This document shows positions 1-64,000 of a stretch of 64,000 nt of DNA, piece by piece. The notes below the pieces were generated by a model. It did not search any database. It was not told the origin of the DNA and saw only the letters and a list, made by a program, of their open reading frames with translations. Positions within the stretch are counted from its first letter, which is position 1; each line of letters opens with the position of its first letter. The stretch is taken from assembly GCF_009914755.1 (NCBI RefSeq), contig NC_060928.1; one strand, 5' to 3'. The stretch comes from the human T2T-CHM13v2.0 reference genome, Homo sapiens. The translations under genes were made by a program, and so were the position numbers.

Positions 1-580
1 ACACAGCACGCACAGGTCACACATACAGCCTCTTTCAGGGACGCTGAAGATGCTCAGAAAGAAAAAGCAAACACTGCAAACCAAGAGCCGAGAACAAGCG
101 TGGCATGAGCAGTGGACGGCCCTGGGCCCACCTGCCAGCACTTCCTGGGCTGCCGTTTCGAAACTGCTCGGAAGTGAAGAGCGACAGGAGCGAGGGTTCT
201 GTTCCACGTGCTGCCAGCAGGCCTGAGGCTCACAGTGAGAGTGGACGTGTGTCCAGCACACATGACAAAAATCTGACCCAGACACACGCCTGGGACAAAA
301 CCCCGCTTCGCTCCAGGAGCCTGGGTTTTCCTCCCTCTGCCTCCGTCCCTGCCCATGGGCCTCAGAAATTGCAGCCTGCGAGTCCTTCTCTGGTGTAGCT
401 GGTGGTGGTGTCCAACATCCACGACGGAGTTTCCAAAACCTCCTGCAGCCCAAGCTGCTCAGGGCCTGGGTGCAGCAGCAGGCGTGGGGCCCAGCCCTGC
501 CAGAGCTCAGCCAAAGGTGTCTCTCTCCACAGAGACACTCACCAGAACAGGGTTCACCTAATTCACCTGCGGGATCTTAC

Positions 581-774
581 CAAACTTAGACAGAATGTCT
601 TGCTGCTCCTCCCGGCTGGAAAACAGGATTTTGGGGTTCAGCCCCCTCATGCTCGAGTTCTCCCATGGTGGGGCTTCCCGGCTCGGCCTGTCCCTGGGCT
701 CCACCTCCACTTCCAGGTTCACTTGAAATAAATCCGGGTATTTTTCTTGAATGTCACACGCGTCCAGGTCATAC
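581..774 (-). CDS. GAK: GAK exon 19 (YDLDACDIQEKYPDLFQVNLEVEVE...DILSKF-G), 194 nt
   Basis: ccgcag|GTATGA ... AAGTTTG|gtaaga. Confidence 0.95.
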
Positions 775-1460
775 CTGCGGTTACAAGTAGACACCACTTA
801 GGAAGGCCACCCAAGTAGTCTGTAAGTCCTTGGACATTCACTAAAGAAACGTGCATGGAAACAGGTGGCAGCTGCAGGCAGCGGGGCGAGAACAACCAGG
901 GCAGCCGGCCACCCCCGCCTGCGGAAGCTGGAGCCCTGTGAGCTGACCCAGCAGCTGTCCCAGGAACCCACAGGGCACCAGCACCCCCGGTCACGGCCCC
1001 AGAAGAGCATCATTTCACTCGCTCCTCGGACGTCACAGTGGGGATGCCCGCGACTGTGTTCAAGGCAGAGGGGCACCGGGCGGGGCCGCCATGTTTCCTG
1101 CAACTCCAGGGGAGGCCACGTGCTCAGAGCAGACGGGACAACATCCCACAGCTGGAGACTCCGGCACCCAGGCAGGCAGCTCTGAGGTGGGACCCCAGGG
1201 TTCCAAGGCAGGCGCTGGCCCTCACTACCCAGCACACACAGACTGCAGCCACCCGGCAGCTCAGAGCATGCACTCTGGGATACTAAATGTGTTTTCCATA
1301 AAAATGACGACGTCCGCCCTGACAAAAATCCACAACTGTCAACAGATGCCCATAAAACCAAGACCTCTAGAATCCGGCTGCCAGGGAATTGGGAACATGA
1401 TTCCGGGGGAAACAAAGCTGTGTTCACTGTGGGGCTGGGGAGGCAGCCCAGGCTGAGCTG

Positions 1461-1620
1461 TGGGGAGCAGGGCAGAGGTCAGCAGGGCCTGCCTTGGGGT
1501 GTCGGCCGTGCGGGTGGGGAGCAGGGCAGGGGTCAGCAGGGCCCACCTTGGGGTGTCGGCCATGTGGGTGGGGAGCAGGGGCAGGGGTCAGCAGGGCCCG
1601 CCTTGGGGTGTTGGCCGCAC
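1461..1620. repeat. Minisatellite, ~54-bp unit x3
   Basis: ggggagcagggcaggggtcagcagggcc..ccttggggtgtcggcc repeated. Confidence 0.85.
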
Positions 1621-2787
1621 GGGGAGGCAGGTGTGACCTGACACTGACCATTTCCCAGCCCCACAGCTCTCTAAGGAATTCCAGGCTATTTCACACATTT
1701 CCTATGATCATCTCTGATCCCACTGTCATAAACTGCACTGATAAGCCTGGGCTCTCCAGCGGGCAGCAGGCTCCCCATGCCTGTCTTATTTTACGCCACC
1801 TAAAATCTCTACATGTTGAATGTTATACACCTAAGAAAATAAAGAAGAAACGCAAAAGAGTGGCGGCCAGTTCCTGGGAAACCCAGGCTGCCAGTGTCTG
1901 CAGGGCCAGGAACACCCAGAGCAGAGTGGGATCCGCCGAGGGAGGGCAGGGAGACGGGCCCGGCGGCCTGTGTGGGTCAGAGCCACGGCTGGTTTTAACT
2001 GTCACTTCTCTGAGCTCCACACATGCCTGTGATGTGTGAAAGGCCTCTAGTTCACCCCTTCCTGCTCACCCTCTAAAACATCCTCTCCCTGCACGAGGGG
2101 AGAGCACCCTGTGCCCGCCCTGAGGGGTGGCCAACCTCACGCAGAGCAGCGCCCCCTCAATGCCCACTCAAGGCTCTGGGCGGAGGTGGCCACGGCCGAA
2201 GCCGGGACTGATGTGCACTCCAGCCGGGGCCAACACGAGCTTCCCCCTGCGCCCGAGCCTCTTTGCGTGCCGCTGTCTGTCGTCAGGGGTGGCAGGGACT
2301 GCACAGCGGTGGCACAGCTGGCGTGGAGATGTGGAGGAGGCAACGTCTGCAGAGGAGCCTGCAGGCACCAGCAGAGAATCCGACGGCCACCGCAGCGGAG
2401 GCTCAGACCGGCCACGACCGAGGGCGGAGAGGCACAGTGGGAGGGGCACGGAGGGAGGGAGTGTGCAGGGAGCCAGGTCGGCCAGACGGGCTTGGGTCCT
2501 GGGACAGACCGAACTTGGGCAGCCCCAGAGGGAGTGCCGCTCATGCCCAGCCTCCCTCCCCCAGCTGCCCCTTGAGATGGCCCTGGGCACTGGGCCTGCA
2601 GGCTCGGCTCACCCAGCCTGGCGCTGAGGGCACAATGAGGTCTGTGAGCAGGGCTGGCCACTCCCGAGAGCCCTGGACTGCAGAGGACACTGCCCGCAGG
2701 CTCCTGCCAGACTAGCTCCAACAGGGCAGAGCGGACTCCTGACAGGCTCAGCTGTTACATCTGTGCCATGGCTGCAACCCTGTGCTC

Positions 2788-2929
2788 CTCTCGCCCAGGC
2801 ACGGCGCAGGCTCACCACGCAGGGAACACGCCTCTCGCCCAGGCACGGCGCAGGCTCACCACGCAGGGAACACGCCTCTCGCCCAGGCACGGCGCAGGCT
2901 CACCACGCAGGGAACACGCCTCTCGCCCA
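2788..2929. repeat. Minisatellite, 44-bp unit x3.2, followed by a minus-strand Alu fragment (to ~3015)
   Basis: ctctcgcccaggcacggcgcaggctcaccacgcagggaacacgc at 2788, 2832 and 2876. Confidence 0.9.
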
Positions 2930-3019
2930 CAGCGCAGCCTTGATCTCGCAGGTTCAAGCAATCCTCCTGCCTCCCAAAGTGTTGGAATTACAGCTGTAAG
3001 CCACTGTGCGCAACCAACC

Positions 3020-4960
3020 TTTCTTCCTTTTAATGTATGCATTTGAAGTTACACATTTCCTCTAAACCCTGCTTCAGATGCACCCCACACATCTGGTAAG
3101 TGGTATTTTGATTATCAATGTGTTTAAAATATTTTCTCATTTCAACAGTGATTTCCTTTTTGGCACACAGGTCACTTAACGAGCATACGGTCTCTGGGTG
3201 TTTTCCTGTCACTGATTCCCACTTTAATCCACTGTTGAGATGCCTTGAGACTTGCTGTATGACCCAACGTGGAGTCCACTTTAATAAACGCCCACTTGAA
3301 CAGATGCCATTTCTCCAAGTATTCGCTGAAGTTTGCAAAACTCAGGTCAAGTTGGTTAAACCTTGTAAAAAAAAAAAACTATATCCTGTTCTTGTCTACC
3401 TGTTCCACTGCCTGGGGAGAGAGGCGGCCATCAGCGTGGGCCTGTCAACTTCACCCCTCCTTCTGCCCTTTGTGCTGCCTGTACTGAAGCCATGTCACTG
3501 CCCTCGCCCCTGCAACGTCACCCGTCACCTCCTGCCTTGGTCTATCCCACCTGATATGGACAGTGACACCAGCCTTCTTCCTGTTATGGTCTGCATAGTA
3601 AGCAATTTCCAATTATTCCACTTCAGCCTTGCTAGGTCTTCGTGTGCAAGGGTTTTGAAGTATGGCTCCTGTAAGCAGTATAGACTTGAGTTTTGTGTGA
3701 GCTTGGTTTTTAATCCAGCCCGATTAACTGGAGTGTGTCTTCTATCCACCTTCAATGGGATGACTGACAGGCACAGCAGGGCGTCGGTCTACCAGCTGGC
3801 TGTTTTCTATCTATATCCCACCTGGGTTTGTTTGTTTATCTCTACGTTGTTCTGGCGAATTCATCACATATTTTTTGTTCCATTTTTCTTCTTGATTGCA
3901 TCTTTAATCTGCCCTAGGGATTGGTACATTCTCTGCTTCCTGGTGACGGAGCTCCTGAAACACATTCACTCGGTTAATCCCCTCCTCGGCTGTGTGTGTG
4001 TGTGCGCGCTGGTGCTTGTGTGTGTGTACATGCACACGTGTGTTGGTGCTCCTGCTGTCTGTGTGTGCGCACGCGCTGGTGCTCCTGCTGTCAGATATGT
4101 TACTACCAAACAGGTTTTAAAACCCACAGGACGTTAGTATTGGTGTTTTAAGCAGCTGGTGCTGGTGTCATTTCACCACAGAGTCATGCATTCCAGCCTC
4201 CCTGCCCTTCCTTCCCTAGGCTGCAGGCTTTGCAGGCTTGCCTTGGATACTTGCTGAAATGGAGCAGTTCTGCCAACAATCAACTCTCTCATCCTTTGCT
4301 TGGCTGAAGACATCCTTAACTGGCTTTCATATTTCAAGGATAATTTCACTGGATATAGAATTCCCGTATTTTTCTCTCAGCACTTTAGAGACGGCGCGCC
4401 TCAGCTGCCTTCGGGTGTCACTCTGCAGGTCATGCATTCCCACCCCGTCCTGTCCTCGGGCTGGAGATTGTTCTCTTCGGGTTCCAGCAATTCAACCAGG
4501 ATGCTCTGAAGTACTGAACCTCTTTTCTTCTTTTTGTTAAAAAAAAAAAAAAGTATCCTCTTTGGCGTCTGCAGAGCTTGATTTCGTGGTTCTGACGTCC
4601 TCCATCAGTTTAGGAAAATTTTTGGCCAATGATTTTTCAAGTATTATTTCTGTTCCACTCTCTCTCTTCTCCTAGAACTTCAAGTAAAAGCATGCCAGGC
4701 CCCTGCAGTGCCACAGTCTCTCTCGTGACCCTCTCTGAACGTGTCTTCTTCCATCCTTTCTTCTCTGCGCTGCTGTCAGAAGATCTTTTCTACCAATTCA
4801 GAGTCTGTTCTGCTGTGCCTATTCCACTGTTAATCATGTACTGAAGCCTTCATTTCGGCTGTAATATTTTTCAGTTCTAGAATTCACATCTGTCTCCTTT
4901 TTATGTTCCAGATCTCTGGTGAAATTCCCATCATTCCCCCGACTTTCTTGAATAATCAAT
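3020..4960 (-). mobile_element. Degenerate old LINE-1 fragments (boundaries approximate)
   Basis: T-rich, lower-GC L1-like antisense sequence, with an internal (TG)n tract at ~3990-4075. Confidence 0.55.
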
Positions 4961-5571
4961 CAGTTACCAAAGTCCCTGCCTCCTGCCTCCAGCATTTAAG
5001 TCCCCGACAGGTCCTTCACCGACATTTTCCTCTTCATCATCAGTACCTTGGTCTTTAAAACACTATTTTAAGCACCGCCTCCACCGTGGCTGAAAACTCT
5101 AAGAGCACTGGGTGTTTTTCTTCCTCCAAAGGAGGAAAAAAGAAACAAAATTATTAAAGTTGCGAATATGTGAGTTAAAAAAAGAAAAGCGTAAGACACA
5201 ACAAAGACAAGAGATGTAAAAAAAGAATCACAGAGACAGAAAAACACAAGAAGACACCCCGGTCTCCCGGTGCAGGCCGTCCCTGACAGCAGCAGGCGCC
5301 AGCTCTTCCTGAGCTCACCCAGGCCAGGCCAGCACCCCTCCCAAGGTGCAGAGTCCGCCAGCATCCCCGTGGGGCTGGCCCAAGGCTTCCCTTTGTTTAC
5401 TGGGTAGGAACCAAGAGCACAGAGCCTGGAACACAGCAGGCCCTGCAGCCACAGCCTCTGTCTTGGGAGCCCCCGTGGGTGCCCCCTCTGACTCCTGGAA
5501 CAATGTTTGTTCCACTGTGTCTTGGCAGATAAGCCTGCCTGTGATTGAGTAGAAAGATCTCCAGTTAAATG

Positions 5572-5820
5572 GGAGGCCGAGGCAGGTGGATCACTTGAGG
5601 TCAGGAATTCAAGACCAGCCTGGCCAACATAGTGAAACCCATCTCTACTAAAAATACAAAACTTAGCCATGCGTGGTGGTGCAGATCTGTAATCCCAGCT
5701 ACTCAGGAGGCTGAGGCGAGAGAATCGCTTGAGCCTGGTGGGTGGAGTTGCAGTGAGCCGAGATTGCGCCATTGCACTCCGGCCTGGGCGTTAGAGCGAG
5801 ACTCTGTCTCAAAAAAAAAG
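5572..5820 (+). mobile_element. Alu (5'-truncated)
   Basis: gggaggccgaggcaggtggatcac...actctgtctc plus A tail. Confidence 0.92.
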
Positions 5821-6401
5821 ACAGACCTCCAGTTAGAATCAGGACGCCCGGGTGTGAGAGCCTGCTCTGCTGCTCACCGCATCTGCACCTGAGCCTGCAG
5901 AGGGCAGGGTATGCGCTGTTGGGCACCAACGTCAAGAGGACAGAGAGCTAACAGGTGCTGGGCATGGCAGGGGTGGGGGCCATCCCGTGGCTGCGCTTGT
6001 TTACAGAGGGAGCTAACAACAGAGTGTGAGCTTCCAGACAGGACTGCCCCGTATCATCTCCAGCCTCCGCCTGGCAGGGCACTCTGCACACAGCAGGCTC
6101 AGGAACGTTTGCTAAGATGCAGCCACCACCCGCTCACCTGCTTACGCCACGCCCGGGTGTGAGGGCTAAATTCTAACAGACACACACACCAACGGGGGGG
6201 CAGAGAGCAGCAGCCACCGGGTCCACCCCAGCAGCCTACACACGCGCAGCTCCAGGATGGCCCAGGAACAGGCCCAGAGCCACCAAGCAGCAGTCACACA
6301 GCCCGCCACTCCCCCTGGGGCTCCCACGACCGGCCCACATGCAGGTGCTGCGGCACAGGGCACCTGTCCCTCCCCACCGAGCACAAGCGGTACCAACGTA
6401 C

Positions 6402-6481
6402 TTGGCAAATTTCACAGTGGTGGCGTTCCGAGGCACAAACCCCGTGTGGAACTGAATCTGGAACATCTTCATGGATGCCAT
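6402..6481 (-). CDS. GAK: GAK exon 18 (MASMKMFQIQFHTGFVPRNATTVKFA-K), 80 nt
   Basis: ttgcag|ATGGCA ... GCCAA|gtacgt. Confidence 0.95.
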
Positions 6482-6961
6482 CTGCAAAGAGAGCAAACAC
6501 GACACCCCACGTGGAGGGTGAATCCAGATCCTGGGGCCACAGGCCAATTTTTCCCAATGGGCGAGATCTGAGAGCGGCTCATGGTGCTGGAGGCATGGAC
6601 GGCGCCCCCGTGCCACATGTTGTGGGGGAAGCGGGAGAGGGTCTGTGTGTGGCAGGTAACCCTGAGGAGAACGCATGGGCCCACAAGCTGCTTCACGGGA
6701 CTGCCGTGGGGGCTGCCCCAAGTGGACCCTCAAACTCAGTCTCGATGGAAACGCCAGGCTTTTCAGGTTGAGATCCTGCCGCGTCAAGTGCACGGGGCAA
6801 GCAGGGGGCGCTGTGGGGCAGTCGCCACATGAGAGCCCACGGCACTCACCAAACAGCGAGCACCCTGGACCCTCGGTGAGAAGTGAGCGCACTGTGGCCC
6901 CCAGCCCCCCATGAGCCTAGGCGTGAGTGGGGAGCACCGGGCAAGCCACAGGCTCTCTCAC

Positions 6962-7079
6962 CTTGGCCTGCAGCCGGCCGCCCAGAGTGGACCGGGCGTG
7001 ATAGATGACGATGAGCACGTCTCCTTGCACCGTGACGCCCAGGGGAATCACCGCTTTGCCATCTTCAATCTTAAAGTCC
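6962..7079 (-). CDS. GAK: GAK exon 17 (DFKIEDGKAVIPLG...GGRLQAK), 118 nt
   Basis: ccttag|GGACTT ... GCCAAG|gtgaga. Confidence 0.95.
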
Positions 7080-7231
7080 CTAAGGACAGAATGACAAGAG
7101 AAAAATTTAAAAAACCCCCAAAACCAACCAAACAAAAACAACAAAAAACAGAATGAGAAATTGTCCACTTAGCTAAAATGTGTAATAACCAATAAAGAAT
7201 AACCCCCATGAAGAGCCTCACAAGAATTCTA

Positions 7232-7345
7232 AAGTCTCCTGGGCACTCGGATCCCTGTGACCTCCTGCTGCTGACCAGGATCCCATTCTCAAGTCTCCTG
7301 GACACTCGGATCCCTGTGACCTCCTGCTGCTGACCAGGATCCCAA
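7232..7345. repeat. Tandem duplication, ~59 bp x2, in intron 16
   Basis: aagtctcctgg.cactcggatccctgtgacctcctgctgctgaccaggatccca twice. Confidence 0.85.
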
Positions 7346-7486
7346 GTGACCTGCCACAGACGCCACAGTTCCAAACACGTCCGCCTCAGCAAGCGCCTGT
7401 CCCCGGCAAGGCCAGGGTTCCTCTTTAACGGTTTTCCGGAGGGGTGAGGAGGAGGGAGCACAGCGTGGGGCTGCAGCTGCACTCAC

Positions 7487-7681
7487 CGCATCTTGTCGTA
7501 CTCCTGGGAGGTGCTGGCCACACGCTCGTCCCCCACGTAGACCTCGCAGAAGGGCCTGCAGCCGCTCCTCTGCTTGCTGAACAGCGGCACGGGTGTCATG
7601 ACCACGGCCCTCACCAGGATGGGCTTGCTGTGGGGTGTGATGGGCTCCTCCGCCACCATGTCACACATGTACTCGATGTAC
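7487..7681 (-). CDS. GAK: GAK exon 16 (YIEYMCDMVAEE...QEYDKM-R; C2 domain), 195 nt
   Basis: ccccag|GTACATC ... ATGCG|gtgagt. Confidence 0.95.
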
Positions 7682-7924
7682 CTGGGGGCAGACGTGCCGC
7701 GTCACCATGTGACGTGCCCTGAGAGGGGACCACACAGCTGATTTTGTCTTTCGAATAGGAGTTTTTCATGCTAGAAATTTCCCTTGTAGCAATGTTTTAG
7801 TTGCTCCTAACAAATCTGATGTTATAATTTTCATTTAGTTATATATATATGTGTGTGTGTGTATACATATATGTATTTTTAAGACAGAGTCTTAAAAATA
7901 CGCCCTAGTTGAAGATATTTTTAA

Positions 7925-8200
<276 letters not shown>

Positions 8201-9861
8201 TTTAGAGAGTTTTCCAGATATTCTTCTGGTATTGATTTCAATTTTTATTCCACTGTGGCCTGACAGCATAGTTTGTCTGATTTCAAATTTTAAAAATGTA
8301 TTGAGGTGTGTTTATAGCCCCAAATCTGATCTTTCTCCTTGCATATTCCATGTGCATTTGAAAGAAATAAATGTGTGTTTTTCTATTGTTGGGTGGAACG
8401 TCCTAGAACGCTCTACAGCTGTGTCAGCCTTCATGGGTTGGCACATTCGGTTCTTCTATATCCCTGCTGGTGGTCTGTCTACTTGTTCTACGGATTACTG
8501 AGACGAAAATATTGAGGTCTACCCTACAAATGAGTTGTCTGGTTCTCCTTTCAATTTGATCAGTTTTTGCCTGATGGATGTGGAATGGAATCTGTTTTCT
8601 CTGACCTTGGTAGCACAGCTCTGGCTTTCCCGTGGCTGGCGTTCCCGTGGTGCCTCTGTGGAGCATAAACCCCCCAGAGTCTGCCTCCCACCTCGTGGCA
8701 CCCATGCCCTGCAGGAGGCCCTCTCCCGGAGCTTGTGCGGGCCAGGCAGGTGACACCACTTCTATGGTGACGGTGCAGACCCCATCTTCCCAGCCACAGG
8801 ACACTGTGGCCCAGCTCAGTCAGCAGGGAGCCAGGACAGCCGGTCCTTCAGCCACAACAAATAAATCCTGCCAACAGCCCGAGTGGCCAAGGAAGCAGAT
8901 TCAGAAATGAAAGAGAAATCGGCTTTCTCAGAGTCAGTGCGGCCAACACCTTGAACGGAGGAGAGGGCCCAGCTAAGCCTCAAGGTCCAGGGAGACCACG
9001 AGAGAATGGATGTGTGTGGTTCTAAGCCCGAGTGTGTTGTGTCGGGTCATGTAGCAATGACTAGTACGCTCTTCCCCCACCATCCTGTTCTGAACCCACC
9101 TCTGCCTCTGTGCTGAAAGAGGACTTCCTGCAGTGTATGGCCGAGCTGTGCGTTTCTGTCCCATATGGCAATGCCTGTCTTTTAAACAAAACCACTCATG
9201 TTCAGCCTGAACACTGATGTGGCTGGATTAAAATCTACCATCTTGCTGGCTGTTTCCTACTTGTTTGATCTGTTCTTGGTTTCTTTTTTCTTCTTTTCGC
9301 CTTCTCTTGACAAGGTTTATGTTTTCCTTTTACTTCCTGTTGACTTCTTAATTACAGCACCGAAGAAAAACCCTTACTGTTTGTTCTAGGCTTTCTGACG
9401 AGAACCTTGCGGCTGACATCTTTCTTTTTGTACCTGATGCATCTTCTTCTGGCCACCTCCAACACTTCCTCTGTGCTCGGTTTGCAGGAGTTCTGACCGG
9501 TATGCACCCGAGTGGGTTTTCATGTGTTCATCTTGCTTTCATCCTGCTTGGTGACCTCTGAGCTTCTTGAACCTGTGGACTGGTATCTGTTACTCATTCT
9601 GGGAAATTCTCAGCCATGATTTCTTCACTGCTCCCGCTTCCCTCTTCCCTTTCTGGGCTCCACGTGTGTGTGCCCCTGCCTGAGGTGGAGGCAGCTCTTG
9701 GGTGCTTGTTCTACCCCACGCTTTCTCTCTGTGATTCAGTTTCAGTATCTCTCGACCTGGCTCCAAAGGCCACTGACTCAGCCTCAGCGATGTCGAAGGC
9801 GTTCTCATTTCGGGGATTTCCATTTGCTTATTTCCTGGCATTTCCACGGCTCTGAAGAGTG

Positions 9862-10228
9862 GCCCACTGGACCGCGCACCTGCCTGAGGGTCCTCTTTCC
9901 ACAGCTCTGACGAATGCCCCACTGGACCATGCACCCTGCATGAGGGTCCTCTTTCCACAGCTCTGACATGTGGACCACTGGACCACGCACCCTGCATGAG
10001 GGTCCTCTTTCCATGGCTCTGACATGTGGACCACTGGACCATGCACCCTGCATGAGGGTCCTCTCTCCACAGCTCTGACGAACGCCCCACTGGACCGTGC
10101 ACCCTGCATGAGGGTCCTCTCTCCACAGCTCTGACATGTGGATCACTGGACCACGCACCCTGCATGAGGGTCCTCTTTCCACGGCTCTGACGAATGCCCC
10201 ACTGGACCGTGCACTCTGCATGAGCGTC
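9862..10228. repeat. Minisatellite, ~56-57-bp unit x6.5
   Basis: ccactggacc..gcaccctgcatgagggtcctct.tccacagctctgac repeated. Confidence 0.92.
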
Positions 10229-11778
10229 CTCAGCACATCAATTAGTTACTTCAGTTTCCCCCAGAGTCACAGAGTGCAGCTCTTTCTCTCGTCTCCTCCA
10301 TCTGGAGGCAGAAGAAAGGGTCTCGGCCAGGTCTGGGCCTCCCTTATAGTAGCTGCGCCCCCTTGCCCGGCCCTCACTCTCCCATCTGTCCTGTGGGTGC
10401 CCAGAGACTGTGCCTTCCAGAGGGCAAGGACCCTTCCAGTCCTGCAACCCTGAAGGCTTCACTCGCCCACTGAGACACCTGGCCTCCACCGGTTGGACTC
10501 TTTCTGGCCTCCTTCTCTTCTGGGGTCCAGTTACGTCCACCCCAGACAGCACACACACACCTCCTCCCACAGGCACCTGACTCTCCTTAGATTCTGGGCC
10601 AGTGATGTGAAAAGGCCATGAACTTGAAGCTGGTCCAGCTAGCTGCCCGGTGGGAGCAGCACTCTGCACATCTCTCTGCTCCTCCAAGGAAGGAGCTGTG
10701 GGATTTGGGGGTCATGGAAGCCCAGCCACATGCCACAGGGAAAGAGACTCCCTGGTTCTCAGACGCCCCCTGCTGAACAGGCCCCACCGCACCTGGCCTG
10801 GGGGTGCCAATGGCTTTCAGCTCAATGTGTGGAGGGGCTCCCAACTTTGCACTCCTCTTGCCGGGGGTCACACAGAAGACAAAGCTGGATGGGGCGGCAA
10901 TGATCTCCTCCCCCCAAGGCTGTGAGCAAACGAGGTGGGGCCCTCCCTGGGGATCCACAGCAGCAGGAATGGCCTCCTGACCCTCGCCCCGTCCACAGGC
11001 TGTGCGCCCCATCCAGAGGGGATAAAGAATGGGGAGTCCCCTGACGCTTGGGTCCCTCCTCTTCCCTCCTGCCACGGTGGGGCCACGGGGCCGGCCTTTG
11101 CTCCTGGGCCCTAACCCTTGGGGCCTCTGTGGTCCAGGTCAAGACCTGCTCTTTCAGAGGCTAGGAGGCTGCTCCAGCCTCACCAGGTCCTCATGGAGAC
11201 CAAGGCCAGGGGAGGCTTTCTGCTGGGGTGGACTCCTCGGGCGTGGACACCTGCAGCCCCGAGAAACAGGGAGAGCCCTAAACACGCTGTGACCACACTC
11301 CCGTTTGAGAAACAGCCTCCTCCACACGGCCAGGGAGAGCCTGCTGCGCGCTGAGGTGGAGCGGCACAGAAGCCTGTATTTGGCAGGGCCCTAAACACGC
11401 TGTGACTGTACTCATGTCTGAGCAGCGTCAGGTGCTCCACACGGCACCTGTGTCAGGTGCTCCACACGGCATTTTCACGTGCATTATCCACCAGAGCCCA
11501 CCACATACATGGCATTTGTCAGAGAACCTAGGATCCATGCACAAGCTGGGCAGGTGCTGCCCCACAGCAGTCAGGACTACCGCGGCTGAGGGCCCATCCT
11601 CCCCGGGCTCTGCGGCCGTAAGCCCAGGGCTCAGCCATGGCTCCGCGAGGCCGGGCCTGCCTTTCCCACCAGCGCCTGCAGCGGCACCGACTGGCCCTCC
11701 AGGAGACACCACAGCGGGGGCGGCAGTGCCACACGGGCCCACAGAGCTGTCCCCTGTCCCCGGAGGGCCACGCAGTAC

Positions 11779-11912
11779 CTTTTGTGGGATGGCCAGATGC
11801 CTGGTGGGCAGCGCTTCATGCTGAACATGTACACGGCGGCCTCCGCGGTGCTGAAGAGACGGCAGAAGCACAGGAAGGAGCAGACGGCCACAGCAGACGC
11901 GGCTCTCCCGTC
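11779..11912 (-). CDS. GAK: GAK exon 15 (DGRAASAVAVCSFLC...GIWPSHK-R), 134 nt
   Basis: tcctag|GACGGG ... CAAAAG|gtactg. Confidence 0.95.
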
Positions 11913-12568
11913 CTAGGACAGACAGACACGTCTCGCGTGCGCCTCGCACTCATGCAGGACAAGGGCTCGCGGGGTCCTCGGGCATCCTACCCACCCTGTG
12001 GCTGCAGGGACGCAGGGCTGTTCCTCTCTGAAGCTGGGATATGTTTAGGGAGCTACATAACGTGCCTGCCGAGGCAAGAATGGAGCCCAACAGAGACTGA
12101 AGGTTCCCTAACGAAGAACAGGGCTAGGGCCACTCCAACAGGCTCTGCTGGTGCCCCGTACCCCGCAAAAGACCCCTCATGGAAACCTCAACTCCATCAC
12201 CCACAGTGGCAGCTGCCACACCCTGGGAGGCTCAAGCACCACTAAGCCTCGAGCTGTAGATCGGGAAACTGGAAGTGACTCTTAGGTGGCCACCGAGCAG
12301 GAGGGGAGGTGGGCTCCCCACACAGCGGAGTGGCCTCCACACGGGCATGCAGGTCAAGGCCAGGAAGGGCCACATGGGGAGGGAAGGGCGGGGCCATCTG
12401 TCATCTGTCCCCTCCAGACCCAAAGACACCAAGCACAGGGACTTTCTTCCGTGTCCCAGGGTGAAGAACAGGCCCCAGCTCATGACTGGCGCTCAGATCC
12501 TGTTGAACTATGCATGAAATAATGAACTTTGACAGAAGACGGCGCCAGCCCACGGCCCTCGAGCTCAC

Positions 12569-12691
12569 CATGCAGTGCACGACGCAGACGTTCTTGTGGT
12601 CCTGCCGCAGCCAGGCGTGCATGTTCCTGCAGATGTTGTACAGGGTGTGCAGGTGTGGGGCCCGCCGTGCTGCCCAGCCACACTCGGAGAC
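12569..12691 (-). CDS. GAK: GAK exon 14 (VSECGWAARRAPHL...NVCVVHCM), 123 nt
   Basis: ccacag|GTCTCC ... TGCATG|gtgagc. Confidence 0.95.
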
Positions 12692-13186
12692 CTGTGGGGA
12701 CAGGGCACGGTGGCACGGACGGCAGAGGAGCCCCGCCCCAGCCTTGGTCAGCTAGGAGGGACAGCCTGCCTGCAGTGCGGGGGCCTCCGCCAGCTGGTGT
12801 CATGAACAGGCGTCCACCTGCGCGAGACCTGAGCACCAGGGCTGCCACTGGCCTTGCAGACAGAGCTCAGTCAGCTGTTCCTGGGCTTTGGGTCCCTTTG
12901 CATACTGACAAGTGTCGTGTCTGGAAGGAATGCCTCGGCCTCGAGCACCCTCTGGCTGGTGGGAAGCAGTGAGGAGCTGGGGCCTCCAGAGTTCCCGGCA
13001 AGCGGCATCCTCAGAGCAACAGAGACCCCACCTCGCCCCCTCCTGTCCCACGCTCTGCAGCCCCTCAGGAGACCTCCGGCCGCCCCCATCACAGCCCCAC
13101 CCTGGCCAAAGCCCTCAGCTATGCCCCTGCACTGGAGCGGAAGGAAGCTCCAGAGTGGCACCAAGACAAAGCCTGTGGCCACACAC

Positions 13187-13335
13187 CCGGTTGTGGAACC
13201 TGGAGGGCCGGTAGGTCCTCGGGGACAGGTTGTAGACGGCATAGTGCCCTGGGTGCTTGGAGTCCAGGAACAACCGCACATCTTCGATGTTGTTTTTGAG
13301 CGCTGACTCCACACCTTCTGCTGGGAATGACATCA
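13187..13335 (-). CDS. GAK: GAK exon 13 (VMSFPAEGVES...RPSRFHNR), 149 nt
   Basis: tttcag|TGATG ... AACCGG|gtgtgt. Confidence 0.95.
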
Positions 13336-13908
13336 CTGAAACAAGCAGACCTGCATCAGCACCTGGGAGATGCGCACCTCGTGGCCAGGCTGCTGCTGCG
13401 GCCTCGCTGCTCCTGACGCCCCCGGGCAAGCGCAGCCTCCGGCAGCTCCACCAGCCACTGCCCACACAGCCGGCCCCCTCACCCTCCGTGGACTCTCAGC
13501 CTGGGTGGACCTAGGAGCATGGACCCAGCCACACGCCCATCAGCCGGTGGCTGGGACTTCCTGAGACAGCTTTCTGACACCTGCCCTGTCTCCAGGTGTC
13601 GGGATGAGTGACTGGGATGCCTGGTGCACAGAGGCCCTGGTTTTCCACGGACACGGCCTTGTGTTGTTCCTGGCATGACCTCAGGGAGCCATGGGAGGCC
13701 AGGCTGGCGCTGACCCTGTCCACTGCTGCGCCTGGAGGTGCTGAGCACAGGCCGCCTGCCTGCCAAGGGGCCCCAGGTCACCCCTGTGAGTCTGTGGCCA
13801 CAGAGAAGGCTGGAGCAGAGGCACCTGTGCCCTGACACACAACAGGGACTCACTGGGCACACAGGGAAGGGCCGGGGCGCGTCCCACAGCCTCATGTGGC
13901 ACGCATAC

Positions 13909-13958
13909 CTGCAATTCTGGATGTGATGTAAGATATGTCCAGGTCACCCTTTGCATAA
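13909..13958 (-). CDS. GAK: GAK exon 12 (YAKGDLDISYITSRIA; start of PTEN-like domain), 50 nt
   Basis: ttccag|TTATGC ... ATTGCAG|gtatgc. Confidence 0.95.
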
Positions 13959-14827
13959 CTGGAATTAAAAAGAAGAGAACTTGGTTATGACAAGAAACAC
14001 TCCGCAGTTAGGTCACAGGGCTTAAGCCAGAGCCCGAGGCCTGGAGAAGCCGTGGGGCTCTCACTGTAGAGGCCGCATCCCAGGAGGAACGTGTGTGTGC
14101 ACAGGCGTGTGGGCAGCTTCCCGGCTGTGTGCGTGCTGTGGAGCTGACCCCTACATCAGAAACGGATGGAAATGACAGCCTGCAGCTGGTGGAGGCATGG
14201 GTGAGACAGGAGAGACATCCGCTGTCTGACTGCCCCTTCCCCTGCGCTCTCCAGGGAGGCACGGCCCAGGAGTGGGCTGGGAGAGGGATGGCAACACCGG
14301 TGGAAGGGGAGGGCTGGAGAGCAAGGGTGGCTTGGACGATGGTCACGGGTCATGCCAGGCTCCACGCGCTGCCCAGGCCTGGTGGTTGTAGCAGTGGGAC
14401 TCCAGCAGACGCCGCTGGAGGCAGAGAGGGCCCCCTGCCCTGAGTGCCTAGAAGCCCCTGCTGTGGCCACAGCCAACTCTCTACAGACCAACTGCCCCCA
14501 ACACTGGGTCCACGGAATCGGTAACACAGAGATCAAAACCCTCAATAACTCTGCAAGGACCCTGACAGGTTTATCCCACAATTCACTGGCAGCAGCAGCT
14601 GTGTAAGAATGGCCAAGCTGTTCTTGTGAGGGAAGGAGCAGAAGGGAGCCTCCCTCCCAGGACAGAGCAGGCCGGAGGCTGCGGGGACCAGAAAGGCTGG
14701 GCTAGGAGCAACCTCAGCTAGGCACATCGCAGAGGTGCTGTCCCCATCAGAGGAAAGCCTGGATAAAGGTCCAGAGAGATGAATGACCCAAATACACACG
14801 ACCGAACCATCGCCTGAAAGTGACCAT

Positions 14828-15100
14828 GCGTTCAAACGTTTTAAAAGCCGTCTAAACCCGCAGAGCAGGTGCTGACATAGGATGCGGGTCTTCTGTGCGT
14901 TCAAACGTTTTAAAAGCCGTCTAAACCCGCAGAGCAGGTGCTGACATAGGATGCGGGTCTTCCGTGCGTTCAAACGTTTTAAAAGCCGTCTAAACCCACC
15001 GAGCAGGTGCTGACTCAGGATGCAGGTCTTCCGTGCGTTCAAACGTTTTAAAAGGCGTCTAAACCCACCAAGCAGGTGCTGACACAGGATGCGGGTCTTC
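14828..15100. repeat. Minisatellite, 69-bp unit x4
   Basis: gcgttcaaacgttttaaaagccgtctaaaccc... at 14828, 14897, 14966 and 15035. Confidence 0.93.
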
Positions 15101-15234
15101 CAAAGCAACAAGGGAAGACGGGGAGGCACGGTGAGCCTGACGCTTGGCCACTTTTGCAGCAAGAGACAAACAGGCCACACAAAGCATGGCTACTGGACCT
15201 ATAATCTAATCACCGGTAGAAAAACAAAAATAGG

Positions 15235-15348
15235 GGCCAGGTGCGGTGGCTCATGCCTGTAATCTCAGCACTTTGGGAGGCCGAGGCAGAGAGATCACCT
15301 GAGGTTGGGAGTTTGAGACCAGCCTGACCAACATGGTGAAACCCCCAC
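15235..15348 (+). mobile_element. Alu left-arm fragment
   Basis: ggccaggtgcggtggctcatgcctgtaatc...gtgaaacccc. Confidence 0.88.
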
Positions 15349-15692
15349 TGCTCCTGTACCACGGCAGGCAGCGGCAAGCACAGCAAGCTGACACGCCTTA
15401 AGCAAAGGTGGGCATTGAGTGCCACAGGATCCACGCACATCTCACCCACCCCAGCAGCCCTGCGGGGGCCCCATGGACCTGGCTGTGTAGGCCTCAGGCA
15501 CGTGTACCACAGGTGTGTGTGTGCTAGGGCTGCACCGGATGCTGACGGGACAGAAACCAGGGCCCAGACACAGGGCTCAGGCCCCGAGGCCCTGGCTTCA
15601 GAACAGCAAGCACCAGGGCAGCCAGGGGCTCATGGCCACCCAGGTCCTGACTCCTGGGCTTGTCCGTGGGGGAGAGCCAGAAGCACAAATGA

Positions 15693-16007
<315 letters not shown>

Positions 16008-16904
16008 TGAGCCTCCAGGCCCAACCAGAACTCACTGTTGCTTCTAAGTCAACTTTACAAACACGAGGTTATGCAGCTTCATCTGCCTCAAGCACGTGAT
16101 GTGAACAGAAGGCAGAGCAAAACAAACAGCAGGGCTGCCCTCAGCTGGAACCTGGGGGTGTCAGGAGGGTTCCCACCATCCCCTAACAAGCAGCAGCTAG
16201 CTGTGCCTGAGTGCCATGCAAGCAGCGCCTGCTCAAGCCAAACTGCGTCCTCCTAGGGCCTGGAACCCATGGGTCCCAGCAGAGCCATTTCTAGAACCAG
16301 CCCCTGCGGCCTTAGGCTTCCAGCAGACAGCAGCTCCCACCATCCCCACAGCTGCTGGGGAGGGAGCGTGGCCTGGAGTCCCCCAGGGAGGACTCTGGAG
16401 CTGTGCCCGGCTCCCTGAACGCCCCACATGCCTCCTCCCTCTGCTGACTCCACTCTGCCTGTCCCCACAATGTGCTGCGGCCATGGAGACCATTTTCACT
16501 GATGCCGAAAGTGACCGTTCCTAGTGACTTTCACTTATGGCTTTGCTGCCGCATCCTCTCTGTCTTGTTTCCACTCTGATCCCAACATCACTCTCACCAA
16601 GATGACGCTGGAGAGTCTCTCACCCCCCTGGGTCCATGGCTAGCCCTGCTGACGCTCCACACGCAGTGTCACCTGTCAGGACCCTGCAGGAGCCACAGCC
16701 CTGGGCCCAGTGGGCGGTGCGCTGGCACCAGACAGACAGAGCTGCCTCTGATCTTCTGTCAGCCACAACTCAGGCAGGAGGCGTCACAGAGGAGGTGCCC
16801 AGAGGTGCGAGTGGGCTCACGTCCTGCTCTGGGGATATGCAGGCCCACTAAGAGCAGGTTTCTTTCCAAAAGGTTGCACAAGGACAAGGCACACAGGTAA
16901 TGGA

Positions 16905-17945
16905 ACCACACAGCCAAACATGCAGCACACACAGAGGCACACAGCTCACACACACAGGCACTCACACAGCACTCCTACACATGCACGCGGCCCACACGCA
17001 CTCACAGGCACACAGCTCACACACACAGGCGCTCGCACAGCACTCCTACACACGCTTACACATACACGCGGCTCACACACATGCATACACATGCACGCGG
17101 CTCAAGCGCACACACGCGTACACATGCACGCGGCTCGCGCACTCACGCGTACACATGCACGCGGCTCACGCGCACTCACGTGTACACATGCACGCGGCTC
17201 ACGCGCACTCACACGTGTACACATGCACGCGGCTCATGCTCACTCACAGGCACTCCTACGCATGCATACATGTGCACACAGCTCAGGCACAGGCACTCGC
17301 GCGCATGTGCACACATGCATGCGGCTCACATGCACTCACAGGCACTCGCACACATGCATACACATGCACGCAGCTCACGCACACAGGCACTTGTGTGCAT
17401 GCGTACACATGCATGTGGCTCACACACACTTGCATGCGTGTGTACACATGCACGCAGCTCACGCACACTCACAGGCACTCCTACTCATGCGTACACATGC
17501 ACGCGGCTCATACAGGCACTCGCGCGCATGCGTACACATGCATGCAGTTCACGTGCACTCACAGGCACTCGCACACGTGTACACATGCACACAGCTCACG
17601 CGCACTCACAAGCACTCCTACACATGCATACACATGCACACACGCATACATGCTCCAACATGCACATGTGCTCATACACGTGCCTGCACACAATACGAGC
17701 ACTCAGCTCACACAAGGATTCACAAGCACAAGGACTCACAAGCACCAGCACACATGCTCATACCAGCAATCACACACGCCTATGCACATACTCACACCAG
17801 CATTTACACACACATGCACACATGTTCACACATATGTATGTTAACACACCCATTCCCTCACATGCACACATGCTCAAAGACACATGCACCCACGCTCACA
17901 TGTGCAGACGCTGCGGTACATGCAGGCACAAGTGCACACACGTCT
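16905..17945. repeat. Degenerate (CA/CATG/CG)-rich simple repeat, ~1 kb
   Basis: cacatgcacgcggctcac... low-complexity alternating purine/pyrimidine sequence. Confidence 0.92.
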
Positions 17946-18755
17946 ACCTGGTGCTGGGGACACAAAACAGTGATCACAGCACAGAACAAAAAACATAAGA
18001 AAAAGCCCGAAGGTGTCGCCAGCTGTGGAAGGAACGTGGGCCCACCAGGGGCCGCAGTTCCTGCATCACGGGCACCAGTCCAGCCCAGCTCCTAGGCTGT
18101 TTCCTGACATAGCCGACGCCCTTGAGCTGGTGCGACCGCAGGGCCAGATGAGCAGCCAGCGTGCTCCTGGGCGTTCAGCTCCTCAGAAGAGCCAGCGCAT
18201 GGACCCCGCAACGCAGAGGGGCCGCACTCTGGAACATTCCCAGTGTTCCGTGAGCAGAGGCTGCCGGGCCTGTGGGCCGATGTCGGGGCCACCCCCGCAC
18301 AGACGCGCCCTTGGACAGCCCACCCAGAGGGAGACTTTCTCCCACCACAGGCTGGGACTCACCTGGTCTAAGTCTGAGTAACTAGGGCTTTAACTCAAGG
18401 ACTGGCTCAGTGAGGCGCCACCACCGAGGTTTCACCCAATTTACAGAGTCCCGGGAACAACCCAGGAACGCCCCAGAGTGAGGGGCGACATTGCAGCAAG
18501 GGAGGGGAGGGCCCAGGCATCTCCCCAGCAGGGCCTTGCCCCCCAGGCGATGAAAGGAAAGGGATCTGCCTGGCTCTGTGGGATGCTGGGCTCATTCCGA
18601 CTCCCTGGGAGAAGCGGGTGATGCTGTCCCACTGCCTCAGGGGCCCCTGTGGGGCCTGATGACCAGCTGTTCCACCGCAGCCAGGAAGCAAGGGCCGGGG
18701 CTGCAGCCTGGAACGAGCGTGCGGCAGGTCCAGGGCTCTGGAGCCTCACACTCAC

Positions 18756-18879
18756 TTAGCGACGGACTGGATGACCTTGGAGGAGGTGTCCTTGAGGTTG
18801 GTGAAGAGCCGCTCTGTCCCACCCCGCAGAATGTCCAGGAAGCCGCCATACGGCTGGTCGTACTCCGCCAGCGCCAGGC
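18756..18879 (-). CDS. GAK: GAK exon 11 (LALAEYDQPYGGFLDILRGG...VIQSVA-N), 124 nt
   Basis: cctgcag|GCCTG ... GCTAA|gtgagt. Confidence 0.95.
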
Positions 18880-18902
18880 CTGCAGGGAGACACAGTCTCA
18901 GC

Positions 18903-19035
18903 AGGCCCCAGGTGCTCGGTCCCACCTCCCCAGGTGCGGGTTGCTGGCTGGGCCCAGGCCCCAGGTGCTTGGTCCCACCTCCCCAGGCGCTCGGTCCCAC
19001 CTCCCCAGGTGCAGGTTGCTGGCTGGGCCCAGGCA
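18903..19035. repeat. Short tandem repeat cluster just upstream of the exon 11 acceptor
   Basis: ccaggtgctcggtcccacctccccaggtgc.ggttgctggctgggcccaggc repeated. Confidence 0.8.
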
Positions 19036-20439
19036 GCAGGAGCAGGGAGTGGGTGGTATGGCCAGGCCCCTGACCCACACGTACCCAGCGGGAAGCCAGG
19101 CCTCAGCACTGGCAGGTCTACCCTGTCCTCAGCCTTTCCAGAGACCCAGGAAATGGTCAATCTGGGTGCGGAAGGGCTATGTGGCCGCCTCAGCACAGCT
19201 GGGGCTGGGACTCTGTCTGTGGGGATAGTCCGGCCTCACGGCCACAGCTTCAGGCCACCATGACCCTGGACGTGAAGGCAGAGTGGTGGCCCCTGGCCTG
19301 GTGGGTCCTGCGAGTGAGGTCTTCACAGGCGGCTTTGGTGGCACAAGTGGTGTTAAAAAAAAACACCTGGCCAAAGTCCCTCATGCAGACAGGAGACCGA
19401 GGCCCAGGCAGCACCGAGCAGATGGGGGCACTGCAGAACCCAGCAGCTCGAGGACTCACCCTTCCTCCAGCCAGCAGAGACCCAGCCAGCCACTACACCT
19501 GCATGTGTGGGACCCACACTGCACGGACCGGGGTGCCCCAGACATGGAGCTGAGCTCCTCCCTGGGAAGCGGAGGTGAAGGACCCAGGTGAAACCTCCCA
19601 CACCGCAGTGGGGATGCGGGGCGAGGTCGGGAGGGGTCAGCGCCATGCAGAGCTGCAGACCCAGCCGCTGCCTGTCAGGGCCATGTCCTCGACGGCTCAC
19701 CCGGAACCTTCTGGAACACTCCCGGCACGGAGTTCCAAGAGCATGCAGCGTCTGTCTCCAGGGCCCTCTCCACTCCTCACCAGCTGAGGGCCCTCCAGGG
19801 ACACCCAGGCCCATCACAGGTGCCCACTCCTCATGCGGCAGAAGGGGCCACCTCACACTAGCGGCAGAACTGTCTTCCCCCACCGCCCTCCACTGTCCAA
19901 TGCCTGCTCCTGCCCCCTGGCCTCAGGGTCGCTACTGTAGTAAATGGTTCACCTTGCCCACAGCAGGCCTGGCCCTTCATTCCCAGCTCCTGGGAAGGAA
20001 CCTGGGATGCCCCCTCCAGCCCCAAAAGGGGTGTCTGTTTCCCTGGGGCCTTGGGCTGTGCCAGACACGACAATGTGATCTATGCTGGGGTCTTGGCCAC
20101 GGCGCAGGCTGCCTCCCACATAACCCCTGAGCGAGGCCGCCTGGTCACTCGGGCCCGGTCTCCTGGGCCCTGCCCTGAAGCCTCTTCCCTTGGCTGGCTT
20201 TAGTCCGAATCCTGACCCCCTCCTGAACTGCACCAAGACACCAGCTTTGCTGAGCTCTGTGAGCCCCAGGGAACTGCCGAACCTGAGGGTGTGCTCAGGG
20301 ACCCTGACCTCACAGTCATCTCTGGTGGGAGAGGAGGCCCCGGGAGAGAAGGACCCCAGACTCCATCCCAATGTGCTGCGGGTGCCCGGGGTGCAGCAGG
20401 AGCGAGGGACAGGTGGCGGGCACAGGACAGGGCACTCAC

Positions 20440-20530
20440 CTCCACTGTAGCCACTGCCAGCGGGGCCCACGGGAGGGGGTGGCCCTCGGGACAGTGTGGC
20501 GCTCCCGTAGCCTCCATTCTGCTCCAGGAG
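20440..20530 (-). CDS. GAK: GAK exon 10 (LLEQNGGYGSATLSRGPPPPVGPAGSGYSG-G), 91 nt
   Basis: tcacag|CTCCTG ... AGTGGAG|gtgagt. Confidence 0.95.
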
Positions 20531-20853
20531 CTGTGACAATGAAAATGCAGAGGTCAGTTCTCTAAACTGACAACTCACGCCTGCCCACGTCGGGGAGAGG
20601 TACGGTATGGGTGCCCTCAGAGCCCATCCTTCTGCCCCCTGATCTATGACACAGTGCAAGGGAGGAACTTCCCACAGGCTGAAGCATCAGCTGGAACTCA
20701 ACAAACGCACGCAGCCCTCATCCCCTCACCCCGCGGCCTGCCTCGCTTGGGGCTGTTGCAGGTGCTCAGCACTCCAGCCCAGCTTTTCAGACTCTTGGGC
20801 TACAGCTTCTGTTCCTTTTCCTTTTCTCTCTCTTCCCAGTCTGTCCAACCAAC

Positions 20854-21265
20854 ATTTTTTTTTTTTTTTTTTGGTAGAGACAGAGTCTTGCTCTGTGACC
20901 CAGGCTGCAGTGCTGGAGGGCTGTGGCACGATCTCAGCTCACCGCAACCTCCGCCTCATGAGTTCAAGCAATTCTCCTGCCTCAGCCTCCCAGAGTAGCT
21001 GGGACTACAGGCATGCGCCACCACGCCTGGCTAATTTGTTTTGTATTTTAGTAGAGATGGGGTTTCACCACGTTGCCCAGGCTGGTCTTGAACTCCTGAG
21101 CTGAGGCAATTCGCCTGCCTCGGCTTCCCAAAGTGCTAGGATTACAGGCGTGAGCCACTGCACCCAGGCTTTTTTTCTTTTTTTTTTTTTTGAAACGGAG
21201 TCTCACTCTGTCTCCCAGGCTGGAGTGCAGTGGCATGATCTGGGCTCACTGCAGCCTCCACCTCG
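20854..21265 (-). mobile_element. Full Alu (20854-21170) plus adjacent Alu fragment (21171-21265)
   Basis: Two poly-T tracts, each followed by Alu antisense sequence. Confidence 0.9.
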
Positions 21266-22957
21266 CATGCCCAACCATATTAAGCAGACACATGGCCTGT
21301 CTGTCCCAGGATGTTCCATCATTTCAGCTCCTGGGTTCTGGGGGCCACCCTGTGAGGCTCACTACCTCCTGGGGGCAGTATTTTATTTCATTGTGAACTC
21401 AGCTCCATCATGGACTGTGTTTTCTGGGGGAGTCGGTTGGCTTAAGCAGGGGTCTAACGTCTGTCCCCACGGGGTCCCGGCCTAGAAGCACTCAGATGAG
21501 AAGCACTGAGGACCCCGCCCCATCACTAGGGGCCTGATTCTGCCCATCTGCCCAGCGGCACCTCCTCCCGCCCCATCAAGAATCCCTCCAGCGCACTCGA
21601 CAAAGCAAGAGGCCCACACCCCCCTGCGAGCCCACTGTCCTCTGTGACCTCCGGGGGAGTGGGCAGGCATTTTCTGTAAAGAGCCACCAAGCGAGGGGGA
21701 CACGAGGCCCAGGCTGCTAAAGAGCAGGACGGCCCAGGAGTGATCCCTTCCTGCCGCTCTCTGACAGCCCCAGGGAAGCTTGCTGAGAGGCCACCAGTGA
21801 CATCAACTCTCCCGCCTCAGAGCGCCCCACACCTCAAAATGCTTCCAGCACCCAGCACCAGGGCTCCCTCTGCTGGTGCACCCACCATGATGGCCGCCAG
21901 AGAGGGGCACCACAGCCTCTCCCCGTCTGCACTGGGCTTCCCAGCACTCCCCTGCTCCCAGGTCTCTGTACCCACGCGGCCCCCAAGGAACTGCAAACCC
22001 TCCACACAGCCCAAACCTTCCTTGTCCCACAGGGTCCTGTCCTCAGACAGGGACTCCAGGCAGCAGCTCTGACCTTCTCCCCACGCTCCACACCCACCGC
22101 CTGGGTCAGCTCCACTGCAGTGGCCCCTGGAAGTTCCGGCTTCCAGCTACCAGGGAGTGGAAACGACCCAAGGGCTGAAAAGGGGACAAAATGCAGGAGC
22201 CAAGAGTCCTGGGTCCTTGGACACAGACCCCTGCGAGATCTGCAGAGGGGCCCTGCGTGTCCTGACTGGGCCCTGAGCTGGGATGCCCAGGGGCCTCCCT
22301 GCTCCCCGTGGGTGAGGGCCGGGCCGCGTGTCTGCTCTGCCTCGAGGATCTGGTGATGGAGATGCTGCACCCTGTCCACGGCTGGGTCAGAAAAGACTCT
22401 GAGGAAAGCATCTTCCAGCCAACACGTGCTGCTCCCTCCCAGGCCTCACACTTCCACAAAGCACACGGCCCTGTGGGCCTCAGTCTCCCAGCCCCCAGGC
22501 CCTGATGCTGCCAGCAGCCACCGGTGCCTGGGAGTGGACCCTGGCCAGGCCCAGCCCTGACACAACTGCAACCAGGACGCCCAGAGCTGAGCTGAGGGTC
22601 AGAAACACAGACGCAGAGCAACTCAGGACACCCCAGGACGCCCAGAGCTGAGGGCTGGCTGACCTGGCTTGGACACCAGACCCCAGAAACAAAGACACAG
22701 GAGCAATTCATGCTGTCCTGTCAGGGGAAGAATCTAGAAAGGCGCCTGCAAACCTCAAGGAGGCCAGAGGAGCGCGTGCAGAGTGCGAAGACCTTGGCAA
22801 TGGTCCCAGCATGCCCCCGGGGTCTCGGCCCTGGGCTGCGGTGGTGACCCTGCTCCTGCAGGAGCCCAGGGCCCTCAAGAGCTTGTGGCTCCCCACTGAA
22901 GTGGGCAGAGACCCCCAGGGTGCAGGGTCCGGACGAAGCAGCACAGCCACATGCCAC

Positions 22958-23312
22958 CCTCCTCTCTGTGGGGGGATTTGGGGCTCACATGTGCCTCCCT
23001 CCCCTCTGTGATAGGAAACTTGGGGTTCAGGTGTGCCTCCCGCCCCTCTGTGATAGGAGACTTGGGGTTCACATGTGCCTCCCTCCCCTCTGCGGGGGAT
23101 CTGGGGCTCACGTGTGCCTCCCTCCCCTCTGTGATAGGAGACTTAGGGTTCACGTGTGCCTCCCTCCCTTCTGCAGGGGATCTGGGGCTCACATGTGCCT
23201 CCCTCCCCTCTGCGGGGGATCTGGGGCTCATGTGTGCCTCCTTCACCACTGCGGGGGATTTGGGGCTCACGTGTGCCTCCCTCACCTCTGTGATGGGAGA
23301 CTTGGGGTTCAC
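22958..23312. repeat. VNTR of 39/42-bp units x~8-9, overlapping the exon 9 3' end and donor
   Basis: tggggctcac.tgtgcctccctcccctctg.. repeated; the unit includes the exon codons for NPKSPITE. Confidence 0.93.
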
Positions 23313-23398
23313 GTTGCGGGCGGCCGCGATCTCCTGCAGCTGGTGCACCACCTCGGCGATGGACAGCCGCTCCTCCGGGTTCACCTGCAGCATGGCGC
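23286..23398 (-). CDS. GAK: GAK exon 9 (AMLQVNPEERLSIAEVV...NPKSPITE; end of kinase domain), 113 nt
   Basis: ctgcag|GCGCCATG ... ACAGAG|gtgagg. Confidence 0.96.
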
Positions 23399-23780
23399 CT
23401 GCAGCAGAAGCACAGCGCGCTCGGCCCCACGGTTCCCCAGGCGGGTCAGCACCCCCTGCACTGGCAGAGGTCACAGACCACCAGAGGCCACTCCCTCTAC
23501 ACACATCAGTGACGTCAGAAGCAAGAAGGGAGCGGCAAAGGGAAGAACAAAAACCGAACAAAATGATCAAAAATCACCACTCAGAGCACCGCAAATTCAC
23601 CAGCGGGGTGGGCGGCAGGGGAGCTCTCTGGAAACCCCCCCCAGGGATGTTGTCAAAACTATGGTGACGGGCGGGAGTGGGGCCAGGTGAGCAGTGCCCC
23701 AAGGGGAGCGGGGTCTCCAGAGCCACGCGGGGTCTGTGCTCCAGGGTCCTGCCCCACGCACGCATTCCACCGGGACTTAC

Positions 23781-23916
23781 GGATGAGGCTGTGGAAGACC
23801 GTGTACTGCGTGTCGTGCGGGGGGATCGAGTACTTCCCATTGACTATTCGAAGTTTCGCTCCATCCTCAAAAGGGTGCTGCCGGAAGCACAGCAGGTACA
23901 AGATGCAGCCCAGGGC
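23781..23916 (-). CDS. GAK: GAK exon 8 (ALGCILYLLCFRQHPFEDG...VFHSLI-R), 136 nt
   Basis: ccccgcag|GCCCTG ... CTCATCC|gtaagt. Confidence 0.96.
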
Positions 23917-24362
23917 CTGCGGGGAGAGCAGGGGTGATGCCTAGGCCCACGGGGAGCGCAGGGGTGACGCCTGGGCCTGCGGGGAGAGCAGGGGTGATGC
24001 CCAGGCCCACGGGGAATGCAGGGGTGACATCGGAGCCGTGGGGAGCGCAGGGGTGACACTGGGGACTGCAGGGAACACAGGGGTGATATCGGGAACATGG
24101 GAAATGCAGGGGTGACACCGGGGCCTGCGGGAACAACAGGGGTGACACCCGGGCCGCGGGGAGCGCAGGGGTGACGTTGGGGCCGTGGGGAGCGCAGGGG
24201 TGACGCCTGGGCCTGTGGGGAGTGCAGGGGTGACAACCAGGCCTGCGGGGAATGCAGGGGTGACGTCGGAGCCGTGGGGAGCGCAGGGGTGACTCCTGGG
24301 CCTGCGGGGAGTGCAGGGGTGACTCCCAGGTCTGAGGGGAGAGCAGGGGTGATGCCCGAGCC
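23908..24362. repeat. VNTR of ~30-bp units x~15, overlapping the exon 8 acceptor
   Basis: gggcctgcggggagagcaggggtga.gcc with periodicity 30 (23931, 23961, 23991, 24021...). Confidence 0.93.
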
Positions 24363-24607
24363 CAAGGGGACAAGGGCGTGAGAGGAGCACCGCAGACATG
24401 GTGACTGGCCGAGGGGTGGCTCCTTCCTTGGGGATCCTAGGGGTATAGTCGGTGGTTACACAAACATCACTTGACTGTGCGGAGCTGGCGGCGTGCTTCC
24501 CACGGCACGGGGAGGCCTGGATGCTCCACTTCTATTCACCGCAAAGAACTGTCCAGGTGACAGTGTTAAACGGACTCTAGGCTCTTAAGATTAAAAAGTT
24601 CCGTTCA

Positions 24608-24888
24608 GGCCGGGCGCGGTGGCTCACGCCTGTAATCCCAGCACTTTGGGAGGCCGAGGCGGGTGGATGACAAGGTCAGGAGTTCAAGACCAGCCTGGCC
24701 AACATGGTGAAATCCCGTCTCTACTAAAAATACAAAAATTAGCCAGGCGTGGTGGTGCATGCCTGTAGTCCCAGCTACTCAGGAGGCTGAGGCAAAGAAC
24801 TGCTTGAACCCGGGAGGCAGAGGTTGCAGTGCGCCGAGATCGCGCCACTGCCCTCCAGCCTAGCAACAAAGCGAGACTCTGTCTCAAA

Positions 24889-24923
<35 letters not shown>

Positions 24924-24924
24924 G
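24608..24924 (+). mobile_element. Alu with (AAAT)n tail
   Basis: Full Alu; TSD-like gttcc(g/t)ttca on both sides. Confidence 0.93.
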
Positions 24925-25884
24925 GTTCCTTTCAAAATTCCGGGGTTCCCACACTCATGCACTGAAGATCTATGAGCTGGTGGGACCAGCACAGACCCTG
25001 CTGTGTGCTATGCGAGGGGCAAGGCACCTGTCCTGTCCTTGGCAACAGCAGAGATCCACTTTTCAGAACTGACCCCATATGCAGGGTGTAGGGCACAGGG
25101 CAGAAGCTGCAGGAAGCAGCCTCCTCAGTCTGCTCAGGATTTTCGCAGAACTGGCCTTGAACAATCAGCGACTTCTCGTCAATCACCCAATATGTGAGCC
25201 CAGAGAAGGGACTGGTGATTACTTCGGCATCAGGATCTTATCCAGCCAAGAGTAAGAGCTCACACCGGGACCCCAGGCCGAGCAAGAGCCGGCCAGGAGT
25301 GTCCTCGTGCGGGATGTGCAGAGGACCAGTCACCAGGGTGGGCCAAGAACACAGGCAATGACCACACACGTGGCCCCATCCTTCCACACTCCTCAAGGGA
25401 CACAGGGCCTCAGCCTACAGCCCACATACTGTCTCAGCCTGCAGCCCCACGTGCTGTCTCAGCCTTCAGCCCATGTGCTGTGGCTGATGGCACGGCTGAC
25501 CCGGTCCGTAGGCAAATACACTACGGAGGGCCAACTGCCGCACCTGGTGGCTGAATGACGGGGTAAGGGGACGTCAAAAGAACCACAAGGCAGGACACCC
25601 TCCACGCGTGGTCACCCTCGGTCAATGGGGACATGGCCTTGGAGAGATGCAGGGATGAGGGAGGACGCAGGAGACCACCCCAGCCATCAGGCTCAGCCCT
25701 CACTCTGGCCTGGCTCTGAGCGCAGCAAGGCTGGGGTGTGGCAGGGACACTCCTGGGCCAAGGCACTCAGGGCCAGATGCACAACAAGCCATGGACGGGG
25801 CCGAGGGGAGCCTCAGGCAGACCCAGCCGCACAGGACGCCCCCAACTGCTACTCGACTCATCCCTATTAGAAGTAGTCAAGGTT

Positions 25885-26214
<330 letters not shown>

Positions 26215-26365
26215 TTAAGGAAAGGAAAAAGAAAAGGGGACGGGAGGGGAAGAGGGGGTGGAGGAGGCAGGCCAGTTCCGAGTGGCAGGTGCCCGGCCCA
26301 CGCCGCCTCAGGTTAAGTAGGGCGCACGGAGCCAGGCACTGCCACTGAGAGGCGCCAGACCTCAC

Positions 26366-26455
26366 CCAGATATCCTGCTTCTCGCCGATCGGGAAGTTGG
26401 AATACAAGTCTATGATTTCTGGTGTTCTATACATTGGTGTTGTATTCCTCGTGAT
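26366..26455 (-). CDS. GAK: GAK exon 7 (ITRNTTPMYRTPEIIDLYSNFPIGEKQDIW), 90 nt
   Basis: tttcag|ATCACG ... ATCTGG|gtgagg. Confidence 0.96.
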
Positions 26456-27359
26456 CTGAAAAAATACAAACATTTCAAAGGAAAAGTTGCATCCCACAAA
26501 CAGTATTTTTTATGTTGCACCACTTCCGTGCAGCTTTCCAAATGCACAGCAGACTGAGGGGCAGCCTGTCCCGCACACTATGCCCCGGGATGACCTCAGG
26601 CCAGTCGGCCCCATGCACCAGCTCCGCTGCTCATCTTCGGCCTCAGCGCGCTCCTTACGATGAGGACTGAGTCATTCACCTCCCTCAATCTCCTACGGCC
26701 TCCCGTGCTTCATGGCATGTCGGCACCGACGTATTGGCCTGCTGCGCACCAAGTCCGCTTGCTGAGGAGAAGGGTGTCTCACCTGGCACAAGGGCCCCGC
26801 TCCAGAGTGGCCGCACCCAGAGCAGCTTCTGTGACACCCAGAACCCCAGGGTACGTGAGGGTATCTGGGAGGAGGAAGCCGTCCACCCAAGCTCACCCGA
26901 CTGGTTCAAGGTTAACAATGGAGAGCCTCACAAACACACGGAGGCACTTGCGAGAGGCAGAGGCTGGGGCCACAGAGCTGTGAGGAGAGAGTGAATCTCC
27001 GTGCATGGCAGACATGTTGTGAGAGGCAGAGGCTGGGGCCGCAGAGCTGTGAGGAGACAGTGAATCTCCGTGCACGGCAGACACACAAACCCCATCCTCA
27101 GCTGCAGATTCACAGGAGAGCAGGGGGCAAGTGGGCTCTGCAGTTATACAGCAGGACAGCGCACGGCCTTGGGCAGGCCACAATTTCTTAAAGGGAATGG
27201 GAAAATGAGAGCTTATGGAAAGCAGGATAAAGCGCCCTCCACTCATGCTGAAAAGCACGAAGACCTGCTTTCCAGGAATGACCTGCCTGAGGCCGGGACA
27301 GTCAGCTACCAATGCAAGACACAAGAGCAAGAAGGCCCAAGTGCAGAGAGCGCAAGTTA

Positions 27360-27934
<575 letters not shown>

Positions 27935-27938
27935 TCAC

Positions 27939-28064
27939 CTCTTCCTCCACCAGGGCTCGCCTCTGGGCGCTCCAGCTGTAGTCAGGGTAGTGCGAGATGG
28001 TCGTGGCACTGCCAAAGTCACACAGCTTAATGGTCCCTTGGTTACTAAGCAACAAGTTCTCAAC
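27939..28064 (-). CDS. GAK: GAK exon 6 (VENLLLSNQGTIKLCDFGSATT...LVEEE; DFG motif), 126 nt
   Basis: ttacag|GTTGAG ... GAAGAG|gtgagc. Confidence 0.96.
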
Positions 28065-28406
28065 CTGTAAAATTCCACAAGACAGCCCCGTGAACTTGGC
28101 GTAGACAGAGATGGGACTTCAGGGAAAACGAACGGGTGTGAGACACAGCCAGGGCCCTTCGCAGACAGCACTCGCCCAGGGCCACGGCTGCCGGGTGCCT
28201 GCAGCACCTCACACCTGCGGACACAGCCAGCTCCGCACCAGCAGCTCGGGGTGCAGGGGCCGCTCCAGGCCTAGGCAGAGGGGCCCTGGCGGGTGGGCCG
28301 GCCTGAGAAGCGGGCCCCGAGGGGCTGAGGGATTTCACAGAGTTCAGTAAATGAGCCTTCCTCAAAGATGTCTTAAATTACTTCTGATCAAATGTAATAT
28401 GTGTAA

Positions 28407-28959
<553 letters not shown>

Positions 28960-30031
28960 TCAGCCCCACAGTGCTCACGCCCCACACAACACCCATCTTA
29001 ATGGCAGAGCCATGGCAAAACAGCTGCCAGCACCAGGCATCCATGTGGAACGAAAGGAGAAAGCCTCGCCCCCAGCTCACACAATCAAGGAAGCCTCAGC
29101 CCCAACATTTAGGCAAACCACAGATCTTTCGGAAGATGGCCCAGAGGAGCTCCTTCTGAGATAGGGAAGGAGCGGCTTCTTCAACAAGACAGACAGCACA
29201 GACGTGGCAGGATGGCCAGCACAGGCATCCCTCTGGAGAGGAAGAACAATGCCAGCACAGGGCTCCAAGAGGGCAGCACGCCAGCCACAGATGGAAGGTG
29301 CTCGGCACACACGCGGTCAGTACGGGCTCCCACAGGCAGCACAGGGCTCCGAGAGGGCAGCACACCAGCCACGGACGGAAGGTGCTCGGCATGCACGCGG
29401 TCAGTATGGGCTCACACAGGCAGCGAGAGGAAGGCAAGTCGAGGAAAGGCAGGCATTTTCCCAGAGGAAGCCCAAGTTCTGATAAGCCAGCCTCATCGAC
29501 AGGAGAAAAATGCAAACTAAGGCCATGGGCACCCAGGACAGGCTGAGGGAGCAGCACCCGCCATGCCCCAGGACAGCAAAGTGCAGAGCCGTGGCATCCA
29601 AGAGTGCAAGGGGACGCCCAGGGTTAGATGCAGACACTCTCCAACCACAGCGCCCTGCAGACCCCAGTCCTAGAGAGGACGCCTGCTCCGCGGACCAGCA
29701 AGCTGAACAGGCTGTCCACGTGGTGCAGACAGGATGGCTCACCATAAACAAGGGAAAGAAACGGACACACATGCCACCCATGGCCGACCAGAGAAACCCA
29801 GTAAAGCCTAAGGCCACCACTGGCCCCCGAGGAGATGCGGGCCACATACAGGACCGGGGCCTCTGAACCACAGGGCTGAGCAAGAAAATCAGATGCAGAG
29901 CGTGGGGCGAGGCTCCCCTCACAGGACGCCCAGAGAAAAGATCAGCGACCCTGGCTCGGATGCAGAGCACACAGCGGGGAGATGCAGTGGCACACGGCCA
30001 CTGAAGGCCCAGGAGTGCCCATCCCCTCGCG

Positions 30032-30200
30032 TGTGCCCGTTCCCATTCTACAGCCAACAGAGACGAAGCTGTGCGCACAGCAGGACGATGCACAGGGCAG
30101 GCGAGTGGGGCCACCTGTGCCCGTTCCCATTCTACAGCCAACAGAGACGAAGCTGTGCGCACAGCAGGACGACGCACGGGGCAGGCGAGTGGGGCCACGT
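30032..30200. repeat. Tandem duplication, ~84 bp x2
   Basis: tgtgcccgttcccattctacagccaacagagacgaagctgtgcgcacagcaggacga twice. Confidence 0.85.
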
Positions 30201-31156
30201 GTGCTGCCTGCCCCTCCGCAAACAGCCGTCCAGACTCCCACGGCGGAGGCCACAGGTGAACACACGCGGGCTGCAGGGCTGGCCTGGGTTCCCGCCACGC
30301 CGCTGTGGAGCAGCAGCAAGGCCAGTGCTGTGAAGTGCAGGCCTGGCTCACAGACACGGATTCTTCACCAATTCAACCCTTCTGTTTCTGTTCTCCTTAA
30401 AATACACACTCAAGCCCCGCTACACGACCCATCACACTTCAAAAATGCGAACCAGGAGGGTCTCGGTGTCATGAGAAAATCCACCACTCAGAGACTCCTC
30501 AGGAAGAACCACCCAGACAGCAAACAGCACCTTCCACGGGCAGGACTGGCCCCTCATGGAGCCCTGCAGCCCCTTCCGTCAGAATGGGGCCTCAGGCGCA
30601 TGGGTTTCTGGAAACCAGGGGTCTTGCTTGCAACCTTGAAGAAGCTTCCCTCAAAAGCAACCCTGTGTGCTGGGCAGAATGTACTTTTAGAAAAGTAAAA
30701 TACAAGGAAAGAAGAAACAGAAGGAAGAGAGGGAGGGAGGAAAGGAAGGAGAAGGGGTGAAAGGGCCTGGGGCATGGCTCAGGAGCAGGCTCCACAGCGG
30801 TGGCCATGGGAGCGAAAGGGCCTGGGGCTCAGGAGCAGGCTCTATGGCGGTGCCCACAGGCTTCTGCCATGGGGCATCTGTCCAGTCGGCCACCTTACAC
30901 CCTGGCATTCTAGGCCCTCTGAGTTCAGGGGACAAACGAAAAAGGCCACACTTACCCATTTTCAAAATCTACGTGAAGACACCTGTGCTATAAAGTAGGA
31001 GTGTACAGCCAAGTAGAGAAAAGGCAGCCCTAACCAGAGAAACACAGAGGGAAGCTGCCTGCCAGAGCCTTGGCCCTGGGTGGGCTGAGGCAGGCTGAGG
31101 CGGAATGAGCCTGTGCAGTTAAGAACAGCTCAGCATGGGTGCCCACGGCTTAGGCA

Positions 31157-31342
31157 CCCCCACCCAGGGCACACAGGGAGAGCCACGGCCTTGGATCCCC
31201 CACCCAGGGCACACGGGGAGAGCCACGGCCTTGGATCCCCCACCCAGGGCACACGTGGAGAGCCACGGCCTTGGGCCTCCCACCCGGGGCACACGTGGAG
31301 AGCCACGGCCTTGGATCCCCCACCTAGGGCACACGGGGAGAG
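31157..31342. repeat. Minisatellite, 40-bp unit x~4.6
   Basis: cccacccagggcacacggggagagccacggccttggatcc repeated. Confidence 0.9.
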
Positions 31343-31859
31343 CTGGGGGGCTCTGAGGCCTCCTAGGCACCCACGAGCAGACGCTGGAGAGGAGGCGGGG
31401 CCCAGGTGGCTGCATGGGCAGACATGAGCTGATGCACGGGGTGCAGGGCCAGGTAGACACAAGGATACAGCTCCCACCTCAGGTCACACAAGGTCAATTC
31501 CAGATGAACGAAACCTCTGGACACAGGCCAGGTAGATTTCAGCAGCTGGAGGAGCAGCTGAGGCGGGTGCTGGGAGCAGGATCTGAAACACAGCTCCGTG
31601 CTCCACAAGAGACGCCACGGGGCTGGGGCCTCACTGGCCTCCTCGTCCCCTTGGCCTGGGCAGTGGCGGGGAGCCAAGGACAGCACAGGGCATCCTCCAC
31701 AAGCCGTGGCCAGAGGCGCCGCTCCCGATTAGCGAGGTCTGAGAGAAGCCACACTTTGGGAAAACCAGGGAAGGCTGAGAACAGGAGGGCAAGAGACAAG
31801 GCTCGGTTCCTCCCACCTCACTGCGGATAATGGTGTCAAAACCACATAAAAAATGTCCT

Positions 31860-32540
31860 GGCCGGGCGTGGTGTCTCACGCCTGTAATCCCAGCACTGTG
31901 GGAGGCCAAGGCGGGAGGGTGACTTGAGGTCAGGAGTTCGAAACCAGCCTAGACAACATGGTGAAACCCTGTCTCTACTAAAAGTACAAAAATTAGCCCG
32001 GCGTGGTGGCATATGCCTGTAATCCCAGCTACTCGGGAGGCTGAGGTAGGAGAATCGCTGGAACCCAGGAGGCAGAGGCTGCATGAGCCGAGATCGTGCC
32101 ACTGCACTCCAGCCTGGGCAACAGAGCAAGACTCCGCCTAAAAAAAAAAAAAAAACAGAAATGTCCTCACGTCCCCAGAGACATGGACAAAAGTATCTGG
32201 GAGTGATAAGGCTTTAAAACTTTGGCAGCCTGGGAGCGGTGGCTCACACCTGGAATCGACCCCTTTCAGAGGCTGAGGTGGGTGGATCACTCGAGCTCAG
32301 GAGTTCTGGACCAGCTTGGGCAACATGGTGAAACCCCATTTCTACTGAAAATACAAAAACTAGGCAGGCGTGGTGTGCGCCTGTGGTCCCAGCTACTCAG
32401 GAGGCTCAGGTGGGAGATCACCTGGGCCAAGTCGGCCGAGGCGGCAGTGAGCCCCGTCAGTGCCGCTGCACTCCAGCCTGGGCTGTAGAGTGACTGACTC
32501 AAAAAAAAAAAAAAACAAACAAAAAAAAAACCCAAAAAAC
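31860..32540 (+). mobile_element. Two tandem Alus (31860-32155 and 32228-32540)
   Basis: The first has TSD aaatgtcct; the second is older and more diverged. Confidence 0.9.
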
Positions 32541-33486
32541 CTCTTCAGCAAAAGCCTCAGCACGGAGGACGAGGCCCACCATGGGCAGGCCAGGCACAGG
32601 CTTCACAGATAACGGAGAAGCCTCACAACGTCCTAGGTTTTTTAAAAAACACAACAGCAGGAGTGAAAACTGGGCCACAAACCAGAAGACGCCGGCAGCA
32701 CAGGCGACACTTAGCAGATTATGAGAATACACAAGCTGCTCCAACGAACCAAACACACAAGCCAGTGGAAAATCTTTGAAAAAGGCAAGAAACAAAAGGA
32801 AGTTTACTGAAGAGCAAGACCCGAATGACTATAACAAACATTCAACTTCATTAACATCAGGAAAAGGCAAAATCACAACCCGTCAGACTATACTCCCCAC
32901 CAGGCCAGCCAAAATCAACACAGGCAGCTCAGGGCATGGACAGCCCACGGGGCAGGAGTGTCCTCTGTGGGGCTGTGGGAAGCAGCCACATCACATGGAA
33001 ACCGCGCAGTGCCGGCAGCAGCACGGAGCGCAGGCCCAGCCCCGGCCCAGAACCACCTGTGTGGCGGTGTGGTGGGCAGGGATGGAGCGCGAGCCCAGCC
33101 CCAGTCTAGAAGCATCTGTGTGGCGGTGTGGTGGGCAGGACGGCCCTTTTACATGCAGCCAGTGGCTCATGCCCACATCACGCCAACCCCGGGATGCCAC
33201 GCCTCGGAGAAACCCGTGGTGACAGGAGAGATGGGCAGGAGAGTCTGCCGGTGAACGGAAGGGGAGGTGCAGTGGGGGGACAGTCAGGAAGTGCAAAGAG
33301 CTCCCCTCAAGCTGAGTAGGCAAGGGGTCCGGCCCCCGACCCCAGCGCCTGAGACAGGGCCAGGCAGAGGAGCGCCAGGCTTCCTCCCAGCTCCAAGAGG
33401 CCGAACCAGGGAGGCACTGTGGGGTCCAGGACTGCCCAGGGGCCAAGGAAGGGGCACTGGGTGAGCAGGAGTTGGGGGCCTGGGCC

Positions 33487-33690
33487 AACACCACTGGGGG
33501 GCTGAGGAAGGAGCGTGGGATGAGCAGGAATGCGGGGCCTGAACTGACACCACCAGGGGACTGAGGAAGGAGCGTGGGGTGAGCAGGAGTGCGGGGCCTA
33601 TAGTGACACCACCGGGGGGCGGTGGGGGGGGGCCGAGGAAGGAGTGTGGGGTGAGCAGGAATAGGGTCCTGAACTGACACCACCGGCGGG
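33487..33690. repeat. G-rich minisatellite, ~58-70-bp unit x3
   Basis: acaccacc.ggggg..gaggaaggagcgtggggtgagcagga repeated. Confidence 0.8.
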
Positions 33691-33982
33691 CACCCTCGTC
33701 CACAGCTCCCCACGGAAACTGGAGTGAGCAAGCATCCAGCATGGGGACCTGGTATTCCAGACGGAAGCTCCAGGCTGTGAGCACCCCCAACTGGGCGTGA
33801 AGGCCCCCAGCAGGGAGGCGGGGCCATCCCGGGATCTCTGTCGGCAAAGGCCTGTGAGACAGATGCTAATTTTCTTCAGGGCTGGAAAAGCAACGTTTCT
33901 GGAAGATCCGCTTCCACTGTTGAGAGGCTCACGCACATCTTCTAGGTGAGATGGTGTAGCCTCACCTGCTCTCACCCCTGCA

Positions 33983-34490
33983 TCCTAACTGAGCGGGAGC
34001 CCCCCACAGAGGCTGTGAACCGCGTGTGGAGGGAGCCACTACCTTGTGGTCCCTGTGGATGATGGGCGGCTCCTAACCGAGTGGGACCCGCACACAGAGG
34101 CCTTGGCAGCTGCGTGTGGAGGGAGCCACTACCTTGTGGTCCCTGTGGATGATGGGCGGCTCCTAACCGAGCGGGACCCGCACACAGAGGCCTTGGCAGC
34201 CGCGTGTGGAGGGAGCCACTACCTTGAGGTCCCTGTGGATGATGGGCGGCTCCTAACCGAGCGGGACCCGCACACAGAGGCCTCAGCAGCCGCTACCTTG
34301 AGGTCCCTGTGGATGATGGGCGGCTCCTAACCGAGCGGGACCCGCACACAGAGGCCTCAGCAGCCGCTACCTTGAGGTCCCTGTGGATGATGGGCGGCTC
34401 CTAACCGAGTGGGACCCGCACACAGAGGCCTTGGCAGCCGCGTGTGGAGGGAGCCACTACCTTGAGGTCCCTGTGGATGATGGGCGGCTT
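33983..34490. repeat. VNTR of 90/74-bp units x~5.6 containing copies of the exon 5 3' end and donor
   Basis: taccttg(a/t)ggtccctgtggatgatgggcggctc with 'ac' donors at 34459, 34369, 34295, 34221, 34131 and 34041. Confidence 0.95.
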
Positions 34491-34603
34491 CTGCCGGTGC
34501 ATGTGCTGCACGGCGCGGCACGTCTGGTAGAAGATCTTCAGAACCGTGTCGCACGAAAGGGGGCCTCGAGATTCCATTTTCTTCAAAAATTCCACCAGCT
34601 GCC
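34461..34603 (-). CDS. GAK: GAK exon 5 (QLVEFLKK...PPIIHRDLK; catalytic loop), 143 nt
   Basis: ttttag|GGCAG ... CTCAAG|gtagtg; contained in ORF 34401..34913. Confidence 0.96.
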
Positions 34604-34625
34604 CTAAAAGAGAATGAAACTCACA

Positions 34626-35196
34626 TGGAGGCAGGAGAACAGGGTCCGGAGACAGGGAACCTAGGGCTGTTTCACGCGGACTTCCCAGAACTAAATGGAA
34701 AGGAAAACCCTGACTTTCCACACCTAAGTAACAAAACGACCAGAGGTGACTCCCTTTGACCTTTTCTGCCTGGCAGATGGGAAACTGCCTGACTGCAGAT
34801 CTCCTCTTCGTTTGCAACTCTGTAACTTCACCCTGTCTTCTGATTGCTTTTCGTAACCAATCAGATGTTTGCACAGGAGTGTGACCTTCTGGTTGGCTGC
34901 TTTCTGCAACCATTAGGCTGATGGCGGGCTACCACTTCGTTTACATGAGGTGAGCACAAAGTGGCCAGTGGGAAACCTCTAGGGGGTATTTGGACCCGAG
35001 AAGATTCTGCATCTGGGCCCTTGAGCCGCTGCTTGGGCCACCCCCACACCGTGGAGTGTACTTTTGTTTTCAATAAATTCCCGCTTTCGTTCTTTTGTTG
35101 CTTCATTCTTTCTTTGTTTCGCTGGGCGTTCTGTCCAGTTTGTTCAAAATGCCAAGAACCTGGACAACTTGCAGTCACGACTCTCTACGGTTAACA
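34626..35196 (+). mobile_element. ERV1 solo LTR (MER51/MER57-like)
   Basis: Begins tg.aggcaggagaacagggtc...gggaaccta; CCAAT at ~34857; AATAAA at 35072; ends gccaagaacctggacaac...ttaaca. Family assignment from recalled consensus. Confidence 0.75.
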
Positions 35197-35234
35197 TCAT
35201 CACCGTGGAGCAATCAGTGCTCTGCCCTCCCTGG

Positions 35235-35610
35235 CCCCAGGCCACGCTACAGACTCTGCCACGCCGCGCCACGCTAGGGGCTCCGCCACGCCCCATGCCA
35301 CGCTACGGACTCCGCCACGCCCCATGCCACGCTACGGACTCCGCCACGCCCCATGCCACGCTACGGACTCCGCCACGCCCCAGGCCATGCTACGGACTTC
35401 GCCACGCCCCAGGCCACGTTACGGACTCCGCCAAACCAGGCCACGCTTCGGACTCTGCCACGCCCCAGGCCATGCCACGGACTCTGCCACGTTGGGCCAC
35501 ATTACAGACGCCACACCACACTTTGAACTCTGCCATGCCCCAGGCCATGCTACGGACTCCGCCACACCCCAGGCCACGTTACTGCAGACGCCACCACACC
35601 AGGCCACGCT
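35235..35610. repeat. Minisatellite, ~30-bp unit x~12
   Basis: gccacgctacggactccgccacgcccca repeated. Confidence 0.9.
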
Positions 35611-35837
35611 GCCTTTTCCAGCCACAGTCCCAGTTAAGCCCACCCTGAGTGCCGCTCCCACCTTTCCTTCCTTCAGCTGCTGCAGAAAGGGCTGCAGGTA
35701 TGAGGATGCCCACCTCAGCCCCGTGTGTGGGACCACCACCCAGTGGCAGGGGTGGGCTCGGAGCAGCCCCACAGTCAAGTCACACACAGAGCAGAGGCCA
35801 GGGGGCAAGACGCCCAAGCGTCACCGAAGCAACAACC

Positions 35838-36070
35838 GCGTCAGCATCCCAGCAGCTGAGCTGGCATGCCGTTAACGTGAGAACCACATCGGCATCCCAG
35901 CAGTTGAGCTGGCGTGCCGTTAACATGAGAACTACATTGGCGTCCCAGCAGCCGAGGTGGCAAGCCATTAACGTGAGAACCACACTGGCATCTCAGCAGC
36001 CGAGCCGGCGAGCCGTTAACGTGAGAATCACATCTGTGTCCTGGCAACCGAGCCAGGCATGTCATTAACA
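35838..36070. repeat. Minisatellite, 48-bp unit x~4.8
   Basis: gcatcccagcag..gag.tggc..gccgttaacgtgagaaccacat repeated. Confidence 0.85.
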
Positions 36071-38204
36071 TGGATACAAAGAGAAATGACTACAAATACA
36101 CAAGTGCTCAAACCTCTAAGTGAACACTCAGTGTCCTCAGATGACAAATGATCATTCTCACATTCACGACAGTATCAGTGCCTGTGCGTGACCCACACCC
36201 CAGGGAGCCCGTCCTGCCATGGCTGGCACCTTCCAGGCACCCTAGCCCTGGCCCAACCAGGAAACCAGGGATGTGGGGCCGGGGCAGCACGCAGGGCTGA
36301 GGACCTGCTGGGGACTGAAGCATTCACACTGCCAGTCACCCCAGCACCCCTATGCAGCCCCCACAGACGTGCAGACCCAACCCATCCTGCTCCTACCCTG
36401 ATCTTACCCTGGGTCTTGCCCACTTCAGCTGGCCACAGTCCATGTGTGGCATCATCCCTGGGGCCTCTGCATCTTGTGCCCCATCTTTTCAGCCCCGTGC
36501 TCCTGCCTCTGCTCTCTACAGAGCAGCCACCGTCACCCTCTGCTCATCCCACTCCACACCCCTGAAGGCCACGACCCCTGCAGCCCCAGAGCCAAGGCCA
36601 GTACCACCACCCACGGAACCCACACTCAGGGTCTCCCCCACGCTGCCAGAGCTTGCGCTCCCAGCCACACTGGCCTCCCTTCCTCCCTGCCTCAGGACCC
36701 CTCACAAGCTGCTTCTGCGGCCAGGATGCCTCCCAGACCGCCCCTTCTGCTCACCTCCCAAGGAACCAACTCTGCCCACACCACCTAAACGTGCACCCTT
36801 CTCCTGGGACTCATTCTCTCCTTGGCTCTTCGAGCCACCCAACCACCTGCCATGGGCATGGATCAGCTGTGTCTGGCGAGTCACTGAGCCCCCGATGCCT
36901 GCACACAGCAGAGCGTGTAGCCGACTCAATTCCACTGACAATGAAGGCATGGTGTGAGAGCCGGTCGGGACCTGCCACAGCTCAGGCTGGGCCACGCTAG
37001 AATCGACTCACAGACCGGACCCACCTGCGTGTCCCCAGCACAGCCCAGCACTGCCCCCACCTGCACCCAGCTGAGGGGCCCTCCCACTCCCCCAGCTCTG
37101 CCGGCCCTGGCCCTCAACCCCAGGTGAAAGCCCTCTCAGCCCTCACCACAGCTCCCTCAAAAGCTTTGTGCTGACCCTCTGAGAAACAGGGGGGCTCTCA
37201 GGAAAAATGAGGGGCACCCATAGAAGGAATGGGGTGCTCAGAAAGAGAGGAACAGACCCGGGAGAGGCTGAGGCCAGGCCCGGGGAGTCAGAGTGGGGGT
37301 GACTTGCCCTCTACGCTGGCCATCATGGATGGGCGAGTCTGTTTCAGTGGTAACTGGGTCCCCTGTTCAGTGCCTCATTCTCAGTGAGAATAAATGGGGT
37401 TTTTAAAAGTAAAAATTCTGTATGTGGCTGAGTGGGGAACCGGTATGTGGCTCTTCCCTCAGAGGACACTGGAGGGGTTGCCTCATGGGAGGGACTGGGC
37501 ACATCCCCGGAGCCCGACCTCCAGGCCTCCTCCAGTGAGCCCTGAACCTGCAGCTGCACGGGGGAGCCCACATCCCTCCCGCTTCTCAGAGATGCCACGG
37601 CTCTCCCCTGGCACAGCTGTGCCATCCACAGAGCCCTGCAGCTCAGCTCTCAGCCGCACATGCTGCTCCAGACAGGCAGTCCCCAGGAGTGAGCTGGCGC
37701 GCGCATGTGTTAGTCTGCCTCGTGTATTTATGACTTGAGGGGCTGGGCCCGGCCCCTCTCCTTCCCACACCACCCCATGCAGGGTCAGCGATGAGCCGCT
37801 GGCCCCGGCCCTGTCCCCGCCGCTCCCTCGTGCACATATCCTGGGAACACACTGGACGCCGAGCAGCTTCAGTTTTCACACCCGTCCTGCTCAAGCCTTC
37901 CAAAGCCGGAATGTCTAGAACCAAGATTTACCCCTCGCAAAGGCTTTCTGATCTCGGAAATGACAAACGAGGGAGATAATCAGCAAAACATCCATCACTA
38001 GACCCACAGGAAGCCCCGTCTGGCCTTTATCCAAGTTACTCCAAGTGTGCTGGGCAGAGGGTGCGGCAAGGCTCACACAGCAGGCAGGCTGCAGCTCCAG
38101 GAGAAAGCCCGCAGGCCTCAAACAGAAGACGCAGTGATGCATCCACACCAGGAAAACCAAGCAGCCTTCTGGATGGAACGAAGCGACCGCACCACGTGGA
38201 AAGA

Positions 38205-38615
38205 GGCCTGAGCAGGGTGCTCTCGCCAGCGATCCCAGCACCTCAGGAGGCCTTGGTGGGAGGATCACCTGAGCCCAGGAGTTCAAGACCAGCCTGGGCA
38301 ACACAGCAAGACACCATCTCTACAAAAAATACAAAACTTAGCCAGGCACAGGGGCCAACACCTGTAATCCCAGTGCTACAGGTGTTGCTTGAGCTCGCGT
38401 GTTCAAGACCGGCCTGGCAACATAGTGAGACTGTCTCTAAGAAAAGTTTACTCTTTAAAATTAGCTGGGCATGGTGGTGCACACCTGAAGTCCCAGCTAC
38501 TCCAGAGGCTAAGGCGGGAGGACTGCTTGAGCCCAGGAGTTTGAAGCTACAGTGAGCTATGAATCACTGCACTCCAGCTTGGGCAACAAAGCAAGACCCT
38601 GTCTCCAAAAAAAAT
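38205..38615 (+). mobile_element. Old rearranged Alu (with an extra internal arm)
   Basis: Alu motifs ggatcacctgagcccaggagttcaagacc and cactgcactccagc with A tail. Confidence 0.8.
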
Positions 38616-38689
38616 ACGCCTGATACGGTCAATTTTTTTAAAAAGGAAAATTATATAAAGTAAAATCCCATTTTTATAAGCACTCATAA

Positions 38690-38968
<279 letters not shown>

Positions 38969-41496
38969 TAACTCTGTGTTATTTGTATTTTGTCAATCAG
39001 CATGTATTCTTTTATAATGAAAACTGACAAGTAACACCACGAGCGGGAGGCCCCACGGCGTGATGCGTGCTCCCGACAAATCTTAATCCCACTGGTTTCA
39101 GCACCTCCCAGCTCTGGAGGAGGCCCTAGAAGCGCAGCGCAGGAGCGGGTGTCAGAGTCCAGGGACATCCAGAGAAAACAGTGCCATGAACAACAAGAGA
39201 TTGACTGACAGACACCTCAACCGAACACACACAGGAGCCTTGACGAGGCCCCGGTATGCGCACGGGAAGGGCCGGGTGCGACGTGTCAGGGATGGGGGAG
39301 ACAGCCCAGCACGGACTGCATGGACGCACGGGAGGGGCCGGGAGCGGCGTGTCAGGGATGGGAGAGACAGGGACGGGAAGGGCCCAGCACGGACCACACA
39401 GCACAGCCTCACCAAATCGCGAGGATCTTCTCAGGGGCACAAACACCAGTGGCCATCATGGAATTTCTCTCAGGCTGTATAGAGTTATGAGGCTTTCTGG
39501 TCTTGACGTCTGCGACTTATTTTTAAACGGTTAGAATGGAGAGAGGGAAAGCCGCCGTGGGACACGCTCAAGTCTGGGGAACCCCATGAGCAGGAAGTGG
39601 ACAATGGACGCCCCTTGTGCTGCCTTCAACTTTTCCGCCAGTTTGACGTTTCAGAACACAACACTGAGAAACACAAGCGGCACATCCCCACAGTGTCAGA
39701 TGAAGAACTGGGGCTACCTGGCAGCATTTCCTCAGCCTGCAGGCGGCTCTGACCACCCCCAACCCCCGAGACTTCTCGGCCACGTCAAGCACCCATCCGC
39801 CACCCACGTCAGGACAACCCTGGCAACAGGCGCTGGAGGGCCGCAGAGGGGCCTGGGCCAGCTGCCAGGTGTGGCATCAAGGAAGGGCCAGGTGGGACCC
39901 CCAGGCAGAGAAGCATGGGCAGAGCCAGGGGCCCGCAGGCAGTCAGGTCTCACCCAGCTCCTCCCAGGCACAGCTGCAGAGAAGAGACCCTGCCCAACAG
40001 GGCACTGACAGGTGCAGCCGCTATATCCAAGCAGCTTACACCCCACAGTCCACCCTCCCTCACTCAGCACAGGGCTCCCCCAGCTCAGCACAGGGACACC
40101 TACCCTCAGCCCTCAGCAGTACAGAGCCCCCCGCTAAGTGCAGTCCCCCTCCATGAAGCTCAGGGCCCCCCCAACTAAATGCAGGCCCCCCACAAAGCAC
40201 GGGATGCCCCCATCCCACTAAGTGCAGTCCCCCCTCCACTAAGCACAGGGCCCCTTCCACGACGCTCAGGGCCCTGCTCAGTGCAGGGGTCCCCCCTCAG
40301 CTCAGAACCCCCTTGCTCGCCCTCCATTTCTGGACACATGCCCCTCCTGCTGCCCTCTCTGCTAACCTGCTGCCCCACCCCTACCTGTCCCTTCAGGCCT
40401 GCGCTAGCCGGCCTGCGGGAACAGCTCCTCCTGGCTGCTGAGCAGGGGCTGGCTTGTGGACGACAGATCTCACGCGGCTACAGGTGCCCTCCCCACAGGC
40501 TTCCTTCTGTGGGACTCCCTGCCTCAGTCTCCCCTGCTGCTCCCGGCCTCTCCTCTCCCCTCTCTCCCTGCCTGGGGGACAGACGCAGGGGAGTCACTAG
40601 TGTCACCACCCCCTCACCGGCCAGGCCACAGCTCTGAGGCCTCCCCGAGTGCTCGACTTCCCCTCGTCACCTGGCACAGGAGTTCTGGAGGGCATCGGCA
40701 CGAGGCAGGGCTGGGGGTGGAGCCGCCCTCCGAGGCACAGGTCTTGTTTCCCCTTTGCAGACACAGCCTGAGGCTCAGCAGGGTCAGGCCAGGTCTCCGG
40801 CCAGTCAGCGTGGGCTCCGGTGACACCAACACGACATCCCCCGCAGTCACTCACACAGACCACTCTGCCCCTAGAACTCTCCGAAAGCACCACCCCAACC
40901 CACCGGCCTCTCTTCCTGTCCTGACAAACGGACCATGGAGTCGTTGTGCCATCTTCCTGGGCTCAACCCTGATGAGGCTGGGCACCCACAGAGGGACCTG
41001 GAGTTGTCCACCTCTGCGGCCTCTCTTCTCCTTGCCAGGACCCCAGAGCCCCTGACAAGGACGGACAGCAGCACTCCTCCACCCTGCTCAACACCGCTCA
41101 TGGAAGGCCACCACGCTCCACCCCACAGGGACCCCAGAGCCCTGAGAAGGACAGACGCTCCTCCACCCCTGCTAAACACCACTCACGGAAGGCCACCACG
41201 CTCTACCCCGTGCTGCCACTGGAGACAGGCAGGATGGGAGCCCGGCTCTCTGGCTGCCCGCAGCTCCACGAGGAGACGATGCAGGTGGCCCACCGGGACA
41301 GTGGGAAGCTCACTGGGCGTCAGCGTGGGCCTCTCACAGAACTACTGTCAGAGAGCTGCCCGCGCTTCCCGCTAAGACCAACACAGCTTGAGAGAAGATG
41401 CCGGGCATGTTTCACAGCCATGCAGCTGGGTTAGGAGGCATCAAGCCGGCCTCTGCTGGGTTAGATGGCACCAAGCCGGCCTTCACAGGACGTTAC

Positions 41497-41611
41497 CTTT
41501 ACAGAGCTCTGTGAGCAAGAGGAACTCAGCCTGCCCCGTGTCTGACTCCTCTTTTCCTATAGACGCTGCAGAACAAAACTGGACAATGTTCGGGTGGCCG
41601 GAAAGCTTTTT
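41497..41611 (-). CDS. GAK: GAK exon 4 (KKLSGHPNIVQFCSAASIGKEESDTGQAEFLLLTELCK-G), 115 nt
   Basis: ctgcag|AAAAAG ... TGTAAAG|gtaacg. Confidence 0.96.
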
Positions 41612-42558
41612 CTGCAGTTGTCTTGTTAAAGGAGAACGTACATAACCATGTCCACAGTTCTGTGCACTTCAAAATAAATGTAGACAATATTAACACACTG
41701 AAGTCAGAATACTTGAATCGAACCCTTACAATTTTAGACGTCAGAGCGGAAGATGAGGGAGAGAGCAGTGGACGACCGAGAGAAAGGCAGACAGAGGCAG
41801 GAGGAGCTGCAGGAGAGGGCGGGGACAAAGGCAGGCACACCGGCCACACACACCTGACCACAGCGACACCAAAGTCCATCCCGCGCGTGGCAGGAGGAGG
41901 CAGGGCCCTCAGGGGGCTGTGCGCAGGGAGGCTGCGGCGTGGCTGTGTCCACCCGAACCCACACTCAGGCAGCCGGCGGGCTCTCCGAGTGAACAGAGCT
42001 AGGAGAGGAAAGAGAGGCAGAGTCTGAGGGCAGCCAGGGCCGAAGACTCCAGGCTCAGGAGGGACATGTGGCAGTGGACAGGGAGTGCAGCCCCCAGATC
42101 CTCTGTCAGCGCCGGGAGATGCCCCGCCCAGTCATGCTGGGACAGCCTGAGAAGGGACGAGAGGGGCGGCTGAGAAGCCACATCGGGGCCTGTGGGAGCC
42201 AGGCCATCTGCACGGCTCTCAGCCAGGTCTCCGGAGGAGCTGAGGGGGCCGGGCCGGGCAAGGGCCCCCTGTGGTAACCAGCCCATCCACTGGGCAGGGA
42301 GACCTCTTGGGTAGGAACAACTTCATTCCCAACACTTCTGAATCTTCTACTATTACCCTGGCAGTAAAAAAAAAACAGAAAAAACTGCTTCTTCCTAGAA
42401 GTCGCCTACAACTAGGTTTGGTAAAAGCAAAAAGCCGATTTTAACACATGAAAGACAACGTCACGGAGCAGCCTCTTGGCCACTGGCGGTCACAGCTTGA
42501 CGCAGGCCTGTGCCTGCCAAAGCCACCGTGCTGGCTCCTGGTTCCAGGAAAAGGATAC

Positions 42559-42618
42559 CATGAAGCAAACTTCTTGAATGATGGCTCTGTTCTTTTCCTC
42601 TTCATTGGATAATAGCCT
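42559..42618 (-). CDS. GAK: GAK exon 3 (RLLSNEEEKNRAIIQEVCFM; alphaC helix), 60 nt
   Basis: acag|AGGCTA ... TTCATG|gtatcc. Confidence 0.96.
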
Positions 42619-43430
42619 CTGTATCAGGAAACAGCACACACAAAAGATGAAAGCAAGTTTACCTTCCTACTCCACCCGATGCGTCATCTCAGACATAAGC
42701 ACGCAACAGAGCAATGCAATGTGTCTAATACAGCTCCCCCCGTTTCGTGTGTCTCCACCTCTGACCCCTGTAAAAACGTGCTGGGGGTTCAAGACCCTCA
42801 AAAGATCTTTGTGATGCAAGGACACAAGAAAAGTCAAAAGCAGGAGCCTTTCCCCAAATGGGCCAGAGTAAAATGAGACAGACAAGAAGGAAGAGCGGCA
42901 ATGCTCTGCAGACACGGGGGCAGCAGGCGTGCAGACCACGACAACAGGCCCACTCATGCCCACTCTCAAAGGCGGGGCCACCCTGGTGCCCAGCGTGGTG
43001 ACAGCAAATGGGGCCTTCTTACGTCTCAGGACAAAACTGCACAGTACAGACCCTCCCACAGTGACCCCTATTTACAGAAATGCTAGCAACAAATATTTTT
43101 TACAAGCAGCTTTTAAACTCCTTGTATTCATAGAGCCCTTATTTTGGCACATGGAGGCCAAGAGGGCATGACCCCACCATGAGGTCACCCCCAGCACAGC
43201 CCCTGCCACAGGGCAGGCAGGGCCACAGGAGTGTGAAGCCCAAAGCTGGAGACCAAGGCTCCTGCAGTGCCCAAGGCTGCTGAGATTCAGCAGAAGCAAA
43301 AGGGACAAGTATGTCCAGGCTGTAAAAGGAAACAAAGTACGTAACAGGGACGCATCCCTGAAAAGACTGTCACCAGACAGTCCCTTTACATACGTCAGAA
43401 ATCCAGAGAAGGCGTTAAATGGTTCATTAC

Positions 43431-43492
43431 CTTTAATGCATACTCTCTGCCACTCCCCACATCTTGAGCTTCATACACAAATGCAAACCCTC
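43431..43492 (-). CDS. GAK: GAK exon 2 (GFAFVYEAQDVGSGREYALK; Gly-rich loop and catalytic Lys), 62 nt
   Basis: ttttcag|GAGGG ... TTAAAG|gtaatg; read by hand, not in the ORF track. Confidence 0.96.
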
Positions 43493-43623
43493 CTGAAAAT
43501 TAAAAAGACTTGTCAGTTCAATGCTATGATTTTATTTAACATATCAGGCTTTAAAAATACCTTCACTAAGTAAAATACAAATTGACTTGTGGCGTGGCCA
43601 GCAGTTTTCTACAAAACATAATG

Positions 43624-45085
43624 GCCCCAGCGTACACGCCCCCCGCAAACACAGCCCCAGCATACATGCCCCCACACACACAGCCCCAGCGTGCACGGCC
43701 CCCCCACACACACACAGCCCCAGCGTGCACGGCCCCACACACACACAGCCCCAGCGTGCACGGCCCCACACACACACAGCCCCAGCGTGCACGGCCCCCA
43801 CACACACAGCCCCAGCGTGCACGGCCCCACACACACAGCCCCAGCGTGCACGGCCCCCACACACACACAGCCCCAGCGTGCACGGCCCCACACACACAGC
43901 CCCAGCGTGCACGGCCCCACACACACAGCCCCAGCGTGCACGGCCCCCACACACACAGCCCCAGCGTGCACGGCCCCACACATACACAGCCCCAGCGTGC
44001 ACAGCCCCCACACACACAGCCCCAGCGTGCACGGCCCCCACACACACAGCCCCAGCGTGCACGGCCCCCCCCCACACACACAGCCCCAGCGTGCACGGCC
44101 ACACACACACACAGCCCCAGAGTACAAGGCCCCACACACACAGCCTCAGCGTGCCCGGCCCCACACAAACACAGCCCCAGCGTGCACGGCCCCCACACAC
44201 ACAGCCCCAGCATGCACGGCCCCACACACAGAGCCCCACACACACACAGCCCCAGCGTGCACGGCCCCCACACACACAGCCCCAGTGTGCACGGCCCCAC
44301 ACACACACAGCCCCAGCGTGCACGGCCCCACACACACACAGCCCCAGCGTGCACGGCCACACACACACAGCCCCAGCGTGCACGGCCCCCCACACACAGC
44401 CCCAGGGTGCACGGCCCCACACACATAGCCCCAGCGTACACGGCCCCCCGCACTCAGCCCTAGCGTGCACGGCCCCACACACACAGCCCCAGCGTGCACA
44501 GCCCCACCCCCAACACACAGAGCCCCAGCATACACGGCCCCCCGCACTCAGCCCCAGCGTGCAAGGCCCCACACACAGCCCCAGCATACACGGCCCCCAA
44601 CACACACAGCCCCAGTGTGCACGGCCCCATACACACACAGCCCCAACGTACACGGCCCCCAACACACATAGCTCCAGCATGCACGGCCCCACACACACAC
44701 ACAGCCCCAGCGTGCACGGCCCCACACACACACAGCCCCAGCATATACGGCCCCCAACACACACAGCCCCAGCGTACACGGCCCCACACACACACAGCTC
44801 CAGCGTACACGGCCCCCAACACACACAGCCCCAGCGCACACGGCCCCCAACACACACAGCCCCAGCGCACACGGCCAACACACACAGTCCCAGCGTGCAC
44901 GGACCCACACACACAGCCCCAGCGTACACGGCCCCCCGCACTCAGCCCCAGCGTGCACGGCCCCACACACACAGCCCCAGTATACACGGCCCCACACACA
45001 CAGCCCCAGCATACACGGCCCCGTGCACTCAGCCCCAGCGTACATGGCCCCCCGCACTCAGCCCCAGCGTGCGCAGCCCCAGTGC
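43624..45085. repeat. Large VNTR, ~31-33-bp unit x~45
   Basis: cacagccccagcgtgcacggcccc(ca)n repeated; lies ~130 nt upstream of the exon 2 acceptor. Confidence 0.96.
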
Positions 45086-46086
45086 ATACACCACTGCCTT
45101 TCACTTCCTCTACTCCAGAGACAGACAGGAATAACCTAAGAACAGAGGTCAATAGAAGGAAAAACAAAACCACAAGCAGTTCTCCAAAGACCAACGAGAC
45201 TGATAAATTCTAGACAGACTGATCCAGAGAGAGAGGACAGATCACCAATACCCAGAACAAGAGAGGGGACCTCCTTCCCCGACGCCCAAAAGAGGAAAAG
45301 ACATAAAAGAGAATACACACCAACATCACTCACGAATGTGGACCCAAGAATTCTTCATAAAACAGCAAACCAAGCCCACCAAGACATCAGGAGCAGAGTT
45401 GGTTTAACATTTGAAAATCAATTTAATTCTATTGTTTTGGGGTCTAATTTGCTTAGTTTTCTTTTAGGTTTCTGCAGTGGAAAAACTACATCATGAAATT
45501 TAAAACTCTCAGCAAACGAGGACAGAAAGAAACCTCCCCAGCCTGATAGACGGCATCTGTGAGAGACCAACAGGAACACTGCATTTCGTGGTGCAATGTC
45601 GAATCCTCCCTTCTGAGATCAGGAAGGAGGCGGGGATCCTTGTTCTCACCACTGATGGTCGACACTGTGAGGAAGTTCTCGCCGGTGCCATCAGTCAAGA
45701 AAAAGAAATAAAAGGCATCCAGATGAAAAAAGGAGTAAAATTATTTTTATCTGCAGGTGACATGATTATCTATGCAGAAAATCTGGTGAAATCTACTAAA
45801 GAAAAGCTACCATAACAAACGCATTCAGGATGGTTGTTGGATATAAGGGCAACATACAAAAACCAACTGTGCTTCCACATGCCCAAGGTTAGGCAGTGAT
45901 TTTTTAGATATAAGCACAAAAGCAGGACCCATAAAAGAAAAATAATGATAAATGGACTTCAGGAATTTCTGCTTTTTGAAAACTGGTCAGAGGATGAAAA
46001 GATAAATCACTACTAAGTTTTGCAAATCATATACCTAATAAAGGACTTCTATCGAGAAAATATTTTAAAAATCCAAGTAACAACAA

Positions 46087-46342
46087 TTTTTTTTTCTTCT
46101 GAGACAGGGTCCTACTCTGTCACCAGGATGGAGTGCAGTGGCACTATCACAACCCACTGCCTCGACATCTGGGCTCAAGTGATCCTCCCACCTCAGCTTC
46201 CCAAGAAGCTGGGACTACAGGCATGCGTCACCACACCCGGCTAATTTTTTTATTCTTTGAAGAGACGAGGTTTCGCCAAGTTGCCCAGGCGGGTCTAGCC
46301 TCCCAAAGTGCTGGGACTACAGGTGTGAGCCACCACGCCCAG
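46087..46342 (-). mobile_element. Old Alu inserted in L1
   Basis: Antisense Alu with TSD-like aacaacaa. Confidence 0.85.
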
Positions 46343-46887
46343 AAAACAACAAAATTTTTAATGTGCAAAAGATATGAATAGACACATCACCAAAGATATA
46401 CTTGTGACAAGTACACAACGTGTCCCACCACTGCCCATTAGAGAAATGCAGACTTAAACCGCGAAGATAGGACCCCATACCTAGCAGAATACTTGACATT
46501 TAAAAACCGCCCAGACCAAGTGTCGCTGAGGATGTGGAGCGACTGGAATGCTTACGCACAGCTTTTGGAAATGGAAAATGGTACAATCACTCTGGAAAAC
46601 ATGTTGGCGATTTCTTAAAAAGGTGAACATAAATCAACAATACAGCCCTGACATTACGCTGCTGTGTATTTACCCAAGAAAAATGAAGGCACATGTGCGT
46701 AAAGAGACTTCTACACAGCAGCTTCATGTGCAATAGCCTAAAAATGGAAGCAACCCAAATGTCCATCAACAGGTGAATGAACAAATTACCCACACCTCTA
46801 ACACTACCTAGCAATAAAAAGGAGGAAACTGCTGTTACATGCAACAACATGAATAACACACGAAAAGGCAGTATGCCGAGTAAAAGA

Positions 46888-47430
46888 TGCCAGGCGAAAA
46901 AAGAGTACATACACATACATACAGTCAATGTACAGAAAACTCCAGAAAACACAAACGACCAGGCCAAAAAAAGAGAGTACATACACACATACAGTCAGTG
47001 TACAGAAAACTCCAGAAAACGCAAATGGATCTATGGTAACAGAAGGCCAATGCCAGGCCAAAAAAAGAGAGTACATACACACACATACAGTTAGTGTACA
47101 GAAAACTCTAGAAAATGCAAATGAATCTATAGTAACAGAAGGCCAATGCCAGGCCAAAAAAAGAGAGTACATACACACACATACAGTCAGTGTACAGAAA
47201 ACTCCAGAAAACACAAATGGATCTATAGTAACAGAAGGCCAATGCCATGCCAAAAAAAGAGAGTACATATACACATACAGTCAGTGTACAGAAAACTCTA
47301 GAAAACACAAATGGATCTATAGTAACAGAAGGCCAATGCCAGGCCAAAAAAAGAGAGTACATATACACATACAGTTAGTGTACAGAAAACTCTAGAAAAT
47401 GCAAATGAATCTATAGTAACAGAAGGCCAA
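46888..47430. repeat. Minisatellite, ~95-bp unit x~5.7, derived from L1 sequence
   Basis: gccaggccaaaaaaagagagtacatacac...gtacagaaaactc.agaaaa...agaaggccaat repeated. Confidence 0.92.
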
Positions 47431-48556
47431 TCAGTGGTTTCCTGGGATGGGAACAGGAAAGCAGGGCGAAGGGTTACCGTGGGGAGGAGGGAGACCGTGG
47501 CGCTGACGCACATGTTTGCTGCCTTGATTAGCGTGGCAGATACAGTGTGTGACACACACATACATACATGACATGTGCCGAAACATTTAAAACATGCAGC
47601 CTGTATATCTCATTTTTATCTCAACTGTTAAAATATTTAAATAATAAATAAATCTGTGAGGAAAAACACAGATGAAAGGAAGTAAATGGAAATCCATGAA
47701 ATAGAAAATAGAAAACAGATGGCTCCACTGCTAAATTACATCAAACACTTAAGGAAGAAATCACAACAAGCTTATAAAGTCTTTCATTAGATAGAGGAGA
47801 AGGGTTCCCAGCTCATTGCTTGAAGTTAGCATAACACTAACCAAAGAAGGGTATAAATACCAAATTAAGGAAAGAGATCACTCATTACCATAGACACAAA
47901 AAATCCTCAAGAAAATACTGGCAAATTGATTCCAGCAAAACATAATAAGGATACTACATCATGACCAGGTGGTATTCATCCCAGGAATGCAAGGTTGGTG
48001 TAACATTAAAAAATCAATCACTGTAGTAAACAACATTAGCAGAATAGGGAACACTGGATCACCAACAAAATTTAGAAACAACAACTACAAAAAACTGACT
48101 TCTAACATAAGACTTAATCGTGTTTTCTTCCTAAGATCAGAAACAAGGCAAGATGTCTGCTCTCAGCACTGTAAGCCAACATTTTACTGGAGATTCGAGT
48201 TAATGCAAGAAAGCTAGGAAAATTAATAAAAGGCATAAAGATCAAAAAGGAAAAACTAACGAAAGACAAAACTTCAGTTAGCTAGGAAGAATAAGCTCAA
48301 GAGATCCACTGTACAACACGGTGACTATACAGTTACTAACGACAGATTACATTCTGAAAAATGCCCCAAAACTGACAACTATGATGCAGTACATGTGTTA
48401 ACTAGCTAGATGTGGTCATTCCACGATGCATATATACTTCAAAACATCATAGCGTACATGACAAAGACATCAATTTTATCTGTCAATTAAAAAATATATT
48501 AAACACACAAAAAAGGAGGAACTAAAACTCCTCTCATTTTCAGATGCCATGACTGG

Positions 48557-49162
48557 AAAGACAGAAGGCTCCAAAGGCCTCAGCGCCCCATGACCTTAGA
48601 AAGGCAGAAGGCTCCAAAGGCCTCAGCGCCGCATGACCTTAGAAAGGCAGAAGGCTCCAAAGGCCTCAGCACCCCATGACCTTAGAAAGACAGAAGGCTC
48701 CAAAGGCCTCAGTGCCCCATGACCTTAGAAAGACAGAAGGCTCCAAAGGCCTCAGTGCCGCATGACCTTAGAAAGACAGAAGGCTCCAAAGGCCTCAGCG
48801 CCCCATGACCTTAGCAGGACAGAAGGCTCCAAAGGCCTCAGCGCCGCATGACCTTAGCAGGACAGAAGGCTCCAAAGGTCTCAGTGTTGCATGACCTTAG
48901 CAGGACAGAAGGCTCCAAAGGCCTCAGCGCCCCATGACCTTAGAAAGACAGAAGGCTCCAAAGGCCTCAGCGCCCCATGACCTTAGAAAGACAGAAGGCT
49001 CCAAAGGCCTCAGTGCCGCATGACCTTAGAAAGACAGAAGGCTCCAAAGGCCTCAGCACCCCATGACCTTAGCAGGACAGAAGGCTCCAAGGGCCTCAGC
49101 GCCCCATGACCTTAGAAAGACAGAAGGCTCCAAAGGCCTTCAGTGCCGCATGACCTTAGCAG
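48557..49162. repeat. Minisatellite, 43-bp unit x14
   Basis: gacagaaggctccaaaggcctcag.gcc.catgaccttag; TGACCTTA from 48591 to 49151 at 43-bp spacing. Confidence 0.95.
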
Positions 49163-49609
49163 GGCCACAGGTCTCTGGGTGCCTCCCCAGCCTCCTCCTC
49201 TCCAGCCGCACCCCGCATTTGGTTCCAAGCCACCACATTGACACAACTGCTCTTCCTCAAACGCAGCAGGCCCATTCCTGCCCAGGGCCTTCCCACACAC
49301 CACAGGCCTGGAAGGGGCCCCTGACCCTGGGCACCTCCTGGCTTGCTCCCTTGCGTCCCTCAGGAGCTGCTCCTCACCGCTTCTGCGATGCCTTCCCTAA
49401 TGCACCTGCCCATCCCAGCCACTCTTTATTAACTTGTTCCTTTTTCCTGACACTTTCTGATATCTAACATTACATCACACACTACTCGGATACCTGTTTA
49501 CCGTCTCTCTCAGCTAGACTACAAACACCATGAAGCAGAAATTTCCTCCACATTGTTTACATCTACATCCAGCACCTAAGTGGTGCCTGACCAAAAGTGT
49601 ATACTAAGG

Positions 49610-50121
<512 letters not shown>

Positions 50122-50156
50122 TCACACACAGTGCAGGGAAAGCGGAAGGAAAATGA

Positions 50157-50577
<421 letters not shown>

Positions 50578-50829
50578 CAGATACCATTTTGTTAAAAGGT
50601 TAACGTTTATTCTGGATAGTAGGACATAGGTGTTTGTTATGTTACTGTATTTTTCTGCATTTTAAAATATTTCATAATTTTTAAAGATAGTAATATCTGG
50701 ACTTGATCTCAGGACTTACTACACAGCTAAATTAATCAAGGCTATGTGGTATTGGCAGAGGGACAGATACAAAGATGACTGGAATGGAAAGAAAATCACA
50801 GAAACAGCCACACAAATCAATCCAGGTGA

Positions 50830-51207
<378 letters not shown>

Positions 51208-51769
51208 TAAATGCCAGCCACATACAGTAATTCACCAAAATAAACACGGACATAAATCTGCAACTGTGAAGGTTTAAAACTTTCAGAAAAACACAGGAGA
51301 CAAATCTTCAAGATAAAGAGCTAAGAATCCTTAGCTGTGACAAGGCGTGATTCGTAAAAGGAAAAATAAATCAGACTTCACAATGAAAAACTTTGGATCT
51401 GCAACAGACCCCGCTTTGTTTGTTTTTTTTTTTTAATTAACTGGTCTGAGTTTGCGTCCAAAAAGATCCTGTTTAGGGGACGAAAGGACAAGCTGCAGAC
51501 TAGGAACAGATACTTGAAAACCCCATGTCTACGAAGGACTTAAATCTACAATAAAGAACACTCAAAACTTGGTCAAAAAAACATAATTAGGAAGTGGGCA
51601 AAAGACATGAACAGACATTTCACCCCTGAAGATATGCAGATGGCAAAGAAGCACTCCCAAGCTATCGGGAAAATGCAAATCAAAACCACAAGGAGGTATC
51701 GCTACACATGTATCACAATGATCACAGTAAAAACCACGACGCCAAATGCTGGTGAGTACAAAGAGAAAC

Positions 51770-52428
<659 letters not shown>

Positions 52429-53108
52429 CTCCTACATTGCTGGTGGGAATGTATGGCCACTCAAGAAAACAATCTGGCAGTTTTCTAACAAACTAAACAC
52501 ATAATTACCACACATGAACCAGCAACTGCACTCTTAAACATTTATCCCAGAAATGAAAACGTATATTCACACAAAAACCTATACGCAAGTGTCACAGCAG
52601 CTTTATCTGTAGTAGCCAAAACAGGAAACAGCCCAGATGTCCTTCCACGGGTGGCTGGCTGGGCAAGCCGTGCACACTCACGCAGAGGAGTCTCACCACG
52701 GGAAACAAGCTACTGACACACAATTACCTGAAGAATTCTGCACTTCCCCTTACACTGCATCCTTCGAATGACAAAATCACAGACAGAGCAAAGACTAGAG
52801 GTTTCCAGAGGGTAAGGAAATGGCGTGGCTGAGAGGTGGCATGAGGGCTCCCTACGGGGATGGAGACTTCCACAGCCTCACCTGCACCAGGGTTAGCATC
52901 CCGACCGTCACCACTGGGGAAACCAGGCAAGGGTCTAAAATAGAAAAGATCTCCATCTTTTCTCACAGCCGCGTGGGAACCTACAATGAACTCAAAATAA
53001 TACAGTTTATTTAAAAATAATAGTAACGTATAAGACATTAAAGAATGGCATGTCGGGTACCTCCAAGACCCTGTTATATACATTTTACAGCACACACTCT
53101 GCCAATTA

Positions 53109-53412
<304 letters not shown>

Positions 53413-53525
53413 GGCAGGGAGTGGAGGGGTGGGGAGTGGAGGCACAGAGACATCAAATGCTCAAGCCAGGTCAAATCTCAAGGCCCAGGTTCCCTGAGGC
53501 AGCCTGGCCTGGGACAGCAGAGTGA

Positions 53526-53934
<409 letters not shown>

Positions 53935-54254
53935 TTGCTGAACATCATCATCAGGGAAATTCCAATGAAATCACAATGAGATCGACACCACTGCACACTC
54001 ACAAGAATGGATGTAATCAAAATGAGAGACCACAAGAAATGCTGGTGAGGAAGTGGAGAGCCAGGAACTCTCCACTGCAGCTGGTGGAAATGTAAAATGG
54101 TGCAGCTACCGTGGAAGGAGGTTTGGTTGTTTCATGTGAAGTTCAACCTAAATCCAACCTGTAAATCAGCAAACCTACTCCTTGGTATTTTTTACCCAAG
54201 ACAAAGAAAAACACACGTCCACAAAAAGACTTGAAAAAAAATGTTCTCGGCACC

Positions 54255-54730
54255 TTTATTCATAACAGCGGATACGGTTTGGATCTTTATTCATAACAGC
54301 GGACACGGTTTGGATCTTTATTCATAACAGCACATACGGTTTGGATCTGCGTCCCCATGCAAATCTCATGTTCACTTGTGACCCTCAATGTTGGAGGAGG
54401 GGCCTGGTGGGAGGTGACCGGATTATGGGGCGGAGTTCCCCATGGCGTGGCTGCTCTCAGGATAGTGAGATCTGACTGGGCCATGGGTGTGGAGTTCCTC
54501 CCGGGGCTGCTCTCAGGATAGTGAGTGCTCTCCTGTGAGATCTGATTGGGTCGTGGGGGTGGAGTTCCCCCCGGGGGGCTGCTCTCAGGATAGTGAGTGC
54601 TCTCCTGTGAGATCTGATTGGGTTGTGGTGGTGGAGTTCCCCCAGGGGCTGCTCTCAGGATAGTGAGTGCTCTCCTGTGAGATCTGATTGGGTCATGGGG
54701 GTGGAGTTCTGCCCGGGGGCTGCTCTCAGG
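54255..54730. mobile_element. MST-like MaLR LTR fragment with internal ~70-bp tandem expansion and a triplicated 31-bp junction
   Basis: ggtttggatctgcgtcccc..caaatctcatgtt...ggggcctggtgggaggtga; gctctcaggatagtgagtgctctcctgtgagatctgattgg repeated. Confidence 0.7.
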
Positions 54731-55294
54731 AGGAGGTTGCCAGGATCTGAGATCACACCCCTGTACTACAGCCTGGGCAACACAACAAGACTCTATCTCA
54801 AAAAAATAAGAATAAAAAAATAACAGGCACAGGATATGAATGTGCAATGCCAGAAGGGGAGGCTGAGCAGCAAATAAGCATTACCAAACTCGCTACTCAG
54901 AAAGGCACAAATCAAAGCTTGACACTTTTTAAACCCATCAAAATGTCCAAATAAAACAAACCCCCAGGGGACACTCTGAGGACTTGGGACACTAGAGTCT
55001 GGTGCCCCCGAGCAGCCTGCAGGCCCCATGAGCAGAGCTGGGCAACCTTCCCCCACACAGCCCACCAGCGTCCATGCAAAGGGCTGAGGACACCTCTCAC
55101 CAGGATGCGTGTAGGATGCACGGAGCACGCTGGGGACGGGACAGAGTGCCGGGGGACAGTGAGGTCAGTACAGGACCACTACAGGCAGATCTGAGTATCT
55201 TTTTTAATCAACTCGGCCTCTTTTAAGAAACAGACACTTTTCTAACGTAAAATACCACATACCAACATTTTCAATACACACATAATTCACAACA

Positions 55295-55625
55295 CTACAG
55301 AATGAATCTGTGTCCCCTCCAAAATTCCTGTGTGAAATCCTAATACCCAAGGTGATGGTGTTAGGAGGTGGGGCCTCCTTGGGGGTGACTAGGCCATGAA
55401 GGTGGAGCCCTCAGGACTGGGATTACTGCCCCAGAGAGCACTCCCTCACCCCTTCTGCCCTGTGAGGACACAGCGAGAAGGTGCTGGACCTCACCAGACA
55501 CCAGATCTGCCGGCGCCTTGCGCCTGGACTTCCAGCCTGCAGAGCCGTGAGGAATAAACAAACGTCTGTGGTTTATAGGCCCCCAGTGTACGACGTTCTG
55601 TTACAGCAGCACAGACGGACTGGGA
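55295..55625 (+). mobile_element. MaLR LTR (MLT1A-like)
   Basis: tgtgtcccctccaaaattc...gtgatggtgttaggaggtggggcc...ggacttccagcct..aga.c.gtgag.aataaa. Confidence 0.8.
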
Positions 55626-55732
55626 CACGGGGATGCGCACCCACACAGACAACCATGAGCAATTCACCAGGAGTCCACGGAGTGGAGGAGGAGGAAAGGC
55701 GAGTGGCCCAGCCCCACTGTCACCTCCCCCAG

Positions 55733-55965
55733 TGGTGAGCCCACCCGGGGGTCGTCCCCAACAGTGACCTCCCCGAACGTCTAATTCACCCCAAGGGGGT
55801 CCTCCCCCGACAGTGACCTCCCCAAACGTCTAATTCACCCCAGGGGGTCCTCCCTGGACAGTGACCTCCCCGAACGTCTAATTCACCCCAGGGGGTCCTC
55901 CCTCGACAGTGACCTCCCCCAATGGTGAGCCCACCCATGGGGTCCTCCCCAAGAGTGACCTCCCT
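55733..55965. repeat. Minisatellite, ~48-bp unit x~4.5
   Basis: acagtgacctccccgaacgtctaattcaccccagggggtcctccc repeated. Confidence 0.85.
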
Positions 55966-56545
55966 GTATGTTAACAGACAGAAACCACAGAAGTAACACA
56001 GGCTTGTTCCTGCCAAGGGTCAGCCGCAGCTGAGCATGAAGTGGTGTTGGCCTGTCACTCTCCGCCCCAACAGCCTCTACTACCTTATATGCTCAGACAT
56101 CTCCTCCAGGGCACAATGCGCAGAGCAACGGGGGCCAGGACAGGGGCCCTAAGGACACCTCCCTGGGGCTCCCAGCCCCCACTCCACCACTCGACCTCTG
56201 GCAAGCAACTAATCTCTGCAAACGTCACTTTTCTCTTCTGCGAGATGGAAGTAATTATAGTACCCACTTTCCAGGGCTACTGTGAGGACCACACAATCCA
56301 CATAAAGTACTACTGACCATGCTCGGCAAATACGAAGAGCCCCTAAGGGTTGCTGTGGTGGTTCTGACCATTTTTACTTCACGCTGGGAACTAGCCAAAG
56401 TGGACAAATGTTGATGATCAAGCTGTCAACTTGGAAGTGAAGGCGGTTGGTACCAGGAGAGCCGCCAGGGGGCAGCTACTCTGTGGCAGAATCTGGGCCT
56501 CACAGGCCTGATGACCTAGAACCAACTAACCAAGCCCCAGAGACC

Positions 56546-57915
56546 CTGCTTACCTGCGCTCCGCACTGCCCCGCACCCCTCCCCGCTCACCTGCGCTCCG
56601 CACTGCCCCGCAACCCCCCCCACCCCGCTCACCTGCGCTCCGCACTGCCCCGCACCCCTCCCGGCTCACCAGCGCTCCGCACTGCCCCGCACCCCTCCCC
56701 GCTCACCTGCGCTCCGCACTGCCCCGCACCCCTCCCGGCTCACCAGCGCTCCGCACTGCCCCGCACCCCTCCCCGCTCACCTGCGCTCCGCACTGCCCCG
56801 CACCCCTCCCCGCTCACCTGCAGTCCGCACTGCCCCGCACCCCTCCCCGCTCACCTGCAGTCCGCACTGCCCCGCACCCCTCCCCGCTCACCTGCGCTCC
56901 GCACTGCCCCGCACCCCTCCCAGCTCACCTGCGCTCCGCACTGCCCCGCAACCCTCCCCGCTCACCTGCGCTCCGCACTGCCCGGCAACCCTCCCGGCTC
57001 ACCTGCGGTCCGCACTGCCCCGCACCCCTCCCGGCTCACCTGCGGTCCGCACTGCCCCGCACCCCTCCCGGCTCACCTGCGGTCCCCACTGCCTCGCACC
57101 CCTCCCCGCTCACCTGCAGTCCCCACTGCCCCGCACCCCTCCCCGCTCACCTGCAGTCCGCACTGCCCCGCACCCCTCCCGGCTCACCTGCGCTCCGCAC
57201 TGCCCCGCACCCCTCCCGGCTCACCTGCAGTCCGCACTGCCCCGCACCCCTCCCGGCTCACCTGCCCTCCGCACTGCCCCGCACCCCTCCCGGCTCACCT
57301 GCCCTCCGCACTGCCCCGCACCCCTCCCGGCTCACCTGCGCTCCGCACTGCCCCGCACCCCTCCCCGCTCACCTGCAGTCCGCACTGCCCCGCACCCCTC
57401 CCGGCTCACCTGCAGTCCGCACTGCCCCGCACCCCTCCCGGCTCACCTGCAGTCCGCACTGCCTCGCACCCCTCCCCGCTCACCTGCAGTCCGCACTGCC
57501 CCGCACCCCTCCCGGCTCACCTGCAGTCCGCACCCCTCCCCGCTCACCTGCAGTCCGCACTGCCCCGCACCCCTCCCGGCTCACCTGCAGTCCGCACTGC
57601 CCCGCACCCCTCCCGGCTCACCTGCGGTCCGCACTGCCCCGCACCCCTCCCGGCTCACCTGCAGTCCGCACTGCCCCGCACCCCTCCCCGCTCACCTGTA
57701 GTCCGCACTGCCCCGCACCCCTCCCCGCTCACCTGCCCTCCGCACTGCCCCGCACCCCTCCCTGCTTACCTGCGCTCTGCACTGCCCCGCACCCCTCCCT
57801 GCTTACCTGCGCTCTGCACTGCCCCGCACCCCTCCCTGCTTACCTGCGCTCTGCACTGCCCCGCACCCCTCCCTGGGTGAGCGCAGGCCCCGCACCCCTC
57901 CCTGGGTGAGCGCAG
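56546..57915. repeat. Large VNTR, 37-bp unit x~36, C-rich on + and G-rich on the GAK sense strand
   Basis: ctcacctgcgctccgcactgccccgcacccctccccg repeated. Confidence 0.96.
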
Positions 57916-58138
57916 CCACCGCACTTCAGGCTCTGGGTCCAGGAGAGGTACAAAGAAGCAAGGATGACAGAACCCTGGTGGCTAAGAGAACAGCACAGAG
58001 CTGCAGAGGCTGGTGCCCTCAGTCACATGGCCAAGAGAACAGCACGGAGCTTCAGAGGCTGGTGCCCTCAGTCACAAGTCCTATGTGGGAAGAGGGTCGG
58101 CTACAAGGCTGGCTCGCCACAGCAACCTAAGGGTCTAC

Positions 58139-59133
<995 letters not shown>

Positions 59134-59644
59134 AGAACATTCTAAGTAAGTGAAGGGAGGAAGCCTCCAAAAGCCATGTCAAGGAGGAAGAAGGGTGGAG
59201 AGTCAGGACCACACACAAGTGGCCCTGGGGGTGGGAGTAGGCTGTGCCCTCCCCATTCCTTAGGCCAGAGCTTGACCCCCAAGGCTCCTGAGCGGGCCCA
59301 GCCACTCAGCTAACACTGCGCATGGCACACAAGGGCTGCGGGCTGGCTCAAATTACATACAACACCCAACCAAACGCACGAGGCGGGTTACGCTTAAACC
59401 ATACGACGGCTGTGCGGCATCGTTTTCTTTTCTGCCTCAATTTATCTCACTAGCAGTAACCCCGAGTTCAAGTCAGCCACACAGGGAAGGTGGATTTCCC
59501 TGCAGTCAGGGCACCACAGGCTCCACTTCAGAAGCAACGGCACGCAGAACCCAAAACAAAGAACACACAGCATACACCTGCCCTGGGCATCTCTGACATG
59601 GTTGGTGCTCCTGATAATCTGCCTTTTAAAAAAGTGAAGACTAG

Positions 59645-59772
59645 CTAGGTGCAGCAGCACATGCCTGTAAGCCCAGCTACTCGGGAGGCCGAGGCAGGAA
59701 GATCCAGAGCCCAGTTCAAATCCATCCTGAGTAACAGCAAGACCTCGTCTCTTAAATTAAAAAAAAAAAAAA
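59645..59772 (+). mobile_element. Alu monomer (FLAM/FRAM-like)
   Basis: atgcctgtaagcccagctactcgggaggccgaggcagg plus A tail. Confidence 0.8.
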
Positions 59773-62114
59773 GGAAGATGACAGAACAAATTTGAAGAAA
59801 TTAGAAAGCTATCTGGTTCCACAGTTCTACCTAAAAACCCATTCACACCACAAGTCCAAATTCCTAAAAGCTATGAAAACCATTTTTTCCTAACTCACTT
59901 GACAGCAAATCCTGGTCTATCATAATAACCTCATTTGGGATAAAACCTGACATGAACTGATATGGGGTTAATTACAGACTTTAATTATCCCACAGTGAGA
60001 ATATTTATTCATTTAATTACAGAAATATTAATGTATTCAATTACAGAATACTTTCCCAAGTCTTCTGGGAGTATCCCACGATATACAGGTTATATGCTGC
60101 AATGACCATTCTGAAACCTGAAAAATTCTGGAAGTGTAAACATCTGTACTCAAGGGTTCAGATTACCAGCCATCACCATGTTTACACAAGACAGCCTAAA
60201 CTCCCATAGCCTATGTTCTAAGGTTGCTGTCCAGACAAAACTTAATTAAGTATGTTTATATAAAATACTTAATTCAGCTTTCACACTCTGTTTCAGTTCA
60301 AAGAGGCTTCAAAGTACTTAGGAGGCTGCAGGCCACCTATTAAGTTTACAAGGAGGAAATCTACAGCTCCTAATTGCATTGGTTATTTTTATCTCCTGAC
60401 TTGCCTAGATAGCAAAGGGAAACAAGTTCTTTTGCACAACCTCAGCAGCTGCCCACATTTCCTTGTTCTTCTTCCTGGGTGCTAAGTGACCCACAAGCTT
60501 CTTTCTTTATACGAATCTTCCTCTCCGGGCCCCAGTGAGGGTGCATTCTCCATCCCTCCCACCCAGATCCGTGCCATCTTCTGCTTGGCCCCTTCCCAAA
60601 GCTCACACTGTCTGTACCACCCCTAAGGATCTGTCCCTGTGCTGCCTCTGTCTCTCCACCCCTTGAGCACAAGTCTGAAGTTCCAGAAAGCAAGTCCTGT
60701 CCACAATAAACTTCTTAAAGAATGAAGATAACCACCTAGTATTTTCAGAATAAATGATTTGATCTGAGAGAAATCTTCCAACTGATGTGAAAGAATATCA
60801 CACTTCAGCCCCCACTTCTGAAAGAAGAGCTTAGACTTTCTGACCAAATCATACCCAAAATCTGTTTGGTTTTGACCACAATGGAGACAAAGTGTGTGAT
60901 AATGCTACAGTCAAAATGTCTCCGCAGGCCTTTTGTGATAATCAGAATTCTGGGATAGTCTCCTGTCTGGTCACAGAGCAGGCACCTGGACAGGCTAACC
61001 CTCCAGCCCTGAGAGGTACCAGGGAGCTGGTGAGGGTGAGGGCTTTTGTGTCGCTTCACTCCCTCTCCCTGTGCCAATACAGCAGAATAGAGTTACGCTT
61101 CCGCACCCAAGTCAACTGTGTTTAGCCCATAAACTTCACAGCCAGTGAAATATGACACACCTCCAGGCACCACTGGACAAAAAATGTAAGGAAAATCCAC
61201 AAGAGAGAATGGGACCCACTGGCACTGGTGATCGATTCCGTGTGAACGGAGAGGACATCCAGGGAGCTAGAAATAGCATGCAGAGACAAAACTGACTCAA
61301 GACTGACTCAAGAGGACTTAAGCCGAGTGACCTGTCCACTCTGCAAGTTCTATATAGGTCACAACCACTGGCTCTGCTTCCTGTACTACACACGGAATCA
61401 CACGAGTAGATGTTCACCGGGAAGAGAAACACCGAGGTGTTGAAAGACGAAGGGGGATCACGAGACACAGCCCAGTCTACCCTCGGCCAACCCCCCCACC
61501 CCCCAGGCTACAACCGCAACTACCTGCAACACGTGTGCACCCACCAACTCTCAAGTTCCCTGGACTATAGAAGAACCAGCCCTAACCTCCAAAGTCCAGT
61601 CCTGTCCCTGCCTGCTCAATAACCCCAGATGTCCGGCAAAAGGCCAAGGCTTAAACCCACCTCCTGCACCGCTCACCTCCTGACTCCAGCTGTCGGCCTT
61701 CTAGGCACCGTCCCTCAGTCTCCGCTGTGGGTCCCCACCCAAGCTCCCTGCCTGCCACCATCCCCCACCTCACCGTAACATCTTCCCCCACCCACCCTGA
61801 GGGGGTTCCCCAAGCCCCAGGCCTTGCTCCGACTTGACCCTACTCTTATGACAAGAAAGTACCCCGACCCGGTCCCAGCCTCGCCCTCCGCAATCACCGC
61901 CAGCAGGCACTCACCTACGCCCGCGCTATGACCTTCGCCTGGCCCTGACCCACGCCCTCGGCAGAGACCCTCCCCTGGCCGACCCTGACCCACGATCCCG
62001 CTGGGACCCTCCCCAGCCCTAACCCACGCCCTTCCACTCCGGGCTGACGCTGCCCCCAGCGTCCCGGAGACAACACTCCGCGGCCGCACCCGCGCTGCCG
62101 ACCCGGGGCCTCAC

Positions 62115-62259
62115 CTTCGGCCAGGACCCGCCGCACCCGCAGCCGCAGCTCGCCCAGTTCCACCGTCTGCCCCACGAAGTCACTCTGGTCGCGGCCGGAA
62201 GCACCGCCCAGGGAGCCTGGACCCGCCAAGAAGTCGAGCGCCGACTGCAGCAGCGACAT
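62115..62259 (-). CDS. GAK: GAK coding exon 1 (MSLLQSALDF...VRRVLAE-G), 145 nt
   Basis: ATG at 62259 in GCCACCGCCATG context; donor G|GTGAGG. Confidence 0.97.
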
Positions 62260-62336
62260 GGCGGTGGCTGCGCCGCACCCCGCGGCAGCCGGAGTGGTCG
62301 GGCTCGGGCTCCCGCTCCCTCGCCGTCCGGGTCAGC

Positions 62337-62366
62337 TCAGCAACCGCCGGCCCGGAGGTGCACCAT
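62337..62366 (-). other. Candidate uORF (MVHLRAGGC*) in the GAK 5' leader
   Basis: AAGATGG strong Kozak context at 62366, TGA at 62339-62337, ending 78 nt upstream of the main ATG. Confidence 0.5.
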
Positions 62367-62531
62367 CTTCCGCCTCGACGCCGTGACGTAGGCGCCCGTG
62401 AGGACGCGTCGCGTCAGGCGGCGACCCGGCCTAGCCCCGTCCCCTCCGCCGCGGCCTCACTTCCTGGCTGCGCGCGCAGGCGCGGAGGTCTGACGGAGAC
62501 AGCGCGTGCGCGGCGTCGCCGGGCTTGCGAT

Positions 62532-62612
62532 GAACTTCCGGCTGTCAAGCTCCCGGCCGGGCTGACTCAAGCGGAGGCGCGCGGAACAGTCGCCGAGGCG
62601 ATTCCCGCCCAG
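62532..62612 (+). other. TMEM175: Probable non-coding exon 1 of TMEM175 (start approximate)
   Basis: Donor CAG|GTAGTT at 62612/62613 in the CpG island, divergent from GAK. Identity rests on the known GAK/TMEM175 head-to-head arrangement; no TMEM175 coding sequence is in the window. Confidence 0.7.
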
Positions 62613-63296
62613 GTAGTTCAGCGCCCCAGTCCAGCTCCCGGTACCGTTCCCCACATGGTCTGTTTTGTGGGAGGCTCCTTCTCAGGTGTCTCCGGTTTAA
62701 GCGCTTCGCCATCCTCTGGGTGGAGTCAGCCTCCCGTTTGCTGTTAGCGCCGCGTTTGCGAATGGGTTCGCGAATTTTTCTCTCAGTTGGCTAAGGAGCA
62801 AGGAGTTAGCGTGCGTTAAGCTTTCAGTAAATACTTGGTTTTCGTCTCATGGAGGTCGGAGTTTCCTGTGACGCTTAGTGAGTAAGGTTGGCAGCCCCCT
62901 CCCAGCAGCCAGGCAGGCAGTTTGCAGGGGAAACGCTGCTGCATTGCTCTGTCTTCCGAGGAGAGGGCCAGGGTCTGGCCTGGGGCAGTGACCAGTAGTG
63001 GGAGCCGTGGGCTAGAAAAACCTTCGTCCTGGGCAACCACAACACTGCAGAGACTGCCCTGTGACCCTCAAGGTTCGTTCTCACCCTGACATTTTCCAAG
63101 GCAAAAGCAAATCCTCATGAACCACTTGGAAGGGTTCGTAATGCCCAACTATTTGGAGATGAAATGGTGACTTTCCTTATAGGATAATAAGGAAATGGCT
63201 CACAGACAATGCATTTTTAGTTTTTGGCCCACACAGTATTTGGGGGTTGGGAGTGGGTAGCAGGAGGTGAATTAGTTGCTATCATTTAAAGACTGA

Positions 63297-63575
63297 TGCC
63301 AGGCGCGGTGGCTTACACCTGTAATCCCAGTGCTTTGGGAGGCCGAGGCAGGCGGATCACCTGAGGTCAGGAGTTCCAGACCAGCCTGGTCAACATGGTG
63401 AAACCCCGTCTCTACTAAAAATACAAAAATTAGCCGAGCGTGGTGGCGGGTGCCTGTAATCCCAGCTACTCGGGAGGCTGAGGCAGGAGAATCGCTTGAA
63501 CCCGGGAGGCGGGCGCCACTGTACCCTAGCCTGAGACTCCGCCTCAAAAAATAAATAATAATAATAATAATAATT
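63297..63575 (+). mobile_element. Alu with (AAT)n tail (probable TMEM175 intron 1)
   Basis: gccaggcgcggtggcttacacctgtaatccc..., with a deletion in the right arm. Confidence 0.92.
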
Positions 63576-64000
63576 GAAAGGCCTAAATGTTAAAAACCTA
63601 GTTTTCCAGCTTCTGTGGAAAAATCAAACCTGTCAATATTGGACCCAAAATGATGTGTGTTACCAATTACCTAGAGTGGTCCCTTGAGGTAAGACACAGT
63701 CATTTGCCTGACCAGATGGGCTCATGTATGTTACCTGCCTGGTTCCTATAGTCATTTAAGGTTGCAACCCCTTCAACAGAGTTATTTGTTCTCCAACTCA
63801 AAAATGGATTCTAAAGCTCACATCAGCCTCTTAGCCGTCCCAGAAGCTAACATCTGTTATCTTTATCATTAAAAGATAATAGCCTCAGCTCGTTGGAACA
63901 CTTATCTATGTTATGGAATGAAGTATTGCATGAAGCCAAATGACATCTTTAAAAATATATATAACAAAAATAACAGTAGCAATAGCTTAGTTTAGGCACT

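What the first reader, a model, noticed from the sequence alone, without database searches (positions are those of the whole stretch)
23917..24362. Exon 8 acceptor is the last unit of a 30-bp array; an identical decoy acceptor 60 nt upstream is a poison site
Seen: the real acceptor (atcacccctgctctccccgcag|GCCC) is reproduced exactly at 23977-23978. Further CAG|GCC copies sit near 24125, 24213, 24243 and 24302, and each unit has its own TCAC branch-like motif about 19 nt upstream. Splicing to the 60-nt upstream copy is in frame but reads AQASPLRSPWA* (TAG at 23943-23941), truncating the kinase C-lobe. Inference: the spliceosome must bypass several equivalent upstream 3' splice sites, and unit gain or loss could shift productive versus NMD splicing.
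Basis: partly seen in the sequence, partly recalled or inferred. Interest (0 to 1): 0.7.

Follow-up and report, generated by a model that had tools for sequence, protein, structure and literature searches.

The report
GAK exon 8 acceptor repeated in minisatellite
The splice acceptor of human GAK exon 8 is the last unit of a 15-unit, 30-base intronic repeat that holds look-alike acceptors upstream, one of them identical, but nothing available here shows that cells ever use them.

Summary
GAK is on the minus strand. Its intron 7 ends in a 15-unit, 30-nt C-rich tandem array (24352..23917), and the last unit supplies exon 8's TCAC branch-like motif, pyrimidine tract and CAG.

- **Decoy:** unit 13 repeats the real site over 29 nt (-25..+4). 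Its AG lies 60 nt upstream. Splicing there stays in frame and reads AQASPLRSPWA*, with the stop 160 nt before the next junction.
- **Other copies:** six more units carry a CAG at the same place (18-22 of 23 positions identical). All six shift the frame.
- **Missed AGs:** CCCAG at 23972-71 and CCTAG at 23942-41 lie between decoy and real site. The second would add 8 residues with no stop.
- **Uniqueness:** the unit occurs nowhere else in this genome. None of the 17 other GAK acceptors in the window has such a copy.

Use of the decoys is untested. The supplied RefSeq table lists no exon of any other transcript in the array. Two SF3B1-mutant junction tables, one NMD isoform table and two tandem-repeat QTL tables hold no such GAK entry. 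Predicted RNA structure does not separate decoy from real site.

The closest precedent is the ABCA7 intron-18 VNTR. Its second unit's donor is used at about 2%, is NMD-sensitive and does not depend on array length.

Most likely this is a duplicated acceptor module giving at most minor NMD-degraded by-products.

The parts
23917..24352 (-). 15-unit, 29-30-nt tandem array at the 3' end of GAK intron 7. It is C-rich in the transcript (214 C of 436 nt, 30 runs of four or more C) with GC 0.709.
   Evidence: the unit pattern is found only here genome-wide (11 of 11 matches)
23917..23937 (-). Unit 15, the authentic exon 8 3' splice-site module: TCAC (A at 23935, position -19), a 16-nt C-rich pyrimidine tract, and CAG with AG at 23918-23917.
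   Evidence: the annotation table supplied with the task gives exon 23781-23916
23781..23916 (-). GAK exon 8 (136 nt, phase 0), starting ALGCILY in kinase subdomain IX. Its first 4 nt are identical to what follows the decoy AG, and 6 of its first 7 match.
   Evidence: the TRF array boundary at 23913 lies inside the exon
23973..24001 (-). 29-nt exact copy of -25..+4 of the real acceptor (unit 13). The decoy AG is at 23978-23977 and the branch-like A at 23995.
23941..23943 (-). TAG in unit 14 with three roles. It is the stop codon of the 60-nt and 54-nt extensions. It is also the nearest upstream AG, 22 nt before the real AG. Used as an acceptor, it would give an in-frame 8-residue insertion (ASPLLSPQ). 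Unit 12 has TGG at the same place.
23971..23972 (-). Second AG (CCCAG|GCG), 6 nt after the decoy AG. It gives a 54-nt extension with the same stop.
24302..24303 (-). Unit 2 CAG|GCC, 22/23 identical; extension 385 nt, frame +1, stop.
24243..24244 (-). Unit 4 CAG|GCC, 21/23 identical; extension 326 nt, frame +2, stop.
24213..24214 (-). Unit 5 ACAG|GCC, 21/23 identical; extension 296 nt, frame +2, stop.
24125..24126 (-). Unit 8 CAG|GCC, 20/23 identical; extension 208 nt, frame +1, stop.
24332..24333 (-). Unit 1 TCAG|ACC, 21/23 identical; extension 415 nt, frame +1, stop.
24066..24067 (-). Unit 10 GCAG|TCC, 18/23 identical; extension 149 nt, frame +2, stop.
24353..24381 (-). Degenerate unit-like stretch (TCACGCCCTTGTCCCC...GGGCA) just upstream of unit 1. 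It marks the older, decayed end of the array.
   Evidence: read by eye from the flank printed; no statistic was run

Best explanation
The 3' end of GAK intron 7 is a locus-specific GC-rich minisatellite. It grew by tandem duplication of the exon 8 acceptor module itself: branch-like TCAC, a 16-nt C-rich pyrimidine tract, CAG, and the first 4-9 nt of the exon. The newest step was a 60-nt two-unit duplication next to the exon, which left an exact copy of the acceptor 60 nt upstream.

Inferred: the spliceosome uses the last unit because only it is directly followed by real exon 8 sequence and lies nearest the exon 8 donor (exon definition). The AG-free stretch before the real AG is only 22 nt, so the branch point for productive splicing must lie in unit 15, most likely the A at -19 (23935). 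A decoy AG is reached only if U2 engages the branch-like site of that decoy's own unit.

Such events would extend exon 8 by 60 nt (or 54 nt), or by 149-415 nt. All of these run into premature stops and would be removed by NMD. I expect them to be minor by-products of the order of a percent, not a regulated switch. I also expect changes in unit number to have little effect on their share.

Shown: the anatomy, the identity of the copies, the reading frames and the uniqueness of the repeat. Inferred: the origin by duplication across the intron-exon junction, the basis of site choice, and the level of use.
For: ANATOMY AND IDENTITY.

ORIGIN BY DUPLICATION ACROSS THE JUNCTION.
- The array boundary lies 4 nt inside a protein-constrained exon (TRF start 23913).
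- Units 12+13 match units 14+15 plus the first 9 exon nt at 54 of 60 positions. Likeness past the AG fades after +7.
- The unit exists nowhere else in the genome (11 of 11 pattern matches in this array; the 23-mer occurs twice, both here).

BRANCH POINT. The AG-free stretch is 22 nt, and TCAC has its A at -19 in every CAG unit.

EXTENSION, NOT PSEUDO-EXON. No GT in the array matches the donor consensus better than 5/9, whereas 17 of the 18 real GAK donors checked score 6/9 or more.

LOW USE.
- The supplied RefSeq table (47 GAK transcripts) lists no alternative exon in the array.
- No intron-7 GAK row appears in Alsafadi 2016 (one GAK row, elsewhere in the gene) or DeBoever 2015 (0 rows).
- GAK is absent from the held supplements of Karousis 2021.

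PRECEDENT. In ABCA7 the first unit of a 25-bp C-rich intronic VNTR holds the exon 18 donor. The donor one unit further in is used at 2 +/- 1%, rises with cycloheximide, and is not affected by VNTR size (passages read).
Against: - No RNA data of any kind were examined, so use could be higher than I expect. NMD would hide it from annotation and from steady-state tables.
- By the 23-nt window that common 3' splice-site scores read, decoy and real site are identical.
- Predicted RNA accessibility is the same for both. The unpaired probabilities, decoy then real, are 0.99 and 0.96 at the branch A, 0.64 and 0.67 over the tract, and 0.00 and 0.02 at the AG. Nothing computed here explains the preference.
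- A 196-nt extended exon is still an ordinary size for exon definition.
- The supplements searched may be cut where held, and some files could not be read.
- The age and origin of the array could not be tested against other species or other human assemblies.
Confidence: 0.6

Rival explanations
1. The decoys are a working poison 3' splice-site system. A substantial or regulated share of GAK pre-mRNA is spliced to unit 13 or other units and destroyed by NMD. VNTR alleles or splicing-factor state (SF3B1, U2AF1) tune GAK dosage.
For: - The decoy is identical over 29 nt and has its own branch-like A at -19.
- Every decoy leads to a premature stop.
- Predicted accessibility is equal for decoy and real site.
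- The ABCA7 precedent shows that a neighbouring unit's splice site is really used and is NMD-sensitive.
- A review states that SF3B1 mutation alters a GAK splice variant.
Against: - The SF3B1-linked GAK junction for which coordinates were found lies at the 3' end of the gene, not in intron 7. DeBoever 2015 has no GAK row.
- The decoy sits 60 nt upstream, outside the 10-30-nt range typical of SF3B1-mutant cryptic sites (recalled).
- The supplied RefSeq table lists no exon of another transcript in the array.
- In ABCA7 the analogous event was about 2% and independent of length.
- GAK is absent from two tandem-repeat QTL supplements as held.
Confidence: 0.12
2. The array is a binding platform in the pre-mRNA. 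Its 30 C-runs recruit poly(C)-binding proteins (PCBP1/2, hnRNP K). Its repeated tract-plus-AG modules hold U2AF close to exon 8, raising use of an otherwise U-poor acceptor. The decoys then help the real site.
For: - 214 C of 436 nt and 30 runs of four or more C in the transcript sense.
- The real tract has only 3 U in 16 nt.
- Pre-mRNAs with two alternative 3' splice sites can bind two U2AF molecules at once (abstract).
- That PCBPs promote splicing at C-rich tracts is recalled, not checked here.
Against: - No binding data were examined.
- The same abstract reports that concurrent occupancy of two 3' splice sites inhibits splicing, the opposite of help.
- The upstream units are diverged (73% matches), as expected without selection.
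Confidence: 0.1
3. The decoys act as a brake. Several units are occupied at once by U2AF or U2 without leading to catalysis, which slows removal of intron 7 (a detained or retained intron). The cost is kinetic rather than mis-splicing.
For: Concurrent occupancy of two 3' splice sites inhibits splicing in vitro (abstract of Chen et al. 2017). Eight modules lie within 436 nt.
Against: No intron-retention data were examined. Nothing in the supplied table marks intron 7 as retained. The idea rests on one in-vitro study of two sites.
Confidence: 0.08

Closest known systems
ABCA7 intron 18 VNTR (De Roeck et al. 2018, PMC5954066; passages read)
   Same: Both are C-rich intronic minisatellites (25 bp versus 30 nt) that abut an exon, with the terminal unit containing the constitutive splice site. 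In ABCA7 the next unit offers a copy of that site, and its use retains one unit, shifts the frame and gives an NMD-sensitive transcript (2 +/- 1%, raised by cycloheximide). Both lie in a gene at a neurodegeneration GWAS locus. That GAK/TMEM175 is a Parkinson's disease locus is mentioned.
   Different: ABCA7 concerns the donor (GT at the start of each unit). GAK concerns the acceptor, and each unit carries a whole branch-tract-AG module. In ABCA7 use, length polymorphism (12 to about 427 units) and disease association were measured; for GAK none of these is known. The identical GAK copy lies two units away and stays in frame, so it is 'poison' only because of one TAG in unit 14.
Splice sites and introns born from tandem arrays (Zhuo, Madden, Elela and Chabot 2007 PNAS; seen only as a reference, content recalled. 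De Grassi and Ciccarelli 2009, PMC2812944; passages read)
   Same: Internal tandem repeats multiply splice-site sequences and can activate cryptic sites.
   Different: Those studies describe arrays that create new introns or alternative exons that are seen in transcripts. Here an old constitutive acceptor has been copied upstream, and no transcript evidence exists.
Cryptic 3' splice sites in SF3B1-mutant cells (Alsafadi 2016, supplement searched; DeBoever 2015, supplement searched)
   Same: An upstream AG with its own upstream branch site. The TAG at 23942-1 lies 24 nt before the real site, within the usual distance range (recalled).
   Different: The identical decoy is 60 nt away. The one reported GAK event is elsewhere in the gene. 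The TAG follows a G-interrupted tract (0.67 pyrimidine versus 0.83 for the real site).
Tandem repeats between branch point and acceptor that change splicing through spacing (Hamanaka et al. 2023, PMC10078293; passages read)
   Same: A polymorphic repeat lies at a 3' splice site.
   Different: That mechanism changes the branch-to-AG distance. Here each unit brings its own branch-like site at a fixed 19 nt, so spacing at the real site does not change with unit number. GAK is not in that paper's held supplements.

Membership tests
Minisatellite / VNTR | Head-to-tail units of about 10-100 bp | tested here: met
   TRF gives period 30, 15.4 copies, score 342. Fifteen units were parsed.
Minisatellite / VNTR | Copy number varies among individuals | not testable with these tools
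   Only one human assembly is held. No paper on this array was found. GAK is absent from the held supplements of two tandem-repeat QTL studies.
NMD-coupled alternative 3' splice site (poison site) | AG preceded by a pyrimidine tract and a plausible branch site | tested here: met
   Unit 13 is identical to the real site over -25..+4. Six more CAGs match at 18-22 of 23 positions. TCAC has its A at -19.
NMD-coupled alternative 3' splice site (poison site) | Use creates a stop more than 50-55 nt upstream of a later exon junction | tested here: met
   TAG at 23943-23941 lies 160 nt before the exon 8 donor at 23781. All out-of-frame copies also hit stops. The rule itself is recalled.
NMD-coupled alternative 3' splice site (poison site) | Junction reads show that the site is used and that the product rises when NMD is blocked | not testable with these tools
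   No RNA-seq access. Indirect checks were negative: the supplied RefSeq table.
ABCA7-type VNTR that contains a splice site | The array abuts the exon and its terminal unit holds the constitutive splice site | tested here: met
   Unit 15 ends at the AG 23918-17. The array boundary at 23913 lies inside the exon.
ABCA7-type VNTR that contains a splice site | The neighbouring unit's site is used in cells, and array length is linked to splicing or disease | not testable with these tools
   No transcript or genotype data are available.
SF3B1-mutant cryptic 3' splice site | Cryptic AG 10-30 nt upstream of the canonical AG (range recalled) | tested here: not met
   The identical decoy is 60 nt upstream. 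Only the weak TAG at -25/-24 lies in range.
SF3B1-mutant cryptic 3' splice site | Reported in SF3B1-mutant junction tables | tested here: not met
   Alsafadi 2016 has 1 GAK row, at hg19 chr4:844889-845537, which is not intron 7. DeBoever 2015 has 0 rows. Wang 2016 is not held.
NAGNAG tandem acceptor | Two AGs 3 nt apart | tested here: not met
   The paired AGs in units 2, 5 and 13 are 6 nt apart (CAGGCCCAG). The real site has CAGGCCCTG.

The most novel reading that the evidence does not exclude
The array is length-polymorphic or sequence-polymorphic in people. Alleles differ in how much GAK pre-mRNA is lost to the unit-13 decoy, or converted to an in-frame kinase-dead insertion form when the unit-14 TAG is TGG or when the TAG itself serves as acceptor. 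GAK dosage would then vary by allele, and this would contribute to the Parkinson's disease association at GAK/TMEM175. That would make it the acceptor-side counterpart of the ABCA7 VNTR.
Probability: 0.04. Interest if true: 0.75.

Novelty: new member of a known kind. Interest (0 to 1): 0.35.

Why it matters
- **Test case for site choice.** If the decoys are used, this is a natural experiment on how a human spliceosome chooses between two 3' splice sites identical over 29 nt and 60 nt apart. Common splice-site scores read -20..+3, which is identical at the two sites, so they cannot separate them.
- **Hidden variation.** GAK lies at a Parkinson's disease GWAS locus. GC-rich repeats of this kind are poorly covered by short reads; the ABCA7 study met low mapping quality over its VNTR. 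The ABCA7 case shows that such arrays can hide functional variation.
- **Practical warning.** If the decoys are not used, the finding still matters for variant interpretation and read mapping at the exon 8 acceptor. A single G/A difference in unit 14 decides between a stop and a 20-residue in-frame insertion.

Tried and rejected
- **RNA structure masking the decoy: rejected.** In a partition-function fold of 861 nt (maximum pair span 150), units 13 and 15 are equally accessible.
- **Pseudo-exon (poison cassette) inside the array: unlikely.** No GT in the array exceeds 5/9 matches to the donor consensus.
- **Recursive splicing: rejected by eye.** The decoys read CAG|GCC, so a junction there regenerates no GT.
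- **Dispersed repeat family or part of a mobile element: rejected.** The unit pattern and the 23-mer occur only here in the genome. Rfam finds nothing in the array, only Alu-derived SRP-like matches at 24609-24887.
- **PRDM9 13-mer: absent on both strands.**
- **The SF3B1-linked GAK event is not this site.** Coordinates place it at the 3' end of the gene.
- **Literature.** Six searches on GAK with VNTR, tandem repeat, SF3B1, cryptic or alternative 3' site, and sQTL found nothing on intron 7. A search for duplicated 3' splice sites found nothing useful.
- **Supplement look-ups with no GAK row:** DeBoever 2015, Bakhtiari 2021 (one file unreadable), Hamanaka 2023 (one file not searched), Karousis 2021.
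- **Papers not held:** Wang 2016, Darman 2015, Zhuo 2007.
- **Not done.** No splice-site score such as MaxEntScan or SpliceAI could be run. No other human assembly and no other species could be compared.

Full report
**What is there.** GAK runs on the minus strand. Read in that sense, the last 436 nt of intron 7 (24352..23917) form 15 head-to-tail units of 29-30 nt, each beginning TCACCCCTG. Tandem Repeats Finder reports the array at 23913-24370 with period 30, 15.4 copies, 73% matches and score 342. It also reports higher-order periods of 59 and 89. A 17-nt unit motif with up to 3 mismatches is found 14 times in the 64-kb window, all inside the array. The chance expectation is 0.54. A degenerate unit pattern matches 11 places in the whole assembly, all in this array. 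This is therefore a locus-specific minisatellite, not a dispersed family. Rfam has nothing for it.

**The acceptor and its copies.** Assembling the annotated coding parts shows that exon 8 (23916..23781) starts in phase 0, after 741 coding nt or 247 codons, and reads ALGCILY. The authentic module is unit 15: TCAC with its A at -19, a 16-nt C-rich tract, and CAG.

- Unit 13 is identical to unit 15 at 23 of 23 positions over -20..+3.
- The identical stretch runs 29 nt, 24001..23973 against 23941..23913.
- That 23-mer occurs exactly twice in the 3.1-Gb assembly.
- The TAG (23943-23941) lies 160 nt before the exon 8 donor, so the transcript would qualify for NMD by the 50-55-nt rule (recalled).
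- Six more units have CAG at the same position. These are units 1, 2, 4, 5, 8 and 10, with 21, 22, 21, 21, 20 and 18 of 23 positions identical. All are out of frame.
- None of the 17 other GAK acceptors in the window has any upstream AG within 600 nt matching its own 23-mer at 16/23 or better.

Two further AGs lie between the decoy and the real site.

- CCCAG|GCG, 6 nt after the decoy AG, gives a 54-nt extension with the same stop.
- CCTAG|GCA at 23942-1 is 24 nt before the exon.

The second one has three consequences.

- It limits the AG-free stretch before the real AG to 22 nt. On the first-AG-after-the-branch-point rule (recalled), the productive branch point must then lie inside unit 15.
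- Used as an acceptor, it would insert eight residues (ASPLLSPQ) between W and A of the DIWALG motif, with no stop.
- The same A is what makes the 60-nt extension a poison. Unit 12 has TGG there. With TGG, the extension would be a 20-residue in-frame insertion.

**Origin (inferred).** The array does not stop at the intron boundary. TRF places its end 4 nt inside the exon. Units 12+13 match units 14+15 plus the first nine exon bases at 54 of 60 positions, and likeness after the AG fades beyond +7. The exon start encodes a kinase motif and is constrained. The simplest reading is that duplications straddling the intron-exon junction copied the acceptor upstream, most recently as a 60-nt two-unit step. 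Further upstream the units are more diverged and show a three-unit pattern: units 2 and 5 share 28/30 positions, and units 3 and 6 share 27. A decayed unit-like stretch precedes unit 1 (read by eye). I could not test this model against other species or other human assemblies.

**Why the last unit?** Nothing I computed separates unit 13 from unit 15.

- The 23-nt window read by common scores is identical at both.
- Predicted accessibility is the same for both. The unpaired probabilities, decoy then real, are 0.99 and 0.96 at the branch A, 0.64 and 0.67 over the tract, and 0.00 and 0.02 at the AG.

The difference must lie downstream of +4. The real site is followed directly by exon 8 and lies 136 nt from its donor. 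The decoy is followed by 60 nt of array sequence (G triplets, C runs and a UAGG), which would be unusual exon content. This is inference from exon-definition principles (recalled). The array contains no credible donor: the best GT scores 5/9 against the consensus, while 17 of 18 real GAK donors score 6/9 or more. Any decoy use would therefore extend exon 8 and not create a cassette exon. Chen et al. 2017 (abstract read) report that two alternative 3' splice sites can be occupied at once by two U2AF or two U2, and that this inhibits splicing. A kinetic cost is therefore a rival reading.

**Is it used?** I could not look at RNA data. The indirect evidence is negative but weak.

- The supplied RefSeq table (47 GAK transcripts) lists no alternative exon in 23917-24362.
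- A review says SF3B1 mutation alters a GAK variant. The only GAK row in the Alsafadi 2016 junction table is hg19 chr4:844889-845537, at the gene's 3' end.
- DeBoever 2015 has no GAK row.
- GAK is absent from the held supplements of Karousis 2021 (NMD isoforms), Bakhtiari 2021 and Hamanaka 2023. Some of those files were unreadable or possibly cut.
- Six literature searches found nothing on this array or on an exon 8 alternative acceptor.

**Comparison with what is known.** The nearest precedent is the ABCA7 intron 18 VNTR. It is a 25-bp C-rich array whose first unit holds the exon 18 donor. The donor one unit further in is used, retaining 25 nt and giving a frameshift. That isoform was 2 +/- 1% in all tissues tested, rose with cycloheximide, and did not depend on VNTR length. 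What did depend on length was skipping of the next exon. GAK shows the same design at an acceptor, with whole branch-tract-AG modules. This raises the prior that the unit-13 site is used at a low level. It lowers the prior that unit number tunes that use. It also points to exon 8 skipping or intron 7 retention as things to measure against array length. The general idea that tandem arrays multiply splice sites is in print: Zhuo et al. 2007, seen only as a reference, and De Grassi and Ciccarelli 2009.

**Verdict.** I file it as a new member of a known kind, namely an intronic minisatellite that contains a constitutive splice site and offers copies of it. Interest is moderate (0.35). It is a clean natural case of identical competing acceptors in a Parkinson's-locus gene, and public RNA-seq and long-read assemblies could settle it quickly. 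No evidence of function exists today.

Noticed in passing
window 24602-24929: An Alu lies about 250 nt upstream of the array. It is sense on the + strand (Rfam SRP-like matches at 24609-24723 and 24742-24887, + strand), so it is antisense in the GAK pre-mRNA. This is the orientation known (recalled) to be prone to exonisation.
   Followed up: no
window 23951-24309, + strand: The template strand of the array carries G-quadruplex-type motifs: 3 with loops of 7 nt or less and 7 with loops of 12 nt or less. The transcript strand is 49% C with 30 runs of four or more C. CpG is depleted, 26 observed against 46.6 expected.
   Followed up: partly
outside the window, GAK 3' end (hg19 chr4:844889-845537): The only SF3B1-mutant-associated GAK acceptor junction found in print (Alsafadi 2016 supplement; log2 fold change 2.55, adjusted p 7e-10) lies near the last exons of GAK, not in this window.
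   Followed up: no
window 23781 (exon 8 donor) and 42559 (exon 3 donor): The exon 8 donor reads TCC|GTAAGT, with no consensus match in the last three exon bases. The exon 3 donor, ATG|GTATCC, matches only 5/9 and is the weakest of the 18 GAK donors checked.
   Followed up: no
window 24027-23938 (units 12-14): Units 12 and 14 are a distinct sub-type (CCCCGTGGGCCTRGGCA) carrying G triplets. They differ by the single G/A that creates the TAG, an extra AG and a UAGG word between the decoy and the real acceptor.
   Followed up: partly

What the first reader, a model, noticed from the sequence alone, without database searches (positions are those of the whole stretch)
34041..34461. VNTR made of AG/GT-flanked, in-frame 30-nt copies of the GAK kinase catalytic loop
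Seen: on the GAK strand each intron 5 repeat unit reads ...ctcggttag|GAG CCG CCC ATC ATC CAC AGG GAC C(T/A)C AAG|gtag(t/c)g. That is a 30-nt cassette encoding EPPIIHRDLK (three copies) or EPPIIHRDHK (two copies), at 34371-34400, 34297-34326, 34223-34252, 34133-34162 and 34043-34072. Every copy keeps the exon 5 donor, and exon 5 ends in phase 0. Inference: inclusion as a micro-exon would duplicate the HRD loop in frame. Using a distal donor as an exon extension instead hits an in-frame TAG at 34403-34401, giving a PTC/NMD product. Copy number could therefore tune the amount of active kinase. Caveats: the polypyrimidine tract is poor, and the first cassette is only 60 nt from the real donor.
Basis: partly seen in the sequence, partly recalled or inferred. 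Interest (0 to 1): 0.8.

Follow-up and report, generated by a model that had tools for sequence, protein, structure and literature searches.

The report
Tandem copies of GAK exon-5 splice donor
The last 29 bases of GAK exon 5 and the first 60 bases of its intron have been copied five more times in tandem; this is an ordinary minisatellite of a kind already described at ABCA7 and CBS, and its effect on GAK splicing is plausible but untested.

Summary
On the GAK strand, the last 29 nt of exon 5 (the HRD catalytic loop) plus its donor recur five more times. The units are 90 or 74 nt long and 93-100% alike. Each copy keeps an AG in front, a GT behind and a 30-nt in-frame cassette. Any exon extension meets a TAG after 19 codons.

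These properties follow from where the duplication broke and from how recent the array is. Cassettes vary as much as the intronic parts (2 of 30 against 4 of 44 variable columns), and both cassette changes alter the amino acid. The cassette "acceptors" are no better than a median AG, and the gaps between cassettes are 44-60 nt, so micro-exon use is unlikely.

Distal-donor use leading to a premature stop remains plausible. The real donor is weak and the copies share its core. One RefSeq model has an exon ending at a distal donor, but that exon can be placed at two positions in the array and does not begin behind an AG.

Two published junction-spanning repeats are close precedents: ABCA7 intron 18 and the CBS 31-bp VNTR. 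At ABCA7, unit retention was about 2% of transcripts and did not depend on repeat length.

Copy-number variation could not be tested. No paper on this GAK array was found. Verdict: real, a new member of a known kind, moderate interest.

The parts
34461..34603 (-). GAK exon 5 (143 nt). It ends in phase 0 with ...KPPIIHRDLK. Its last 29 nt are the first part of repeat unit U0.
   Evidence: Hub annotation. The translation matches Pfam Pkinase positions 86-125 (E 2.4e-06, 27.6 bits, below the 31.7-bit cut-off because it is a fragment).
34401..34490 (-). Unit U0 (90 nt): the exon end, the authentic donor AAG|GTAGTG at 34461/34460, and the first 60 nt of intron 5.
34401..34403 (-). In-frame TAG, met at codon 20 of any extension of exon 5.
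34327..34400 (-). Unit U1 (74 nt): cassette EPPIIHRDLK (34371-34400), donor copy AAG|GTAGCG, and an intronic part shortened by 16 nt with two substitutions (CCAAGG to CTGAGG).
34253..34326 (-). Unit U2 (74 nt), identical to U1 (74 of 74): cassette 34297-34326, donor copy GTAGCG.
34163..34252 (-). Unit U3 (90 nt): cassette EPPIIHRDLK (34223-34252), donor copy GTAGTG.
34073..34162 (-). Unit U4 (90 nt): cassette EPPIIHRDHK (34133-34162; CTC to CAC), donor copy GTAGTG.
33983..34072 (-). Terminal unit U5: cassette EPPIIHRDHK (34043-34072) and donor copy, then a diverged intronic part (86-91% identity to the other units). This is the edge of the array, continuing into unique intron.
34223..34282 (-). 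Exon of another RefSeq transcript (60 nt). Its 3' end is the U3 donor copy. Its 5' end follows CTGA, not AG, so it is a first or 5'-partial exon. The same 60-mer also occurs at 34297-34356.
   Evidence: Hub annotation.
27939..28064 (-). GAK exon 6. It begins VENLLL and completes the catalytic loop (HRDLK|VEN). Its acceptor would be shared by all six donors.
   Evidence: Hub annotation.

Best explanation
This is a minisatellite that arose by tandem duplication of a roughly 90-nt segment. That segment happened to span the exon 5/intron 5 junction of GAK, in a subtelomeric region dense with such arrays.

The AG in front of each cassette is the intron's own ...GTTAG|G at the duplication breakpoint. 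The GT behind it is the copied donor. The 30-nt in-frame length follows from where the breakpoints fell.

The spliceosome uses the first donor (34461), the one paired across a 143-nt exon with the good exon 5 acceptor. The five copies are pseudo-donors.

At most a small fraction of transcripts (inferred: a few per cent, as measured at ABCA7) is spliced at a distal copy. Such transcripts carry a stop 19 codons past K175 and should be removed by nonsense-mediated decay. No protein with a doubled HRD loop is made.

Shown here: the anatomy, the frames, the stop, and the lack of extra conservation of the cassettes. Inferred: which donor is used and how often.
For: (1) Array anatomy.
- There are six exact copies of the junction pattern, against 0 matches in 100 shuffles.
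- Units are 93-100% alike and U1 = U2 (74 of 74). The last unit is diverged, as expected at an array edge.

(2) The region makes such arrays freely.
- 27 arrays cover 14.6% of the window.
- If the 37 GAK junctions were placed uniformly, 5.5 would fall inside arrays. Two do, plus this one.
- A second array also spans a GAK exon end, at exon 23286-23398.

(3) No selection on the cassettes. Variable columns are 2 of 30 against 4 of 44 in the intronic part (p = 1.0). Both cassette changes are non-synonymous.

(4) No real acceptor signal. 41% of 4584 AGs have as many pyrimidines, no yUnAy motif is present, and the gaps are 44-60 nt.

(5) The selected RefSeq transcript uses 34461 (hub annotation). 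The extensions would make exons of 233, 307, 381, 471 and 561 nt, between introns of 6.4 kb and, from the hub exon coordinates, about 6.9 kb. From recalled work on exon definition (Berget; Sterner et al.), internal exons longer than about 300 nt are poorly recognised in that setting.

(6) Precedent at ABCA7. A repeat that includes the exon 18 donor gave single-unit retention in 2 +/- 1% of transcripts, unaffected by repeat length (PMC5954066, passages).
Against: - The six donor 9-mers are the same apart from +5 T/C in two copies, so the core site does not favour the first one.
- The real donor is weak. It ranks 4th weakest of the 19 annotated GAK donors in the window on a position matrix recalled from memory, and 9.4% of 4407 random GTs score as well. 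Competition from the copies is therefore conceivable.
- Decay of the mis-spliced RNA would hide distal use from steady-state annotation.
- One RefSeq model has an exon that ends exactly at a distal donor (hub annotation).
- No RNA data, no population data and no other primate genome could be examined here.
Confidence: 0.6

Rival explanations
1. Distal donor copies are used often enough to matter. Exon 5 is extended into the array, reads into the TAG, and the RNA is degraded. More copies then mean less productive GAK mRNA: a dosage rheostat at a Parkinson's disease GWAS locus.
For: - All 5 extensions meet the TAG at codon 20, upstream of many exon junctions.
- The donor cores are identical and the real donor is weak.
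- The first two extensions would give exons of 233 and 307 nt, still near the usual size.
- The RefSeq exon 34223-34282 ends at a distal donor.
- Unit retention through a copied donor was seen at ABCA7.
Against: - At ABCA7 the retention isoform was 2 +/- 1% of transcripts and independent of repeat length.
- The RefSeq exon can be placed at two positions, and normal exon 5-exon 6 reads with anchors of 29 nt or less map equally well to three distal donors. The annotation may therefore rest on mis-placed reads.
- GAK did not occur in the supplementary files that could be searched for two VNTR-expression studies, one tandem-repeat-splicing study and one study associating structural variants with human traits. 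Those methods may not cover 74-90-nt units, and one file in each of two of the studies could not be searched.
- Copy-number variation is not shown.
Confidence: 0.2
2. A cassette is spliced in as a 30-nt micro-exon, giving a GAK protein with a duplicated catalytic-loop segment (EPPIIHRDLK or EPPIIHRDHK inserted between K175 and V176).
For: Each cassette is flanked by AG and GT, is 30 nt long and is in frame.
Against: - The acceptor context is that of a median AG: 10 of 18 pyrimidines, 4 of 18 T, no yUnAy.
- The first cassette is 60 nt from the real donor and the others are 44-60 nt apart.
- Cassettes are no more conserved than the intronic parts. 2 of 5 carry L>H in the HRDLK motif.
- The only annotated exon in the array does not start at a cassette acceptor.
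Confidence: 0.03
3. The array acts through the dose of motifs it carries rather than through its donor copies. The intronic array holds 14 GGG and 5 UGUGUG. Array length would change how exon 5 or exon 6 is recognised, or change transcription or chromatin, as proposed for exon 19 skipping at ABCA7.
For: - Motif counts.
- At ABCA7, skipping of the downstream exon rose with repeat length (p = 3.24e-13) while donor-copy use did not.
- Intronic repeats at CUL4A are reported to alter splicing (secondary citations).
Against: - The array is short (about 0.5 kb, 5 extra units), against the kilobase-scale expansions at ABCA7.
- No binding or expression data were available.
- The one TDP-43-dependent GAK cryptic event found in print lies in another intron.
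Confidence: 0.1
4. The array holds an internal transcription start. The RefSeq exon 34223-34282 would be a true first exon, giving an N-terminally truncated GAK without the kinase N-lobe.
For: The exon is not preceded by AG, like other alternative first exons in the gene table. The region is GC-rich, 61-66%.
Against: - The 60-nt exon holds no ATG.
- The start follows a purine, not the usual pyrimidine-purine step (that rule is recalled).
- No RefSeq functional element is listed here (hub annotation).
- The start may simply be a truncated 5' end of an extended-exon transcript.
Confidence: 0.05

Closest known systems
ABCA7 intron 18 VNTR (De Roeck et al. 2018, PMC5954066; abstract and passages read)
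   Same: - The tandem repeat directly flanks an exon and includes its splice donor.
- Every unit begins with a GT copy.
- Use of the copied donor retains one unit and gives a premature stop and decay.
- It lies at a GWAS locus for a neurodegenerative disease.
   Different: - The ABCA7 unit is 25 bp, purely intronic, with 12 to several hundred copies. The GAK unit is 74-90 nt, includes 29 nt of coding exon, and has 5 extra copies.
- At ABCA7 the length-dependent effect was skipping of the next exon, not donor-copy use.
- Nothing has been measured for GAK.
CBS 31-bp VNTR c.1444_1467+7(16_21) (named and genotyped in PMC2630376, passages read; Lievers et al. 2001 not held)
   Same: By its name, the repeat unit spans the last 24 nt of an exon and the first 7 nt of the intron. 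Exon end and donor are therefore repeated in tandem. It is polymorphic (16-21 copies) in healthy people.
   Different: - The CBS unit is shorter and has many more copies.
- That it lowers enzyme activity and shows alternative splicing is my recollection of Lievers et al. 2001 and was not checked here.
- The GAK cassette is in frame (30 nt) and the CBS unit is not (31 nt).
CBS c.844_845ins68 (PMC2630376, passage read)
   Same: An exon-intron junction is duplicated, giving two copies of a splice site close together. The machinery strongly favours one, and normal mRNA results.
   Different: [quoted passage not shown] 2002 in the reference list), not a multi-copy array on the donor side.
CUL4A intronic VNTR (Mukamel et al. 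2023; seen only through passages in PMC11701250 and PMC12776774; the original is not held)
   Same: Intronic repeat length alters splicing of the host gene and lowers its expression.
   Different: I could not check whether its units carry splice-site copies. It is associated with red-cell traits. No comparable data exist for GAK.
Alternative splicing coupled to nonsense-mediated decay ('poison' exons or extensions; recalled general knowledge)
   Same: An alternative 5' splice site adds sequence with an in-frame stop, well upstream of the last exon junction.
   Different: Classical poison exons are conserved and regulated. This one is a by-product of a recent duplication, with no evidence of regulation.

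Membership tests
Minisatellite / VNTR | Head-to-tail tandem copies of a 10-100-nt unit | tested here: met
   TRF finds periods of 90 and 74 nt, scores 524 and 428. Six aligned units, mean column identity 89%.
Minisatellite / VNTR | Copy number varies between individuals | not testable with these tools
   Only one assembly is held and it has no relatives. There were 0 matches in viral contigs and genome contigs. Identical neighbours U1 = U2 suggest recent duplication but do not show polymorphism.
Junction-spanning splice-donor repeat (ABCA7 / CBS type) | The array includes the authentic exon-intron junction | tested here: met
   The copies are identical to the real exon end for 29 nt upstream of the junction and continue into the intron.
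Junction-spanning splice-donor repeat (ABCA7 / CBS type) | Repeat units keep a GT donor copy | tested here: met
   5 of 5 copies read AAG|GTAG(T/C)G.
Junction-spanning splice-donor repeat (ABCA7 / CBS type) | A copied donor is used in RNA | tested here: inconclusive
   The RefSeq exon 34223-34282 ends at a copied donor (hub annotation). Its placement is ambiguous (34297-34356 is identical) and short-anchor reads can be mis-placed. No RNA data are held.
Junction-spanning splice-donor repeat (ABCA7 / CBS type) | Repeat length is associated with splicing or expression | not testable with these tools
   GAK did not occur in the searchable supplements of four studies. One file in each of two of them could not be searched.
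Functional micro-exon | Acceptor with a polypyrimidine tract and branch point | tested here: not met
   10 of 18 pyrimidines and 4 of 18 T. 41% of 4584 AGs are as good or better. No yUnAy within 50 nt. This is a crude proxy, not MaxEntScan or SpliceAI.
Functional micro-exon | Flanking introns long enough to splice | tested here: inconclusive
   Cassette-to-cassette gaps are 44-60 nt, and the gap from the real donor to the first cassette is 60 nt. From the real donor to later cassettes the distance is 134-388 nt. The minimum human intron length (about 65-70 nt) is recalled.
Functional micro-exon | Coding constraint on the cassette | tested here: not met
   Variable columns are 2 of 30 against 4 of 44 (p = 1.0). 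Both changes are non-synonymous, and 2 of 5 cassettes have HRDHK.
Splicing coupled to nonsense-mediated decay | The alternative splice form carries a premature stop upstream of later exon junctions | tested here: met
   TAG at codon 20 in 5 of 5 extensions. 14 further annotated exons follow within the window (hub annotation).
Splicing coupled to nonsense-mediated decay | The isoform exists and rises when decay is blocked | not testable with these tools
   The one decay-inhibition data set seen lists only a TDP-43-dependent GAK event in another intron.

The most novel reading that the evidence does not exclude
The number and type of units in this array (74 against 90 nt, L against H, GTAGTG against GTAGCG) differ between human haplotypes. 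They set how much GAK pre-mRNA is lost to distal-donor splicing and decay, and this contributes to the GAK/TMEM175 association signal for Parkinson's disease, which colocalises with ALS. It would be a coding-exon-derived counterpart of the ABCA7 repeat.
Probability: 0.07. Interest if true: 0.7.

Novelty: new member of a known kind. Interest (0 to 1): 0.35.

Why it matters
GAK sits in a replicated Parkinson's disease risk locus, and colocalisation analysis points to a causal variant shared between ALS and PD there (PMC8648564, passages).

A repeat that multiplies the donor of a kinase-domain exon is a concrete, cheaply testable candidate for a hidden functional variant. Short-read pipelines would miss it, and could even mis-map it.

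There is also a practical point. Ordinary exon 5-exon 6 junction reads with anchors of 29 nt or less align equally well to three distal donor copies. Junction counts and gene models in this intron need long anchors or long reads.

If the array turns out to be inert, it is one more example, after CBS 844ins68, of how robustly the spliceosome ignores duplicated splice sites.

Tried and rejected
- **RNA structure hiding the distal donors.** Folding the 661-nt region gave z = -1.57 (2 of 20 shuffles fold as well). Four single units gave z = -0.97 to -2.05. This is not distinguishable from composition, so I dropped it.
- **TDP-43-repressed cryptic splicing at the array's UGUGUG motifs.** The only GAK cryptic event found (PMC12262666, supplementary table) maps to the intron at window 13959-18755, with its acceptor at 17954/17953. 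It is not in this array.
- **Copies elsewhere, such as a pseudogene or paralogue.** The unit matches only this locus in the window's own genome (5 of 5 matches at C4:902034-902492).
- **Other haplotypes through stray human DNA in public collections.** 0 matches in viral contigs and 0 in genome contigs.
- **Literature on a GAK repeat.** Six of the ten searches included GAK and none returned a paper on this array. The word 'splice' was matched as a whole word and would have missed 'splicing'; one search repeated the search with 'splic'.
- **Supplementary files.** GAK had 0 occurrences in the searchable supplements of PMC11701250, PMC8024321, PMC13263140 and PMC10078293. One file of PMC8024321 and one of PMC10078293 could not be searched.
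- **Papers not read.** Mukamel et al. 2023 is not held, and I did not look up Lievers et al. 2001. What I say of these two papers is second-hand or recalled.
- **Splice scoring.** MaxEntScan and SpliceAI are not available. The donor matrix and the U1 pairing use recalled values and are rough proxies.
- **Structure of the 10-residue insertion.** No structure prediction was run, because it would need a joined sequence.

Full report
**What is there.** Read on the GAK (minus) strand, exon 5 (34461-34603) ends ...CAG AAG CCG CCC ATC ATC CAC AGG GAC CTC AAG and is followed by GTAGTG. A 33-nt pattern covering this exon end and donor matches exactly at six places: the real junction and five more in the first 420 nt of intron 5. 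None of 100 dinucleotide-preserving shuffles of the window gave a single match. Tandem Repeats Finder reports periods of 90 nt (score 524) and 74 nt (score 428).

Aligned, the array has six units:
- U0: the exon end plus 60 nt of intron.
- U1 and U2: 74 nt each and identical to each other (74 of 74). A 16-nt deletion just behind GTAG turns the donor into GTAGCG, and there are two substitutions.
- U3 and U4: 90 nt each.
- U5: its first 53 nt match U4, and the rest is a diverged edge (86-91% identity to the other units).

The copies are identical to the true exon end for 29 nt, so the repeat begins inside the exon. The unit occurs nowhere else in the window's own genome.

- The coding sequence through exon 5 is 525 nt, so the exon ends in phase 0 with ...KPPIIHRDLK. 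Exon 6 starts VENLLL.
- The exon 5 and exon 6 translations match adjacent parts of Pfam Pkinase: positions 86-125 and 127-152, both below the gathering score because they are fragments. The junction therefore splits the catalytic loop.
- The five cassettes are 30 nt long and in frame.
- Every extension of exon 5 to a distal donor (adding 90, 164, 238, 328 or 418 nt) meets TAG at 34403-34401 as its 20th codon.

**Why the cassettes look like exons.** The AG in front of each cassette is the intron's own ...GTTAG|G. The unduplicated edge of the array still reads ...AGTTAGGATGCAGG. The GT behind each cassette is the copied donor. Both are consequences of where the duplicated segment began and ended.

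All five copies keep AG, GT and the open frame because the units are so alike. Among U0-U4, 2 of 30 cassette columns vary against 4 of 44 ungapped intronic columns (Fisher p = 1.0). Both cassette changes alter the amino acid in the proposed frame (K>E at the breakpoint, L>H in the HRDLK motif). Nothing indicates selection on the cassettes.

**Is the location surprising?** No. The window holds 27 separate tandem arrays (TRF score 100 or more) covering 14.6% of it. If the 37 annotated GAK junctions were placed uniformly, 5.5 would fall inside arrays. Two do, plus this one, whose TRF boundary stops 20 nt short.

One of the two is a second junction-spanning array, at the donor of exon 23286-23398. 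There the exon end ...GTGAACCCCAAGTCTCCCATCACAGAG|GTGAGG recurs downstream. In all three exon-like copies the GT reads GG. Duplicating an exon end is thus a regional habit. In the older, more diverged array behind a strong donor (matrix score 10.3) the copies lack GT. In the young array behind a weak donor (4.68) they keep it.

**Splice-site quality (rough proxies only).** On a donor matrix recalled from memory, AAG|GTAGTG scores 4.68. That is the fourth weakest of the 19 annotated GAK donors in the window, and 9.4% of the 4407 minus-strand GTs do as well. Predicted pairing to the U1 5' end is -7.0 kcal/mol for GTAGTG and -6.2 for GTAGCG. The core site therefore does not distinguish the real donor from its copies, and all of them are weak.

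The cassette acceptors have 10 of 18 pyrimidines and 4 of 18 T. 41% of the 4584 minus-strand AGs are as good or better, and there is no yUnAy motif in the 50 nt upstream. They tie with the four poorest of the 18 real acceptors. The gaps between a donor copy and the next cassette are 60, 44, 44, 60 and 60 nt, at or under the smallest workable human introns (recalled). Micro-exon inclusion is therefore unlikely.

**Which donor is used.** The selected RefSeq transcript uses 34461 (hub annotation). The most likely reason, inferred from recalled exon-definition work, is that the first donor closes a 143-nt exon behind a good acceptor (13 of 18 pyrimidines). The alternatives would make exons of 233 to 561 nt between introns of 6.4 and about 6.9 kb (the upstream intron length is from the hub exon coordinates).

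Distal use would be hidden by decay, so it cannot be excluded. The gene table lists an exon of another transcript at 34223-34282 whose 3' end is the U3 donor copy. Three caveats apply:
- It is not preceded by AG, so it is a first or 5'-partial exon.
- It holds no ATG, and in frame 0 it reads into the same TAG.
- The identical 60-mer, with 53 more identical bases upstream, also lies at 34297-34356.

In addition, ordinary exon 5-exon 6 reads with 29 nt or less on the exon 5 side fit three distal donors equally well. The model is a hint, not proof.

**Precedents.**
[quoted passage not shown] A cryptic donor one unit in gives a 25-bp retention and a premature stop. That isoform was 2 +/- 1% of transcripts and was not affected by repeat length, while skipping of the next exon rose with length (p = 3.24e-13) (PMC5954066, abstract and passages).
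- *CBS 31-bp VNTR.* It is written c.1444_1467+7(16_21), so its unit spans an exon end and 7 nt of intron. It has 16-21 copies in controls (PMC2630376, passages).
[quoted passage not shown] One of the two sites is strongly favoured and the mRNA is normal (same paper).
- *CUL4A.* An intronic VNTR there is cited as altering splicing; the original paper is not held.

The GAK array is therefore a new member of a known kind. Its special feature is that the repeated exon part is the kinase HRD loop and is exactly in frame.

**Not found in print.** Six of the ten full-text searches included GAK, and none gave a paper on this array. GAK is absent from the searchable supplements of four repeat or structural-variant studies (one file in each of two could not be searched). 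The GAK cryptic exon extension unmasked by TDP-43 loss plus a block of nonsense-mediated decay (PMC12262666) lies in another intron; I mapped its acceptor to window 17954/17953.

**What stays open.** Three things could not be tested: whether copy number varies between people, how much distal donor use occurs, and how old the array is. There is one assembly, no RNA data and no primate genome, and stray human DNA was not found in two public collections. RNA folding gave no significant structure (z = -0.97 to -2.05).

**Verdict.**
- The micro-exon reading is rejected as unlikely.
- The premature-stop reading is plausible but, by the ABCA7 precedent, probably a minor and copy-number-independent leak.

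My odds: an inert or nearly inert by-product 0.6; meaningful distal-donor loss 0.2; motif-dose effects 0.1; an internal transcription start 0.05; a micro-exon protein 0.03.

Noticed in passing
window 22952-23312 (minus strand; exon 23286-23398): A second tandem array spans a GAK exon-intron junction. The last 27 nt or so of exon 23286-23398 and its donor region recur downstream, with periods of about 39 and 81 nt. In all 3 exon-like copies (ending 23127, 23046 and 23004) the donor GT reads GG. Either the copies lost the donor, or the exon end was recruited from the repeat.
   Followed up: partly
window 17953-17955 and 16928-17642: The GAK exon extension that appears after TDP-43 loss plus a block of nonsense-mediated decay (PMC12262666, Table 1, hg38 chr4:888045-888846) maps to an AG at 17955-17954 behind a good pyrimidine tract. 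On the GAK strand, UG-rich sequence follows at once and a UG-rich minisatellite complex lies about 300 nt further on. Taking the published coordinates at face value, the host intron is 37 nt longer here than in hg38, which suggests a repeat-length difference between assemblies.
   Followed up: partly
whole window: Minisatellite density is very high. 27 arrays with TRF score 100 or more cover 14.6% of 64 kb, including a 29-mer of about 49 copies (43624-45082, overlapping the RefSeq silencer 44951-45130) and a 37-mer of about 36 copies (56544-57873) in intron 1.
   Followed up: no
window 23913-24370: A 30-nt-period array (15 copies) starts 4 nt inside the acceptor end of exon 23781-23916, so it abuts that exon's 3' splice site region.
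   Followed up: no
window 34282-34290 and 34356-34364: The two substitutions that mark the 74-nt units (CCAAGG to CTGAGG) create an AG at 34283-34282 and at 34357-34356. In the predicted fold they pair with the CCUCA just before the donor copy. The RefSeq alternative exon starts on the G of that AG (34282).
   Followed up: partly
window 33025-33139, 33439-33620, 35234-35491: Three further minisatellites (59-, 59- and 29-nt units) lie within 1.5 kb of the exon 5 array, in the same GC-rich stretch of 59-68% GC.
   Followed up: no
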